From Trypanosoma brucei (lineage: Eukaryota): DNA of 64,000 bases. A model generated the notes under the pieces. That model did no database searches and had not been told where the DNA came from. It worked only from the letters and a program-made list of their open reading frames with translations. This document shows positions 1-64,000 of this stretch, one piece after another; position 1 is the first letter of the stretch, and each line of letters begins with the position of its first letter. The DNA lies in the NCBI GenBank assembly GCA_000002445.1, contig CH464491.1:3840001-3904000 (forward strand). Reading direction: 5' to 3'. The position numbers were made by a program, and so were the translations under genes.

Positions 1-3000
1 CTTTTTCTTTGGAGGGATTGTAGAGGTCCAAAAATCCATCGAGGCGCCGTGAGACGCGACCAATCAATTGCTTTGGATCAAAAGACCTCTGCCGCTTCGA
101 CTGTTCGCGCATCCATTCCACTAATGGATCATGAAGTAAAGTTTCCACAACACTCATAACTGCAGTTTTGTTCTTCATTTGACAGCGCAACGCAGCCTGA
201 CAACAGGCACGGAAGGGACCATCGACACCCAAAACCCCCATTCCATCAACAACGTTTTGTGTGAGACGAAACCGCACTCGTTCCGGAACCTCCAGCGTTT
301 CTCCCTTGTCGAACATACACGCAAAATCAACATGCATTAATTCCCCAGTGCGAACGTCAATCATAAGGTTTTCACCGTGTCTATCCCCCAACCCAACGAT
401 GTGTCCCGCAATGCTCCACAGCGCAGTTGCTTGTGTGTAAATTGTACGTGCGTGATACCAGTCTTGGTGACTGCGAAAGTTACTGTAGAACCAAATATGA
501 AACACCGGTGGGGCCCTGGGGAAAATAAACCTTTCAAACATGTCCAACTTCTTCATAATCCCACTGTCAACCTTTGCTTTCCATGCCCTGACGTTGGAGA
601 TACAAACGCCCGTACCATCGATCGCATAGCACTCCTCCACTCCTTTACGAAAAGGGACGAGATTGTTCACCCACTCAATTATGGCACAGTCGTCGTTGAG
701 AGCTGAAACAGCGTATCGGCGTAATGCAAAACGCTTGCGCCTCGCCTCCGGGTCTGAGAGAAAAAATGTATTCATCAGTGTTGCAATCTCCATCATTCGC
801 ATATCTTTCCGCGGTTCGTCCCTCGATTTACACAGAAAGGATACAGGTTCCCCCTCGCTACTGACGACCGTAATGCGCTTCGGTTTTTGCAGAGAACTCA
901 TGATGTTAACCTTTGGTATGAATTCTTGGAAGGTTGCAGAACCCGCAAAGACGCCGCTCTTACTTGGTATGTGAAGCACGTTTGGTGAGAGATTTGCTGT
1001 AGTAGGTAGCAATACCTTCGTTGTGGTAAATATCTTTTCCATTCGCTGAATAAATGGTCTCCCTGCTAGTGATGGCTCACTTGAACGGTTACCATTGGTG
1101 AGTTCCCCCACGGAACAATTGCACAAATCAATCAGCGACTTGAAGACAATAATCATGTTGTCCACAAGTTTCTTTTCATTGGCGGATAATCTTGAATAGG
1201 GTTCTAAAATACCGCGCCGCGCCACCTCGCCACGGCTTGCTTGTTTACTACGGTCAATAGGTAAAACCTGCCACAGACACTGTTGCGGGAATGTTTTCAT
1301 CAAGTTAACGACGGTTTTTGTTATAATGTTCACTACATGTTTGCTTTCATGCCCAATGCGGGAGAGTAGCTGGGGAAGCGCCGTAATAAGGAGTTGTGGA
1401 GAGAGTTTGGTCTCTTCCACAAGAAGAAAGCGCTCAATCATATCGGCCATTTTCTGCAAGGAGGGCGCTACAATATTCGAATCAGGATAGGCTTCGGCAG
1501 CACTACTTGCAAGGGAGGAAGAGCAATTCAGCCACAAGTTGAGCATACGGGGCAGCGAAATTAACACGGTTTTGCATCCCAACTGCAGGGCCATTCCGAA
1601 ATGCTTGATAGCTAGTAGTACGTAAGTTTCCACTGCTTCTACTTCCTTCCTCTCAAAAGTTTCCCTCGTGCTTTTGGCGGCGTCGCTGCTTGATTGAAGA
1701 AGAGAACTGTGCACGGAGTGGTAAACCGTTTCATAGAATAGTGCAAGGTGATGATGCGCCTTTTCCGATGGATGCATGACCAGGGCGAGCTCATAGGAGT
1801 CGACAACCTCCTGAGGTGTTTGATAACTTATGTCTTGTTTCCACCGAGTTAGAAGAACGCGCAGCTTGGCACGAATTTCTGGTGGGATACTTTCGTCACT
1901 GGCTGCATCCTCCGCAAACTCAATGGCTTGTTTCGACATATTCATTTCATAGAGAAGCTTCGCTGGCGTTGTCCAGTACGATGGAGAAGTGAATTTGTTG
2001 TTTAAACTTGCTTGCTTCACAGCACTAAGGGCGGGTTCAAGAAATCCCTCGTTGCGAAGTAGTTTCACATGACTCATCCACGTTTTGCTCACTTCTTCTT
2101 CCATGCTGAACGCGCGGAAGATGGAACGGTGCAGCGATAGTAGAAGCTCTTGTGTGTCCAAGGTCGTCTCAGTTAAGGATGCCCGACGCTGCAACGTTGG
2201 CCCCAGTTCCTGCATCTTCTTTGTATCCCGCAAACCTGTTGCCCGAAATGATACCACGGGATCACTTGGATCAGGTGAAACTTGTGCCATGCTGGTAGCG
2301 ACGGCCACGGCGGCAGATTCGATGTCAGTCAAGGCGTGAAGGAAAACTACATGCGGATACACTTGTGCATAGCTCTCGCGGCACGCCGCACGTATTATGG
2401 GGGCGATTTTCATCCGCTGAAATAGGCAAGCTGCGAAAACATCGTGTAGCGTCCCTCGCCTCTTGAGCATTTTGTTCAGCGCCACCATTGGCAAAGCCAA
2501 ACTCACAGGGAGGTCTTGGCGGGCCTGGACGCTGTCCCACTCCCCTAAGCGCCATGCGGCTTCATTAGCGTAGTTTTGCAGAGCAGCCAACTGTGTCTGG
2601 CGACACCACGTGGCGCTTTGGAGAGTGCTCGGACGCGGCGAATCCTTCAGGAGTGCCTGACTGTACCTGGACATGAGGTGCAGCTGTCCCAGCTGCTGCA
2701 TGCATCGCAAGGCTGTGAACTGGTGGTTTATGCTCTGTGGTCGTTGCTGAAGGACCAATTCACATGCCTGAAGGGCCTGTACCCACTCTCCATTGTTCTC
2801 GTGGGAAAAAGCAGCGTCTTCGGGATTGTGATCTTGCATCCTGTGGAGGCTTCTGGAGGAGTCCCTGTCGTTGAGAGCCGCAAATATGCGTTGCAACGAA
2901 ATACCCTTCCCAACCACGTCCTGTACCTTTGGGAGATATCGTTGACCCTCCAAGCAGCGTAACGCACGCATGCTGCTACCAATACCTATTGCTGCTTCCA

Positions 3001-6000
3001 CTTTCGATGTCCACGGGACGCGTTCGAAAAAATCCCGAATCACTTTGACAACCAAGTCGGCCTTTTCATTATCGATTCCTCCCTCATGTCCTGTCCTGCT
3101 CTTCCGTGGAGTGCGACGCAGTTCAAACAACAGGTGCTCAACACCCTCTAATACGTTGAATATTTGTTGAACGTGCTCTTCTAAAGAGGTTACGTTAGCC
3201 ATGTGTGTATTCACTTCCATCATGAGATTCTGCGAGTGCAGCGACGCTGCCTTGCAACTTTCCTGCACACCAGTTCTTGACGCCGCTTCAAGCAACAAAT
3301 TTACCTCGGTAACTATGGCGTCTGTATCTTCTTCATCCCCTTTGCTAATTATGTGAATAATCATGTGAGGTAACAAGTAACTTATAAGGGTCTGTTCACC
3401 CTTTGCCATGTTTCGTAGTGCCTTCATCATTTGTCCGAAAACTCCCCTACATCGCAGCACTAGATCGCAAAACCACACGTTGAGCCACGTGTTAATCTCC
3501 ATGCCAGACACATATACGGGGCTTCGGAGTTCCGTTCGCTGCAGTACACAAGCAGTGTACTTAGTCGTGGTATATCCTTCAATCATCTGCCGACAGGAGG
3601 GCTCCAGTTCCATCCACCATGAATAGCGTTGCAACTCCTCTATATGCAGTGCCTCATCATTCTGCAACGTAGGGTAACATTTGGACTCTCGCTCAGCGTT
3701 AGCGAATACGCGCAGCAACTCTTGCACCGCAAACGCGGCACGATCGTGCATTGTTGGGTCGGCAGTGTTAGCAAGAGCGCGCGGGCAATGAACGCTCAGC
3801 AACTCCACGGCGAATTCCCTCCAATGAAGAACTTCAGTCGGATGCGATAGTAATAACTTTCGTGTGGAGGATGACACGCGACCACTTAAGTGAAGAGACA
3901 CCGGCGACAAATTGTTCGAGCCTGTGTGCTGACAGCCGTGACGTAGCATCGATCCGTTTGAGTGTCCAACCGCACCAATCATGCCCACGCAAGCGAGGAC
4001 GTACTGAACATACTCATCGTGCAGCTCGAAGACGCAGTTCAACAAGGTTGGTATAAGTTGAGGATGCTGTCTTGCCGCACAAGTGAGTTCCATCCGACCC
4101 GCAACGTCTGTCGTTGAAAGATACTGGTAAAGGGCACGGACAAATACCTTTTTGCACTTTGTTGAACTACTCTGTACGACTGAAAACAAACCAGTTACAA
4201 TAACGTCTACACTTCCTTTTGCACTTAAGGGAGCGTTTCCCGATTCGTACGTTTGGCATTTGGCGGATGATCCATTGCTTCTTAGCCGACGAATAAGAAT
4301 ATTTGAGCGGCTCATAATTTTAAAGTACAACTCCCAAAAGGGTTCAGACTTTGAACGCTCATACACCACTCGCATCGCCTCATCCAAATGAAGAAGGGCC
4401 TCAATATCGCCTGGCTCCGTTAACGCCTCCATACTTAGTAAGTCAACGACAATAGAGGGTGAGTGTTCACTAAGGTACCTAGGTGTGCATCGACTGAGCA
4501 ACTCACGCCACACGGAACAGACAACACGCACCAACTGGGGTCGGAAGCTGCAGAAGTCTAGTATCGCCGGCAGCTTCGACGCTATCACTGTTGTGTGACT
4601 GCCAAGGCACCGGATAAGGGAGATCAGGCCATACAGCCAACGTTGCACTGTGTGGACCGACACATCGACAGTTTCTGCGGTTACGCGGTTGTTTATGCCA
4701 ACGCACTGTGATACTGTGTCAAGTACGGAGAATACATGCTTGGTTAGTGACCCTCCGTCCACTGTGTCATTGGTAACTTGCATTTCCAACACCAGCTTTA
4801 TGTCAGTAACAGAGGGTCCACATTCTCCAATACACAGAGCCATTTCGACAGCAAGGTCAAACTCTGACAGCCCCCCAACATCATCTTCACGCTTCTCTGC
4901 TTCAATATTGTTTCCTACCGCTACTCGTTTTTGTTCGGTGAGGCTGCCCCTATCCCTTGACAAAACTTCCCGGCCGCCATGAAGGTACATCAGACTTGCT
5001 ATTATAGACCCTAGTGAGCGGTTAACCATGTCGGGTAGATCACTTAACCGCTTTGACAAAAACTGGAGGACCTTCTTGACGTTGTCCAGTCTCTCCGAAG
5101 CACCATTCGCCGCATCACAAAGTAAAATATATGCCATTATCATGGGGAACTTAGACATGAGCGAAAGTGGCTCTCCCAATAGTTCATTGATGCGCAGCAA
5201 CTGCTCTGCACCATCGTCGGCAAGTAAAGAACGCGGAAGAATGTCGTCAAGGCCCCGCATGACAACTTCCCGGACGTTTTTACCCAGAAGGTAACACATA
5301 GCCCTGAAGAAAACGGTGTGAATGATATCGGGATCACATGAAAACAGATAGTCCATAGACCACGAAAAGCGAGACATCACGCCATGAGCCACTTCGAGAG
5401 CCGTCGCCTTTGTAGCATACATGTCCCCATCAAGTTCACAAATGGCTCTGCACACGTTGATAACATCACGGCACACTTTAGTATTGCAGTGATCTCGAAG
5501 TGATGAAATGGTGGTTAAGGAAAGGGAGGACGGTGAGAAATCACGTAGCGTGCCGCTGCGCGGCCCCTGCTGAACAAAACCTTCCCACTCCTCCGTGAAA
5601 GCCGCCCGAAGCGTTTCCAGTTGCCTTAACAGTAGTGAAGGCCCAGTACGCTCATCTGCATTTGAATGTTTAGAGATGGTATCCTTTAAAACAGCGGCCA
5701 CATCAACATTGCCGCTGCGCTCAAGAAGAACACGTAAAGATAACGCCGCGTAGCCAAGACGTATTACCTCGTTCCTGTGGCCGAATGCATGTGCCAGCAC
5801 AAAGTCTGTCGAGGAAGACTTACGTGCACTCAAAAGAACGTTACATAAACACATCAAAGATATGAATGCATCCTGAACGGCTCCGTTATTTGTTGCGCAT
5901 TTATCGGGTACGAGTTGCTGAACCGCGCAAGCTAGATCGTACACTACCGTATCTGTTCTGCCTGTAAGTTCCATTACTGCGGCAACCGGCTGCTTTAACA

Positions 6001-7171
6001 CGAATGGATTTACCTCGTGCTCATTAAGCAACTCACTGCACTGTGCTTTTGGTTTTTCTCCATCATACGGTTTTACTTCAACGACATCGTCATTGGTAGA
6101 AGACGAGGAAACCACTTCCACGCCCGTCGTTGCTGTTTCATCCGATGAAGGCTCAACCTCACAATAATCCGCCTGAGTTGCCCGCATCCTCTCAAAAATA
6201 GCAAAAAGTTCGGTCGTGATACCTAACAACTGATTGAGAAAATGCAGCAACGCGTCATTACCGTACGTGGCACCAGACTTGGCCAAACTTACCGCAAAAG
6301 ACGTAGACCAACCCAGTGCATCAAGCAACTTTTGTGATGCAATGACAGTAGCACTGACTCTGGCGGTATCAAGTGGCCCATCTAACGGGGAAGGAGTAAC
6401 GTCGTTTCCGCTCTGCTGGTAGTTGCGAGTCACATGTTCTCGCCACCCACGAAGTACGCCACTGATTCGCCACATCGCAACGTCTTGCTCACCAGCACGC
6501 ACATTGATCACCTCTACGATGAGGCGAGCGATATTGTTGGTGTAGCTAAAGTCCGTTATGGGAAGTCTACGCACAAGTTCAGCGTACAGTAGTGAATACC
6601 GAAGCGGTGAATCACCGATACGAACTGTAACTTTCCCGGAGGTGAGATCCCGCAGCGAATCCAACACTACCGACTGCATTGTTTCTTTTTCACACCCGAA
6701 ACGGAGAATTATTATAGCAGCGTCCAATATACTACTGTCATACTCTGTTACCAGCTGTTTCCACACACAACGGAAAGTTGCTGCCTCTTCGCACAGTATT
6801 GCAGAAGCATTTGCTTTAGCTAAGAGGTAATCGTTGTTCCCCATAACCGCGCGACGGCGTTGTAATATTTTACGCAGCAATGACGATACAGCATCACGTG
6901 GGAAGAAACACAAAAGTTGGTGTACCACACTTGCCTCCACTGACATATCGTGGAAATAGATGGATTCGGGCGTCACCCGCCTGGTGACCAACGCATCCAA
7001 CACATTTTCCCCAATCCTGTAGAAGGTTTCCTCAAAACGCGGCAACAAATCTTGTTTGCATGAGAGAGCCCTTTTGAGCAACGCCAACAGCAACAAAGCT
7101 GCCTCGCGCTTTTCCGCGTCCACCTGTCCAGTTGAACAGCAAGTAATCGCAGAAACTGTGTCATCGCACAT
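1..7171 (-). CDS. ATR: ATR-like phosphatidylinositol 3-kinase-related kinase (PIKK), 3'-truncated by window edge; N-terminal HEAT/FAT region and C-terminal kinase domain
   Basis: My own minus-strand translation gives an uninterrupted frame of about 2390 codons, from the ATG at 7171 (revcomp of cat 7169-7171; in-frame stop upstream at 7340-7342) to the window start. The ORF track does not list it because it lacks a stop within the window. The C-terminal end carries the catalytic motifs GLGDRHGEN...DFACMFDKG and FRLTQNVVDGMGVLGVDGPFRACC...LLHDPLVEWM, closely resembling the human ATR kinase/FATC-proximal region. The ORF is not listed in the track because it runs off the window. Confidence 0.8.
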   Translation of the reverse strand, partial: MCDDTVSAITCCSTGQVDAEKREAALLLLALLKRALSCKQDLLPRFEETFYRIGENVLDALVTRRVTPESIYFHDMSVEASVVHQLLCFFPRDAVSSLLRKILQRRRAVMGNNDYLLAKANASAILCEEAATFRCVWKQLVTEYDSSILDAAIIILRFGCEKETMQSVVLDSLRDLTSGKVTVRIGDSPLRYSLLYAELVRRLPITDFSYTNNIARLIVEVINVRAGEQDVAMWRISGVLRGWREHVTRNYQQSGNDVTPSPLDGPLDTARVSATVIASQKLLDALGWSTSFAVSLAKSGATYGNDALLHFLNQLLGITTELFAIFERMRATQADYCEVEPSSDETATTGVEVVSSSSTNDDVVEVKPYDGEKPKAQCSELLNEHEVNPFVLKQPVAAVMELTGRTDTVVYDLACAVQQLVPDKCATNNGAVQDAFISLMCLCNVLLSARKSSSTDFVLAHAFGHRNEVIRLGYAALSLRVLLERSGNVDVAAVLKDTISKHSNADERTGPSLLLRQLETLRAAFTEEWEGFVQQGPRSGTLRDFSPSSLSLTTISSLRDHCNTKVCRDVINVCRAICELDGDMYATKATALEVAHGVMSRFSWSMDYLFSCDPDIIHTVFFRAMCYLLGKNVREVVMRGLDDILPRSLLADDGAEQLLRINELLGEPLSLMSKFPMIMAYILLCDAANGASERLDNVKKVLQFLSKRLSDLPDMVNRSLGSIIASLMYLHGGREVLSRDRGSLTEQKRVAVGNNIEAEKREDDVGGLSEFDLAVEMALCIGECGPSVTDIKLVLEMQVTNDTVDGGSLTKHVFSVLDTVSQCVGINNRVTAETVDVSVHTVQRWLYGLISLIRCLGSHTTVIASKLPAILDFCSFRPQLVRVVCSVWRELLSRCTPRYLSEHSPSIVVDLLSMEALTEPGDIEALLHLDEAMRVVYERSKSEPFWELYFKIMSRSNILIRRLRSNGSSAKCQTYESGNAPLSAKGSVDVIVTGLFSVVQSSSTKCKKVFVRALYQYLSTTDVAGRMELTCAARQHPQLIPTLLNCVFELHDEYVQYVLACVGMIGAVGHSNGSMLRHGCQHTGSNNLSPVSLHLSGRVSSSTRKLLLSHPTEVLHWREFAVELLSVHCPRALANTADPTMHDRAAFAVQELLRVFANAERESKCYPTLQNDEALHIEELQRYSWWMELEPSCRQMIEGYTTTKYTACVLQRTELRSPVYVSGMEINTWLNVWFCDLVLRCRGVFGQMMKALRNMAKGEQTLISYLLPHMIIHIISKGDEEDTDAIVTEVNLLLEAASRTGVQESCKAASLHSQNLMMEVNTHMANVTSLEEHVQQIFNVLEGVEHLLFELRRTPRKSRTGHEGGIDNEKADLVVKVIRDFFERVPWTSKVEAAIGIGSSMRALRCLEGQRYLPKVQDVVGKGISLQRIFAALNDRDSSRSLHRMQDHNPEDAAFSHENNGEWVQALQACELVLQQRPQSINHQFTALRCMQQLGQLHLMSRYSQALLKDSPRPSTLQSATWCRQTQLAALQNYANEAAWRLGEWDSVQARQDLPVSLALPMVALNKMLKRRGTLHDVFAACLFQRMKIAPIIRAACRESYAQVYPHVVFLHALTDIESAAVAVATSMAQVSPDPSDPVVSFRATGLRDTKKMQELGPTLQRRASLTETTLDTQELLLSLHRSIFRAFSMEEEVSKTWMSHVKLLRNEGFLEPALSAVKQASLNNKFTSPSYWTTPAKLLYEMNMSKQAIEFAEDAASDESIPPEIRAKLRVLLTRWKQDISYQTPQEVVDSYELALVMHPSEKAHHHLALFYETVYHSVHSSLLQSSSDAAKSTRETFERKEVEAVETYVLLAIKHFGMALQLGCKTVLISLPRMLNLWLNCSSSLASSAAEAYPDSNIVAPSLQKMADMIERFLLVEETKLSPQLLITALPQLLSRIGHESKHVVNIITKTVVNLMKTFPQQCLWQVLPIDRSKQASRGEVARRGILEPYSRLSANEKKLVDNMIIVFKSLIDLCNCSVGELTNGNRSSEPSLAGRPFIQRMEKIFTTTKVLLPTTANLSPNVLHIPSKSGVFAGSATFQEFIPKVNIMSSLQKPKRITVVSSEGEPVSFLCKSRDEPRKDMRMMEIATLMNTFFLSDPEARRKRFALRRYAVSALNDDCAIIEWVNNLVPFRKGVEECYAIDGTGVCISNVRAWKAKVDSGIMKKLDMFERFIFPRAPPVFHIWFYSNFRSHQDWYHARTIYTQATALWSIAGHIVGLGDRHGENLMIDVRTGELMHVDFACMFDKGETLEVPERVRFRLTQNVVDGMGVLGVDGPFRACCQAALRCQMKNKTAVMSVVETLLHDPLVEWMREQSKRQRSFDPKQLIGRVSRRLDGFLDLYNPSKEK

Positions 7172-8860
7172 GTTTGTATTGAATAATGAATTTGTCAACC
7201 ACTCACTTTGACAAAAGGGGGACTCCCTCTGACCAACTTTCCTTGTTTGTCCAGTGTTTTGCTGAGTAAAACTCTTCCCTACGTGGGGAGGAAACAATTC
7301 TTGTCGAACTTCGCACTGCCTCTCCCTCTTCTGATCAACTAACCAACGGAGTAGAGCTAGTTCTTTACTCCACCCCTTCTTCACGTGCGCACGTGACATC
7401 TCGTACACATGTTGCACAAGTGTGTAAAGGATCATCGGCGCATGAAGTTCCTTCACGAGTAAGTCACTCATCAACATCGCGTGAAGTAGTGATGCAGCGG
7501 TGGTGTGAAGCGCGAAGGCCAGGTTTACTCCCTCTTCACCGTTGCGGCGTTCTCCATTACCGACCGTCTCCTTCCACGATTCATACATTGAAGTGGACAA
7601 GCCAGCAGCCACATTGACGGAAAGAAGACTGCAGGCCAAACGAAGGATACTTTTGCGTTCCCTCCACGTCGGCAAAAGAGGAAAGTTTCCTGTTAGCAAC
7701 ATATTTATTACCGTGCAAAAACATTGAGCAACACTAACCACTTCGTAGAGGCTTTCCGCGACAATTGTAGTCCTGAAGAGCTGTCTCGTGTCTCCCCTAA
7801 ATCCCAAAACTTCAGGCAGCCTAAGAACCTGTATCGTACACCGTCCATACCCGCTTCGTCGGCCAGGAACAGTTGTGAATACGAACGCTCCGATGACCTC
7901 CTCCTGGACGATGACTTTAAACAGCTGCAGTAGAAGCGGCTGATAACAATTGTACAAAACGTCAAAAGCGTGGTGAAGTACCTTAAACAAAATATCGCCT
8001 ATGGCGCATGTCTTTGAAGGTATACCCAAGATGGGAAACAGTGAAAAGAGTGTCAAAATGCAGTGAATGAGGATAGCCGGGGCAGCTACGACTATGCGGG
8101 TTACTGTGGCATACATGCGAAGAGTGAGCACCGAATACCTTGCCACACGCTGCGGGTTCCCCAGCATCAATTCGCGCACCTCCCCGGGGAGCTGTGCTAC
8201 ATTTGGTGAAGCAAACCCAACAACATAGGGCCTCAAGTCAAGAACAAGGTTCCACATCTTCCCTTGCAGGGCTTCGCTTGGTTTGTCTGCACCAGCTGCA
8301 ACCTCATCCCTGAGCGCTGCCGCACGTTGCCCAAACTCCTTTAGGCGAAGCCTAAAGGTAGACGAGTCCTCTGTAGAGTCACGAGGCCGCTTCGACGCGG
8401 TGGAAAATCGATTATGTTCGGTCACGTTACCCGGCGATGTGACAATGGTAACAACGTTTTCCGCATCTATCTCCATCCACTTGCAGCTGAAAATCGAATG
8501 CAAAACAGCCTATAACGCTTTGGGCAACTTCCTTACAGTTATTTACCCTCCTGTTCATGGTAGAAAGATTGACGTTAAAGGTAATTAAAATGACGAGAGT
8601 AATAAGTGATAAGGACAGACATAATATCCACTTGTACCACGATGCGAAAATCAGGGTGGGTAGCAAAACTGATTAATATTTGCCAAAACTGCGGTGTCCT
8701 CTCCCCTTCCTCATATGCAACTTCCCGTGACCATTAGTATTTGTATGCTCTAACGCGCAACCGCAATCACGGTGCTGCACATTCTTCGCACTGTAGACAT
8801 GCAACCGAAAGGGATACGGAAGAATGTATAGCGCAGAGGCTGTGCATACGCAAAAAGGGT

Positions 8861-9673
8861 TCAGGTAAGCAGCACCATCAGTTTATTCAATATTTCCCTG
8901 TTTTCTTCCTCTAGTGCTTGGAGTTTCTGAACAGATTCCAATTGCCGCTTGATGGCTGTTTCTAGAGCTTCTTGCGGCAGTGGTGTTGGCTGTGTTTCGG
9001 CTGTGTCGTTTTGAAGCTCCTTGTACATTGCTACAATGCTCTCCCCCATATCCTTCACTGAGGTCTGTTCGTCCAAATGAAACTGCCCAAAAGCACTTAA
9101 CTTCTCGAAGAAATTAGTCGATTCCTGGGAAAGTTTAACCTTTTCTAGCGCCCTTTCCGAATCCTCCCACTTCTGCTCCGACGAAGTCGTATCCACAAGC
9201 ACCTTTTCCCTTGTTGACGCCCGTGCACCTTTCCCATCAGCAGTCTGTTGACGTGAACTTTCCGCTGATTGTGCGCCTTGGTTTTTCTTTGCCTTGTCCT
9301 GCTGAGCGTAACCGACAGCCATCGCAAGGCATTGCAAGAAAGTATTTGTCCTCTCTGGCTCGCTTCCCGAAACTATTTTCTTCACGTTTACGTCCACTTT
9401 CTTTCCTAGCAAGGAGCTTATATATTCAACTAAGGTTGTGAGGTACTCAATTTTCTTCTCCTTTGAGTCTATGCATGAAGCGTCTAGTTGATCCGGGCGA
9501 AATATATGATCGTACGCCGCGAAACGAGCGTTGATTGAAGTGACGATGTCATGAATGAACCGGAAGGGCGGGCGCTTCAACAATTTTGGCGTAAGTTCTG
9601 GATTTCCCAACTGAAGCGGAGCGAAAGCTTGCACAGTAGCCGACCAAAAGTCCACTTCTCCTTCAGTGGCCAT
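8861..9673 (-). CDS. IFT54: intraflagellar transport protein IFT54 (TRAF3IP1/MIP-T3 homologue), 270 aa
   Basis: The N-terminal segment LTPKLLKRPPFRFIHDIVTSI...IVSGSEPERTNTFLQCLA aligns with the TRAF3IP1 CH-like domain ([21 protein letters not shown]...IVAGHEPERTNELLQIIG). The C-terminus is coiled-coil. The start is the ATG at 9673 (MATEGEVDFW). The track ORF begins at 9880 and runs through the (AT)14 repeat, which I treat as a spurious extension. Confidence 0.75.
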   Translation of the reverse strand: MATEGEVDFWSATVQAFAPLQLGNPELTPKLLKRPPFRFIHDIVTSINARFAAYDHIFRPDQLDASCIDSKEKKIEYLTTLVEYISSLLGKKVDVNVKKIVSGSEPERTNTFLQCLAMAVGYAQQDKAKKNQGAQSAESSRQQTADGKGARASTREKVLVDTTSSEQKWEDSERALEKVKLSQESTNFFEKLSAFGQFHLDEQTSVKDMGESIVAMYKELQNDTAETQPTPLPQEALETAIKRQLESVQKLQALEEENREILNKLMVLLT

Positions 9674-9711
9674 CGTCACGAAATAGGCAGAGGATGAACA
9701 AGGCACAAACG

Positions 9712-9716
<5 letters not shown>

Positions 9717-9744
<28 letters not shown>
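9717..9744. repeat. (AT)14 microsatellite in the IFT54 5' flank
   Basis: Direct read. Confidence 0.95.
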
Positions 9745-9748
<4 letters not shown>

Positions 9749-10039
9749 GGATACGCGTGGATGCTTGTCCCGCTCCTCACTAGTGTATTCACTGTTGATT
9801 TTTAAGGATGAGAAGGATGAGGGCATTATAAGATAACGAGAGCAATACAAGAGAGTTAAGCAACGGAGCCGACATTTCATCTAGGTTTGTGCACACAAGA
9901 GTAGATTGTGCTTGGTGCACAAATACTGTCAATTAGAGGCGTCTGTAATACGCATTCTTCCTACATGCACATATACTTATGTACATATATTATTCGTCTG
10001 AAAACATTTGTGTGTGTGTCGTTACTCGTAAACTTATAC

Positions 10040-11683
10040 TTACTTTTCGATAGTGTCCTTTTTTTCAGTACTGCTCTTGGTATCCCCGATTTCGTTAGTA
10101 CACTCACATCCAGTAATCTTCTTGAACTCATCGATTTGTCGCGTTTCGTCGGGCATGCCAAGAACAGCATTAAGCGAGAAACTACTTTCCAGTCGTCGCT
10201 GTTGTGACCTCGGAAGGAGGCGGTTCACCGTGGGGTTATGTGATACAGGTAGGAAGAGTGAGCTTGCGCCAACTCCTAACATTTTCACCTTCAGGTTTCG
10301 TATAGCGGTATGTGTGTCATAATGGCGTACAGAGAGCCAAGAACGGAGCTCTGGATTCTCCTTCTTCAGGTAAGTCATTTCACGTAACTTATTGATGATG
10401 GCGACAATACTAAATGGTGCATCCTTTCCAAGCCAATGTTCCTGTATTGCTTCGACAGGTGTGTAGTGTGGATAAATCAATTCCTCAATGCCCATCCATC
10501 CCTTCACGGCGTGACTAACACCAACAGTATCGTGCATCCGCACCTTTGCTGTGCGCATCAGCTGGGAAGGCCGATAGAAATCTTTCATTGGTCTTTCCAG
10601 CAGACGATTTATGCATATTAGAATTATGTAGCTAAAGGCATGAGCCGAAAGAGCAATGACATAGGTTCCAGACGGATCTTCGTAGTCGAGAGCGGTGTAA
10701 TCACGATCCATAAGTGCCGGATGGAATCCCCAAGTGCTCCTATCCTCCACTGTTGCACTTTGCTCGTACTCGTCCCTTTCAGATTTACGAGCGTATTTGT
10801 TGTACTTTTCTGGTGGTCGGAAGGCGACTGTAACGTCGGAAGTGTAACGTGATAGTTTGCGAATGGAAATATCTCGTGTAACTCCCATGCCATCGTCGAA
10901 TCGGATGGTTCGATGAACGTCAGCACGACCCAGGCACGCACCAATGGCGGCAAGTAAGTCGGTTAATCCTTCCGAATGCGATACGTCGTTACGAGCCGTC
11001 CAGACCACATCCCGAGTTCCAGTTTTTTTGTCTGTGAAGTAAAAAGATATGGTGAACACCTCTTCGGGCCTGTGCTTGTCCATATCGATGATACAATCCA
11101 TGCATTCAATCTCCTCTCCAAGTTGTCGCCATGTCAAATGTTTTGGACTTTTCCTGAACTTGTGCACAAACATAAGTTTGTGTTTCCACTGCTCCTCTTC
11201 ATCATACGGCACCAGGGAACTATCTGACTGGGAAATAGCCTCCACGACTTCACTTTCCACTTCGTCAATACGCCTGAAGTCAACCGTAGCCTTCGTAGCG
11301 TCCACAACTTCCTCCACCTTCCAAAGACCGGTGGGTCGGAGGGGACCGTGGTCTGGTACAGTTGATTCGCCATCGGCTGCAACAGTAGAAACGTCTTGTG
11401 AACGACTTCCTATACTCTCGCGGTGTCTGGTAGGGAGTGTGTTGGGGACGGGTGCCTCTTTGACGCAGTTTCCCCTGCCACTGTGGAGCACTATCGGCGT
11501 GACCTGCGCCGCGCTGCGCCAAGTGCCTGAATCGGTTTCATCAGGACTCCCACAGGGGCTCACACTACCGCCTGTGTTTCCCTTCACACCAGCGTCGCCG
11601 GAATTCGTTAGCTTCCGGCATTGATGCAGAAGTGGAGAAATGCATACAGGGATGTAGCGCGTCAGAGATGGCTTGAAATACAT
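10040..11683 (-). CDS. conserved hypothetical protein (547 aa), no domain recognised
   Basis: Long ATG-initiated minus-strand ORF in register with the flanking polycistron. The N-terminal third is S/P/D-rich low complexity and the C-terminal 350 aa look globular. No family assigned. Confidence 0.55.
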   Translation of the reverse strand: MYFKPSLTRYIPVCISPLLHQCRKLTNSGDAGVKGNTGGSVSPCGSPDETDSGTWRSAAQVTPIVLHSGRGNCVKEAPVPNTLPTRHRESIGSRSQDVSTVAADGESTVPDHGPLRPTGLWKVEEVVDATKATVDFRRIDEVESEVVEAISQSDSSLVPYDEEEQWKHKLMFVHKFRKSPKHLTWRQLGEEIECMDCIIDMDKHRPEEVFTISFYFTDKKTGTRDVVWTARNDVSHSEGLTDLLAAIGACLGRADVHRTIRFDDGMGVTRDISIRKLSRYTSDVTVAFRPPEKYNKYARKSERDEYEQSATVEDRSTWGFHPALMDRDYTALDYEDPSGTYVIALSAHAFSYIILICINRLLERPMKDFYRPSQLMRTAKVRMHDTVGVSHAVKGWMGIEELIYPHYTPVEAIQEHWLGKDAPFSIVAIINKLREMTYLKKENPELRSWLSVRHYDTHTAIRNLKVKMLGVGASSLFLPVSHNPTVNRLLPRSQQRRLESSFSLNAVLGMPDETRQIDEFKKITGCECTNEIGDTKSSTEKKDTIEK

Positions 11684-11858
11684 CCATAAGCAACCCCTAA
11701 GGTATCTCGACGACCGCCTACCAGGATGTCAAATTCTTCGCGTCAGCGCTAGCAGCAAGAGTGACGCGAGTAGGTGGGAAAAAGTCGGTGTAAAAAACAA
11801 TGTATAGGAGAGGGGAAATGAATACACAACAGAAAATTCAGTGCCCAGAGCAACACAG

Positions 11859-11860
<2 letters not shown>

Positions 11861-11900
<40 letters not shown>
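11861..11900. repeat. (AT)20 microsatellite
   Basis: Direct read. Confidence 0.95.
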
Positions 11901-11902
<2 letters not shown>

Positions 11903-12618
11903 AAGTTGTACGTACAACGCACCATATTGAAAAGTATGGGAAATTCAAACATGGTGAGTAACACCTTCTCGTGTTGCGGGCAGCCATATTGCCGCGGAAC
12001 CGATCCCAACGGACATCAAGCGCACAATGGTTTCTGTGTCTCTGAAAAAGAGATGCATCACCCTTCACTGTATCATTGACTGTGGTCGAAGTCCTCTTCT
12101 GCGAAATACGGATCGTGAACGCAGTCCCATAACTGCAAGCGGGAAGAGAATACCCGCGCACACTAGCACCATCCCCATTATGTATCCTACAATTGAGAGC
12201 TCTAGAGTCGCCCCTGCCATGGCGGCAATCTGCGGTCCTCGTCAACTTCACGATGAGCCTGAGGGCGGAGGGAAGGGAATGTGCCAAATCTACGAACCAC
12301 AACTTTCAGCTACTTACAGGATAGAATGGAAAAAAAAGATAAGTGTCCGAGTGCTCGAAGAAGTTCACTAGTTAATACAGAATGCAAAAGAAGTCATCAC
12401 GAATTCTTTCCCCTTCCCACCTTTCTTCTTTCTTTCTTTGAGACATTTTTTAAAAGATCCCTCGGCATACATCGGCAGGTGTCATTTTCTGAAATCCAAA
12501 TTACACACTTAAACTGGGTTAATTGCTGATTACTCGTTATTGCACAGAAATAGTGATGAACCGACAGTGCGGAGAACCCAAAATAGTGGCGAAGACGCCA
12601 CTAATCGCCTCTCTTCAC

Positions 12619-13227
12619 TCATTGTTGCTGATTTCGTTGAATTTTGTTCAACAATGCCTCGACTCTGCCACTCATGACAGGTTGGCCCTTACGGGTTCTT
12701 TGCGCATACAAGGCGTTCTGCGCCATACGCTCCTTTATTCGCTTCACCTTCATTTCATCGCGTTCCCTTTTCGCCACCCTCGCTGCTTCGATTTCCTCCT
12801 GTCGCTTCTTTCGTATTTTTTCTACTTTTGTCAAGGCGTTGTGATGTTTTTCTTGTTTCTGCACGAGATCCATCACCGTCTGCCCGGCATAATTCCGCTT
12901 GAGGTTATACCTCCGCTTCCTCTTTTCGGCGTTCGTGAGGCTCTGATCATATTCAATATGATTTAGCTTCTCACCTAGTTTATTTGCCGCTTCCTCACGC
13001 ATTGCGTCGTACTCCTGCAAACGCTTGGATTGAATACCTTCCGCTTTACATAGCCGTCGGAACTCTTCCATCCGCTGCCTCTCTGCATCCTTCCGTTCGC
13101 GACCGCTGAGCAGCAGCTCGTTCCGCACTTTGCGCCTAAAAGCTGCCTGCCGCTCTGCCTTTAACATCGGTGGAGGACGTCGCTCCACACCAGCCCTAGC
13201 TTCGTCTCTACCCATTTTCTTGACCAT
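12619..13227 (-). CDS. basic K/R/E-rich coiled-coil protein (202 aa), possibly nucleolar or ribosome-biogenesis related
   Basis: ATG verified at 13227. Composition resembles small nucleolar rRNA-processing factors (KRKRRYNLKR, REEIEAARVAKRERDE). The functional assignment is a guess. Confidence 0.5.
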   Translation of the reverse strand: MVKKMGRDEARAGVERRPPPMLKAERQAAFRRKVRNELLLSGRERKDAERQRMEEFRRLCKAEGIQSKRLQEYDAMREEAANKLGEKLNHIEYDQSLTNAEKRKRRYNLKRNYAGQTVMDLVQKQEKHHNALTKVEKIRKKRQEEIEAARVAKRERDEMKVKRIKERMAQNALYAQRTRKGQPVMSGRVEALLNKIQRNQQQ

Positions 13228-13612
13228 AATTCTGGGGATTGGCTAAGGAAGAAATTTCATGCAAACCCAACAGCGGAGCGGTAAATAAACACATATATGA
13301 GGAAACGTATCGTGTTAAACACGAATATTCAAATTTGTGCATTTGATGTGCGATTTTTTTATTTTTGACACAAACAGTAGGAAACTCTGTTTTGACGAGC
13401 AATGACACCGAATATCTTAATAAAGTAAAACATATAACAGAGAGATAAAAGCGAATTCATTACCGAGCAATGTAGTGCACAAGTGCGTGACATCTAGAAG
13501 TGACTGAAATAACTAGCATCGTTGTTCATCGTAATGGTACACACGACGTGCTGAACGGAAGAAATACGATGGAGAGGATGACACAAATCAGCGCATGGAA
13601 AGAATCCTGCGC

Positions 13613-14743
13613 TCACGAAGACGCCGCTTTCCCAGGAGGCGTTCCACATTCCATGAGTTTTGCCTTCGCTGACCAAATAAGTTCCCGCAGCAGCGCTTCC
13701 GGTATATTTTCGCGACGGTACAATGCCCCTCCCGGGTATATTAGATAGTGATGCTCCGGCAGTAACTGCTTCACCGAACAAACAGGGCGTCCGTGAGGCT
13801 CGTACAACACACGTGGAGCTGGACGGCACTTGGTGGCTGCAGCAGCTCTCTCAATCACGTCCTCTACATAAAAAAAGTTTCCATATACAGCAATACGACT
13901 GGGCACACACGACCGTACCGAAAAACTTCCGAAACACGGCCACACATTGATCCAAAAGGTTTGGTCGGGTGACGTTCGGCATGGAGAGTAGGAGGGACCA
14001 CTGGGTGATATCATACGGTCCACACGTGTTTGCGCGGCACGACGGGGTCGGCGAGATTGACAATTGACGGCAGACACCTTTTTCCTATTGGATGGTTGTG
14101 TCGTTGGTGTTTTCTTGGAAAGACTTTGAGGGACGCAAAAAGTCCCCTTTTCAAAAAGGCACCGACTGCCCTTCTTGTGTACGTGTGGCCTCGTGCACGC
14201 CTCAATCACGTGCACGCACGGAATTGAGGCATAAACAGTTTGAAGCTTTCCGCTGCGCTTTCCAACATCGAAATGGGTTTCCTCTGGAATGTGACTCGCG
14301 TCCTCTTGTTGCTCACTAACTTCTCCCATAATAGAAGCATCCGACCCCCCGCTACCGTTACCCATAAATGTCTTCTTTGGTAACTCCGAAGATGGAGCAG
14401 CGTCGTCACGTCCTACGTTCTCAACCTCTCCGTGCGAATTATCTGACGCACTATCCTCAGAAATGCACATGTCATTCATCGACTCTCCATCCTCCATTGT
14501 GGACAACTCCACGTCCTCTGGCAAAATGGTTCCCCGATCACGCGGTGAATGTACTGAGGGTGAATCGATATTAGTCCCTAGAAATCCTTTCATTATTGTT
14601 TCTCTCGCTTTCCTAAGTTTATCCCAACCTTCCCGAACGACTTGCAAATCACTTTCAAGCACCCCCGACACCTCACGAATCATTTCACGTATCTGGTGTA
14701 TCTGAGGGTATACACCACTGGACGCATCAGGTGTCTCAATCAT
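13613..14743 (-). CDS. hypothetical protein (376 aa) with acidic/Ser-rich middle and C-terminal ubiquitin-like/doublecortin-like segment
   Basis: The track ORF starts at a GTG at 14851. The first in-frame ATG is 14743 (MIETPDASSG). The C-terminal sequence IAVYGNFFYVEDVIER...RVLYEPHGRPVCSVKQLLPEHHYLIYPGG resembles a DCX/ubiquitin-like fold. Confidence 0.5.
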   Translation of the reverse strand: MIETPDASSGVYPQIHQIREMIREVSGVLESDLQVVREGWDKLRKARETIMKGFLGTNIDSPSVHSPRDRGTILPEDVELSTMEDGESMNDMCISEDSASDNSHGEVENVGRDDAAPSSELPKKTFMGNGSGGSDASIMGEVSEQQEDASHIPEETHFDVGKRSGKLQTVYASIPCVHVIEACTRPHVHKKGSRCLFEKGTFCVPQSLSKKTPTTQPSNRKKVSAVNCQSRRPRRAAQTRVDRMISPSGPSYSPCRTSPDQTFWINVWPCFGSFSVRSCVPSRIAVYGNFFYVEDVIERAAAATKCRPAPRVLYEPHGRPVCSVKQLLPEHHYLIYPGGALYRRENIPEALLRELIWSAKAKLMECGTPPGKAASS

Positions 14744-15569
14744 GTCTAAATGCTTAGGTACAGCAGCATGAATTTGACGAGACAGCGGTGAAAAAAAAAA
14801 AAGAAAAGAATAGAAAGGGAGGAATAGAATGAAAGGAGTGAGGCGCAACACAACAACGGCAACATCATCAAAAAAGCGTCACATCCGCAGTTTAAGTGGG
14901 ATGTTTATTTTAAGGTGCGCATGTGCCCACTTACACACCCAGGTAGATTATCAACCATAATGGTAACTACAGTTAGGGTAACACTGCCGCACAGAAACGG
15001 CCAGATACCCTTGACATGCACTACCACATACGCACACACACAAATACAAGTTCCTCCGTCGTCCCCCATTAACTACTTACTTCTAATCATCATATTCCCA
15101 CAAACGTAAACCGCTCGCAAAAATTTCACCAGTAACTCAACAACCTGCGACGACCATGCGTGACATCTCAGGAAGCGAGAAAATCATACAGCATAATATG
15201 AACCACCTGCACCACCATGCGCACGAACGTAATAAATAAAAGGATACTGCTGCTTCCCTCACACCCCCTCTTCCAAACGTTCCGGTGTTTGCTCTTCCCG
15301 TTATGTTGTCATTCTCATCAGGTGTTTTTCTTCTGTTTGTTTACAAGAAAAAAAAAGACGTAGCAACAACAACAGTCCAAACAATAATAACGACGAGAGT
15401 TGCAACCACAATATATTTTTGAGAATTATCGGCTCGTGGCTTCCTGCTGGAACGCCAGCGACGGAACAACAATTAAATGAATTGGCAACCAACTCTGTGA
15501 GCAGATAAAAGTAAAAGAATGAAAACAAACAAGCAACACCTTAAGAACATGAAATAAAATTCACCAGCT

Positions 15570-17603
15570 CTAGCTGGTATCAGTGACTATTGGACGAGGA
15601 CCGAGGATCTGCTCAATGTCGGCTTTCGTTAGCTCCTTCTTTTCCAGTAAAAGTTTCGTAAGCTTTTCATGAAGCTCACGTTTCTCCAAGAGAACCTTCT
15701 CTGTATGTTTATAAGCCGAAGCGACGAGATGCCGCGCTTCCTCTTCCACTTTCGCATGTAGTTCTTCTGAAAAGTTCATCCAACCGCGGCCCTCATTTCT
15801 TTCGTTCGCTTTGAAGGCAAGCTGACCAATGGACTTAGACATTCCATAAAGAAGAAGCTTCTCCATGGCAATACGCGTCGCACGTTGGAGATCATCCATA
15901 GCACCTGTTGATATGTCCTTCATGAAAATACGCTCGGCCACACGACCGCCCATCAGCACACAAAGTTGAGAAAACAAAAAGGCATCTGTGCGAGGCTCCA
16001 TCGCTTCGTCCTGCATTTGTTGCGTGTATCCACCAGCTCTACCTCGAGGAATGATTGATATCTTTAAAACATCCTTCTGTAGTGGTGATGTCCACGCCAT
16101 AATCGCATGGCCAACTTCGTGGTAGGCGGTCCGTTCCAATGAGCTGTCACTCATACGCTGCCGGTGTTTTTTTCCGATGAGGACATCGTCGATGCTTTCC
16201 TGAAGGGTTTTCAACGGGACCACCTCACATTCCGCAACTGCAGAGGTGAGTGCAGCCTCGTTAACAATTGTAGCGATTTGAGCTGGCGATACACCGGGAG
16301 TGCGATCCGCAAGAGCTATGGCGTATTCTTTATTGCTCACCCCGGGAATCACTTTGACTTCGGGTGCCTCCTCCTCCGCGGTAAGCGAAGCTACTTTCTC
16401 TTTTCCATCGTTTGCCTTTGGGGAAGCTGCGGATTCTGTTTTAATGTTGTCCCCGTCTTCGCTTTCCTTACGAGTTCGGAAGCGCTGTATCTTTGGTTTA
16501 CACTCCGCGTCACCAGTTATGATGCGCTTCAAGTAGTATTCAAATAACTCAACTCGCGCCGATCTGTCAGGCATTGGGACATTCACCTTGCGATCAAAGC
16601 GACCCTCGCGTAGAAGAGCCTTGTCAATGACTTCGGGGTAGTTTGTCGCCGCAATAACTACAATTGCCTCCTTACTCGTCAAACCGTCCAACTCTGCAAG
16701 AAGTTGGTTAATAGTACGGTTTTCTTCACTACCTCCACCTCCCATACTCCGACCACTTTGGTTACGAGAGCCAATGGCGTCAATTTCGTCAATGAAAACA
16801 ATGCAGGGTGCAGCCTCTCGTGCTTGTGCAAAAAGTTCACGAACGCGCTTTGGTCCGCTTCCACCAAAAATTTCGATAAAGTCAGCCCCTGAGCAACTGA
16901 GAAAGGGCGCATTCGCCTCACCAGCAACGGCTCGGGCGAGTAATGTTTTTCCCGTACCGGGGCTTCCCGTTAGCAGGCACCCCTTTGGAAGCCGAGCGCC
17001 AAGCCTTGTAAATTTTTTTGGGTCCTTGATGAAGTCAACATATTGCTTCAAATCCTCTTTCGCCTCAGGAATGCCGATAATATCTGCGAAGGTGGTACCC
17101 TTCACATCAACACGAAAATTCTTTGGTTTCATGGGGTTCATCATTTCCATCAAATTCCCCATTCCAGGTTTCTTCCCTGCCCCACCAGCTGCGCCTTGGG
17201 CCATAGCCTGCGTGTATTTCCGTCGCACATACCACAATGGACCAACGAATATGGCAATATTAACAATCAGCGGTGCCACCCAACTGACTATATTACCGAC
17301 GACAGGTCCCGATGGTTTCACTACGCCGTCGTAAAATCCCTTGTAGTAATCACTGTCCTGCTGGGGAGAAATAAAAGGTGGTGGCTGGAGCGGAGCCCCT
17401 GGTGGATAATACGAATTATTTGGTTGGTTGTACGTTTGGCCACCATGCGGTTGGGTAAATGAGGTTTGAGGTGGTACATAATGTGCTGGTTGAGGAATTT
17501 GATGCTGTTGGGGCGAAAACCCCTGCGGCTGCGCGAAATGCTGCTGATGCATTTGTTCAAACAGCGACTGCCCACTGGGCGCACCACGCGGTTCTCCCTG
17601 CAT
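15570..17603 (-). CDS. ATP-dependent zinc metalloprotease FtsH family (i-AAA/YME1-like, single TM), 677 aa
   Basis: Walker A (GSPGTGKTLLARAVAGE), Walker B (IVFIDEIDA), the second region of homology and the HEVGH zinc site are all present. There is one predicted TM helix (IVSWVAPLIVNIAIFVGPLWYV) after a Q/P-rich 100-aa N-terminus. ATG verified at 17603. Confidence 0.9.
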   Translation of the reverse strand: MQGEPRGAPSGQSLFEQMHQQHFAQPQGFSPQQHQIPQPAHYVPPQTSFTQPHGGQTYNQPNNSYYPPGAPLQPPPFISPQQDSDYYKGFYDGVVKPSGPVVGNIVSWVAPLIVNIAIFVGPLWYVRRKYTQAMAQGAAGGAGKKPGMGNLMEMMNPMKPKNFRVDVKGTTFADIIGIPEAKEDLKQYVDFIKDPKKFTRLGARLPKGCLLTGSPGTGKTLLARAVAGEANAPFLSCSGADFIEIFGGSGPKRVRELFAQAREAAPCIVFIDEIDAIGSRNQSGRSMGGGGSEENRTINQLLAELDGLTSKEAIVVIAATNYPEVIDKALLREGRFDRKVNVPMPDRSARVELFEYYLKRIITGDAECKPKIQRFRTRKESEDGDNIKTESAASPKANDGKEKVASLTAEEEAPEVKVIPGVSNKEYAIALADRTPGVSPAQIATIVNEAALTSAVAECEVVPLKTLQESIDDVLIGKKHRQRMSDSSLERTAYHEVGHAIMAWTSPLQKDVLKISIIPRGRAGGYTQQMQDEAMEPRTDAFLFSQLCVLMGGRVAERIFMKDISTGAMDDLQRATRIAMEKLLLYGMSKSIGQLAFKANERNEGRGWMNFSEELHAKVEEEARHLVASAYKHTEKVLLEKRELHEKLTKLLLEKKELTKADIEQILGPRPIVTDTS

Positions 17604-17641
17604 TTACTTTCTTCTGTGAATAACGAACAAACCAAGAAGTA

Positions 17642-17710
17642 CTGTAAAAGACAGGAAACACAAATTAAAAAACAAAACAGGAAGAAACAAATAGTTATAA
17701 AAGAAACCAG
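17642..17710 (-). promoter_or_regulatory. polypyrimidine tract plus candidate trans-splice acceptor AG for the FtsH gene
   Basis: The minus strand reads TTTCTTTTATAACTATTTGTTTCTTCCTGTTTTGTTTTTTAATTTGTGTTTCCTGTCTTTTACAG, followed about 35 nt later by the ATG. This is the typical trypanosomatid SL-addition signal. Confidence 0.4.
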
Positions 17711-18427
17711 GGGCACTGTTAAAATTACTAACGACCATTTGCTATCGAACAGTAACGAAACTTACCACCTACCCCTTAGGATCCAATTTAAATAAACGCT
17801 TCTCTCTGTCGGCTGGACAGAGTCATGAAAAAACAATATATATATATATTTTCCATCTCCAACTGACACAATTAATGTCTGGATCCTGTCGCTAATTCAA
17901 ACTGTGAAACCAATTTTATGGTATAATAGTACACGGCGAATATTAGCGGCATTCTTCCGTCTTCTGAGGCTCTAATTTACCATTGTACCTAACCTCCATG
18001 CTAGTTTTGAAAACATAAAAAAAAAGAGCATGTCACAAACCGAGTTGACACGCGTAAAAAATGTGCAAAAATGTGCCTTTAGATATGAAAGAAGAACAAA
18101 AAGAGAGTAAGAGAAAGATATGCAAGGGCGTTTTTTTAAAGCAAAGAACAAAAATAGCTCAGTTTTACTGGGACAATGAAACACACAAACGCTAATAGGG
18201 GTAAAAATTGGGGCGAAAAACGAAAGGAACCAATAAAGTATATATTTAGTCATGAAAGTTTTTTCTTAAAGGAAAAGAAGAAAGAAAGGAAGGGGTTCAC
18301 GTGAAGTAAAACACATTCAGTATATAAGAATCCTTCACATCTTCCTATAGCGCACAAAAAGTAAAGTACTTCGGAAGAAAAGAGAAAAAAGATGAAAGAA
18401 AAGTTTCCAGTATGAAGAAGGTCCTTC

Positions 18428-19930
18428 TCAGCTAATAACCTCAACAGAAGAACATGATGACGTCCCCCCGTCTTCGACGACAATAATTGGGTCATTATCG
18501 CTCTCAATCGGATCGCTTTGACTTACAGATAATACGGCGCCCTCAGGCTGTGAACAGAGAGGTGTGGTTAATTGCCTGATATCTGGTGGGGACGCTAATG
18601 GATTGAGCCTGGAGAATAACTTCCTTTCACAGAACCTTAACCTCCTTAAACAAATGCCGCATCCTTGACTGCTATCACAGCATGCCGGTTCACCTGGAGT
18701 ATATACGCGGCACGTTACTCGATAATCACTAAAATCAACTGGTTTTAATAACGCCAGAGCCTCCCCTCCTCCGGCCGCTGCCCCATTGGGAGCACCACCG
18801 CACCACCGACTTGCAAGCGAGTTTCTACAGCGGCTGATGCTACCGGTGCTATCTGCAGTGGCACAACACCACATCATCGCCTCTTCACCGTATTCAACAC
18901 CTTCCGACTTAATGAGTCCATGGTTATTGTCGAAAAGAAATCGTGTCACTGGGCTCGATAGCATCCGCAGGATCTCCTCTTGCTCACGGCTACGCCGGGG
19001 GTCCATGTAAGGGTTCACAAACTTTGCAAAAAAGGGGAAACGTCGATTGTCGCAAATTGGTTTGGAGTTAGATATATCATACGGAAAAATCAGTGGCTCC
19101 ACGTTAATCCTTGAATAGTCGAACTCGCCAAACTTAAAGTCTTTTGTAAGTGACTTTGGTGGACCATCGCGGATCCACTCCACTACTTGGAGAAGTTTCG
19201 GGTGTGCCCATCTCCAAAACTCGTCACTGCGGTAAACTCGCCATGCAACAACTTGGCAAACTGGTTTATCCAGATAGACAAAGAAGTCGCATACATCCAC
19301 ATCGGCAATCGCCATCTGACCTTGCATTTGACAAAGGTACTGTTGAGGTATTCCAAAGGGGTGACATAAGCGTTTGGTGCTGTCGTATAATGCGTAATAG
19401 GGGGATTTGATTTCCAACAATCTTGCCAAGCGTTTCGATGTGGAAGCCGTGGGTGAATCGGGAGACGGTGTGGTGGCTAAAGAATCATCCCTTACACTCT
19501 TTGACCTGAACGGAATTCGGATAGATATTGGATTCTCTTGATGTTTCCCATTCTTTACACCCATCAACTTGGTTTCATTTCCCTTTCGCGATGGCGACAT
19601 TAACTGCGAAGATACCGGTGGCGCGTCCTCAAAGACACGTCCATCAGGAGAGCAACCAAGAAGCCTTCCTTCCAAAAGATAGAAGCCACCGTCACTAACA
19701 GCTGTAGAGGTTAATAATTCATACAGCGCACGCGACTTTGGCTCAGTGTTTATACCGTGATCAGTAATTGCGTTGCCTGTAAATTCCAACTCCGTGCCAA
19801 CGATATTTCGGACATAATCCACAAAGTGAACAATGTGTCCGCTAAGCCCGAGAGCCATGCCAAATTGCGATGCGGTGAGCCCAAAAGGCACCTCTTTTTT
19901 CCATTCTAGTTTCTTCCTGGGTTGGGCCAT
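18428..19930 (-). CDS. YqaJ/lambda-exonuclease-like PD-(D/E)XK nuclease domain protein with C-terminal Cys-rich region (500 aa)
   Basis: Motifs appear in canonical order: LTASQFGMALGLSG (motif I), GCSPDGRVF (catalytic D), LLEIKSP (E-x-K) and YLCQMQGQM (Q-rich motif). A low-complexity insertion of about 85 aa lies between the D and ExK motifs. The C-terminus has a CC...C...C...CC...C-x-C-x2-C cluster. The track ORF begins at a GTG at 19969. The first ATG is 19930 (MAQPRKK). Confidence 0.7.
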   Translation of the reverse strand: MAQPRKKLEWKKEVPFGLTASQFGMALGLSGHIVHFVDYVRNIVGTELEFTGNAITDHGINTEPKSRALYELLTSTAVSDGGFYLLEGRLLGCSPDGRVFEDAPPVSSQLMSPSRKGNETKLMGVKNGKHQENPISIRIPFRSKSVRDDSLATTPSPDSPTASTSKRLARLLEIKSPYYALYDSTKRLCHPFGIPQQYLCQMQGQMAIADVDVCDFFVYLDKPVCQVVAWRVYRSDEFWRWAHPKLLQVVEWIRDGPPKSLTKDFKFGEFDYSRINVEPLIFPYDISNSKPICDNRRFPFFAKFVNPYMDPRRSREQEEILRMLSSPVTRFLFDNNHGLIKSEGVEYGEEAMMWCCATADSTGSISRCRNSLASRWCGGAPNGAAAGGGEALALLKPVDFSDYRVTCRVYTPGEPACCDSSQGCGICLRRLRFCERKLFSRLNPLASPPDIRQLTTPLCSQPEGAVLSVSQSDPIESDNDPIIVVEDGGTSSCSSVEVIS

Positions 19931-20211
19931 TTGGTGTTCAGCTAACGCCGCCACTGGCACGTGTATCACAAAAAAGAAAAGAAAAGAAGATGCTGTTCAT
20001 TCAACAAACAACACCTTTGGCACCGAGCCTTAGGATAATACTGACCAATCACCATCAGAAAGGAAACTAATCACAACTGTAAGACGTGTTTACTAATAAA
20101 AGAGATTAATGGCCAAACGATAATCAGTAGACTGTTTTCCTCTTCAACTACTTCCGAACGCCTCCACGACTAATCGTTGTAAAACCGTAATTAAAGACTA
20201 GACACGCCACA

Positions 20212-20237
<26 letters not shown>
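20212..20237. repeat. (AT)13 microsatellite
   Basis: Direct read. Confidence 0.95.
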
Positions 20238-20242
<5 letters not shown>

Positions 20243-21208
20243 TACGAATAAGTAGTATAAATATATATTGTGTGGAATATGTGTAACATTTTCCCCTAAA
20301 CGGTTGCACGGTATCGTTGGCGCGTCATCAAAATGAAATATTCCGCTCTGGCAGTACACGGCATTGCCTTTTTTTGTTATGTTTCCACAGATACAAACAT
20401 GAGCATGTGTCGTCATTAATTCCTCCTCAACTAAACTATGGAGTAACACATTGTTTTGAACATAATAACAGTAGGAGGAGGAAGTAGGAGGAGAACCAAA
20501 ACTACGGATGCAAATATATATATATATAATAAAAGATGTATGAGAAAATAAACACTAAAAGAATAATTTTTTTTTAAAAAAAAGAAGAAAAGGAAGAGGA
20601 AAAAAGACATAATGAGAGGATGGGCTCCGAATTGGAGTGGCATATTGAGATAGATGATGAAAAACATGAGGACAACAGCCTCTACAAGGATTGGAAAAGG
20701 AAACAAAAAAGAAAAAAAGAAACAACAACAACAACAGCGACGCCAAAAGGGGGAAAAAAAAATGATATAGTAACGGAGAGAAGGGAATGGAAAGTGAACC
20801 ATTCCATAAGGTAGTGCAAAGTCGTTGTGAAAAAATACAAAAGGTTAAGAGGGAGGGGAGAAGAAAAAAAAGAGAGAGAAAACAACAACAACTACCGACC
20901 TTCACCCGTGCCGTCTGAAGTACAAGATTAAACCAATCAAAAAGAAAAAAAGAGGGATTGTCGGGTCTCCACAAAGTGGAAAAGACAAACTTTTATTCTC
21001 CTGCGTATATTTATTTTTTTTTCGGAATATTTTCAGTATTCGTCTTTTTTTTTTTCGTTTACCCCCAAAAAATTTTTTTCCTTTTATTCTTTTCTTTACC
21101 TGCTTCATTCCTATCCTCCTAATTTGATCAAAAGATGTCCCTTTAGATCACCTTTTTTTTGTTTTCTTTTGCATATGTATGTAAATAAATATATTTAAAT
21201 AAATATAA

Positions 21209-21230
21209 ATATATATATATATATATATAT
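21209..21230. repeat. (AT)11 microsatellite embedded in AT-rich AAATA-repeat context
   Basis: Direct read. Confidence 0.9.
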
Positions 21231-23224
21231 CATTTGTCTTTCATTTCCATTACTTCTTTTTTCTTTTTTTATAAAAAAAAGGGGGTTGCGTCACTGCTCC
21301 ATTTCTTCACGTTCTTGCGGTCCTCCTCTTGAGGTGATACGAAATAAAAAAGAGTTCATATCTGAAGGAGGAATTGCTGCGTGGACAATCAAATGAAGAA
21401 AATACGGGGAATCCACACGATACGCAGAAATGACAAAAAATGAATTAAAAAAAAAAAAGAAAACACTCCAACACTACAAAAAGTGAAGAAAGTTAAAAAA
21501 ATGATAAAAAAAACAACAAAAACTCCCACATGTTCACATCAGGCCGCAGAAATTCGAGTCGAGTTCAGTTAACTGTAGTCGAATATGTGTCTGTATGTCT
21601 GTAAATATGTCTGTAAGTATGCTGTTCTTTTTTTTTCCTCTTTGGGATTCCGTTGTGCCTTATTCGGATATCATGAATCCAACACATTCCGTCACTACTC
21701 CACTCCTTTAGAATCAAGTGGCGGTCAAAATAAATTATTTATATATTATAATAATTATTATTATTAAAGAAAAAAAGGAGGAGTTGAGGAATGACACGAG
21801 AGTAAAGAAACGGAAAACATGAAATAATGACGCCGTTTTTCCCCCCCCCCCCATCAGATGTGTGACTGATGCACTCCCGTATTGACCTCAAACAGAAGAA
21901 GTGGAGGAAAAGAGAAGAGGGGAGAAAAGAAAAAAAGATCAAAAATCAAAAAACAAAAGGAAAAGGAAATGAAAATAGAAATGGGAAAAGAAGAAGAAAG
22001 GAAAGGGAATAGTGTAAAGGGTGCTTCACGCGCACTCTTTTGCGATCCTTTCCTTTCCTTTACTTTTTCTTTTCCCATTTCTTTTTTCTTCTATGCGACA
22101 AACAGCAATGAATTTATAAATTATAGGCTGCTCTGTTATAAAATGGTGGGAATGAAGGGGGAGTGGGGGAAAAAAAAAGAACCGATAGAAAGTGGAGGGT
22201 AAAAGGGTTTTAAAAAAAAAAATGTGGCCATAATAAATACAGAGGGAAGAGAAGGGTAAAAATGTAATAAATAAGTAAAATATTTTTATTAAAAAAAAGC
22301 CAAAGCAAAACAAACCATAAAGAAACTAACAGAAAAGAAAAGAACAAAAGAATGACATATACCGAAATAAGTCTAAAGGAAAATGAAATCAAAATAGAAA
22401 AAAAAACAAAAAAATTTTTTTTGAAAAAAAAATTACTGGCCACAATTCAAAATTTTTTTTTCTTTTTTGTTTACCCCCCCCCACTTCTTTGGCACCTTCA
22501 TGACTCTATCGAAACCTTGTGAGCAGAAATTCTCACATTTTTTGTTTTATTTTCCTTCTCTAAACGTGCGGAAGATGTGAGTGAAAGGAGTAACGAAGAG
22601 GGTGGACGGAAGTTTCTTATTATTGTTATTACAACTTTCCTCTCCTATTTTTAAGGTATTTTTTTTTTAATAATCTCATTTTCTTTAAAAATAAAAAAAA
22701 ATCGATTACCACCGCATTTGCTTTCATCATGTTTCTGTCTTTGTTTCTTTTACTTTTTTATTTGCGTATGAGAGTATGCATGTATTATTTTCTCCTCTAT
22801 CATATTTTTCTTCTTTCTTTCTTTGCTTTAGTTTTGGTTCTATGGTAATTCCGTTTTCGCTCGACTCACTTTAAGTCCCTGTTTCCCTTACCCTCCGGCA
22901 ACTTGGAGGGGAACGAAGCAAGAAACATAAAACCAATTATTTGATATTTATTTGTTCCGTCTCCATACGCACCCCCCTCTGCTCCACATTCTAACCGCTA
23001 TCGTTGTCTATTTATTTATTTTTGTTTTTTTTGTTTTTCATTAATCATCATTCACTCTTTTATCCATTCAATGTTGTTTTCTTGGAGGGAGGAAAGGTAG
23101 AAAGAAGGAAAGAAGGAGGGAAATTTTTACTTGTTTTTTTTTCCTCTTTTTTGTCAAGTAAACTCCAACGCCACCAGTCAGCAGCGTGAGAATGTGAGTA
23201 AAACACTGTTGAATTGTTGCGACC

Positions 23225-24343
23225 TTATTTGTACGTTGGAGGGCGGAGGCCACTCTTCTGGTACTGCGTTTTCTCCTCCCGTGACATGGCTCCAGCTGGA
23301 ACAACATTCTTCACGGAATTGTTCACGTTCTGAAGCCATATGCGGACACCGAAGATGCGGAACAACTCACTGTTCAGCTGCCGGAAATCAATAGAGCGGG
23401 ATGCCTCGTAGTAGAAACTGATCTTCTGTTGATCGAATTGATACTCGCAATCAACGACATCCATGTCGAGCCCAAGGCGCGCTACAATCTCGCGGCATGT
23501 CTTTAAGGCCAGATTCTCATTGCGCGAGATCTCCCCGAAAAGGCGCTCCACTTCCTCCTCCGTTGCCACGCGCAATACTCGACCCATTTCACCCTTCATC
23601 CGCACCACATTCGTCACATTGCCGTCAAAACTCTCTTCACGGACGATGCAGCCCTTCTCAGCATTCCATTCACTGCATTGGTTGACAACACCACAATCGT
23701 GGCCGCGGTCTCCCTGTACAATAGCGTACTGTCCGGGTGTGATGAAGGAACTGCTCACGCACCGCTTCATGCGTTGGCATTTGAATTCGACCAACAAAAT
23801 GAAGCAGTCGTGTCTCTTCCAGCTGTTGTGATCATCTCCACGAGTGGCACTCGAGGACTGTGGGTTTGATAGGGCCCTCTTGTTATCGGTAGCTTTTATG
23901 TGCTCCTCCTCCTTGTCCCTTGTGGAAACCATCGGAGTCGTAACGGTGTCTATCGTCCCACTGGTAAGTGGATCATGGGTAGGAGATTCAAAGAACTGAG
24001 GGGCAGAGTGCGTAGCGTGTGGCATGGCACTACTCAGCATCGAAACAAAGTTGGGCTCCTCTTCAGGAAAGGCGGGATGCACAGCTTCGATTGTTGAGGT
24101 TTGTGATGTAGAGGTTAGTAACTCAGGTGCGGTGGGTAATTGCCTTTGCTGAACCAGGTGCAGCATAAGTCCATAAATAGCATCCACTTTACGGGAGAGT
24201 TGGTCCAACTTTTCTGCGATGCCTTCATCAGTAGTAAATACCGGTGCCGTCATTCGCGCCGCTACCTCCATGTCAGATTCATGCATGTGATGAGGATGCA
24301 CCTGACGCTTGCTTTGGGTCACGTTAGTCAGATCGTGGAACAT
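23225..24343 (-). CDS. PSP1 C-terminal domain-containing protein (372 aa)
   Basis: The C-terminal half (QYAIVQGDRGHDCGVV...VATEEEVERL...CREIVARLGLDMDVVDCEYQFDQQKISFYYEASRSIDFRQL) matches the PSP1-C conserved region. The first ATG is 24343 (MFHDLTNV). The track N-terminus runs through a (TAA)n/(TTA)n stretch and is spurious. Confidence 0.65.
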   Translation of the reverse strand: MFHDLTNVTQSKRQVHPHHMHESDMEVAARMTAPVFTTDEGIAEKLDQLSRKVDAIYGLMLHLVQQRQLPTAPELLTSTSQTSTIEAVHPAFPEEEPNFVSMLSSAMPHATHSAPQFFESPTHDPLTSGTIDTVTTPMVSTRDKEEEHIKATDNKRALSNPQSSSATRGDDHNSWKRHDCFILLVEFKCQRMKRCVSSSFITPGQYAIVQGDRGHDCGVVNQCSEWNAEKGCIVREESFDGNVTNVVRMKGEMGRVLRVATEEEVERLFGEISRNENLALKTCREIVARLGLDMDVVDCEYQFDQQKISFYYEASRSIDFRQLNSELFRIFGVRIWLQNVNNSVKNVVPAGAMSREEKTQYQKSGLRPPTYK

Positions 24344-24845
24344 TGCAAATAGTGGAGCTAACTTAAATAGTGATGTTGTGCTACACAGTGGAAACTGGTG
24401 GAATCGCTTATAATAAATATACTTATTTTGAAAATGTAAAAATAATAATAATAATAAAACAACAACAGTCAAAACAGTGAAGTAAGTTATACCAACAATA
24501 CCGAAAAGAAGTGGTGAGGGACAGATTCTGTGAATTTACACTAACCGCAGCACAACTCACAATAACCTCCATCTACCCCACTAGTAGTATATGCGGCTGT
24601 CGTTACCGAATAACCAGAAGAAAGGGTAATACCAGTTAACGGGAATAAACAAATAGGAAAGTGAACCCACAGTTTTACACCCGAATAAAGAAATCAATAT
24701 GGACTTCTCGATGTATAGGGCACTACGTACAGATTAAATACAAACTGATCTTCAAGTTGAAACAAAAACGAAAACGATGAGTTACATGTATCGAAACGTA
24801 AGTAGTTCGGAGGTGTTGCGAACTACTTCGCAGAATATCTCATCC

Positions 24846-27155
24846 TTAGATTGGTTGCTCAGTAAGGTAGAATGGCTCGTGGGGGAGTTTGCCGCCACTT
24901 GTGCTTCCTTCCACACCATCTGTGAAGGCGCCAATCCAAAATAGCAGTGTCTCACCCAAACTGTCGTATAGCCCCCTTCGGAGTTCTTCCTGTGCTTCTT
25001 CATCTGCAACATACGGGGGAACCACAACTTTTACAACGGGTTCAACACTTTCCAACTGAAGAAACGGTCGCTCTTCACCATATAGCGACTCTACGCTTGA
25101 ACTGCTGAGCACAATACCAGAGAGGTCCGCTACGCGATGGTACAAAAGCTCAACATCCATCTTTTCTGTATTGAATGGCTCTAGTGGCCCATACATTTTC
25201 TCTATAGTGGGGCCGATTTCGTCTGCCCAGAACCGCTCTGGCACGTGACCAGACGATTGCAAGAGCCCTAAAAAGAGGTCCTGGGAGATCTGCCTCACCT
25301 CGTCTATGACTTGCGAAGTAGAGCGTAACTTATTGCGGAACACGCGGACCGCTGCCCGCGCAACCATTTCAATTTCACAGTAGTGTCCCACAACGGGTTT
25401 TGCACCCGCCGGTATGGCATGATATACAAAAGGCAAAAACCGCATATTCAGTCCATTCGCATGAAAAATTGACGATAGCGAGGGCTGCATCAGTAGACCT
25501 TTGGGTCCACGAAAGCCTGCACCACACTTAACGGCATCACAGAAAATATCACGAGTCGAGTCTCCTTGCTCGGACAGTCGCCTGGCGTAGCAATGGGAGC
25601 ATATATGGCAACACTTTTCATTGCTCCGACACACGACAAACCGCAGCTCATTTGTTAGGGTATTACCACATAAAGTACACTCTACGGCATCCTGGCGTGG
25701 TATGTCGATGGGTTCATGTAAACCTACCATCGCTGCCACCGTTGGTATTAACTTCGCTCGTATGTATTCCGTGGCCTCAACGATGGTGGCGTTATCCTCC
25801 GGGGTTGCAGTGGATTCCACGAAGGCATCCGGGTTCAGTGGAGCACTCCACCTAAGAAGGAACTCTGGTCGAAAACGTAAAGTCGTCAAGGTATCATCCC
25901 ACAGATTACATTTGGTGGGGTCCTTCATGTTTTCTTCATTACCGAGAAGCGCAAGCTCTGGAAGCAGGCGACCGGAACCTATGATATAGAGTCGCTTATC
26001 ATATCCTTTAATCAGAGCGACATCAGCGGACATTGCCACATCAACACTTTTTCCCTCAGCCCCTTTGAGGACATGTCCCTTCAATGATATTGCAGCGCCG
26101 AGTTCACCAAGTCGCCTCTGGACAAAGTTAGGTGTTTCCAAGTTTCCGCGCTCGAGTTCCTGTATCGGTAAGTACACAACGTTCTGCAATTCAATCGGCG
26201 CAATAGCGAAAACACAAACCCGGACGCCACAAAATGTAACGAGCGCCGTCGGAAGGGTGTGAAACAGTTGCTTTGGTGCCTCTAACGATAACACTTGCTG
26301 CGCAAGAAAAAACTGTGTGGCAACCTGCCACGCTTGTTCACTGCCTTTGTTCTCTTCGTCGTCGCAGTCATCCAGCATAACTCGAACGAGGAGGCCATTA
26401 CGTGCGAAGTAGTTTCGTTCCCCGGTGACTCCCCTTCCTGATCGTAACTCTGCTGGAAGTACTAACTCTGCTACAACGCCCAGTGCCGCCTCCTCAGCAG
26501 CTGCTTTGAACTCCTCCATAAAGCAACGAAGCTGATCTCTGGCCGAAGTGCTCGCCTCTCGCTCTGCAAAAAGGTTCTGCTCCACCAACTGTTGGTACTG
26601 TGTGTTCCAATCGCGCGTATGCGCCGCGGGATTCGAAGTCATCGCTCGCCAAGATTTACCCAAAACACGAATGAACTGATGTACATCATCCAGTGAAGGA
26701 AGCTCCTTTGTGCTCACTTCAGGTGGAATGGAATAACTGCCAAGTACGGCAACCTCCTCAGTGCGGGGACTGCTTGGTATATCTTGGTCCTGCTGGTCGT
26801 ATACCCTGCGCCACTGACCAACTTCACCATCTGAGGAAGGCGGCGATGAGAACAGTAACCACAACAGCGAATCATCTACTGAGCGCGAAGCCACCCACCA
26901 ATTCCCAAATGGATCCCTGTACCGGCGAGTTTCACGTATAACTGTACCCTCTTCAACTTCACCAACCACTTCACCCAGTGGACCACAATACAGAGGAGCT
27001 GAAGCACCAAAAAGTTTCCAGTAAATAAGTGATTTCTTGAAACGTATGCTGCCACGACGGGCCGCGCTTCTCGCAGCCGGTGCAGTTGCAACAGACTGAC
27101 GACGTTGGATACCATCCGCTTGGGACCCCTGTACTATTGGTGGTAGTCGCACCAT
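24846..27155 (-). CDS. Clu-domain-like protein with Cys/His zinc-ribbon motif, lacking TPR region (769 aa)
   Basis: FHANGLNMRFLPFV and EMVARAAVRVF resemble the Clu-domain signatures GINMRYLGKV and ELVARAAKHV. They are preceded by C-x2-C-x14-C-x5-CCHIC-x-HC. The track start is a TTG at 27194. The first ATG is 27155 (MVRLPPIV). Confidence 0.45.
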   Translation of the reverse strand: MVRLPPIVQGSQADGIQRRQSVATAPAARSAARRGSIRFKKSLIYWKLFGASAPLYCGPLGEVVGEVEEGTVIRETRRYRDPFGNWWVASRSVDDSLLWLLFSSPPSSDGEVGQWRRVYDQQDQDIPSSPRTEEVAVLGSYSIPPEVSTKELPSLDDVHQFIRVLGKSWRAMTSNPAAHTRDWNTQYQQLVEQNLFAEREASTSARDQLRCFMEEFKAAAEEAALGVVAELVLPAELRSGRGVTGERNYFARNGLLVRVMLDDCDDEENKGSEQAWQVATQFFLAQQVLSLEAPKQLFHTLPTALVTFCGVRVCVFAIAPIELQNVVYLPIQELERGNLETPNFVQRRLGELGAAISLKGHVLKGAEGKSVDVAMSADVALIKGYDKRLYIIGSGRLLPELALLGNEENMKDPTKCNLWDDTLTTLRFRPEFLLRWSAPLNPDAFVESTATPEDNATIVEATEYIRAKLIPTVAAMVGLHEPIDIPRQDAVECTLCGNTLTNELRFVVCRSNEKCCHICSHCYARRLSEQGDSTRDIFCDAVKCGAGFRGPKGLLMQPSLSSIFHANGLNMRFLPFVYHAIPAGAKPVVGHYCEIEMVARAAVRVFRNKLRSTSQVIDEVRQISQDLFLGLLQSSGHVPERFWADEIGPTIEKMYGPLEPFNTEKMDVELLYHRVADLSGIVLSSSSVESLYGEERPFLQLESVEPVVKVVVPPYVADEEAQEELRRGLYDSLGETLLFWIGAFTDGVEGSTSGGKLPHEPFYLTEQPI

Positions 27156-27625
27156 TCCAGATCGTTGAGGTCGGAATATGTATAATATGTGCAAAAGTCC
27201 TTTGCCCCGCGATTGGCGCTATGAAGAAGTTGAGAGAAAATTAAATTACCAATTTTTTCATAAACCAAGAAATGAAGACTCGTCGGCGCAAGTACTAACA
27301 GCAGTTGATAACTCAACTACGACAAGTAAAGAATCAGTTCATGATGAAAACAGAACAGCATTGTCGAGGAGGTAAACAAAAGTGACAGCTCCCACCATAA
27401 CACATGGCGGAGGGATTGATTAAAATACCGAACTTTTGGGGGCATCCAATCGCGGCTTTCAGATGATACATATCCAAAAGAAGAAATTTCATGAGCGAAG
27501 TGGGACCAGACATCATTGCGGTGTCACTGTCGCACACACGAAAACAACAGCAGCAACATTTTGATTCATCAAAGAGCCATAATCAAAAACTAATAATAAC
27601 AACACGGTAGTTCACGCCATGCAGC

Positions 27626-27630
<5 letters not shown>

Positions 27631-27667
<37 letters not shown>
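27631..27667. repeat. (CA)18 microsatellite
   Basis: Direct read. Confidence 0.95.
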
Positions 27668-27668
<1 letters not shown>

Positions 27669-28078
27669 CGGTACCACCACTGGTGCGAACAGAACACAAG
27701 GCCTTGCGCTTGCGAGAAACTCACCAAATTAATGGAAAGGTGAAAAAAAATATACAGAGCACGCTACACAAAGAGTATCAAGTACTCTACACCACAATTG
27801 CAGGATAAGCACCGGTCCGATCATCACGACGTGCACCCTGTTCCCGTCGCTCATTTCCATATCTGGCTCGAAAAAGGAAGAAAAATGCAACGAAATAAAA
27901 CAAGGTATGCATGTTGACCAAATGGAAAGGGTCATACACAAGATATTCAAAGGAAGAAAGAAAGGATGAAAGATCGCTGTCGTGTATGGCCTCAACGCAC
28001 ATAATAAAAAAACGCTTTGCGTAATTGAGGTAAGAATAGCAGCACAAAGTTGAGGAGAGTAACTGAACACAGCGTACT

Positions 28079-28100
28079 TGTGTGTGTGTGTGTGTGTGTG
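28079..28100. repeat. (TG)11 microsatellite, inverted relative to the (CA)18 at 27631
   Basis: Direct read. Confidence 0.95.
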
Positions 28101-28131
28101 ATACAAAATCACTTACACATAGAGACGGGTA

Positions 28132-28890
28132 TTACATAACACCACACGTTTGCGCCATACCTGCGGGTTTGGAAAGTTGGTTGAGAAATTCCTCCTCCGA
28201 CACTTTTCCCGTCAGAAGCTCCTTGTAGTATTCATCACGTACTGCCCCTGTCGTGTGGAGGCCATCGCCAAGCACCTTCTGCACATCCACACCGTACTCC
28301 AGAAGTAACTGTAAACGCAGTTGCTGCTTCGTCATTCGAACAGACGGGGACGGTTCCACACCGCCAGTTTTTTTGTGTTTCCGTGCCAATGCAAGCGCCT
28401 CTTCTTGAGATTTCAGCATTTTGGTGGTGAACTGCCACAAGAAACAGTACATTGCTACGGCGTCCTGCTCACGTGACGTAAAGGAGGTTGTGTTGTTTGA
28501 CGGCTGCTCGCCGGACGTCGCGGTTGTATTCGATTCCGAGGAATTTGTGGAATTTCCACCATGCTGCCTTTTTTCCGGTGCACCAGCTGTACTTCCCTTT
28601 CTGATGTTAGTTTTTCGGGTTGCTCCCTTCCACAGACGATCCTTCAGCACCCCGAATGCCATCTGCATAAAGACGTGGTGAGACAACTTCACTGGAATAG
28701 GTTCTCCAACACATAAGAAATTTGGGCATTGCCCTGGTATAGATTCTGGGTCCCGTTTGTACCACAGCAGAACATAATCACAGTGGAGTTTTTGTTGCAA
28801 CTCTTGTTGTGAGCGGAGAAATGGCGACACACCAGTTACAGCACCCTTTGGTGCCTTTACACTAGGTGAAATTGAGGATTTAGTACTCAT
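28132..28890 (-). CDS. hypothetical protein (252 aa)
   Basis: The track ORF starts at a GTG at 28932. The first ATG is 28890 (MSTKSSISP). No domain recognised. The middle is Ser/Thr/Asn-rich. Confidence 0.45.
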   Translation of the reverse strand: MSTKSSISPSVKAPKGAVTGVSPFLRSQQELQQKLHCDYVLLWYKRDPESIPGQCPNFLCVGEPIPVKLSHHVFMQMAFGVLKDRLWKGATRKTNIRKGSTAGAPEKRQHGGNSTNSSESNTTATSGEQPSNNTTSFTSREQDAVAMYCFLWQFTTKMLKSQEEALALARKHKKTGGVEPSPSVRMTKQQLRLQLLLEYGVDVQKVLGDGLHTTGAVRDEYYKELLTGKVSEEEFLNQLSKPAGMAQTCGVM

Positions 28891-29289
28891 CCCTCCAGCG
28901 CCTCCTTTACATACACTTCTCTTTTTCTGCACTTATCGGCCTACTACGCGAATGGTAACTGTGCAACAGCTACTATTAACAACCACCTGTTTAGGCGGTT
29001 ACATGTGTATACGTGCACGTATAAGTAAGTGAAATTAAATGAAGGATAAGTTCTGACCAATTTAGAAAGAAAAATCTTTTTTGCGATAGCAATCATGGGA
29101 GGCAAATACATTAGCAGCTCTACGTATGCGGAGATACGAAACTCGCACAACCGTCACCGTGAATAATCGATATGATGTAAATGGGTTCTTAACAGTCGAA
29201 AGTGTGCGTGTGTGTGAGAAATAATAGTACCAGAAGAAGGAAGCGTTGGTTATGTTTCTCAGGAAATGATTTCGTAACAGCTCTTGTGC

Positions 29290-29311
29290 ATATATATATA
29301 TATATATATAT
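29290..29311. repeat. (AT)11 microsatellite
   Basis: Direct read. Confidence 0.95.
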
Positions 29312-30352
29312 TCCACGGAATGAAATAACTGCCCTTGCCGCGGTCACCTCACCACTCTGCACCTACCGCCACTTCCATGAATATATTATAAACAAATTCG
29401 CGCTTCACACACTTATATTACGGTGCCTCATTAACGAGCACAGTGGGTTAGCACCCGTGTGCAGGTTGGGGAAGAGGACGAGGTCCAAACCATCTCTCCT
29501 CATAACAAAACTGATCATGTCTTTCTTTTTATTCTTACTTTTCCACTTTTCTTTCCTATCTTCCTTCCTCGATCCAATATGGGAGAGATAGCAGAATAAA
29601 AAAAAGTCTGTCACGCAGTCACAACGACAATACAGCACAACCAACCAAACCCGACAAAAAATGTAAATAAATAAAGGAACGCTATCCATACGGGTACCTG
29701 ATATGCTGAAGGAAAAGGTAATCCACAAGTAACAGCACACACACAAAAAAAAACGATAAAAAAAAGAGAACATTGCAGCATAGATAAGTAAAAAAAGGGG
29801 GGAGAAACATTCAGTGTTGAAAGATCCTAATCAACACGTGGTTACCACAACCTATTGCAACTCTGATGCAACATCGCACCTCCCCTCTCGCTAAAATAGA
29901 AAATATACCGTAAATTATCGTAATGAAGAATATTTCCGCCAGGCACATCGCCTTCATCCAAACTCGACAATTTGTGCATCCCTTTACTTTGTCGTTGCAC
30001 GCATTCAACAAATTTTCTCATTTTAGACGAGTGGAAGGACAGAGGAGGGAGGCGACATTAGTTGATGGTGCCTTTCCATCCAAAACTATACTCACCCCCT
30101 TTCCTACCAGTTCTATATCACAAAATGTTGCATTATTAATTGAGCCCCTTTCACCTTATTGTACATATTGCAACTGTTTACACAGCAGCATGGTCCGAAC
30201 ACTAAGTATAATAAAAAGCGTTACCTACTGCATTCCCCTTATTATTATTATTTTTCTCTTTTACTTTTGCTGATATTCTGCTAACTTGTCTTTGCCGTCC
30301 GCATCTACAAATTTTTATTTTGATAATCTGCGTTGCACCAACACACCGAGTC

Positions 30353-31582
30353 TCACATATGCGATGCCGAATGGAGAGAGTAATTCATGGATGCCACAAA
30401 GATCTGAAAATCGCCAAACGCCTCAATCTTTAGGTCACCATAAGGGACGAGAAAACATTCACCCAAACGCACTCTTTCCCCGTTTACAATGCCACATCCT
30501 TCCACGCAAAATCCCAACCCAACCGTTGGAAGTTTTATGTGTGTTTGTCCCTGCCTTTCCACACGATGTTCAATGCGGTAAAGAGAAAAGTCTTGAAACT
30601 CTCTGGGTGGGGAATAATGTTGCAATTCCCATTCTGATCCCTCGGGGGCTCGATAGCGCTCGAATTTTGCACGCTCAAGACCATCAGTGCCGTAACGCAA
30701 CATCCTCAACAGGGTGGGCACATCTTTCCATTTTGGAGTGAGCCCCGCCCGCACAACATTATCGCTGCATGCCATTATTTCAACACTATCTCCAAACAGA
30801 TAGGCATGAGGCTCACTGTCAGCCAAAAAAAGACCCTCACCTGGTGCTAATTGCACATAGTTGAGGAAGTACACCATCCAACAACCCATATCGTCGGGAT
30901 ATTGATAAAGGACACGTAAGAAAACACTATCTTCTTTAGTCATTTCTCCACCCCTACTTCGCAGCTCCTCCGCATGTTCTTGTAGTGCCTCTGCATGCTT
31001 CTTTGCATCGGTATTGTAAACAATATCCATCATATGTTTGATCGCTTCACTATCTTCGACCTCTCCGGGTAGCACATCGGCAGCGGGCCCCAAAAGAGTT
31101 TTCAACGGGGACGCGGATTCCAAGAACTCGAGAATGTCTTTTAACGGGCGAAAGCAACACAGTGCTTCGAAAGGCGTCAGTGCCACCACTAACTCTGGTT
31201 TATGGTTGGGGTCTTTGTATTTCTCGGGATTCTCCCTGTGGAGTTTCTCCGCCAATTGTTTGTTTGGGTGTGCTTGAATAGACAAAGCCGTTTGCACTGA
31301 CAGTAACTTGAGTAGGAATGGCACAGTATCACGGAAACGTGGATCTGCTTGCTGTTTGGGATGGACAAATCGTGACATGTTGTTGTCATTCTTTAGAAAG
31401 TCATCCAAATTTTGTCCAGAAAACGTTTTCGATGGGCAATTTGGGTGCGTTCCAACCCAAAGTTCCGCATACTTACCCTCCTTATTTCCCTCACCTTTCA
31501 TTTTAGCGACATAACTCTCCGCGGCTTCCTTTCCCCACGCATAGTGTTGGACGCCACAATCCAATTTAATTAACTTCGACAT
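30353..31582 (-). CDS. PMI: mannose-6-phosphate isomerase, type I (phosphomannose isomerase), 409 aa
   Basis: The N-terminus LDCGVQHYAWGK, the metal-binding QAHP region (SIQAHPNKQLAEKLH), the YKDPNHKPE motif and an overall length of about 410 aa are diagnostic of class-I PMI. ATG verified at 31582. Confidence 0.9.
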   Translation of the reverse strand: MSKLIKLDCGVQHYAWGKEAAESYVAKMKGEGNKEGKYAELWVGTHPNCPSKTFSGQNLDDFLKNDNNMSRFVHPKQQADPRFRDTVPFLLKLLSVQTALSIQAHPNKQLAEKLHRENPEKYKDPNHKPELVVALTPFEALCCFRPLKDILEFLESASPLKTLLGPAADVLPGEVEDSEAIKHMMDIVYNTDAKKHAEALQEHAEELRSRGGEMTKEDSVFLRVLYQYPDDMGCWMVYFLNYVQLAPGEGLFLADSEPHAYLFGDSVEIMACSDNVVRAGLTPKWKDVPTLLRMLRYGTDGLERAKFERYRAPEGSEWELQHYSPPREFQDFSLYRIEHRVERQGQTHIKLPTVGLGFCVEGCGIVNGERVRLGECFLVPYGDLKIEAFGDFQIFVASMNYSLHSASHM

Positions 31583-31607
31583 GTCGGATTCCTTTAAACT
31601 ACCTAGT

Positions 31608-31645
31608 CTTAAATGGGGAAGGAAGAAAGGGAAGTAATAAATGAT
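31608..31645 (-). promoter_or_regulatory. polypyrimidine tract plus candidate trans-splice acceptor for PMI
   Basis: The minus strand reads TTACTTCCCTTTCTTCCTTCCCCATTTAAG about 25 nt upstream of the ATG. Confidence 0.35.
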
Positions 31646-32079
31646 TAAATGAATGAATTAAAGCAAGAAAAAAGGCAGATATTTCAATGATCGTACACCT
31701 TCTTCCGTTTCTGTTACGGAAAAGAATTGAATATTTTAGAAAGCCAATAACAGATATGATGGTGGCGACCTCTATCAAGGGAGTCCCGCTTAAAAGAAAA
31801 CAAAAGTACAAACGACTATATATATTAGATGACACATGCACAAAAAAAAAAAAGAGATGGAAGACAAGGTAAGGCAACCGCAGTTCAGGCCATTTAAAAA
31901 ATAAAAAATAAATTCGAGACTGTAGGACCTGTGAGAATAAAAATAAAAAAAACATGGTAACACGACAGTGGAAACTGCCAAGGAGGGGAAGTTTAGCAAA
32001 AAAAAATTAACTGGTTAAGACAGATGAATACAACAAAACGCTTGCGCAAATAAAAAAGAGTGCAAATAATTGGGTAATT

Positions 32080-32082
<3 letters not shown>

Positions 32083-32110
<28 letters not shown>
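32083..32110. repeat. (AT)14 microsatellite
   Basis: Direct read. Confidence 0.95.
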
Positions 32111-32114
<4 letters not shown>

Positions 32115-32192
32115 AAAAATAACAAGAAGAGAATCACAACTAAAAACAAACACAGAGGATGAATGGAAGGGAGGGGCACGAAAAACGATATC

Positions 32193-34652
32193 TCACTTGT
32201 GGTGTTTCCACGTCGCACAGTACAGTGCAAGCTCCAAGACGGATGGGTTAGACGCCGAAAGGGCTTTGCCATTATTAACCATGCGTTGTAATTCTTTCCA
32301 CTTCTTCCACTTTGTCTCAGCCTCCGCAACGTTGGGAAGTGACGAGGAGAAATGCAGTGCCCCGGGATGAACAGTTACCATACGGGGGGAGACATTTATC
32401 ATGCGCAATTGAGAGAACTTCTTCACGCGACTCGCAGCAACATAAATGATATGGTTACAGGGAAAGAACCCCTTGCAGTCTAGCAGTATAGAATGATCCA
32501 GAGTGAGTCCTTGCGTCTTGTGTACAGTAAATGCATAGGCAGGTACGAGGGGCATTGTGACGACACGTGCAGTACAAAACACTCGGTCTTGCAGATCCGG
32601 TAGCGGAAGGGATAACCAAGGTATAGCCACATCCTTTCCGTCAGCGTCCATCCGCACAATGGGAACAATAACGTCGTCATAGTTGACAACGTCAAGCGCC
32701 TGTTCCTTCCCATTGCCGCCGTATGAATTTTCTGATGACCCGGCCGAACTGTCACTACTAACCACTGGTCTCCGTGAAAGAGAGGCGTACACTTTCCGCG
32801 AAAGTTGGGTTCTGATACCTTTGGGAAATAAATGCCGAGATTTATTTACAGGTTGAAAGCCGATGACGGTACCGGTAGAGCCGTTAACGTACTCATTGCT
32901 TAAGTTTCGCAGTAGTATTACCCTACAACCGACCTTTAGTCTCTTGCTTTGGAGTACATTATCACTCTCTATCACCTTCGAGTATGCCTGCTTCAGGGAG
33001 GCGCGCAGAAAAGTACTGAGGGAGTTCTTATGTTTCACTTCAAACAGCACCCTACCAAAAAACCTTCGAGCGGATTTACTTTCGGGCGTGGTACCGTAAT
33101 AACTACGCTCCCATTCTGCTTTCATTTTAGCCACTGGATAGAGACAATCGTACTGCTTACTCACACAAAAGTGTACGTAGACTTTCAGATAGGGTTGTCT
33201 TGAACTATAAGGAGGTGCTACTACAGAAGTGGCTATACCGGAGATGCCACACCGCGTGCATATCTGTCCCACAAACTTCTTCACTTCCCGTTGCCATCTT
33301 CGGGAGGACCTCATCTTCTCTAGGAAGTGCAACACCACCACATCATTACAACCGTCGACGTTGTTTGCTCCTCGACTGTTCGGCGATGCATGACCTTTGG
33401 GGCCGGAAAGACCGGCTGACTCAACTATACTCCGAAATAGATGTTCCTCCCCGTCAAGTTCAAGCATTTTACTTTCATTAAACGCCGCCACAGATCGGCG
33501 GGTGGGATAGAGTTGGATGGCGTTAGGATCTTCCGGATTAACCAACGCAGACCGCATCATGCGACGAGTGAGAACACCTTGACGGAGCTTGTTGAGGTCA
33601 TTCAGAAATGCGGTGTCACCATGCCGCTTAACTTCGCAAAGTTGAAGGTGAAGCAAACAGGTTAAGAAGAGAGGGCTCTCGAAGATTAGACCACTGCTTG
33701 TCCGCTGACGCTCACCTACACAAATATTTTTCACCGCCGACATAATATGTCCCTGGTCTGTGACAGCAGCTGTAGAGCTTACGTCGCTTCTATTTTGTCC
33801 TGCTGTATTCTCGGTGGTTTCGTCCCCTCGGTAACCAATTTTGTTGCCTGCATCACCACCGCCATCTTGAGAAGTACAATTCTCAGTGCTATGCATTAGT
33901 TGCATGAAGTCTCCGCATAATATAACTTGAATGCCACCAAATGGAAGGTGAGGTATCCTTCCAGGTGCCCCGCGGGCGGCAATATCCAGCCCCTCCAAAT
34001 GTCTAGCGTGTAAAAGCGATACTTCATCCACAACAATAACGTCCACTTTGGCAAGAAGACTCTTGCTGTAGCGAAGGATCGAGACGGCACATGATTCGTT
34101 TGTCTCACTGTTACCAACGGAGGTAACTCGTACTCCAAATGTGCTGTGAAAAGTGCTTCCCCCAATGTTGAGTGCAGCTATTCCGGTAGATGCCGTTACG
34201 ACAACGTCAAGGTCCTTCGCCCTTAACGCTGTCACAATACTCTGGATCATATATGACTTACCGACACCAGCACCACCACCAATGAAAAGCGGAGCTCCAT
34301 CAAGGACAAGTGTGAGAGCCCTCCGCTTCTCCTCATTGAGACCGAGTGACGAAAAAGCTGACTCATCACCGCTTGATTTTTCCTTTTCCTGAAGCCCCAG
34401 GTCGTTGTGGCCAGCGCTAGACGCCTGCCGACAGGTCTTCGTGTCTCTTTCCTTGATTTCGTTGACTTCTGCAGCCCCACAACAGGAAGTACTCTCCGGT
34501 GCAGGGGAAAGCTGCCCCCCTTTTTCACCTTCTGCAGCAACGGTCCAAGCAGAAACACCTTTCGCAAGGCGGGATTGCCGTCCTTCTCGCCCCGGTGCAA
34601 AAAGCAGTCTTCCATACGTTAGCAATAGAGTCCTGGTGGAGTTGAGGAGCAT
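32193..34652 (-). CDS. PIF1-family 5'-3' DNA helicase (819 aa) with lineage-specific insertions
   Basis: Walker A (FIGGGAGVGKSY), ASTGIAALNIGGSTFHS, the DEVSLL motif and the PIF1 signature region are present. A C-terminal FTVHKTQGLTLD motif is also present. ATG verified at 34652. Confidence 0.85.
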   Translation of the reverse strand: MLLNSTRTLLLTYGRLLFAPGREGRQSRLAKGVSAWTVAAEGEKGGQLSPAPESTSCCGAAEVNEIKERDTKTCRQASSAGHNDLGLQEKEKSSGDESAFSSLGLNEEKRRALTLVLDGAPLFIGGGAGVGKSYMIQSIVTALRAKDLDVVVTASTGIAALNIGGSTFHSTFGVRVTSVGNSETNESCAVSILRYSKSLLAKVDVIVVDEVSLLHARHLEGLDIAARGAPGRIPHLPFGGIQVILCGDFMQLMHSTENCTSQDGGGDAGNKIGYRGDETTENTAGQNRSDVSSTAAVTDQGHIMSAVKNICVGERQRTSSGLIFESPLFLTCLLHLQLCEVKRHGDTAFLNDLNKLRQGVLTRRMMRSALVNPEDPNAIQLYPTRRSVAAFNESKMLELDGEEHLFRSIVESAGLSGPKGHASPNSRGANNVDGCNDVVVLHFLEKMRSSRRWQREVKKFVGQICTRCGISGIATSVVAPPYSSRQPYLKVYVHFCVSKQYDCLYPVAKMKAEWERSYYGTTPESKSARRFFGRVLFEVKHKNSLSTFLRASLKQAYSKVIESDNVLQSKRLKVGCRVILLRNLSNEYVNGSTGTVIGFQPVNKSRHLFPKGIRTQLSRKVYASLSRRPVVSSDSSAGSSENSYGGNGKEQALDVVNYDDVIVPIVRMDADGKDVAIPWLSLPLPDLQDRVFCTARVVTMPLVPAYAFTVHKTQGLTLDHSILLDCKGFFPCNHIIYVAASRVKKFSQLRMINVSPRMVTVHPGALHFSSSLPNVAEAETKWKKWKELQRMVNNGKALSASNPSVLELALYCATWKHHK

Positions 34653-35109
34653 GACGTGGCTCGAGCATTAACCAAGCGACCAACGCGGACAGTGGAGGTT
34701 CACGACATTAGAGGTAACATGCAATGAAAGAAAAAAAAGAAAAGAGCAGTAAGTTGTGTGGTGGCCTAAGCCTGCGGCAGTGACGGTGTGCAGTCCCCCT
34801 TAACAACTACAGTACACACAAACAAACAGGAAATACATGCCGTTGGGGTCATATGCACTTACTCCCCTCGGGTAGTGAAGGTAAAACAGGTGTACGAACG
34901 AATAAATAAAATTTATAACTGACCAACATGTACCAAAACAATAAAAAGATTAAACAACAATTTAGAAAATCTAAAAGTCAGCATATTTCTTCATTATGAT
35001 AACTGCATATAGGTGACAGATGTGGGGCGTGTGGGAATGGAGACAAACGTCTAAACAAGAAATATTGAGTTGAGCCTACAGCTTGTTTTCCGCCGTTTAT
35101 TCTATAAAT

Positions 35110-36531
35110 CTATCGCTGACGCAGATTGCACTGCAGTTCCGAAGTTCTATGCATCTGACCAGTTCTTCGTGTAGGCCCCGACTCGGCCCGTTGCTGCATG
35201 GGTGAACCCCGGATTCTGGGTTCCACCGGGTTCCGACTACACTGTGCTCTAAGTTTAGTGCGCAGGTCCAAGAGTTGGCGGTGTTCTTCGGGTGATAAAT
35301 ACACAGAATGACATCGGGCCTCTGGTAGTAGGTACTCCCCTGTATCACCACGAGAAACAATGACGCCGCGGAGTCTGAGAAGGGCAAAGAGCTCTGCTCC
35401 CGTTAAAATGTCCAGGACGGTTCTCTGCGGAGCCGTTTTGCGCGGCAAAACAGGGCGGACGGGGTCGCCACCGACTTGTGATGGGGTCCTTCCTCGAGGT
35501 CCTGAGTTTCCCCTAATCGTGTTTTTACACGAAACACTCTTTTCGGTAACGCGAGGAGAACCTGGAGAGTGCGGTGCGCGGGCGAAAATGGGGCGCATGA
35601 AGTTTGTGCCTTGTACTCGGTGTTGGCATGACCCACGCGAAACCAGAGGCCGAGAAACTTCAGTAACAACGGAACTGCTGCGGACTGTAGGGCGTTTATC
35701 TTCCCCAGCGCACAGATACTCTGTGTCTAACGCACACGAACCACAACCCTTGTCCACATACTGTTTGTATTGTTTCTCAGAACTTTCCCTGACTGGCCCT
35801 TGCGTTTTGTTACTAGGTGTTTCTGCTGTGGCAGTCCATGGCTCATGCAGCGGGCTGTTCTCTGCAGCACTGTTTGAGATATTTCGTTGCTCCACTGGTA
35901 GGTTGTTGACGGATCCCACAGTATCTGAAGGGTGATTACTGCTTGATACCTTTTTGCGCAGCTTCTCACGGAGACGGATCTCCATTGCCTGGAGGGGGTC
36001 AAAAGAGCCACCTACCAGATGAGTTAAGGGTTGAGACGACGACACGTGCACCTGCCTTTCCGCTTGTAAAACTCCCGCTTGTGGGGGACCCCCATTAATG
36101 TTATTATTTTTTGTGTACGGTGCTCCAAGTTGATACGTTGTTTTGATGCTCTCTTGCTCCTTTATGCCCGAGTCACACATTTCTACCTCCTCCACGAGTG
36201 CTGTGGTGCTCCCTTTCCTTCGTGAAGTGTTAAGTGTCTTTATGTTACCATCACCCGCTTCTTCACGGAGCACTGATAGTTTCTCTTCCTTCGTAAAGAT
36301 GCGCTCCGCACTTGATGAAATCGAAGTCTGGCGTTTACGGGGGAGTTCCTCATCAGCTGCGTGTGAAACGATGCTATTCCTTTCATCCTGTTGATAAACT
36401 TCAGGTGATCTGCCGGGCACAAACCCAGCATCAAATTCTTCATCACGCTGAAGGCACTGGCTTATGTTCATTAAACGATCACGCATCTCGTTAATTTTGC
36501 AGTCGACATCGGCCAAAGATTCTGAGGGCAT
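35110..36531 (-). CDS. hypothetical Ser-rich protein (473 aa) with possible C-terminal SAP-like motif
   Basis: ATG verified at 36531. Mostly low complexity. LDILTGAELFALLRLRGVIVSRGDTGEYLL fits the SAP L-x2-L-x-V-x-EL-x2-L-x2-RGL pattern loosely. Confidence 0.45.
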   Translation of the reverse strand: MPSESLADVDCKINEMRDRLMNISQCLQRDEEFDAGFVPGRSPEVYQQDERNSIVSHAADEELPRKRQTSISSSAERIFTKEEKLSVLREEAGDGNIKTLNTSRRKGSTTALVEEVEMCDSGIKEQESIKTTYQLGAPYTKNNNINGGPPQAGVLQAERQVHVSSSQPLTHLVGGSFDPLQAMEIRLREKLRKKVSSSNHPSDTVGSVNNLPVEQRNISNSAAENSPLHEPWTATAETPSNKTQGPVRESSEKQYKQYVDKGCGSCALDTEYLCAGEDKRPTVRSSSVVTEVSRPLVSRGSCQHRVQGTNFMRPIFARAPHSPGSPRVTEKSVSCKNTIRGNSGPRGRTPSQVGGDPVRPVLPRKTAPQRTVLDILTGAELFALLRLRGVIVSRGDTGEYLLPEARCHSVYLSPEEHRQLLDLRTKLRAQCSRNPVEPRIRGSPMQQRAESGPTRRTGQMHRTSELQCNLRQR

Positions 36532-36866
36532 TCACAATGAGTCCACTAATATGTACAAAGAGGAAGGTAAACAAAATACAGTACCGGTATAAAAGTATAT
36601 GGAAAGCCTATAGAGACAAGTGACAAAGCTAGTGTGAACGGTTTAACGTTACTTGGAACTGACAACAGCCGATTTGAGTACCCATGTCAGAGCGGTTCAT
36701 GTTAAATACAGTGAAAATCGCGACACAACAACAAAAAAAAATTCTCAATACAACCTCATACAATGTCACCGTTTTCACCTAGCGCAGTGATACGCGGTTC
36801 CCGTCGTGCGCAACATACCCTCAAACCCACATCGGGAAAGAGTGGTGTACGAGTCCAAAATGCATA

Positions 36867-37808
36867 TCACTTATGATGAATGATGCGTCTCACCGCCGTC
36901 TCCAAATCCCGCCATACCGGAAAGAATTTCTTATTGTGTTTACAAACATTGATTACTTCCAACTGGGAGGTTAGTTCGTTTTCCATAATGTCACGGGAAG
37001 TTTTCCTCCCTGCTACTCGCCTCCTCTCGCTAATGGCACGAAGAAGTCCTTGGTCACCGCTCACAACAATCAAAGGCATATGAACCATTGCGTACGCAAT
37101 TTGCATAATGACACCGTCAGCTGCCTGCTGTTGACCACCACATGGTGTAAAGTGCAAACGCCCCTCGTCCGCGAGGTGCTTCCACACACTTTTCTTTCCT
37201 TGGCCCCAATTCAAGTTATTCACATCGCTATGTCTGGCATCAGCCTCGGACCCGCTGTTGCGTTGGCAAACGACATGTGCATCGGGCAACACTCCATGAT
37301 AACGTGCGAAGCATGAGCTAAAGAAACTCCACACAAATAAGTGATCCAGTACATTGATGTTACTGCCTTCACTTCTCCGCGGTGGGACGCTTTTGAATTG
37401 ATTGAAACCGTAGTTGTCTAGGTCAAGTAGCAAAACAACAGTTTTCCTACCCCCAACCCTGTCCCCTGTCGGCCTCAAATCCCTTTTAAACCGCCCCTGC
37501 AACTTTGAAAGACTCGATGACGCCTTCAACACTTCACAGTAGACACAGTGGCATTCATCACTGACCCACGAATCTCCGTTAATAAGTTTTTCATCATACA
37601 TTCTTGTGGCACCGTCAGCAGGCCCCGCCACACAGGAGAAACCTTCGCTCCCTGGGCGATGTAACTGCACCACGAGAGCGTCGTCATTAGGCGTTAGGGC
37701 AGAAGAACTGCCACTATCTTGAATCGAAGAACAAGCACACTCAGAAACACCTCCCGGTGCGGAGGAGGAATTATCTGCCTCAGCATCGAAGTCTAACTCA
37801 GCGAACAT
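36867..37808 (-). CDS. NYN/PIN-like nuclease domain protein (313 aa)
   Basis: VVLLLDLDNYGF, AADGVIMQIAYAM and IVVSGDQGLLRAI match the three conserved acidic-residue blocks of NYN domains. The first ATG is 37808 (MFAELDFD). The track N-terminus comes from (TA)n/(GA)n repeat translation. Confidence 0.55.
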   Translation of the reverse strand: MFAELDFDAEADNSSSAPGGVSECACSSIQDSGSSSALTPNDDALVVQLHRPGSEGFSCVAGPADGATRMYDEKLINGDSWVSDECHCVYCEVLKASSSLSKLQGRFKRDLRPTGDRVGGRKTVVLLLDLDNYGFNQFKSVPPRRSEGSNINVLDHLFVWSFFSSCFARYHGVLPDAHVVCQRNSGSEADARHSDVNNLNWGQGKKSVWKHLADEGRLHFTPCGGQQQAADGVIMQIAYAMVHMPLIVVSGDQGLLRAISERRRVAGRKTSRDIMENELTSQLEVINVCKHNKKFFPVWRDLETAVRRIIHHK

Positions 37809-37812
37809 ATAA

Positions 37813-37824
37813 CTTGAATATATG

Positions 37825-37868
<44 letters not shown>
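37813..37868 (-). promoter_or_regulatory. (TC)10-(TA)12 microsatellite acting as polypyrimidine tract, with AG 4-5 nt upstream of the ATG
   Basis: The minus strand reads TCTCTCTCTCTCTCTCTCTC TATATATATATATATATATATACATATATTCAAG, followed by TTAT and the ATG. The call is inferred. Confidence 0.3.
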
Positions 37869-38169
37869 CCACACAAAAGAAACGTAAAACCTCCCTCTGC
37901 CGCCACTAGAGCTGGGATGCTGAAGAGAAGAAAAAAAAAGGCAGAAGGTGGTAAAATGGAAATCTGCAGTATTGGGAGCATCTTAACCGAGTAATTACGG
38001 AATGTGCATGAGAAAAAAGAAATGGAATGAGTTACAGATAAGTTTGTACGAGCGTGCGAGCACATTCATGTGTCTTCCTATGAATGCACACGAAAACAGT
38101 TGAAGGAAAGGCCCCGATAACAACTGCAATGACGTGTAGATGCATGCACAGTGCATGCAACCTTGTTGA

Positions 38170-40308
38170 TTACTCTTTACGCAGCCTTTTATAGTCTCGC
38201 TCCTCATGGCCAACATCAACATGTGTGCCATTCACCATTTGTTGCGCCCCATGTAGTGCTGATCTCCTCTCACTACTCACAGAAAAGAGGGAAACGCGGC
38301 GACTGCCACGAAGGCCTCCCTCAACAACAAAGCCAGAAGAAAGGAAATCAGTCCAGGCATCAGTGACAATGTCGCTCACTGCTGCGGGCGACAGTCGCTG
38401 AAGTGAAAGGTAGTGCCGGTGCAACTCGCAAACAAAATCATCCGCAGGTGCGTGCTCAGCACCATGTACGCGTAGAGTACGACGGAGTGAATTCAAAACA
38501 GAAGTCATGGACCCTACCCAGCTCGTCAGCAGAGTTCCATCCGCATTTTTGTCCAGTTGACTCATCTCTTTGAAACCAAGGTCAACCATGGGGAGGAGCA
38601 GCTGCCTGACGTCTACTGCGCAGGATATTCCGTGACACAAAAGAAGCAGCCTCGACTCCACAACGGAGCTCCGAACAACAATTAACATCAACGGGATGCT
38701 CAAACAAAAACGCGTTCCACTTGCACATAAATCAGAACACGCACGTCGAATACCACGAAGAAATGCGCCAATGGCCGTGTGCTTCAACCACTCAGCAACC
38801 GTGTTCCCTGCAACGCATTTAAGTTTGTCCTTCACGCTCTCCTCGCACCGCTTCGACACCACGGCAGCCTTGTACACGTCTAGGCACCGCAGGACAGAAA
38901 GGCACACAAACTGCACAGCCTCCACAGCCGAATTGTAATCCACATCGGTCTCTCCACTACAGTAAGCAGACATCACCCATTTGAGCAACTCTGTGTGTCT
39001 CTGCAACAGAAACTCCCAAAGATCCGTATCCAGAAACAATGGGATGTCGCCCCTGTGACGTTCCCCTGTGTAAGCTTCAAACCATCTCAGTAACAATGAG
39101 AGGAGAAACTCAAGACGCTCCAGGTTAGCAGAAGGTGGCGACGACGGATTACACTCCACGATGGATTGCACAGCGGTTGCAAATGCGGTCACCGATCTAA
39201 CGGCTTTACAACTAATGCAACGCACGAGTTCTTCGGGAAACTTAAGCGCTGTTGCATCAGTGCCACACGACCTCTCTTCCTCTTCAACCCCACATTCATA
39301 TTCCTCCTCAACTCCTTTTTGTTGCAATTTGCTCTGCGATTGATGTTTAACGAACTTGTCATGAGCCAGAATGCACCACAGCCCCTTAAGAGTATCCCCC
39401 GCCCTCTTCAGTAACACTCGCTGCTTCGACTCGTTGACCTCAAACGACTTGTAATCTTCAAGTAATTCACCACTAACAAGTTCCAAACTAGGGACATCAA
39501 AGTCACGCTTGAAGCTACGCCTGATAAGTACCTCTGCAGCTTCTTCATGCCGTTCCAGAAGCAAAGTGTCAGTAAGCCACAAACGCTCCGCCTTACCCAC
39601 AGAAGCATAGAAACCGAACAGATGGGCTGATTCGCAAGCAAGCCTCTGAAAACTATAAAGCTCTCGGAAGTACCGTTTTCGCAAAAGAATGGCACCCTCC
39701 CCCATATCATCCGCACTCTCCTCTGCTGCTATACGAACTTCTTCCAAGTCCGCGCCATTACCATCCATTCCGTCTCCTGCAACAGGCGAGACGGAGATAA
39801 TTTCATCTTCGTGAGGGAATCGGGAGACAAGGAGTTTCAGACGCAGCGAGCAACTATCCACAGTACCCCAGAAAGCAACAACAAATTGCTCACGCTGCTG
39901 GGAAAGAAATGCGCCACACAGAACTTCCAATTCACAACATCCTGTGTGAAGGGTGGTACTTGAACCATTACTACTGTTTCCGCCATCAGTGCCGTTGTTG
40001 TTTGTGTGATCCATAAACTCACAAAGCCCTTCTTGCCATTTTCTCCAATGCAATGGTCGAAGGACAATCAGTTGTGATGCCTTCATGTAGACGTTATGGT
40101 AATGCCTAACCGCCTCGCACACCGCTGAAGTGGGTAGTGACGCCAAGGGTGGTAAAAGGAGGGGGTCACACCGCGCAGCCTCCAGAGTTCGGAGCGTATT
40201 ATCCCACTCTTTGATGGAAAAACATACCGCGTCTCCAAGCAACGCCGAGCCCACACTGCAGAATTTGTTCACCTGTTGCTTTGAACGAACACTACGCAGA
40301 GCAGCCAT
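38170..40308 (-). CDS. conserved hypothetical protein (712 aa), predicted helical
   Basis: ATG verified at 40308. No domain recognised. Confidence 0.5.
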   Translation of the reverse strand: MAALRSVRSKQQVNKFCSVGSALLGDAVCFSIKEWDNTLRTLEAARCDPLLLPPLASLPTSAVCEAVRHYHNVYMKASQLIVLRPLHWRKWQEGLCEFMDHTNNNGTDGGNSSNGSSTTLHTGCCELEVLCGAFLSQQREQFVVAFWGTVDSCSLRLKLLVSRFPHEDEIISVSPVAGDGMDGNGADLEEVRIAAEESADDMGEGAILLRKRYFRELYSFQRLACESAHLFGFYASVGKAERLWLTDTLLLERHEEAAEVLIRRSFKRDFDVPSLELVSGELLEDYKSFEVNESKQRVLLKRAGDTLKGLWCILAHDKFVKHQSQSKLQQKGVEEEYECGVEEEERSCGTDATALKFPEELVRCISCKAVRSVTAFATAVQSIVECNPSSPPSANLERLEFLLSLLLRWFEAYTGERHRGDIPLFLDTDLWEFLLQRHTELLKWVMSAYCSGETDVDYNSAVEAVQFVCLSVLRCLDVYKAAVVSKRCEESVKDKLKCVAGNTVAEWLKHTAIGAFLRGIRRACSDLCASGTRFCLSIPLMLIVVRSSVVESRLLLLCHGISCAVDVRQLLLPMVDLGFKEMSQLDKNADGTLLTSWVGSMTSVLNSLRRTLRVHGAEHAPADDFVCELHRHYLSLQRLSPAAVSDIVTDAWTDFLSSGFVVEGGLRGSRRVSLFSVSSERRSALHGAQQMVNGTHVDVGHEERDYKRLRKE

Positions 40309-40500
40309 TATTCGTACTTCAGTGCCCTGCTAAAACAGAAGGCCAGTATGTGTGCGAAGACCAGGGTGGTATCCTGCCGCCACTCGAGGAATATTACGTT
40401 CCAACGTCGCTGTTCGTGTGCCGGGAGGTAACGCACATGCTTCCGTAGTAATAATAGGTAGACAAATAGAAATGGCGACCGTGAAAAAAAAAAAATAATA

Positions 40501-40540
40501 ACACACACACACACACACACAGACAGAGAGGGAGAGAGAG
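40501..40540. repeat. (AC)11 followed by (AG)-rich purine run
   Basis: Direct read. Confidence 0.9.
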
Positions 40541-40962
40541 CATACAATTCGAGCAAGGGCAGTGGCGCCACCACTTCAAGATAGTAAAAATGGAAGACAA
40601 ATTAGAGACTGCTCACGTAGGTTAACACCCACGGGCAGGTACAGCATTATTTTTTTAATCTACTACTTTTTTAAAAAGGTAGAGTTGTGAACTTGAGCTG
40701 CGCCAATATGAGAGCATGCGATGAGCACATACGCGCAACGCACGTCTCGTTATGCGCATTGTGGATTCACTGCTTCTGTACAGCAAAATCACACTTCAGT
40801 ACGCCCTTCAAATTTTCCCATGCATTTTCGAGATATTGTTCAACTGTTCAGCTCTGCAGAACTACTCCCTTCAAATGAAACGTCCTCCTTCTTCTTTTAT
40901 ATAACAAAAGGTTTTCAAACCAATTGTGCAAGTCTATAAATATCAGCAGTGCCCGGTGGCCG

Positions 40963-40980
40963 ATATATATATATATATAT
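40963..40980. repeat. (AT)9 microsatellite
   Basis: Direct read. Confidence 0.9.
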
Positions 40981-41055
40981 AACTGTGATGACAAAAACAA
41001 AGTGCCCGGGTTAGTGGGAGGTAATGGCCCACACACACATCTAGACTCATCACCA

Positions 41056-41727
41056 TTACATCTTCCTTACACATGCCATTTTGGCAAAGAAATCGGATAA
41101 CTTCATTTGACTTTTTGGAGGTGTTGGAATGCCCCCTTGAGCACGTAAGGGAGATTTGCCAGTTGGCGTTGTATTTCCCACTCCACTAATCCCACTTTTT
41201 ATGGCATCCCCTTGTGGAAAGAGTTCGCAAACTGTGGGAACCGCAGAAGTGGAGTCATTGTTGTTTTCCATAATGTCTGTAGAGCTGGGATGGTCAGGGG
41301 AACCGGAAAATGGGCTCAGAAGTGCAGACGAGCCATGCTGTGATGACGGCGACACATCACCCTTTACCACCTTCGGCACGGTAGGTGGATTATTTCCCCT
41401 GAAACATGTGGAAGGTGTTTGTTCCTGTGATGTGGTGGCTGTTGTGGTAGTGGTGGTGGCACCACTGGGTGATGGGTGGTCTAACCGGTCGACGAGGTTC
41501 ACCTTCACGACCCCAGCGGCAAATGCAAATGCAGCCATTTTCTCCACACCATCTCCACCACGGCGTGCAATATTCAACTCCGCCGCTGAACTATTACCCT
41601 CTGCGATGACATTTGTTCTTTCGACTGGCACCCCATTATGCAACATCGAATCTGCCATAACAGGTTCAGTGCGCATAACCTTCGTTGGTGGATTGTATTC
41701 ATCGTCGTCATCCAAAAGCAAACTCAT
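41056..41727 (-). CDS. small disordered S/T/P-rich protein with C-terminal PIP box (223 aa)
   Basis: ATG at 41727. Mostly low complexity with a TTTTTATT run. The C-terminal QMKLSDFF fits the canonical PCNA-interacting peptide Q-x-x-[LIM]-x-x-[FY]-[FY]. Confidence 0.5.
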   Translation of the reverse strand: MSLLLDDDDEYNPPTKVMRTEPVMADSMLHNGVPVERTNVIAEGNSSAAELNIARRGGDGVEKMAAFAFAAGVVKVNLVDRLDHPSPSGATTTTTTATTSQEQTPSTCFRGNNPPTVPKVVKGDVSPSSQHGSSALLSPFSGSPDHPSSTDIMENNNDSTSAVPTVCELFPQGDAIKSGISGVGNTTPTGKSPLRAQGGIPTPPKSQMKLSDFFAKMACVRKM

Positions 41728-42573
41728 CTTCGGCCCTCTCAGCTTTCACACGTCCTTTTGTGTTTCCGTAAAAGTTTTCAGCCCTTGAACAAACGCAAAT
41801 TCTTTAAAATATAAAAATACATGTACATAAAGTGGTAAAAAAATAACAATGAAAATAGAGGGGAACATGGAAATGTTACAATGAGCATTGAAACACAGTA
41901 CAAGTAGTCACCAGAGTGTAGTGTATCGGAGGAGGTGCGATATATTCAAAAAAAATGTACACATATCTTTTTAAAAGGTACAATAAAGGTACAAATACGG
42001 GGGCACCGCCGAATGGGCACATAGTCCCGCAGTAGGAACCAAATCATGTCCTTCAAGGGAAGGGTTAGCTGCAGGGGTATAGCAAGAAAGAAAACGGGAA
42101 AAAATACAAGGCAACATAATGAAAACAACACAAACAAAATCAACCGCTCCTTTAAATAGAGATACAAAAATGCCTTTCCTTTCCCCCTTCCCTCACTACA
42201 TATTTCCTCTCATTTCCTCCCTGAACCCCAACAAAACCTCGTTTGGTAGTTGCATGCGCTCCCTGTGACGAAATAAAATCAGTGACAATACAACATTATG
42301 ATACATCACTTGACAGGTACAAAAAAATAATGGACAGACGAAGACGACTGTAACGGATCGGTTATCTCCAAATAAAAGTACAACGTATACGCATATATAT
42401 ATAATATTTTACTTAGCCACGCCGTATAACTGCGTACATAGATGGACGAGAGACAAATGTTCATGTGCCCACCTCTGTCTGCATATATTCACGCTTATGC
42501 AAAACTAAGAGCACACGTGACGATGTTTCCCTGAAAATACAAAAAAAAATCAAGAAAGACAGTCACTTCCTAC

Positions 42574-43326
42574 CTAGAAATGCAGAGGTAAACTTTCGGT
42601 AGGAGAGTCAGCTGGCGTCAATTCAAGTGTTCTTTCAAACCCCTTAAATACCGGTGGAGTAGCAAAATGGACATCACCCGCGGAGCGGCGCGTCGCTGAC
42701 CGCAGAGCGCTCGACCCATCTTCAGAAAACATGGTTGTTTTACCATCAGTTGCACAGCTTGGGCTCTGTAGCATCATATCCGAATAATCAGGTGTACCAC
42801 TTTGTGGGGTCCGAGCTCTAAGATAAGTGGCGTAGAGACAATCCCTTTCGGCTGGGTCGATTGGCATCACTACTCGTGGAGATACTCCACCGCTTTGGGG
42901 ACTGCAATACCGCGACTGCTGACGCTGTTGAGGTTTTCGTTGTTGCCCCGAAGTTGTGTTGCTAAATGCATTTAAACGCCCGCTTGCTGCTTTCTCTGAC
43001 TTCTTGGATTTCAAGTTTGCTCCGGTATCTTTGTCATCTGGCTGAATGAGTTGCAGTCCCTTCGGAAGTCGGGGGTCGACGCGAACCTTCAGTTGACTGC
43101 GGGTGGTGTTGTTAAACTTCGCTACAGCCTGCATTACTAGTTTAGCGTAGCACCGGTTGAACTGCTCACCATTCTGCCGATTAAGCGCTAATTCAACCAT
43201 ATCCGGTGCTATGAAGAACCGCTTCTGCAGAATAAAATTGAGTTTGTTTCGGTGACCGAACAGTTCCCCCGGGGTACGCGGCAACTTGCGAAGCCCTTCG
43301 AATAAGTCATCTTTCTTCCACTGCAT
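42574..43326 (-). CDS. hypothetical protein (250 aa), globular N-terminal domain and basic/S-rich tail
   Basis: The track ORF starts at a GTG at 43422 inside a K-rich purine run. The first ATG is 43326 (MQWKKDDLFEGL). Confidence 0.45.
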   Translation of the reverse strand: MQWKKDDLFEGLRKLPRTPGELFGHRNKLNFILQKRFFIAPDMVELALNRQNGEQFNRCYAKLVMQAVAKFNNTTRSQLKVRVDPRLPKGLQLIQPDDKDTGANLKSKKSEKAASGRLNAFSNTTSGQQRKPQQRQQSRYCSPQSGGVSPRVVMPIDPAERDCLYATYLRARTPQSGTPDYSDMMLQSPSCATDGKTTMFSEDGSSALRSATRRSAGDVHFATPPVFKGFERTLELTPADSPTESLPLHF

Positions 43327-44551
43327 TCCCTTTTCTTTTTTCTTTCTACTGTGCGATACCTTTTTCCTGGGTCTTTTCTTCTTCTTTCCTTTTGTTTTCC
43401 TTTTCTTTTTGATTTTCTCCACAATCCTTCGCTTACTTTCTTATTTTCCCACACGAGAGCTTTAGTTTCCGCTCCCCCTGTCAGTTTAACCCTTCTGGAT
43501 AAATTTATAAGTATCAGTTCTTTGTTTGCTTTTCCCAACGACTTTACAAGTTTCCTACACCACTAGTAAAGAAAAAAAGAAAATGCCGCCACGGTTTTAC
43601 AACTGAAGAAAGTTGAACGACACTCAGCACCTTTTGAGTTGTCCTTATTCTTTTTTCCGTACAGCGCTTCAGTGGAGATTTCTTTTCAGTTGTCTTTGTT
43701 CCCCTTGCGAGCACTTCCTAAAAACCCTGTTAGAAGTTTGTTTGTTTGTTTTGTTATGAATGGCAGGTGTCTTCGTAAATTTATTTTGGGAGCTTTTAGA
43801 AAAGCAGCTTAAAAAGAAAAAAGAACAAATGTTCCTCTTCTTTTTTCCCCCTTAAATTAAGGTCGAGGGAGCAACCAATGCGGAAAAAAGCAACAAAAAG
43901 GAAAATGTAAAGGGAAGTGAAGGCGTTTGATAATTGATTGAGTGAAGGACAGTAAAGTTTTGTGCGGGGGAAATCTCCAAAGGGGGGGGGGAAGAGGACC
44001 CCATGGTCTGATGAGAGAAACAATTAGAGGTTACAAGGGGGAAAAAGCGCATAGCGGCAGCGTTGCAAACATACGTGCACAAATACATTAGAGTATGCAA
44101 CATCAAAATAGTGCTATTTAGTTTGATTGCAGCGCATGGGCATGCACGCGGAAGCGCGACATTAGATGTTCTTCACACTAATTTACAGTGGTAACCGGTT
44201 CCAGCGTGACGGATCGGATGTGCCTGGTAGTTCGTGGACTCCGGTCAACCTGCTCGATGTGTATTTAAAAATCGCTTCGGCACCGGAATACTCCATAAAA
44301 AACGACGACAACAACAAAATAAAAAAGAAAAAAAAGGTCCCTACGGGAATCCCTCCGTTCCACAAACCGCCACACGTCACTGAATCAGAAAAACCCGCTC
44401 GCTACAATTGTGCAGACTGTGGACCTTCAGTTTCGTTGCAATTAACACAAATCTGCTTACCATGTTTTAGTGCTCGTGCATACAAAAAACACTAAATTTA
44501 TTAAGGTTTTCATTTCGTTAGTTGCCGTGTCAGCGGCACTTTAACAAGTAC

Positions 44552-46750
44552 TTAGCGCTCAAACAGGAAGACGCCTCGTCCGTCCCTTAAACTCATTGCA
44601 AATCGATCCCCTCCCTCAGAAATTGATACACAAGTGACTCTATTGGCGATGGGTTCTGGCAAGTGGGTTTGGTGAAACTGACCACACTCACTGTGCGTGG
44701 AACAATAAACCCCCAACCTGCGCGAAAAAGATGCCTGAAGTGTTTCTACCGTCACCCTACCCCCATTTTCCACTTCGCAGAGTAACGCTAACGGATCAGC
44801 ACGATAAAAGGTTAGGATTTCTTCACCACCAGGCCGTCCAGAGTGAAAGGGTTGCCATGCGGCCACAGCACCGTCATAGAGTCCAGTAATGATTGTTCCC
44901 GAAACATGATCTACTGCCGCTGAGAACCGATCAAAAATGGCGTCGCTTTCATAGAGTGAGCGTAAGTACGGTTCTACGTAAGGCATAAGACGGACCATGT
45001 CGCACGGTTCTGAGGTGCGGCGCAGGTCCCACAGCTTGAGGGAAAAGTAATCACGCGTTACGATGTGATCAGTACCTATAAAACCGGCGGCTGAAACACT
45101 ACATAATATTTCGCCGTAGTCTTGTAAGCGAGAGTTCCATCCTGCTCCAGCCCTCCCTCGCACATATGTACTGTAGCGACGTTGTGCGCCAGTCGCTGCC
45201 TCGCGCAAATCGCCGATGCCGAGGAACCCCGAGTTCCGACCAACGAAAAATAGGGAGTTGTGGGTTGGGTGAAACCCGGCCGTCGTGACCAACTCCACTA
45301 CGTCGTCCATGTTTCCAGAAGGTGGACGCATGTCTGCGATGCGCGATCCGTTAGAGCCGTCTGCGCACTCAAAGTTCCACCAGAACACTTCAAGATCATC
45401 CACGCTCAGAAAAGATTGATCATCAGCACAAACACTAAGACCATGTATTCGGTTGATGTGATTTCCCGAATAAACGCGTGCGGGAAGTATCAGAGACGGC
45501 AGTGTTGCGCAAGGAAAGTATTTTGTCTTGGAAAGTTCTGGTCCGACAATGGACTCCATCTCCGGAAAGGCATGGAACATTGAAAGTCCTTCACGCTGCA
45601 CCCGAAACAGCTTAATAACTCGGTCGTTTGAAGTCAAATAGCTCACCGTGCTTGGGGACAGATGGGGTCTAAGAAACTGAAAGCAGTTCACAGACTGCGA
45701 TATTGGAACCGAAGTTAAGCAATCCAACTCCTCGACATATGCCTGATGCGTGTGTTTTCGCACCGACTGTTGCTGGAATCCGAATGTGTCAAGCTGCTGA
45801 CGGGGAGAAACCGAAGGAATGGAAGTCGAAATACTCGAAACATCCATGTCGGTGCGACACTGGCTTGCTGTGGTGACAACAGATTCACTCTTCCTTTGGC
45901 TGGAAAGTGATGGTCGTGAGAGTTTTGCATCTCCTACAGGTATTTCACAGTAGTTCACTCGTCCATTGGCATCCCCGACTCCGATCGCAATAAGTGAGGA
46001 ACCGGTTGCAAAATTTGGTAGCACTGACAATGCCATGCTGTTCACTCTCGAGGGGATTGTATTCGCCACCTTTCTAAGAACGCTGCGCATGCCTCCTGCA
46101 TCTCCACTGTTGGTCACCATGAAATCTCCTATGGCTTCCAACTCGGCGCTATCAGTCGCTTCGGGTTTATGTGAACAAGGACCCCATCTGGGCATAACGT
46201 CATGTGTACTAAACGGATGGCAAAGCTTCTGAAATAGTTTGAATCCATTCCCACCACCACGACTCAAGTAAGAGGAGTTGTTATCCGAATCAGCAACATC
46301 TTTTGACCACTCGGGGGATTCAACATTTCTACCACTACTTCCGCTGGCAGTAGCAGTAACAGCAGCAGTGCCCTTGGTAGGCAACTTTCCTTCTCGATTA
46401 GAACCACCATCTCTGCGCGCGCCTCGCTTTCCCCTATTATTGTGATGACGCGGACGGTCCTTTCTAAGCTTTGTTTCCACACCTTTTGGTTCGTTTAGCC
46501 CAGTTACTTCGTTCTCCTGCACTTGCGACTTGTATAGGGAGCAACTCTCAAGGCATTTCCCCCCTCGTTTACGTTGCAGTTGCTCGTCTCGCACTCGGGA
46601 TTGGCGGTCGGACTTCGGCAGGTGCGAGCGGTGAGGCACTTCACTTTCCGCCCGCGAGCCACGGCAGGATAATGTCTCTGCACTACTTTCCATAGAACAG
46701 CATGGCGAGGGGGAAGGTGAGGGCGAGTGGTTGCCGTCCTGATCAGACAT
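44552..46750 (-). CDS. protein phosphatase 2A regulatory subunit B (B55/PR55, WD40) with ~250-aa S/R-rich N-terminal extension
   Basis: TRDYFSLKLWDL, VEPYLRSLYESDAIFDRFSAAV and GFHPTHNSLFFVG align with the human B55 segments [38 protein letters not shown] and EFHPNSCNTFVYS. The first ATG is 46750. The track starts at a GTG two codons upstream. Confidence 0.8.
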   Translation of the reverse strand: MSDQDGNHSPSPSPSPCCSMESSAETLSCRGSRAESEVPHRSHLPKSDRQSRVRDEQLQRKRGGKCLESCSLYKSQVQENEVTGLNEPKGVETKLRKDRPRHHNNRGKRGARRDGGSNREGKLPTKGTAAVTATASGSSGRNVESPEWSKDVADSDNNSSYLSRGGGNGFKLFQKLCHPFSTHDVMPRWGPCSHKPEATDSAELEAIGDFMVTNSGDAGGMRSVLRKVANTIPSRVNSMALSVLPNFATGSSLIAIGVGDANGRVNYCEIPVGDAKLSRPSLSSQRKSESVVTTASQCRTDMDVSSISTSIPSVSPRQQLDTFGFQQQSVRKHTHQAYVEELDCLTSVPISQSVNCFQFLRPHLSPSTVSYLTSNDRVIKLFRVQREGLSMFHAFPEMESIVGPELSKTKYFPCATLPSLILPARVYSGNHINRIHGLSVCADDQSFLSVDDLEVFWWNFECADGSNGSRIADMRPPSGNMDDVVELVTTAGFHPTHNSLFFVGRNSGFLGIGDLREAATGAQRRYSTYVRGRAGAGWNSRLQDYGEILCSVSAAGFIGTDHIVTRDYFSLKLWDLRRTSEPCDMVRLMPYVEPYLRSLYESDAIFDRFSAAVDHVSGTIITGLYDGAVAAWQPFHSGRPGGEEILTFYRADPLALLCEVENGGRVTVETLQASFSRRLGVYCSTHSECGQFHQTHLPEPIANRVTCVSISEGGDRFAMSLRDGRGVFLFER

Positions 46751-47422
46751 GATCACGCTGGGAATTCGATGAAATAAGCTTCGCGACCAAAAAACAAGTT
46801 CCCCCCTTTTGGAACGCGATGACGTTCAACCAGCGCGGAGTCCTTGTAAAAGGAGACAAAACTGGAAAGGGGGAAGAAAGGAATAATCAACGATTAAACT
46901 AAAGATAAACAAATGTTGCTTTCTAGGCAAGTTCAAAAGAAAGAAAACGTTGAAGAAAGTGTGAATGACAGGGGAACAACACAAAAAAAAAAGAAAGCGT
47001 TCTGAGGAGGGAGCGAATGTATGTGACGGTTGTGGTCCTGATTTACTTTTTTTAAGCATTAGTTACAGCTAAGGGGATGCGTGCAAATCGTGGTCTTCGT
47101 ACGACCTACGCGCGCAGCTGGTTGGAAAAGAGAGAAGAGAAAACGGTATGAAAAACGTTGTAGAACCCACAGTCACAAACACATATTCACATGTGTATAT
47201 ACTACAACCTGGAACCGAGAAGTACAAGGGGGATGAGATTTGCAAAAAATAAATAAATAGGCCTTCTCGTGAGAAACAGCAAAGATACGTCTATGGATGT
47301 AACTTTATATATAAAAAAGGAGACAAAATATTTCGATGATTCTATACCGTTATCTATGGATGTGCACAAATTTGTGTATGTGTCAGTATGTGTATTTTTA
47401 TATACAAAGATGGGTTTGTCAA

Positions 47423-49360
47423 TTAGTTTGCGCACTGTTGGCGCACAAGTGCAAAGCTCGACGCCATTCTTCTAATATATGCCGGCGTTCGTGATATCTT
47501 TGGACGAAAGGTGGCTTGTTCAGCCATTTCTCGCTCCTTCTCACGTTCTTTTTGCTCCCTCATTTCCGCCAATCTCTCTTTCTGTCGTTTTAGATTCTCC
47601 GTGTATGCTACGAGGTGTTTGCTACTCAAGTAAGACTCCACGTTCCGGTTCCGCTCATCGTTGAGTGTTGGTTTAAATGGGTGCTTCATCTCCGCTGAGC
47701 GCGCCTTCTCCTGTGCAGCCTTTATTGAATTCCTTCGACGCACGCTATCAAGAAACAACACCTCAACACCAGAAGGTTTTGCACCACTAGAACCAGGAGC
47801 TGTTTCTGGTTTAAATGTGCACGGGTCAACATAAGGGGAACGGTGCTTTTTCACTGCCGCCGCGAGCGTAGGAGCGCTTTTCACGTTCCCAACTTCAGAT
47901 TCATTTCTCGCAAGTAGCCTCTTCGCGATCCGCACGCTGGTGTTAGTGATCTGCGGTTTGAACGATGGACGCTGAGACTCCTCAATTTGTCGCACAGTGC
48001 GTGTGCGGTTTGCTAAATGCTTGTCCTGGCGTAGCAAAAAACTATCGAAGCTCGCGCCCCTACTACTACCGCTGTCGTGATGACCTCCATTATACGAAGT
48101 TGTGCGGTTGAATGTGTTTTCATGCCTTACAGTCATAAGTTTACGCGCTAAAGGGGATTGATATTTTGTGTCGACGAATGCAGCTTTTTGTTCGTCTTTT
48201 GAGCCCAGTATATTAAACATAAACAATTCGAACGAATCCGCGCCTCCCTTTGTCGACGTCGCACCTCCATACATTTCACGCAACTGATCTTTTTCAGCTA
48301 GCAGAAGTTCCCGTACGCTACTGTTGTTGCCACCTTCCGAGCGTTTTCCCGCGAAGTTACGTTGGTACAACCGCTGAAAAACGCTGTCTCTGCTTTGCGA
48401 GCTTTTCTGAAACATGGAAACTGATGCGCGGGACAGTTGTGGGCGAAAGGTACATTCCTGTAGTTCTTTTGCCTCCCATTTCTCTTTAGTGCGCTGCCGG
48501 CGCTCCATGAGTGAATCCCCTCGGTGCTGTAGTGACGATGAACCTCCCCCGTGTTCCTCATCCGAGTCAAACACGTCAGAAACTTCTATGGTCGTTTCGT
48601 CTCGCATCAAATATTCGTTCCAACGAGTGGCTGCACGTGTAAGTGCCCCATTTTTACCAGATAAAGAGGCAGCCTCCGGTAGATTTTTTTCCCTTTTTGG
48701 CGTCATCACAAACGCTATCTGACTGCCATCTTCATGTGACCGAGAAATGCGTTCCATCTCCTGATTCTGATCTCGCCCCTCTTCCTCTTCCATTTCACCA
48801 TAAACATTCCGGAATTGTCGAAGGAATGAAGGATCCGTTCGCCCTATGCGCTCCAACTCTATGTTGAGTTGCTCAACATCCATGTGAAGAGAATCCGACC
48901 ACTTTGTCTCATTCACTCGTGCACTCCCTTTGTGAAGAGAAGTTTCGTCCAATGACGGCTCCTCCCTTTTCCTTACCGGAGAACCCTTTCCCAGCTTCCG
49001 CACTTGCACCTGACGCGATTGCTCGGTAGGATAGATGTAATGCCCGGCGCTCGTGCCATGAAATGTGTCAAACCTGCTGCCACCTTGGGAACATATCTCA
49101 CTGGCAGTTTCTGTAATTCCTTGATTGCCATAACTCCACGTGTGTTCGTTGAATTCGTCGAAACCCGATTGCTCACTCCAACTGCTGTCACTGCGCGTAG
49201 GTTCCTTGTACTGCCCCTCTGCCTTAATCCGAAGGTATGTATCCAGTAAACTGTCATCTTCGTAGTCACTCATGGTTCCCTCTGATCGTGCAGTCAGCTC
49301 ACGCTGCCTCTCAAGTGCGGCAACCGCCTCCATGATCAAGTTTTCGCGGTCCGCAAACAT
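47423..49360 (-). CDS. protein with TPX2-like [ST]F[KR]P repeats (645 aa), candidate microtubule-associated protein
   Basis: Five dispersed motifs TFRPQ, SFKPQ, TFKPE, PFKPT and TFRPK lie in K/E/R-rich coiled-coil context, resembling TPX2 PFKPQIP/KFKALP repeats. The first ATG is 49360. The track start is a TTG inside an (AC)n run. Confidence 0.45.
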   Translation of the reverse strand: MFADRENLIMEAVAALERQRELTARSEGTMSDYEDDSLLDTYLRIKAEGQYKEPTRSDSSWSEQSGFDEFNEHTWSYGNQGITETASEICSQGGSRFDTFHGTSAGHYIYPTEQSRQVQVRKLGKGSPVRKREEPSLDETSLHKGSARVNETKWSDSLHMDVEQLNIELERIGRTDPSFLRQFRNVYGEMEEEEGRDQNQEMERISRSHEDGSQIAFVMTPKREKNLPEAASLSGKNGALTRAATRWNEYLMRDETTIEVSDVFDSDEEHGGGSSSLQHRGDSLMERRQRTKEKWEAKELQECTFRPQLSRASVSMFQKSSQSRDSVFQRLYQRNFAGKRSEGGNNSSVRELLLAEKDQLREMYGGATSTKGGADSFELFMFNILGSKDEQKAAFVDTKYQSPLARKLMTVRHENTFNRTTSYNGGHHDSGSSRGASFDSFLLRQDKHLANRTRTVRQIEESQRPSFKPQITNTSVRIAKRLLARNESEVGNVKSAPTLAAAVKKHRSPYVDPCTFKPETAPGSSGAKPSGVEVLFLDSVRRRNSIKAAQEKARSAEMKHPFKPTLNDERNRNVESYLSSKHLVAYTENLKRQKERLAEMREQKEREKEREMAEQATFRPKISRTPAYIRRMASSFALVRQQCAN

Positions 49361-49683
49361 CACTAGGAGCGATCTCTTTTCCTTAGAGGGGAAAACACAC
49401 ACACACAAAAAAAAAGTAAACTGGAAGGGGAGGATAAAATGCGGGTGTAACGAAGCTCTTTTCCCCCTTTTAAAGAGACATAACAGACAACTTACAGTTG
49501 CAATGAGGAAACGATGCTTAACTGCTCAACGTCCCAAGCGGACATCAATGCATGAAGGCAGCACAAAATATGCAATACTACAGACCTTATTATAGTAATC
49601 CTTTCAGCTCCTCCAGGAGGTAAAAGGTAACTGAAACATCCAACAAAGTTTAGTATTGCTGTTATTTTTTTTTTAAGTTTATC

Positions 49684-50568
49684 CTACAGGTTCACAATAC
49701 CGTTTAACTTATGGGCGTTGCGGCAGTGGGTTTCTTCACAACTTTTCATATATGCCTCAAACTGGTGACGAGCTTCAGCGGACAGTGACTTCTTTTTCAT
49801 CTCCCTTTCTCCGTTGTTGAGCTTTAAAAAGTATCCTGTGTAAAGCTCCACAAAATCGTATGGAAAGCCGAGCTCTTCCTCATCGGTTTGTCCATCCCAC
49901 AAATCAGCCGAGGGAGCGGCTTGGAGAGTATTTTCTGGTACACCAAGCTCACGCGCGACCTTAAAGACTTCACTTTTGTGCAGGTCTGATATGAGTTGCA
50001 CATCCACAACACCATCACCCGCTTTGCAAAAGTAACCAAGGTAGCCATCCTCGTCCATGTTGCCTGTGCCCATTACAATGGTCGGTGTTCCACTCTGGCT
50101 ACATAGTTGAGCTACATAATACCCGACAGGGGCACGCATGTAGCTGCGCAACTGTCCCCTCGCAAAGTCCTTGCCGTCAATGCCAACAGCGGCTTCAACA
50201 CTCAGCGACAACTGCCTATGAATATCGGTTTGGTCCACTACAACCTCCTCCGCACCGGCAGCACGAATGTTCTCACGACCACGTTCAAGTGCCCACGCGC
50301 TACTGCATATCGGTTGGCAGATGCCAACATTTCTCACGATCGGACTACCTTCCATGCGCTGGGCTCGCGAGCACAGCGACAACACAACGGCAGAATCCAC
50401 ACCACCAGAAACATTTGTTACACAACCTCGTAGCTTATTGTTCCGCATGTATTCGTTCAGTTTGGTGCATTTTTCTTCAATCCATGCAATAGGGTTGAAT
50501 GCGCGATGCCTTCGGTATTCCTCCAACCACTCACGTAACTCAGCATGAAGAATGGGCTCCTTCGGCAT
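49684..50568 (-). CDS. NH3-dependent NAD+ synthetase (NadE-type, single domain), 294 aa
   Basis: PP-loop SGGVDSAVV is present, with overall NadE architecture and length. There is no N-terminal nitrilase/glutaminase domain. ATG verified at 50568. Confidence 0.85.
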   Translation of the reverse strand: MPKEPILHAELREWLEEYRRHRAFNPIAWIEEKCTKLNEYMRNNKLRGCVTNVSGGVDSAVVLSLCSRAQRMEGSPIVRNVGICQPICSSAWALERGRENIRAAGAEEVVVDQTDIHRQLSLSVEAAVGIDGKDFARGQLRSYMRAPVGYYVAQLCSQSGTPTIVMGTGNMDEDGYLGYFCKAGDGVVDVQLISDLHKSEVFKVARELGVPENTLQAAPSADLWDGQTDEEELGFPYDFVELYTGYFLKLNNGEREMKKKSLSAEARHQFEAYMKSCEETHCRNAHKLNGIVNL

Positions 50569-51685
50569 TGCGTGGCGATATGATACTTCACACCTCTCTT
50601 CGTTTAACAGTTATTTGTTGGTTTTGCTTGTGCTACTGAATCTCCGATGGAGATGCTATATGCTGTTGCACAGAGTTAACTGCGAATTACTCACTTGATA
50701 TAATAATTATCTTTAAAACGCTCTAGTGAGACCAAAATCGGAATAAATGGTTCGAAAAAGAGGGAAACATGTTACCACGAGCAAATGAAATGATGACAAA
50801 ACAGTCCTGAGGTAGTGGAGAACAGGGATTAGTACTGAGAGCAGGAAGAAGGAACAAAGTAACAATAAACAGGGGGAAAAGAAGAAAAATCGCGTGATAA
50901 GAACCAAACACAAGGCCCCATGTAATACATCTACTATATGAACTCAGTGCCGGGTACCCAAGACGAGAACACCACCAATGAACGTTCACGAATATATTTA
51001 CCCATGTGTGTATTTGTGTGTGTGCCCAGTTGTAAACGTAACGCTTCTCACTTCTTCCTTTCTACCGCAGTATCACCTTCTTAACCTCTTCTCCGCTCGC
51101 ACGTATACAAGCGAACCTGCCCAACTCTTGTCAGTGTATAAATACATTGATAGTGGTTTACATTTTCTACCCTCAGCAACAAATAAACATAACAGCCAGA
51201 GTAATAATCAATGAAGACCAGCGAAGGGGGAAGTAAAGTGGAGCAACAGAAACACGAAAGGGGAAATGAGTGCCCCCTGCAGTCCACTTAACAACAATGT
51301 TGACTTCCTTTCTTCGCTGCACGCCTACATACATCACACACACAGGCAAACAACTTTCCCTCTACTATTTGCCCAACACAATTATTGATCTCTACACCCT
51401 CCCTTTGGGAATTGCAAACAGAAAAAAATCGCCTCAGCGGGACTAATGGCCAACGACAAACGTCGTGTTAACGGCATGCCAGTAGCGGTAAACAAAATAA
51501 AAGGCGTCTGTTTCACGTGGCCACCCGCCGACTGGCGTAAGACGGGGGGCCGCGGTTAGTGCACACTGTTTGCTGTTGTCTCCCACACGCATGATATTAC
51601 TCGAGCTGTGTGAAAAAAAAAAGAAGACATCGTCCCTCCGCGAGGGAAATTTCTTTCACGAGGGGATGTAACCCGACAACCATGG

Positions 51686-52801
51686 CTACTCCTGAGCCTC
51701 CGCATTTTCTTCAGCAGGAGCATCACCCGCCGCCTCCTCTGGAGCATCTTGTGCAACCTCCTCCTGTGGTTCCTCAACGGGCTGTTCGGTAGCTTCCTCA
51801 GCAGGTTGCTCAGCCGGTTCCTCAACTGGTTGCGAAACTTCCTCAGCAGGTTGCTCCACCGGGTACGATGTTTCCTCCGCGAGTTCCTCAGTTTGCTGTG
51901 GTTCCTCTGCAGGCACCTCAGCCGGTTGTGAAGCTTCTTCCAGAGGTTCCTCAACGGGCTGTTCGGTAGCTTCCTCCACGGGTTGCTCAGCCGGCTCCTC
52001 AACTGGTTGCGAAACCTCCTCAGCAGGTTGCTCAGCCGGCTCCTCAGCTGGTTGCGAAACCTCCTCAGCAGGTTGCTCCACCGGGTACGATGTTTCCTCC
52101 GCGAGTTCCTCAGTTTGCTGTGGTTCCTCTGCAGGCACCTCAGCCGGTTGTGAAGCTTCCTCCGCAGGTTGCTCGGTTTCCTCCTCAGGTTTATCAGCTG
52201 GTTCTGGGGCCTGCTCCGCGGGTTGCTCAACTGGGTATGGATCCTCCTCTTTCTTGGGGCTCTTGAGGGCCTCTTGAATTGGTTTAGTAGAGTAGATTGA
52301 CGGCGTTATATCACATGTTGCACCCACTGGAGGAGCAGCGCTTCGAGAACCACTGACGCCAGTATAACCGATAGCCTTCACTTCGTCCGCACCAGTGCCC
52401 TTGGCTCCTTCTGTCCCTCTCTTCGTTCGGAAGCTGCTTATCAGACCTTGTTTGTAACTTGCCGCCTCTGACATGTCCCGCGTGCGCTGATCCCGCTTGT
52501 ACTCCTCCATAAACCTCTCTTGCCATTGAATTCCCTCCATGACAAGGTCCCGACGCTCAGTGTTGGATCTACGGCGCTCCTCAATGTACGCACGGAGCAC
52601 CTCCTCCTTCACCACTTCTTCCGACTCCGTTTCCTTCAGGTCGGACATGTTCACGAGCTCTGCGTGTCGCACCCACGTATCATCATTGATACAGCTTAAG
52701 TAGTCGCGGATAACCACATCATCGGGAACTAACGATTTGTGTGTCTTGTCCTCATCCACATAGAGCTGAGCAAGAGCAGTAGATGTGGGGTCAGCAGACA
52801 T
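51686..52801 (-). CDS. acidic tandem-repeat protein (371 aa): globular N-terminal ~190 aa plus P/A/E/Q-rich repeats
   Basis: ATG verified at 52801. The C-terminal half is encoded by about 177-bp imperfect tandem repeats with 45-bp sub-repeats (QPAEEVSQPVEEPAE). Confidence 0.6.
   Translation of the reverse strand: MSADPTSTALAQLYVDEDKTHKSLVPDDVVIRDYLSCINDDTWVRHAELVNMSDLKETESEEVVKEEVLRAYIEERRRSNTERRDLVMEGIQWQERFMEEYKRDQRTRDMSEAASYKQGLISSFRTKRGTEGAKGTGADEVKAIGYTGVSGSRSAAPPVGATCDITPSIYSTKPIQEALKSPKKEEDPYPVEQPAEQAPEPADKPEEETEQPAEEASQPAEVPAEEPQQTEELAEETSYPVEQPAEEVSQPAEEPAEQPAEEVSQPVEEPAEQPVEEATEQPVEEPLEEASQPAEVPAEEPQQTEELAEETSYPVEQPAEEVSQPVEEPAEQPAEEATEQPVEEPQEEVAQDAPEEAAGDAPAEENAEAQE
51700..52250. 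repeat. coding tandem repeat array, unit ~177 bp (one copy expanded to 222 bp by a 45-bp internal duplication)
   Basis: Near-identical segments start at 51768 and 51945 (ggttcctcaacgggctgttcggtagcttcctc...). A near-identical 97-nt block recurs at 51841 and 52063. Confidence 0.8.
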
Positions 52802-53713
52802 GGTGATACCGAGATGCTTTGCTTTTCTTTGACCACGTTGCAGCTGCTCCAGAAAATTTTTCCTAGTTCCCTTTTGATAATCTCACTTGTTTCACTATTA
52901 CCTTTACAACTTTCGTTTTCGCCCTCTTTGACTTCTCCCTCACAACTCTTCCGAGATCCCAGTATTCTAGTTTGATATGATACGCTGCGTTGAGTTAAAC
53001 CTTTTCGCCAAGTGCCACTGCGGAAGGTGTGACAATGCGAAGGTCAGTGGGGTGTTGGAGAAAAAATGAAAAGGAGACGAATCATTTTGTAGCACATACA
53101 CAAAATAAATAGATAACATTAACGAAGCGTAGCAATACCACAGGACAACGAAAGATCCGACATAGAAGTGCCTACGACAAAGTAAGATCAGCTATAAGTT
53201 ACAGATATATCAAATACAAAAACAAATTTACATCTCACTTCTTCTGACTGCCACCAACACACCACAACCAGTAAACGAAACTTTACGGCAACGGATGGCA
53301 ATTACAAGAAGTTTGACACTTTTTAAAACTCCCTACCAATACATCGGTCATTTACAACCATCATTTCTATCATTGAAATACGCCGCACACTCAACCTACG
53401 AAGCTTACTAATTATACGAGTAAAGAAATCGGGGGGAAAAAGTGAGTGTACCGATTGCTACATTAATGAAGTGTGTACTGCTCAGAATAAACAACAAATT
53501 TATAACCTTCCGCGCAGTTGTTAAGATGAGCCCGGAGAGCTTTAAGGCAAGCAGCACAGGTGCATGTCACTGCAAGTTGCGTTCTCTATGCTTATATCTA
53601 TTTGGATTTATGTAAAAATTTGAAGGGGTTTTTTCCAAACACACGATCATTTCCCCAACACTCAAATCAGTGTGAAAACTTGGTTGAATAGGAAGGAAAA
53701 TAAATGACCTTTC

Positions 53714-55660
53714 TCACGCAGCGGCGGCGATATTAGTAAAATGAATGACGCCACATACCACTCCATTCACCTCAGACGCACCACGACACACAACACGCTC
53801 GCTATCTTCAACCGTAACCTCGGCCACACGTAGCTCAAATCGCGGCGTCGTTCGTCGGCACCACACTTCCTGGTTCACGACCATAACACCAGATGCGGCT
53901 GCTGGATCATCAAGGGCTTCCTCATTATGCTGATGCGTTACGAAGGCAAAACGCGGCCGTGTTGAGGGAAGGAACAACAAATGGGGCATCCACTCAACGG
54001 TAGAATCCTCCTCCCCGCATTTACTAAAGTTAGTAGGGTACACCAACTGGTCATCCTCCTCCTGTTTCACTCGCTTAGCCTCTTGCTTCGTATCGCCATC
54101 ACTATCCAAAGTATTCAAGACACTCGCTGCACTAAGTAGTCGAACTGCATCCCAAGTTAGAGCAGATGTGCTGATGTCCTCCTTGGGTAAACGTCCTTCT
54201 GGGTTAGGCGGAAGAAAGTCCAAACGAAGTGCCCCAATATGTTGTAGATCATGCTTCACCGCTGGAAATTCATAAAGTGGGGCATACAAACGACTTTGGA
54301 CGAGAGCTTCCACAACGCGACGGAGGCTTCCCGACTCCGTGGGCCATCGCTCTACCATCTTCTCTCGCATGTCACCGACAACATCGTCGTTGCACACGCC
54401 AATGTGAATGCCGTTTACAGCGATGCGGCATGGGTTCGAACGCACCCAAATGCTATCGGTACTCTCCAAGCTGTACATTGTGATAGGGATAGCCGGGATT
54501 TGCGTAACGTCATCTCTGTGTGGCACCAGAACCACCTTCATTCGATCCCGAGTGCGTGGGTTTTTGCTGGAAGCATAGTACTTCTCCATAGTCTCTTCTA
54601 TGGTATCCATGTACGAAGAAAGTAGCTCGTCGAACGTAAGTTGCAGCAACTTCAGTGAGTCCTTCTCGTACTCCTCGAATTCCCTTACAAGAGGCCCACC
54701 AATGATGAGGAGATCAGCGCCTCGGTGAAGAGCGTTGAGAGTTACACTGCTTAATATGTGGCCCGTCTCGCGCCGAGGGAACGGCCCACTACAGAAATGT
54801 ATGCGCGTAGGGATCGCGAAGTGTGACAACGCCGTGGGTATAGGCCTTTCGATTCCCCATGGGAACTGGGGACGTGAGGGAAGAATAAATCGACGAACAA
54901 GCACTGCAGTTAGCGCCCCCGACGAACTGCGCTTAAACGGCTCACCAACAATACCGACAACCATACCCGAATAAAGGCCCGTGAACTGCGGCGTTAAACG
55001 TGTGTAAAGAGATAACCTCGACACGGAGTGAGGGTTGTTCCTGTGATATGATGCGCCTTCCCCGCCACTTGCATCAGTTGCGCCTCCGGTTGCACCGCCA
55101 TCGTCATCATCCTCATTCTCTATTCGAAGGAAACCGCCAGTAGGAGCGACATCTTTTGTCATGGCCCGGATCGGAGCAGCGTACGTGTCATCATCATCAA
55201 CATTCACTATGGGGAAAAACTCCCATGGGAGAAGAAGTTCTTCCTCAGTTGCTAAGGGGCTGCAGAGTTGCGTCAGAATACCTCGGGCGCGATACAACGA
55301 CCCTTCGTTCGGCTTCTGCAACGAAGGAACGTCGTCCCTTTCCTCTTGTTTAATGTCGGTAGGATTTTCTTCTTCACCTTTCAATATCACTCCCCCACCA
55401 TCCGCCTCCCACAGGTTAATTTTTGAGAGCATGTAGCGATAGTAACCTGCTAAACGACGACGCGTGGTGTTGCTACCATAGTCCTGACGGTTACAATACA
55501 TTGTGTCCCTAAAATTAACGCTGTTCCGTGCATCCACAACACCCCCGTCGTTGATTTGCGACCCGGCGGTATAGTCCCTGACGATGCGAGCAGCCGGGTG
55601 GTGAATACCTAGCAACAAATCAAGGTTAGCAGCAGCCTTCCATCGCGTTGATTGTTGCAT
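53714..55660 (-). CDS. DNA polymerase alpha/epsilon subunit B family protein (likely Pol alpha B subunit), 648 aa
   Basis: The C-terminal calcineurin-like/PDE fold shows blocks HFCSGPF, LLIIGGPLV, VVLVPHRDDVTQIPAIP and CRIAVNGIHIGVCNDDVV typical of POLA2/POLE2. There is a D/G-rich insertion. The first ATG is 55660. The track start is a GTG. Confidence 0.55.
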   Translation of the reverse strand: MQQSTRWKAAANLDLLLGIHHPAARIVRDYTAGSQINDGGVVDARNSVNFRDTMYCNRQDYGSNTTRRRLAGYYRYMLSKINLWEADGGGVILKGEEENPTDIKQEERDDVPSLQKPNEGSLYRARGILTQLCSPLATEEELLLPWEFFPIVNVDDDDTYAAPIRAMTKDVAPTGGFLRIENEDDDDGGATGGATDASGGEGASYHRNNPHSVSRLSLYTRLTPQFTGLYSGMVVGIVGEPFKRSSSGALTAVLVRRFILPSRPQFPWGIERPIPTALSHFAIPTRIHFCSGPFPRRETGHILSSVTLNALHRGADLLIIGGPLVREFEEYEKDSLKLLQLTFDELLSSYMDTIEETMEKYYASSKNPRTRDRMKVVLVPHRDDVTQIPAIPITMYSLESTDSIWVRSNPCRIAVNGIHIGVCNDDVVGDMREKMVERWPTESGSLRRVVEALVQSRLYAPLYEFPAVKHDLQHIGALRLDFLPPNPEGRLPKEDISTSALTWDAVRLLSAASVLNTLDSDGDTKQEAKRVKQEEDDQLVYPTNFSKCGEEDSTVEWMPHLLFLPSTRPRFAFVTHQHNEEALDDPAAASGVMVVNQEVWCRRTTPRFELRVAEVTVEDSERVVCRGASEVNGVVCGVIHFTNIAAAA

Positions 55661-56192
55661 TATCTGTAGAAAATGATTGACAGTGTGAACCGAAATGTTT
55701 TTTATTTTACTTCCCACTTGTCGCTACAGCGACCTTAAACGCCTGTTTTCTCGAAGTTCACTCTTTTCACACGCTCAGTAAAGGGGGACAACTCCCTGCC
55801 ACTTGCCAGCGGTGAAACCTAAACCTGCTGTAGAGATATTAGCGGCACTTTAACACAGTTGGGAATGTCTTAAAAGAATGGGTTAGGGTTACAAATTAAG
55901 GAGGAGAAAGGAAGTCAAAGTGGAACAATATGTGCGAAAAAAACTGAGAACCAGAAGTGTTGCAAAATGCACATGAATGCTTGTGACTTTCCGCACGGAA
56001 TATTTTTTTTGGCAAAGGTGAACAGTAAACGTGACTTTCTCTTTCTTTTTTTAGTGTTTTGATGTTGAGGTTTTACCGGAATTAGGAAATAACACTCCCC
56101 CCTCCTGTTTTTCTTTTAGATGTTATCTTTCCCTCATAACCAAGAAAACTAACAACAACAAAGAAAGTAAAATTTTTTTGTTACTTTCGCCC

Positions 56193-57167
56193 CTATGCAG
56201 ATGCCGTAAATTCTTCAATAGCCGCGTCTAATGCCGCACTTGCGGCGCTGAATGAACGACTCCACGGTCCCGATGTCGCAACCGCCTGTCGTGTATAGAG
56301 ACCCGTAGAGTCTAATCCCTTTCCAGAGTGAGCTGAAATCACCGCCAAGTTAGCTGTTGTGTCCGAGTCACCAGACTTCATGGCCAATACATCAAGAAGG
56401 GTACGCTCCGCTTCGGTATATTCCCCTAGCTGTATCTGTGCAAGCGCTGTGAGATTGCTTGCGAGAACACTCTGACCGCATGACATCGTGAGTTCCTTGA
56501 ATCGTCGCAGGGCCGTTTGATAAGCTTCTTTTGTTTTGATACCCTCGTAAAGGTTCGTTATACCAGAGCACAACACCGTTAGCATAGATTCCTCATCCGC
56601 TTGCTCCATGGCCTTTACTTCGCTCCGCGCCATCTCTGTGCGTCCCATCCTCAGCAACGCCTCCACAACGATTACGCGTAGTTCCATATGTAACCTTAAC
56701 AAACTGTTTTCCCGTGAATGTCTCTGGTCGTTCAACCACTCCTTCGACAACTTAAGAGCGCCTGCATTGTCACCTACAGCGAGGAGAGCAGCGGCGGCAA
56801 GCACAGCAATTTGTGTCCGCGCAGGATCAATCACTTCAGCGGCTTCAGTTAGTTTCTTCAGCTGCATGCAAATGACTGGATCGGATTGAATATCTCCTGA
56901 TAGATTTTTCATAGCGGAGCAGAATACTGCCCACTCACGTACCGCCACCAATATTGGGCACGTTGCAGCCTTGAGTTGTGCAACCACAGCATCACCTTGA
57001 CCTAATCCCGTCTGAGCGAGTGCAAGCAATACTTCTTTCTCAGCGTGAAACGCAGCAATATCTTCGGCCTTGCGGGCATCTGTTTTCGTTCCGCTCGCTT
57101 CAGCTACGGCCTGATGATAATTTCCGAGGGCGAGAGCATTGCGTGCATCGTAAAATGGATCCGCCAT
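56193..57167 (-). CDS. COPE: coatomer subunit epsilon (324 aa)
   Basis: DPFYDARNALALGNYHQAVAEA versus human [20 protein letters not shown]. The C-terminal TPR-like block ...LASNLTALAQIQLGEYTEAERTLLDVLAMKSGDSDTTANLAVISAHSGK aligns with COPE ...[48 protein letters not shown]. ATG at 57167 (MADPFYD). Confidence 0.75.
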   Translation of the reverse strand: MADPFYDARNALALGNYHQAVAEASGTKTDARKAEDIAAFHAEKEVLLALAQTGLGQGDAVVAQLKAATCPILVAVREWAVFCSAMKNLSGDIQSDPVICMQLKKLTEAAEVIDPARTQIAVLAAAALLAVGDNAGALKLSKEWLNDQRHSRENSLLRLHMELRVIVVEALLRMGRTEMARSEVKAMEQADEESMLTVLCSGITNLYEGIKTKEAYQTALRRFKELTMSCGQSVLASNLTALAQIQLGEYTEAERTLLDVLAMKSGDSDTTANLAVISAHSGKGLDSTGLYTRQAVATSGPWSRSFSAASAALDAAIEEFTASA

Positions 57168-58106
57168 GAGCTGCGGTGCAATTCTAAACGTACACACGGT
57201 AACCACTCATTCAAGAGGGAAATAGGAAAAGAGATGTTGGCAACAGTAAAGGGGGTTCAACTCCAGATAAAATCCAAATCAGTACACGACATGCAGAAAA
57301 AAAAAGATGAAACTCAAATATCAAGCAAACGAGAAGACGTACACGCTAGTGTCCATCCACACTGCTACCTAGTGCCGAAACGGAACCACATGTGGTACGA
57401 TGGCGGCACCACGCACATAGATGGAAAGAAAAGCCCTCAAGTACAAAAAAAAAACACAAGCCCGCCAAACATTCAGCACTGCAAAGGACTGTATCACTGT
57501 TATTCTAAAATTCCTTTTGTTACCCGTCATTTCCTTCTCATTTCCTTGCGTATTGCCTCCCCCCCTAAAAAAGTCCGCGAATACATTGACCAACAAACCA
57601 CCAAATGAAGTCCCCACAAAAGGAATGTACTCACATCAAAAAAAAAAAGGCAAAAGTTCATCAAACGGGTCCTACAACTCCAGAAGCGCCACCAACGTTC
57701 TTGAGTAATCAAGTGCGTTACCTTCAATAGAGAGTGAAGAAACTGAAAGAAGAAAGGGTAAAAATAAACTGTTGACCAGCCCCAATTGATCCTGCGCCTT
57801 TCCTCACGGTGTATGTATGAGTGGCGTTGCACCACTTAGTTGAGTAGGGAGCCCTCCTCCACAAGGATTAGAAGTGATCTTATATCACCGAAGCGAAAAA
57901 GACGTCAAAAGGGAGACGCATCGCTCTTCTCGAGTCTGCTTGTGTGTCCAATGACGAAAAGAAAAAAATACACCCGGTTATGGCGGAAACACTAGGGCAG
58001 GCAATTGATAAGCACAACAGAAAAGTAACGAATAACGCGCGCATAAAAAATTAACAATGACAAATGAAAAGCCGAATATACGTGCATGCGCTTCAACGCA
58101 AATGTT

Positions 58107-58124
58107 ATATATATATATATATAT
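58107..58124. repeat. (AT)9 microsatellite
   Basis: Direct read. Confidence 0.9.
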
Positions 58125-58540
58125 GACCTTCAAACAGGAATCAGGGCAGCCATAGTCTCTTCTATCCTACTACCCGTTCATTAACGTGCCCTCGTTATTG
58201 AAGTATTGTTTATAGGGCGCGGTGCGTGGAAAGATGGAAAAAAACGTCAACCCTACCGTCCAACGTCAATTGTTGGTGAGGCTAAGACATACCCACATAC
58301 GTGTGCGTGTATTTGTTTATGTTTCGGTGGGAACCTTCCATCACACAACCCTCGCAAAGGCAAATGTTTGATTTTCTCTCATCCTTTCCAAACCCCACTG
58401 CCATCACAATGTCGGTAATTGCCACTTCTACCACTGTCTGCAGCCGTTAACTCCACAGACAAATTCACAACCGGGACACCTCTACCAGTCCGATTCTTCG
58501 TTCATCAGTTAGTGCTACAAGGCGAGGCTGGCGTGAGCCA

Positions 58541-58565
58541 GTGGTGGTGGTGGTGGTGGTGGTGT
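58541..58565. repeat. (GGT)8 trinucleotide repeat, intergenic
   Basis: Direct read. Confidence 0.9.
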
Positions 58566-59033
58566 TCCCCCGTGTCGCTTCCCTCTACCGTTTAGGGGCG
58601 TCACAATTATCAAACAAACTTTGGGGGAAGGGAAGATAGGGGTAAGGAGGAGGGTGAAGAAATACTTAATGACTTGTACCGTCGCAAGTCCCCTCCCCCC
58701 TCCGCCTCCACATCTCCGTGAATAAACGTGGGCAGAATGTGGGGAGTGTAAGTCCCAATTCGGAATTACGCTACATTACCTTCATTTCACCTATCTAACG
58801 TCGTCACAGCCCTCTCCCTGACAACCAAAGAAGGACAATAACGAGAGAGCGAACAGGAAGTAGTGACATGCCAACAACGACGCCTCTATTGCTCAACAGT
58901 CTGTGTACCCTCTCTTACTCATCTGCATCAACGATACTATATGTAAGTGCATCTTTCCCATTTATATCGCATCTCCGCCGCGCCCCCTAACGCTACAGAC
59001 ATCCACAATGCATCCGCATTCTCACACTTGGTT

Positions 59034-60323
59034 TCAACTCTCCTCCCCATCTTCTGCTACTAATAGTGAGTTAGTCTCTGTAACATTACTTCCAACTCGT
59101 CTGTTTTCCTCCCGGAAATCTCTACCGCCTCCGTCAGATGCAGGGCTCAGTAGAGGTAATTGTTCAGGGGACTCTGCTACGTCAGCAGCTGGGACATTAA
59201 ATTCCTCTTCTGGAGAAACAGGAGGCGATTGCTTAAATTTAACAATGACAACAGACATGTTGTCGCATCCAACACCAAAGGGATGGGGGGAAAGGCAGTG
59301 ATCCAGCAATTCCTCGGCTATTTTGTCCAAGGGGACCTGACGCTGGATGCGGAGACGCACAAACCGCACCACTTGTTCGTTGCTCAACACATCCCATATC
59401 CCATCGCAAGCGACAACCGCGAATTCATCGCGTGTGCGGTCCAAAAGAGTGCGATGAACCTCCGGAGCACTCGTAACAGCCTGTTGATCCCACGGCACCA
59501 GAGTATTTGACTTGAAACTGAAGTCACCGATAGCCCTGCTAAGAGCCAACGCTCCATTCACACGGCGGTTCCACACATAGCCGCCAGCACGTTCAATGCG
59601 GGTCTGTTCCGTAGGAAGAAAGGGCTTGTGGTCTGTGCTGAGAGGCACCGGTTCCCCATCGCTACAGAGTACCGATCGGCTGTCCCCAGCATTGCCGCAG
59701 TAGAGATTGTCACCCTTAACAAAGAGAACAACCGCTGTACAACCACTCTTTTCATCCTTAAAATTTGAATAGATGTGCTTATCTATGGTCATAAATCCGT
59801 CGTAGATAGCCCTAGAGTAGTTTCCATTTTTATATGCCTCAGTTTGCGATATGAACCCGAATATATTGCCACCACAAAACTTCGCCACATTCGCCCCACT
59901 GTGGCCGTCAAACACACCGAAAAAGCCACCGTCACAGGTCAGGAGAGTAACATGATCATCCTCCATAGCCCGACGCCAGCCCTGCATGCAGCTAAACCCG
60001 AAGGAAACCCACGCATTCTCTCCACAATCTGAGAATTTCTGATTACTAGGATGCTGCATCAAGTCCGCACGACGTAGCATATTATTATAATTTGCCTCAT
60101 TAGCGTTGACGACCACGAGGTTCAGTGCATGTCGCAGTAAGTTAAACGAGCCGAACAAGAACAGCGCCAGGGTAATTATAACTGTGATGGGCCCCATTTT
60201 GGTCCCGACCAAATAACTAGCGACTATTGAAACAGCAAACGCCGCAAAAGCGCGAGCGATAGACGCTCTTGGCACGACGCAAGGACGTACGGGCGGCTGC
60301 CGGGGAGGCATCGCGCCTTTCAT
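59034..60323 (-). CDS. PP2C-family Ser/Thr phosphatase with N-terminal double transmembrane anchor (429 aa)
   Basis: FFGVFDGHSGANVAKF, GNAGDSRSVL and VACDGIWDVLSNEQ are PP2C motifs. Two hydrophobic helices sit in the first 70 aa. The first ATG is 60323. The track start is a GTG. Confidence 0.8.
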   Translation of the reverse strand: MKGAMPPRQPPVRPCVVPRASIARAFAAFAVSIVASYLVGTKMGPITVIITLALFLFGSFNLLRHALNLVVVNANEANYNNMLRRADLMQHPSNQKFSDCGENAWVSFGFSCMQGWRRAMEDDHVTLLTCDGGFFGVFDGHSGANVAKFCGGNIFGFISQTEAYKNGNYSRAIYDGFMTIDKHIYSNFKDEKSGCTAVVLFVKGDNLYCGNAGDSRSVLCSDGEPVPLSTDHKPFLPTEQTRIERAGGYVWNRRVNGALALSRAIGDFSFKSNTLVPWDQQAVTSAPEVHRTLLDRTRDEFAVVACDGIWDVLSNEQVVRFVRLRIQRQVPLDKIAEELLDHCLSPHPFGVGCDNMSVVIVKFKQSPPVSPEEEFNVPAADVAESPEQLPLLSPASDGGGRDFREENRRVGSNVTETNSLLVAEDGEES

Positions 60324-61351
60324 ACTACTACTTAAACTAACCACCGTTTAATCCACTGATGAGTACGTACGAATTGTAAGTGAAAAGGGGGAACAGCCGG
60401 TGGGTGAGTTTTTTTATTTAAAAAATCACAACGGCGGATTGTGAGGAGTCTAAGAGACGAAAAGAAGAAGTTAACCAGTAGAGTCAATTGCATTACTTTA
60501 TTCACGTAAACCACTCACTTCGCCACTTGTTGTTGCAGCCAATTGTTCTCGTCCTGTTCGAAATTCGTTACGTTGTTCAAACCAACCTTCACGTTTTTCA
60601 AGCGCATCTACCTGCTCATTGATGCACACATCATGTACTGTATAGCATAATTCTTGAATAACGTTGCAAGGCATGACACAGCACGAAAATGACATATACA
60701 GCAAACAAAAAAAGTGGAAACTGGAGCCAATAAAGTTAACACCGCAAGGGGGGGGGAGCAATAAACATTATGAGGAAATAATGAGTAACACAACTCCTCC
60801 ACGACATTGAGCCACGTGGGCAACTGAATCACGTCACACGAGCACAAACACTCAGTGGTGAGTACATATGCTCAAGAAACCACGGACATAGAAAAGTAAG
60901 GGCCCACATATCGATCCACCCTTCAAGCCTGGTCTGCCTACTGAATAGTTGCGAAAACAGAGGATGGATTTTAAAAAAAAATGATTACAAAACGAACAAG
61001 GAAACAAACAATCATATACATAAGCGAAAATAGGCACACACGTACGAATCTAAATGTGTAGTCTCATAGGGGCTTGACGAACTAGGATACCTTATACAAA
61101 CATCAAGGTCTCCGGAAATGCAGTAATGTGAACGCGGAACCTTCTCACGACAGAGTGAAAAAAGAAAACGTACCTTCGCAAAGGATGATGCTGGATAAAA
61201 AATATGAGACCTCACTTCATGCCGAATATGTACCTGAGAAAAAGCACACACTCACAACGTTCACATTATTAAACACTGTGCGGAATAACACATAATGGTG
61301 CGAGTGGGATAGATGAGAGTCACTATCAAGCATGCCACTACATCGTCGGCG

Positions 61352-63928
61352 TCACCCTGAGCACTCATCGACATCGACAGAAACTGATGAAGCGCTATAC
61401 CTTCCGGAGGTGCGGGAAATCGTGTCTGCATCGCACGCCGACTGTGTTCTAGTATCGTCTCCATATGTTGCTAGCAACTGCCCACTGTTATTTGTATCTG
61501 CTTGTTCCCCCTCGTCATCGGCTTTTGGTGGGTCAACTGAGGTATTGCCCACGTAGCAGCAGTAGTTCTCAATGGGAAGCTGGTGAAGTTGGTGTGAGGG
61601 GCCAACCGCATGGGGTAGGGTCTCGTACACAAATGCACCAAAGCGATGCGAGCGCGTCCCCAACCCTGATTCGGACTCCTGGTAACAATCAGATGATTGC
61701 TCAGAGAACTGCCCGGCGGTGGGACATGCTTCTTCCGTTTGCTCGTCGGGCTCTTGACGGTCAACATTTTCGCAGTCCAAATAACTCCTCTCTTCGCCAG
61801 CTGATTTTCCATCAGTATTTACCATCCCTTCCCCATCAGTTCCCTTAGTTCTGTTGCTGGTGCTGTGGTACCGGCAGGCGGTCGCGTTCTCACTCCCAAG
61901 GGACACAGCAGAGAGTTGATGCAAATTGACGGCTGATGACCCCAGAGACGTGGAGAAGGAATCTACGAGATACTTCACAATGTCGGTGATGACTTGTTCG
62001 TTGTCGATCAAGGAAACTAGCGGTAAAGGGTGGCGTCGACTATCATAGACCAAGTTTTTCTGCTTCGCGGGTCGGCAAGCCTTAAGGCATTCCGCTTTGG
62101 CCAATACTTCCTCGGCTATAACGGAAACGAGTAACCTGTCGACTAAGGGAACCTCATTGACATCTACTAAGGCATTCTGCATGGTGACATCGTCAAGGGC
62201 GGTTTCCAAATCGGGAAGAAATTTCAAGAGGAGATCCGTAATGTACGTATGACCACGCTCATGGTACCATAGAAGCGCTGAAACAAACGAAAGAAGTTTA
62301 CTCCACATCGGGAAGGGTGTGTGGTGCGACCGGAACAGTGACATAAACGGGAGTACAACGAGAATCTCAAAGTATTGTTGGAAAGAGAGAACGTTGTCCT
62401 CACACAAACAGCACCTATCATCTGCCGTATCCGTGCAACTGTGAAGGGAACAAACGTCAATGTCGTCCAGTCCCGGGCCAGAAAACGATCTTCCGGGATG
62501 AACACCATTCTGCTTACTCAAATCCACACGGCTAAGAAGCATTTCAACCGAGGGAACGTTGAATACCTCCGAGCACACTCGAAACAGTTCATCCAGCACA
62601 TATTTCATCCGCAACGACAAATTCTTCAGCGAACTACCAGAACCACCCGAAAACACCACTAACGACTGCTTCCACGTCTCGCCAAACAGTCCTAGACAAT
62701 CCCAGAGGGAATACACTGGTGGGCCACCAAGGTCGGCGTTGCTCCTCACAAGGTTCGTCGTGCTGTTCTCTCTGCTTTTCGATTCTTCTACGTGCAGTGT
62801 CTTGAGGACCTCCGGACTGAACCCAGCCAAATTAAGGGACACCCAGTCACATAGGAGAACCAGCTCGGAGAAGGCCAGCAGTGCCGCACTACCACTATTA
62901 TCCTGACTGAATTCACTTAAATACTTCAGCACTACAGCGGTGTTGTGCTTATAGTTACGCCCTATGGTACTGCGCAGTTCATCGTTATCCCTCTTTTGCT
63001 TTGCCGTAAGCCTTCCCTGCTGGAGGAGCACAAGTTGCACAGCTGCGCACTCCGGTAGGACGGTTAATTGGAAGGTACCCGACGAGCAGGGAGGAGGTTT
63101 GGGTATTACGTTAAGAAATTTCAAGCATCCATGTCTGTGGAAAACCGTCAGCAAGTCACATACCGAGGACCAAGCATCAGAAGCGAACAAGAGTGCGAAA
63201 CCAGCCCAGAAACATGAAACAAGGTAACTGCTTGGGAACGAGCTATTGCTTCCAAACGGGGTCGCAATTGCCAAAACCTCAGGCTTCGTTCTGTCCATCC
63301 CCTGCTTCTGAGATTCCGAGGAATAGAGAATCTCATGGATCGTTATGTCGCGCAGCAGGCACGCCAGCGTTGTTATGACAGGAATGCACGGGACATACCT
63401 TTTGTTCGTCACTATATGCTGAGGATTAGCACCCGACTGGACGGTGCTGTTCGCCCCCACACGATCCGACAAAACTGCGAGTAGGTGACGCAACAGGTTC
63501 GCTTCTGCCAGCTGCATTGACATCTTTTCCACCCACAGATGTCGGCTGCCGCAGCCGACAAGAAGGTTCTCGGTTGAGAGGGAGAGACACGTGGAGATGC
63601 TCCGAATTACCTTCATGCAGAGAAGCGAAATATGTGAATGAACTTGGTGCCTCCGTTGCCACGCCCTGTTTTCCATCATAAAACCCTGTGTCAGCCATTT
63701 CGATGAATCATGGAGGCAACGCTGAAGAAACCGTCGTCCGAACACATTTCGACCGTGCCCTGTAATTCCCATGAAAAGCTCAGCGAAAACAATATCCACG
63801 GTGGAAGAGGGGGAATGAGCATGGTTCTCATTTAATTTTGAATCGCCAAAGACCAGCGACTCTTCCAGTAGCAACGTATCCCAACATTCCCATATCTGCT
63901 GCATTTCATTCCCTTTCTGCGCCATCAT
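61352..63928 (-). CDS. large conserved hypothetical protein (~858 aa)
   Basis: Long minus-strand ORF. The track start at 63967 is a TTG. The first ATGs are tandem Met-Met at about 63928. No domain recognised. Coordinates are ±2 because of the line-numbering irregularity near the window end. Confidence 0.5.
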   Translation of the reverse strand: MMAQKGNEMQQIWECWDTLLLEESLVFGDSKLNENHAHSPSSTVDIVFAELFMGITGHGRNVFGRRFLQRCLHDSSKWLTQGFMMENRAWQRRHQVHSHISLLCMKVIRSISTCLSLSTENLLVGCGSRHLWVEKMSMQLAEANLLRHLLAVLSDRVGANSTVQSGANPQHIVTNKRYVPCIPVITTLACLLRDITIHEILYSSESQKQGMDRTKPEVLAIATPFGSNSSFPSSYLVSCFWAGFALLFASDAWSSVCDLLTVFHRHGCLKFLNVIPKPPPCSSGTFQLTVLPECAAVQLVLLQQGRLTAKQKRDNDELRSTIGRNYKHNTAVVLKYLSEFSQDNSGSAALLAFSELVLLCDWVSLNLAGFSPEVLKTLHVEESKSRENSTTNLVRSNADLGGPPVYSLWDCLGLFGETWKQSLVVFSGGSGSSLKNLSLRMKYVLDELFRVCSEVFNVPSVEMLLSRVDLSKQNGVHPGRSFSGPGLDDIDVCSLHSCTDTADDRCCLCEDNVLSFQQYFEILVVLPFMSLFRSHHTPFPMWSKLLSFVSALLWYHERGHTYITDLLLKFLPDLETALDDVTMQNALVDVNEVPLVDRLLVSVIAEEVLAKAECLKACRPAKQKNLVYDSRRHPLPLVSLIDNEQVITDIVKYLVDSFSTSLGSSAVNLHQLSAVSLGSENATACRYHSTSNRTKGTDGEGMVNTDGKSAGEERSYLDCENVDRQEPDEQTEEACPTAGQFSEQSSDCYQESESGLGTRSHRFGAFVYETLPHAVGPSHQLHQLPIENYCCYVGNTSVDPPKADDEGEQADTNNSGQLLATYGDDTRTQSACDADTISRTSGRYSASSVSVDVDECSG

Positions 63929-64000
63929 CAAATCACGATGTCTTAACCTTGTGAGAGTGAGTTCCAACCAGTACTTTGTAGAATTCGGAGCACGGTACGT

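What the first reader, a model, noticed from the sequence alone, without database searches (positions are those of the whole stretch)
49684..50568. Compact bacterial-type NH3-dependent NAD+ synthetase in a eukaryote
This single-domain NadE is 294 aa, has the PP-loop SGGVDS and has no fused nitrilase-type glutaminase domain. Canonical eukaryotic NAD synthetases (yeast Qns1, human NADSYN1) are about 700-aa two-domain glutamine-dependent enzymes. A short ammonia-dependent form therefore suggests a lineage-specific horizontal acquisition from bacteria. That would make the enzyme a parasite-versus-host difference worth noting for NAD-salvage targeting.
Basis: partly seen in the sequence, partly recalled or inferred. 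Interest (0 to 1): 0.5.

Follow-up and report, generated by a model that had tools for sequence, protein, structure and literature searches.

The report
Trypanosome single-domain NAD synthetase gene
This is the already-annotated NAD+ synthase gene of Trypanosoma brucei, a short one-domain enzyme unlike the two-domain human one, and its nearest relatives outside its own protist group are in giant viruses, not ordinary bacteria.

Summary
Window 49684-50568 (minus strand) is an intact 294-aa ORF with the PP-loop SGGVDS at residues 54-59. It gives one full-length NAD_synthase match (PF02540, 1.8e-36). There is no nitrilase domain, and an in-frame stop lies 15 codons upstream. The protein is 99% identical to the annotated 'NAD+ synthase' of T. 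brucei equiperdum, so the gene is already known.

The protein lies far from two-domain NADSYN1/Qns1 (human 6ofb, E 6e-3) and has the single-domain NadE fold. But it is not nested among ordinary bacterial NadE, to which it is 25-33% identical. It belongs to a separate subfamily with bootstrap 100. That subfamily holds kinetoplastids and diplonemids (61-78%), giant-virus contigs (48-53%), one other protist, and a bacterial sister clade (38-46%). The bacterial members are mostly fused or adjacent to a 2OG-oxygenase, and many also carry an NMNAT-like domain. Any transfer therefore predates kinetoplastid parasitism, and its donor is unresolved.

The most likely function is the last step of Preiss-Handler NAD salvage, amidating NaAD with free ammonia. 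This is inferred, not assayed. Two residues invariant in the canonical NadE sampled here are replaced, so substrate and nitrogen-donor preference need testing.

The parts
49684..50568 (-). Complete CDS of T. brucei NAD+ synthase, 294 aa plus the TAG stop, a single NadE-type synthetase domain
   Evidence: ORF list. PF02540 at 1.8e-36 over residues 30-276. TIGR00552 above its cutoff. 99% identity to annotated T. brucei equiperdum NAD+ synthase. AF2 model pLDDT 89.3, with single-domain NadE structures as best PDB matches.
50392..50409 (-). PP-loop SGGVDS (residues 54-59), the ATP pyrophosphatase signature, equivalent to B. subtilis S46-GGQDS51
   Evidence: Translation. S54, G55, G56, D58 and S59 are invariant in 37 euglenozoan-type homologues, and S, G, G, D are 100% conserved in every group compared (S59 equivalent 95% in canonical NadE).
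50002..50070 (-). Catalytic core GTGNMDEDGYLGYFCKAGDGVVD (residues 167-189). It holds the equivalents of B. subtilis T157, E162, K170, D173 and D177.
   Evidence: Translation. Alignment to the B. subtilis 1ee1 sequence and group conservation. Within this segment the canonical T169 is replaced by C181.
50134..50154 (-). Helix segment QLRSYMR (residues 139-145). The N133 and R137 that are invariant in the canonical NadE sampled are replaced by Q139 and Y143, while R139 is kept as R145.
   Evidence: Column statistics: Q is 100% in euglenozoan, giant-virus and bacterial clade-C members, against N 100% in canonical NadE. Y is 100/100/80% against R 100% in canonical NadE.
49900..49914 (-). PSADL (residues 219-223), the start of the mobile P2-loop region, equivalent to B. 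subtilis P207-TADL
49708..49713 (-). C-terminal H286-K287, which I equate with the NadE His-Lys pair (B. subtilis H257-K258)
   Evidence: H and K are invariant in the subfamily and 72% and 100% conserved in canonical NadE. The B. subtilis residue numbers are from my memory; the solved-chain alignment ends at residue 254. Translation.
50611..50613 (-). In-frame TAA stop 15 codons upstream of the start codon. It excludes an N-terminal extension.
50735..50892 (-). Pyrimidine-rich tract upstream of the CDS (up to 87.5% C+T in 40-nt windows), followed by AG dinucleotides. It is probably the polypyrimidine and trans-splice acceptor region of this mRNA. This is inferred, not shown.
   Evidence: Sequence and pyrimidine scan. 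The role is inferred from general knowledge of trypanosome mRNA processing.

Best explanation
The ORF is the T. brucei NAD+ synthase gene. It is a stand-alone NadE-type PP-loop ATP pyrophosphatase. It most likely adenylates the nicotinate carboxyl of NaAD and then amidates it with free ammonia to give NAD+. That completes the nicotinamidase, NAPRT, NMNAT, NADS (Preiss-Handler) salvage route on which trypanosomatids depend. It belongs to a divergent NadE subfamily shared by kinetoplastids, diplonemids, at least one other protist and giant viruses. The sister group is a bacterial clade in which the same domain is usually fused or adjacent to a 2OG-Fe(II) oxygenase and often to an NMNAT-like domain. 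The two-domain enzyme proposed for the eukaryote ancestor (PMC3376133) was presumably replaced by this form before kinetoplastids and diplonemids diverged. Shown here: the gene, its architecture, fold, conserved catalytic residues and phylogenetic placement. Inferred: substrate, nitrogen donor, direction of transfer, and absence of a second NADS.
For: Family membership and fold: PF02540 and TIGR00552 score above their cutoffs. The AF2 model has pLDDT 89.3, and the 48 best PDB chains are all single-domain NadE, with TM-score up to 0.89 on the target. Catalytic machinery is conserved: the PP-loop, R145, T168, E173, K182, D185, D189, K198, PSADL and H286-K287 align to B. subtilis R139, T157, E162, K170, D173, D177, K186, P207-L211 and H257-K258. 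Strong purifying selection is evident, with 60-77% identity across Euglenozoa and 75 invariant positions. Pathway need: trypanosomatids lack de novo NAD synthesis and convert nicotinic acid to NAD (PMC3833962). L. braziliensis NMNAT makes NaAD, and L. infantum depends on nicotinamidase (PMC7160426). The genomic survey in PMC3833962 lists one NAD+ synthase accession per trypanosomatid, and the named proteins from that study are these 292-293-aa orthologues. Fusion with an NMNAT-like domain in the bacterial sister clade supports an NAD-pathway role for the subfamily. Phylogeny: the subfamily has bootstrap 100 and the bacterial clade 96, and identity falls in steps of 61-78, 48-53, 38-46, 25-33 and 21%.
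Against: No member of this subfamily has been characterised biochemically in any paper I could find. Two positions invariant in the canonical NadE sampled here (N133, R137) are replaced by Q and Y, and T169 by C. I recall these positions as lying in the NaAD-binding region, so the substrate-binding mode may differ. The specific NCBIfam equivalogs all score below their cutoffs, for example PRK13980 at 130 against 255. The absence of a two-domain NADS or of a separate glutaminase partner elsewhere in the T. brucei genome could not be tested with the collections available. The eukaryote-plus-giant-virus grouping has only 49% NJ bootstrap, and the tree is a distance tree.
Confidence: 0.8

Rival explanations
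1. The enzyme is an NMN synthetase like Francisella tularensis NadE. It would amidate NaMN to NMN, and NMNAT would then make NAD directly.
For: The best structural match and second-best sequence match in the PDB is the F. tularensis NMN synthetase 3fiu (TM-score 0.89 on the target). Residues invariant in the canonical NadE sampled here are changed. L. braziliensis NMNAT accepts both NMN and NaMN (PMC7160426), so either order of steps would work.
Against: The lead of 3fiu over ordinary NaAD-using NadE is marginal (E 1.7e-15 against 5.5e-15, 26% identity). F. tularensis keeps the canonical N and R that the trypanosome protein has lost (alignment), so the substitutions are not the Francisella signature. 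The L. braziliensis NMNAT paper states that earlier work reported NaAD synthesis in L. infantum.
Confidence: 0.1
2. The enzyme is glutamine-dependent in vivo because it pairs with a separately encoded nitrilase-like glutaminase subunit. This corresponds to the split arrangements described in PMC3376133 (physical clustering, or remote occurrence, of a separate glutaminase gene).
For: Split arrangements of synthetase and glutaminase components are described in PMC3376133. Databases often label the orthologues 'glutamine-hydrolysing', EC 6.3.5.1.
Against: No CN_hydrolase gene lies in the 64-kb window. The EC 6.3.5.1 labels are automatic transfers. None of the 150 nearest cluster representatives has an N-terminal extension the size of a glutaminase domain: the NadE domain is N-terminal in 139 of them, and the exceptions tested are tandem NadE domains.
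Confidence: 0.08
3. It is a recent, lineage-specific transfer from an ordinary bacterium into T. brucei or the trypanosomatids.
For: The architecture is single-domain, and the best PDB sequence matches are prokaryotic NadE.
Against: Orthologues at 60-77% identity occur in all trypanosomatids, in bodonids and in a diplonemid. Canonical bacterial and archaeal NadE are only 25-33% identical and score 60-102 bits, against 155-340 bits for subfamily members. The gene sits in a normal polycistron with typical GC content.
Confidence: 0.03

Closest known systems
Canonical single-domain NH3-dependent NAD+ synthetase NadE (B. subtilis 1nsy/1kqp, E. coli 1wxi, P. horikoshii 2e18)
   Same: The size is similar (about 250-290 aa), the Rossmann-like PP-loop fold is the same (TM-score 0.71-0.83 on the target), and so are the SGGxDS motif and the Mg/ATP and catalytic residues E162, K170, D173, D177, K186 and H257-K258.
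   Different: Identity is only 18-27% to the solved NadE structures and 25-33% to the sampled canonical NadE. The protein sits in a separate subfamily with bootstrap 100. The canonical N133, R137 and T169 are replaced by Q, Y and C. The NCBIfam equivalogs PRK13980 and PRK00768 score below their cutoffs.
Francisella tularensis NMN synthetase (3fiu)
   Same: It is the best structural hit (E 1.7e-15, TM-score 0.89 on the target) and is also a single-domain protein.
   Different: Identity is 26%. It keeps the canonical N and R residues that this protein lacks. Its substrate preference (NaMN) is not known to apply here.
Eukaryotic two-domain glutamine-dependent NAD+ synthetase (yeast Qns1, human NADSYN1 6ofb)
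   Same: It catalyses the same overall pathway step, and its synthetase domain has the same fold (rank 49).
   Different: This protein has no N-terminal nitrilase-like glutaminase domain and so no ammonia tunnel. The sequence match is E 6e-3, with about 20% identity in the structural alignment. PMC3376133 treats the fused form as the universal eukaryotic form.
Giant-virus (Nucleocytoviricota MAG) NadE-like proteins and bacterial NadE-2OG oxygenase(-NMNAT-like) fusions
   Same: They belong to the same subfamily, share the Q/Y signature, and are 48-53% (virus) and 38-46% (bacteria) identical over the full domain.
   Different: None of these has been characterised. The bacterial forms are mostly multidomain or sit next to a PhyH-like oxygenase, and some viral forms are tandem NadE-NadE. 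The trypanosome protein is a lone domain in a housekeeping role.

Membership tests
NAD synthase / NadE (PF02540, TIGR00552) | Profile match above the curated cutoff over the whole domain | tested here: met
   PF02540 scores 126 bits against 21 and covers profile positions 2-234 of 242. TIGR00552 scores 121.5 against 63.65.
NAD synthase / NadE (PF02540, TIGR00552) | PP-loop SGGxDS ATP pyrophosphatase motif | tested here: met
   SGGVDS lies at residues 54-59. S, G, G and D are invariant in all groups compared, and the final S is 95-100% conserved.
NAD synthase / NadE (PF02540, TIGR00552) | Conserved Mg/ATP and catalytic residues (B. subtilis R139, T157, E162, K170, D173, D177, K186, H257-K258) | tested here: met
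   These align to R145, T168, E173, K182, D185, D189, K198 and H286-K287. The functional roles of the residues, and the H257-K258 numbering, are from my own knowledge of the B. subtilis structures.
NAD synthase / NadE (PF02540, TIGR00552) | NadE three-dimensional fold | tested here: met
   The AF2 model has pLDDT 89.3. The top 48 PDB chains are NadE, with TM-score on the target mostly 0.69-0.89.
NAD synthase / NadE (PF02540, TIGR00552) | Helix residues invariant in the canonical NadE sampled (N133, R137), which I recall as part of the NaAD-binding site | tested here: not met
   They are replaced by Q139 and Y143 throughout the subfamily. The consequence for substrate binding is unknown.
NAD synthase / NadE (PF02540, TIGR00552) | NaAD plus ATP plus NH3 gives NAD+ activity | not testable with these tools
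   This needs an enzyme assay. No published assay of a subfamily member was found.
NCBIfam NadE equivalogs (PRK13980, PRK00768, PRK13981) | Score above the equivalog cutoff | tested here: not met
   Scores are 130 against 255, 78.9 against 250, and 55.6 against 479.
Two-domain glutamine-dependent NADS (Qns1 / NADSYN1, type F) | N-terminal nitrilase-like (CN_hydrolase) glutaminase domain fused to the synthetase | tested here: not met
   The protein has a single Pfam domain. There is a stop 15 codons upstream, no domain in the upstream spacer, and 13-15 stops in each upstream frame.
Two-domain glutamine-dependent NADS (Qns1 / NADSYN1, type F) | Synthetase domain clusters with type F enzymes | tested here: not met
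   Identity to the Acinetobacter type F synthetase domain is 21%. Human 6ofb gives E 6e-3. The subfamily separates with bootstrap 100. No eukaryotic type F sequence could be included in the tree.
Split NADS with a separate glutaminase subunit (clustered or remote arrangements of PMC3376133) | Separate nitrilase-like G-subunit gene, clustered or elsewhere in the genome | tested here: inconclusive
   None was found in the 64-kb window. The rest of the T. brucei genome was not searchable here.

The most novel reading that the evidence does not exclude
Euglenozoa replaced the two-domain NADS proposed for the eukaryote ancestor (PMC3376133) with a member of an uncharacterised NadE subfamily. That subfamily circulates among giant viruses and bacteria (one member lies on a Paenibacillus megaplasmid). 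In bacteria it is fused or adjacent to a 2OG-Fe(II) oxygenase and, in many cases, an NMNAT-like domain. It carries a diagnostic Q/Y replacement of the canonical N133/R137 and may differ from textbook NadE in substrate (NaAD or NaMN) or nitrogen-donor handling. The link to giant viruses would mark a virus-host gene exchange involving a core cofactor enzyme.
Probability: 0.3. Interest if true: 0.55.

Novelty: already known. Interest (0 to 1): 0.3.

Why it matters
The gene itself is ordinary. It is annotated as NAD+ synthase in all TriTryp genomes and used in pathway maps. Three points still deserve a note.

First, it is a clear exception to the published generalisation that all eukaryotes use the fused glutamine-dependent NADS.

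Second, the parasite enzyme differs completely in architecture from human NADSYN1 and shares about 20% identity with it in the structural alignment. It sits on the only NAD route inferred for trypanosomatids from genome surveys, so selective inhibition is conceivable. Essentiality in T. brucei is unproven.

Third, its closest relatives outside Euglenozoa are giant-virus genes, and its sister group is a clade of unstudied bacterial fusion proteins. I found no description of this in the literature searched. It could be followed up as a case of virus-host exchange of a core metabolic enzyme.

Tried and rejected
An exact-sequence look-up of the window protein found nothing. The nearest database entry differs by about 1%, so the strain could not be named.

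The GTDB genome scan uses exact 8-mer patterns. It returned only canonical NadE at 25-39% identity and missed the bacterial subfamily members later found by the exhaustive HMMER search. It cannot be read as absence from bacteria.

The phage collection holds only canonical-like NadE at 35% identity or less. The idea that cultured phages carry this subfamily was dropped.

PADLOC gave no defence-system hit beyond a generic 2OG model. A defence or counter-defence role for the bacterial fusions remains pure speculation.

Seven literature searches found no biochemical study of a kinetoplastid NADS and no mention of its single-domain nature, horizontal-transfer origin or giant-virus relatives. PMC3833962 flags NAPRT, but not NADS, as a transfer candidate.

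I could not obtain a eukaryotic two-domain NADS sequence for the tree. A bacterial type F enzyme (Acinetobacter, L053) and PDB statistics served as proxies.

I could not test whether T. brucei has a second NADS or a nitrilase-family partner elsewhere in its genome.

The identity of several EukProt entries (tig00020563, GILI01, GGOE01, gene13269) is unknown. They nest among kinetoplastids and diplonemids in the NJ tree and were not used to claim a wider eukaryotic distribution.

Full report
**1. The observation**

Window 49684..50568 on the minus strand is an uninterrupted 294-codon ORF from ATG to TAG. Its product contains SGGVDS at residues 54-59, which is window 50392-50409. Pfam finds one family only, NAD_synthase PF02540 (E 1.8e-36, 126 bits against a cutoff of 21), spanning residues 30-276 and almost the whole profile. 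NCBIfam's TIGR00552 nadE domain model passes its cutoff at 121.5 against 63.65. The narrower equivalog models (PRK13980, PRK00768, PRK13981) all fall below theirs.

An in-frame TAA lies 15 codons upstream of the ATG, at 50611-50613. Every minus-strand frame between the ATG and the next gene upstream (50569-51685) has 13-15 stops. The short ORFs in that spacer match no Pfam family even at E = 1. None of 20 other large ORFs in the window has a nitrilase/CN_hydrolase domain.

**2. Whose gene it is**

All 26 ORFs of 200 aa or more lie on the minus strand. They encode typical eukaryotic proteins: an MIP-T3/IFT54-like protein, FtsH, PSP1, CLU, phosphomannose isomerase, PIF1 helicase and DNA polymerase alpha subunit B. 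This is the signature of a trypanosomatid polycistronic unit.

The protein is 99% identical to 'NAD+ synthase [Trypanosoma brucei equiperdum]' and 77% identical to the T. congolense orthologue. It is 60-74% identical to orthologues in other Trypanosoma species, Leishmania, Leptomonas, Phytomonas, Strigomonas, Angomonas and Neobodo. The same range holds for transcriptome entries with the prefixes Tbor and Rhum, which I read as Trypanoplasma borreli and the diplonemid Rhynchopus humris.

The gene is thus already annotated. It appears as EC 6.3.5.1 in a genomic survey of trypanosomatid cofactor synthesis, with one accession per species (PMC3833962). It appears as NADSYN in a T. brucei / T. congolense pathway map (PMC8384185).

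**3. Fold and active site**

An AlphaFold2 model built on 37 homologues is confident (mean pLDDT 89.3, pTM 0.89). Foldseek against the PDB puts 48 chains of single-domain NadE enzymes first. These include the F. tularensis NMN synthetase 3fiu, P. horikoshii 2e18, H. pylori 1xng and B. subtilis 1nsy, with TM-scores on the target of 0.79-0.89. Human two-domain NADSYN1 (6ofb) comes only at rank 49. Sequence search of the PDB gives the same order: 2e18 at 3.8e-23 and 6ofb at 6e-3.

I aligned the protein to the B. subtilis NadE sequence recovered from the PDB. The residues I know as the ATP/Mg and catalytic set are conserved:

- S46-GGQDS51 aligns to residues 54-59.
- R139, T157, E162, K170, D173, D177 and K186 align to R145, T168, E173, K182, D185, D189 and K198.
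- P207-TADL aligns to PSADL at residues 219-223.
- The conserved H286-K287 I equate with H257-K258. The solved-chain alignment ends at residue 254, so that numbering is from memory.

Three positions that are 100% conserved in the canonical NadE sampled here are replaced. N133 becomes Q139, R137 becomes Y143 and T169 becomes C181. The Q and Y replacements are shared by the whole subfamily described below.

**4. Relatives**

*Canonical NadE.* Canonical bacterial and archaeal NadE genes recovered from GTDB genomes are only 25-39% identical. They score 60-102 bits against the trypanosome protein.

*Exhaustive search.* An HMMER search of 1.84 billion cluster representatives found 264 representatives at E < 1e-30, scoring 155-340 bits. 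Of the best 150, 57 are single-domain proteins of 400 aa or less with the NadE domain at the N-terminus. A further 51 are 401-700 aa and 28 are over 1000 aa, again with the NadE-like domain at the N-terminus. This is the opposite order to Qns1/NADSYN1. Pfam identifies the extra parts as a 2OG-Fe(II) oxygenase / PhyH-like domain and, in the long forms, a cytidylyltransferase-like (NMNAT-type) domain.

*Bacterial members.* Named members come from Deltaproteobacteria MAGs (MBI4818877.1, MBI5516794.1) and Streptomyces (WP_331727829.1). One long fusion lies on a contig with ordinary bacterial genes (L038). A Paenibacillus thiaminolyticus 359-kb plasmid carries an unfused copy that is 43% identical over 97% of the query. 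A phytanoyl-CoA-dioxygenase gene lies two genes downstream, and a macro-domain gene is nearby.

*Giant-virus members.* The closest non-euglenozoan relatives are not bacterial.

- Four IMG/VR contigs encode full-length proteins 51-52% identical to the query. Three of them are named giant-virus MAGs.
- P0122, P0126 and P0123 lie on contigs carrying an intein-containing ribonucleotide reductase, an intein-containing RNA polymerase Rpb1, and Rpb6 with an aminoacyl-tRNA synthetase and a PARG domain.
- A tandem NadE-NadE protein, P0218, lies on a contig carrying ATG8, kinesin and RNA ligase.

I read these four contigs as Nucleocytoviricota from their gene content, which is an inference.

*Another protist.* One member (P0284; its cluster representative P0171 is 46% identical to the query) lies on a contig of a eukaryotic genome assembly, next to ankyrin, EF-hand and PX-VPS9 genes.

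**5. Phylogeny**

I built a neighbour-joining tree with 100 bootstraps from 81 sequences and 269 columns.

| Grouping | Bootstrap |
|---|---|
| Whole subfamily, separated from canonical NadE, from asnB-linked rhizobial NadE paralogues and from an Acinetobacter two-domain enzyme | 100 |
| Bacterial clade of fusions, including the Paenibacillus copy | 96 |
| Eukaryote plus giant-virus clade | 49 |

| Compared with the T. brucei protein | Identity |
|---|---|
| Euglenozoa | 61-78% |
| Giant-virus members | 48-53% |
| Bacterial clade | 38-46% |
| Canonical NadE | 25-33% |
| Type F (two-domain) | 21% |

A larger NJ tree of 169 sequences gave the same three-way structure. These are distance trees. 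Branching order inside the subfamily, and hence the direction of transfer, is unresolved.

**6. Function**

Trypanosomatids lack both de novo routes to NAD and convert nicotinic acid to NAD (PMC3833962). L. braziliensis NMNAT synthesises NaAD, and L. infantum depends on nicotinamidase (PMC7160426). A NaAD-amidating step is therefore required, and this is the only candidate listed per genome.

Taken with the conserved adenylation machinery and the strong conservation across Euglenozoa (75 invariant residues), the best explanation is a stand-alone NAD+ synthetase that uses free ammonia. I put this at 0.8 overall.

Several things are not shown: the activity itself, the preference for NaAD over NaMN, the nitrogen donor, the absence of a separate glutaminase partner elsewhere in the genome, and essentiality. 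The N133Q and R137Y replacements and the top structural hit to an NMN synthetase keep the NaMN alternative alive at about 0.1. However, the Francisella enzyme keeps the canonical N and R.

**7.

The architectural claim and the contrast with the host enzyme are correct. [quoted passage not shown]

The evolutionary claim needs changing. The gene is not a lineage-specific pick-up from an ordinary bacterium. It is an ancient feature of at least kinetoplastids and diplonemids, free-living ones included. It belongs to a distinct NadE subfamily whose other holders are giant viruses, at least one other protist, and bacteria with unusual fusion architectures. A non-vertical origin is likely, but donor and direction are open.

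**8. Novelty and score**

The finding as stated concerns an annotated housekeeping gene of a well-known enzyme family, so it is already known and of modest interest. I found no paper describing three things: the distinct subfamily, its giant-virus members, and the bacterial NadE-2OG oxygenase-NMNAT-like fusions. These are the part worth following up.

Noticed in passing
P0127, P0128, P0129, P0133, P0151, P0164; L038 10001-13606; L051 7968-11279: There is a large bacterial clade of multidomain proteins. One form is an N-terminal NadE-like domain plus a 2OG-Fe(II) oxygenase/PhyH-like domain (about 560-600 aa). The other adds an NMNAT-like cytidylyltransferase domain and an unassigned C-terminal region of about 300 aa (about 1150-1200 aa). 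On a Paenibacillus thiaminolyticus 359-kb plasmid the NadE and PhyH-like genes are separate but nearly adjacent, with a macro-domain gene nearby. I found no described function. It could be an unrecognised NAD-related pathway.
   Followed up: partly
L041, L043, L044, L045-L048, L055: Giant-virus or giant-virus-like contigs encode the closest non-euglenozoan relatives of the trypanosome enzyme (48-53% identity). On some contigs the gene lies next to other nucleotide or ADP-ribose genes: NUDIX in L043 at 11070-11477 and a PARG-like gene in L044 at 5710-6447.
   Followed up: partly
P0138, P0163, P0202, P0218 (L055 8001-9662): Proteins of 553-633 aa carry two NadE-type domains in tandem. At least one lies on a giant-virus-like contig that also carries ATG8, kinesin and RNA ligase genes.
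   Followed up: partly
L052 2408-3412; L054 1198-2214: NadE paralogues of 334-338 aa lie on Sinorhizobium and Azospirillum plasmids, next to asnB, an acyl carrier protein, an acyl-CoA ligase or a GNAT gene. They form a separate branch from housekeeping NadE and are probably amidotransferases of a small biosynthetic cluster.
   Followed up: no
window 51686-52801 (-): The gene immediately upstream encodes a 371-aa acidic protein whose C-terminal half consists of Pro/Glu/Ala-rich repeats (PAEEPxEQP-like). A 45-nt unit is repeated 2.2 times at 98% identity at 51981-52078. It has no Pfam match. A 224-aa ORF in another frame of the same strand (51556-52230) overlaps it and is probably an artefact of the repeat.
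   Followed up: partly
window 18428-19969 (-): A 513-aa ORF has a YqaJ-like viral recombinase/exonuclease domain (PF09588, 1.8e-18). This is an unusual domain for a eukaryotic nuclear gene and another possible gene of viral or bacterial ancestry.
   Followed up: no
window 20001-22000: An AT-rich spacer (GC 0.34 against about 0.47 elsewhere) contains (AT)n and ATAAATATAT-type microsatellites. It lies between two genes of the same polycistron.
   Followed up: partly
window 1-64000: All 26 ORFs of 200 aa or more but one are on the minus strand, and the one exception overlaps a minus-strand ORF. Cumulative GC skew falls steadily across the window. Both fit a single directional transcription unit.
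   Followed up: no
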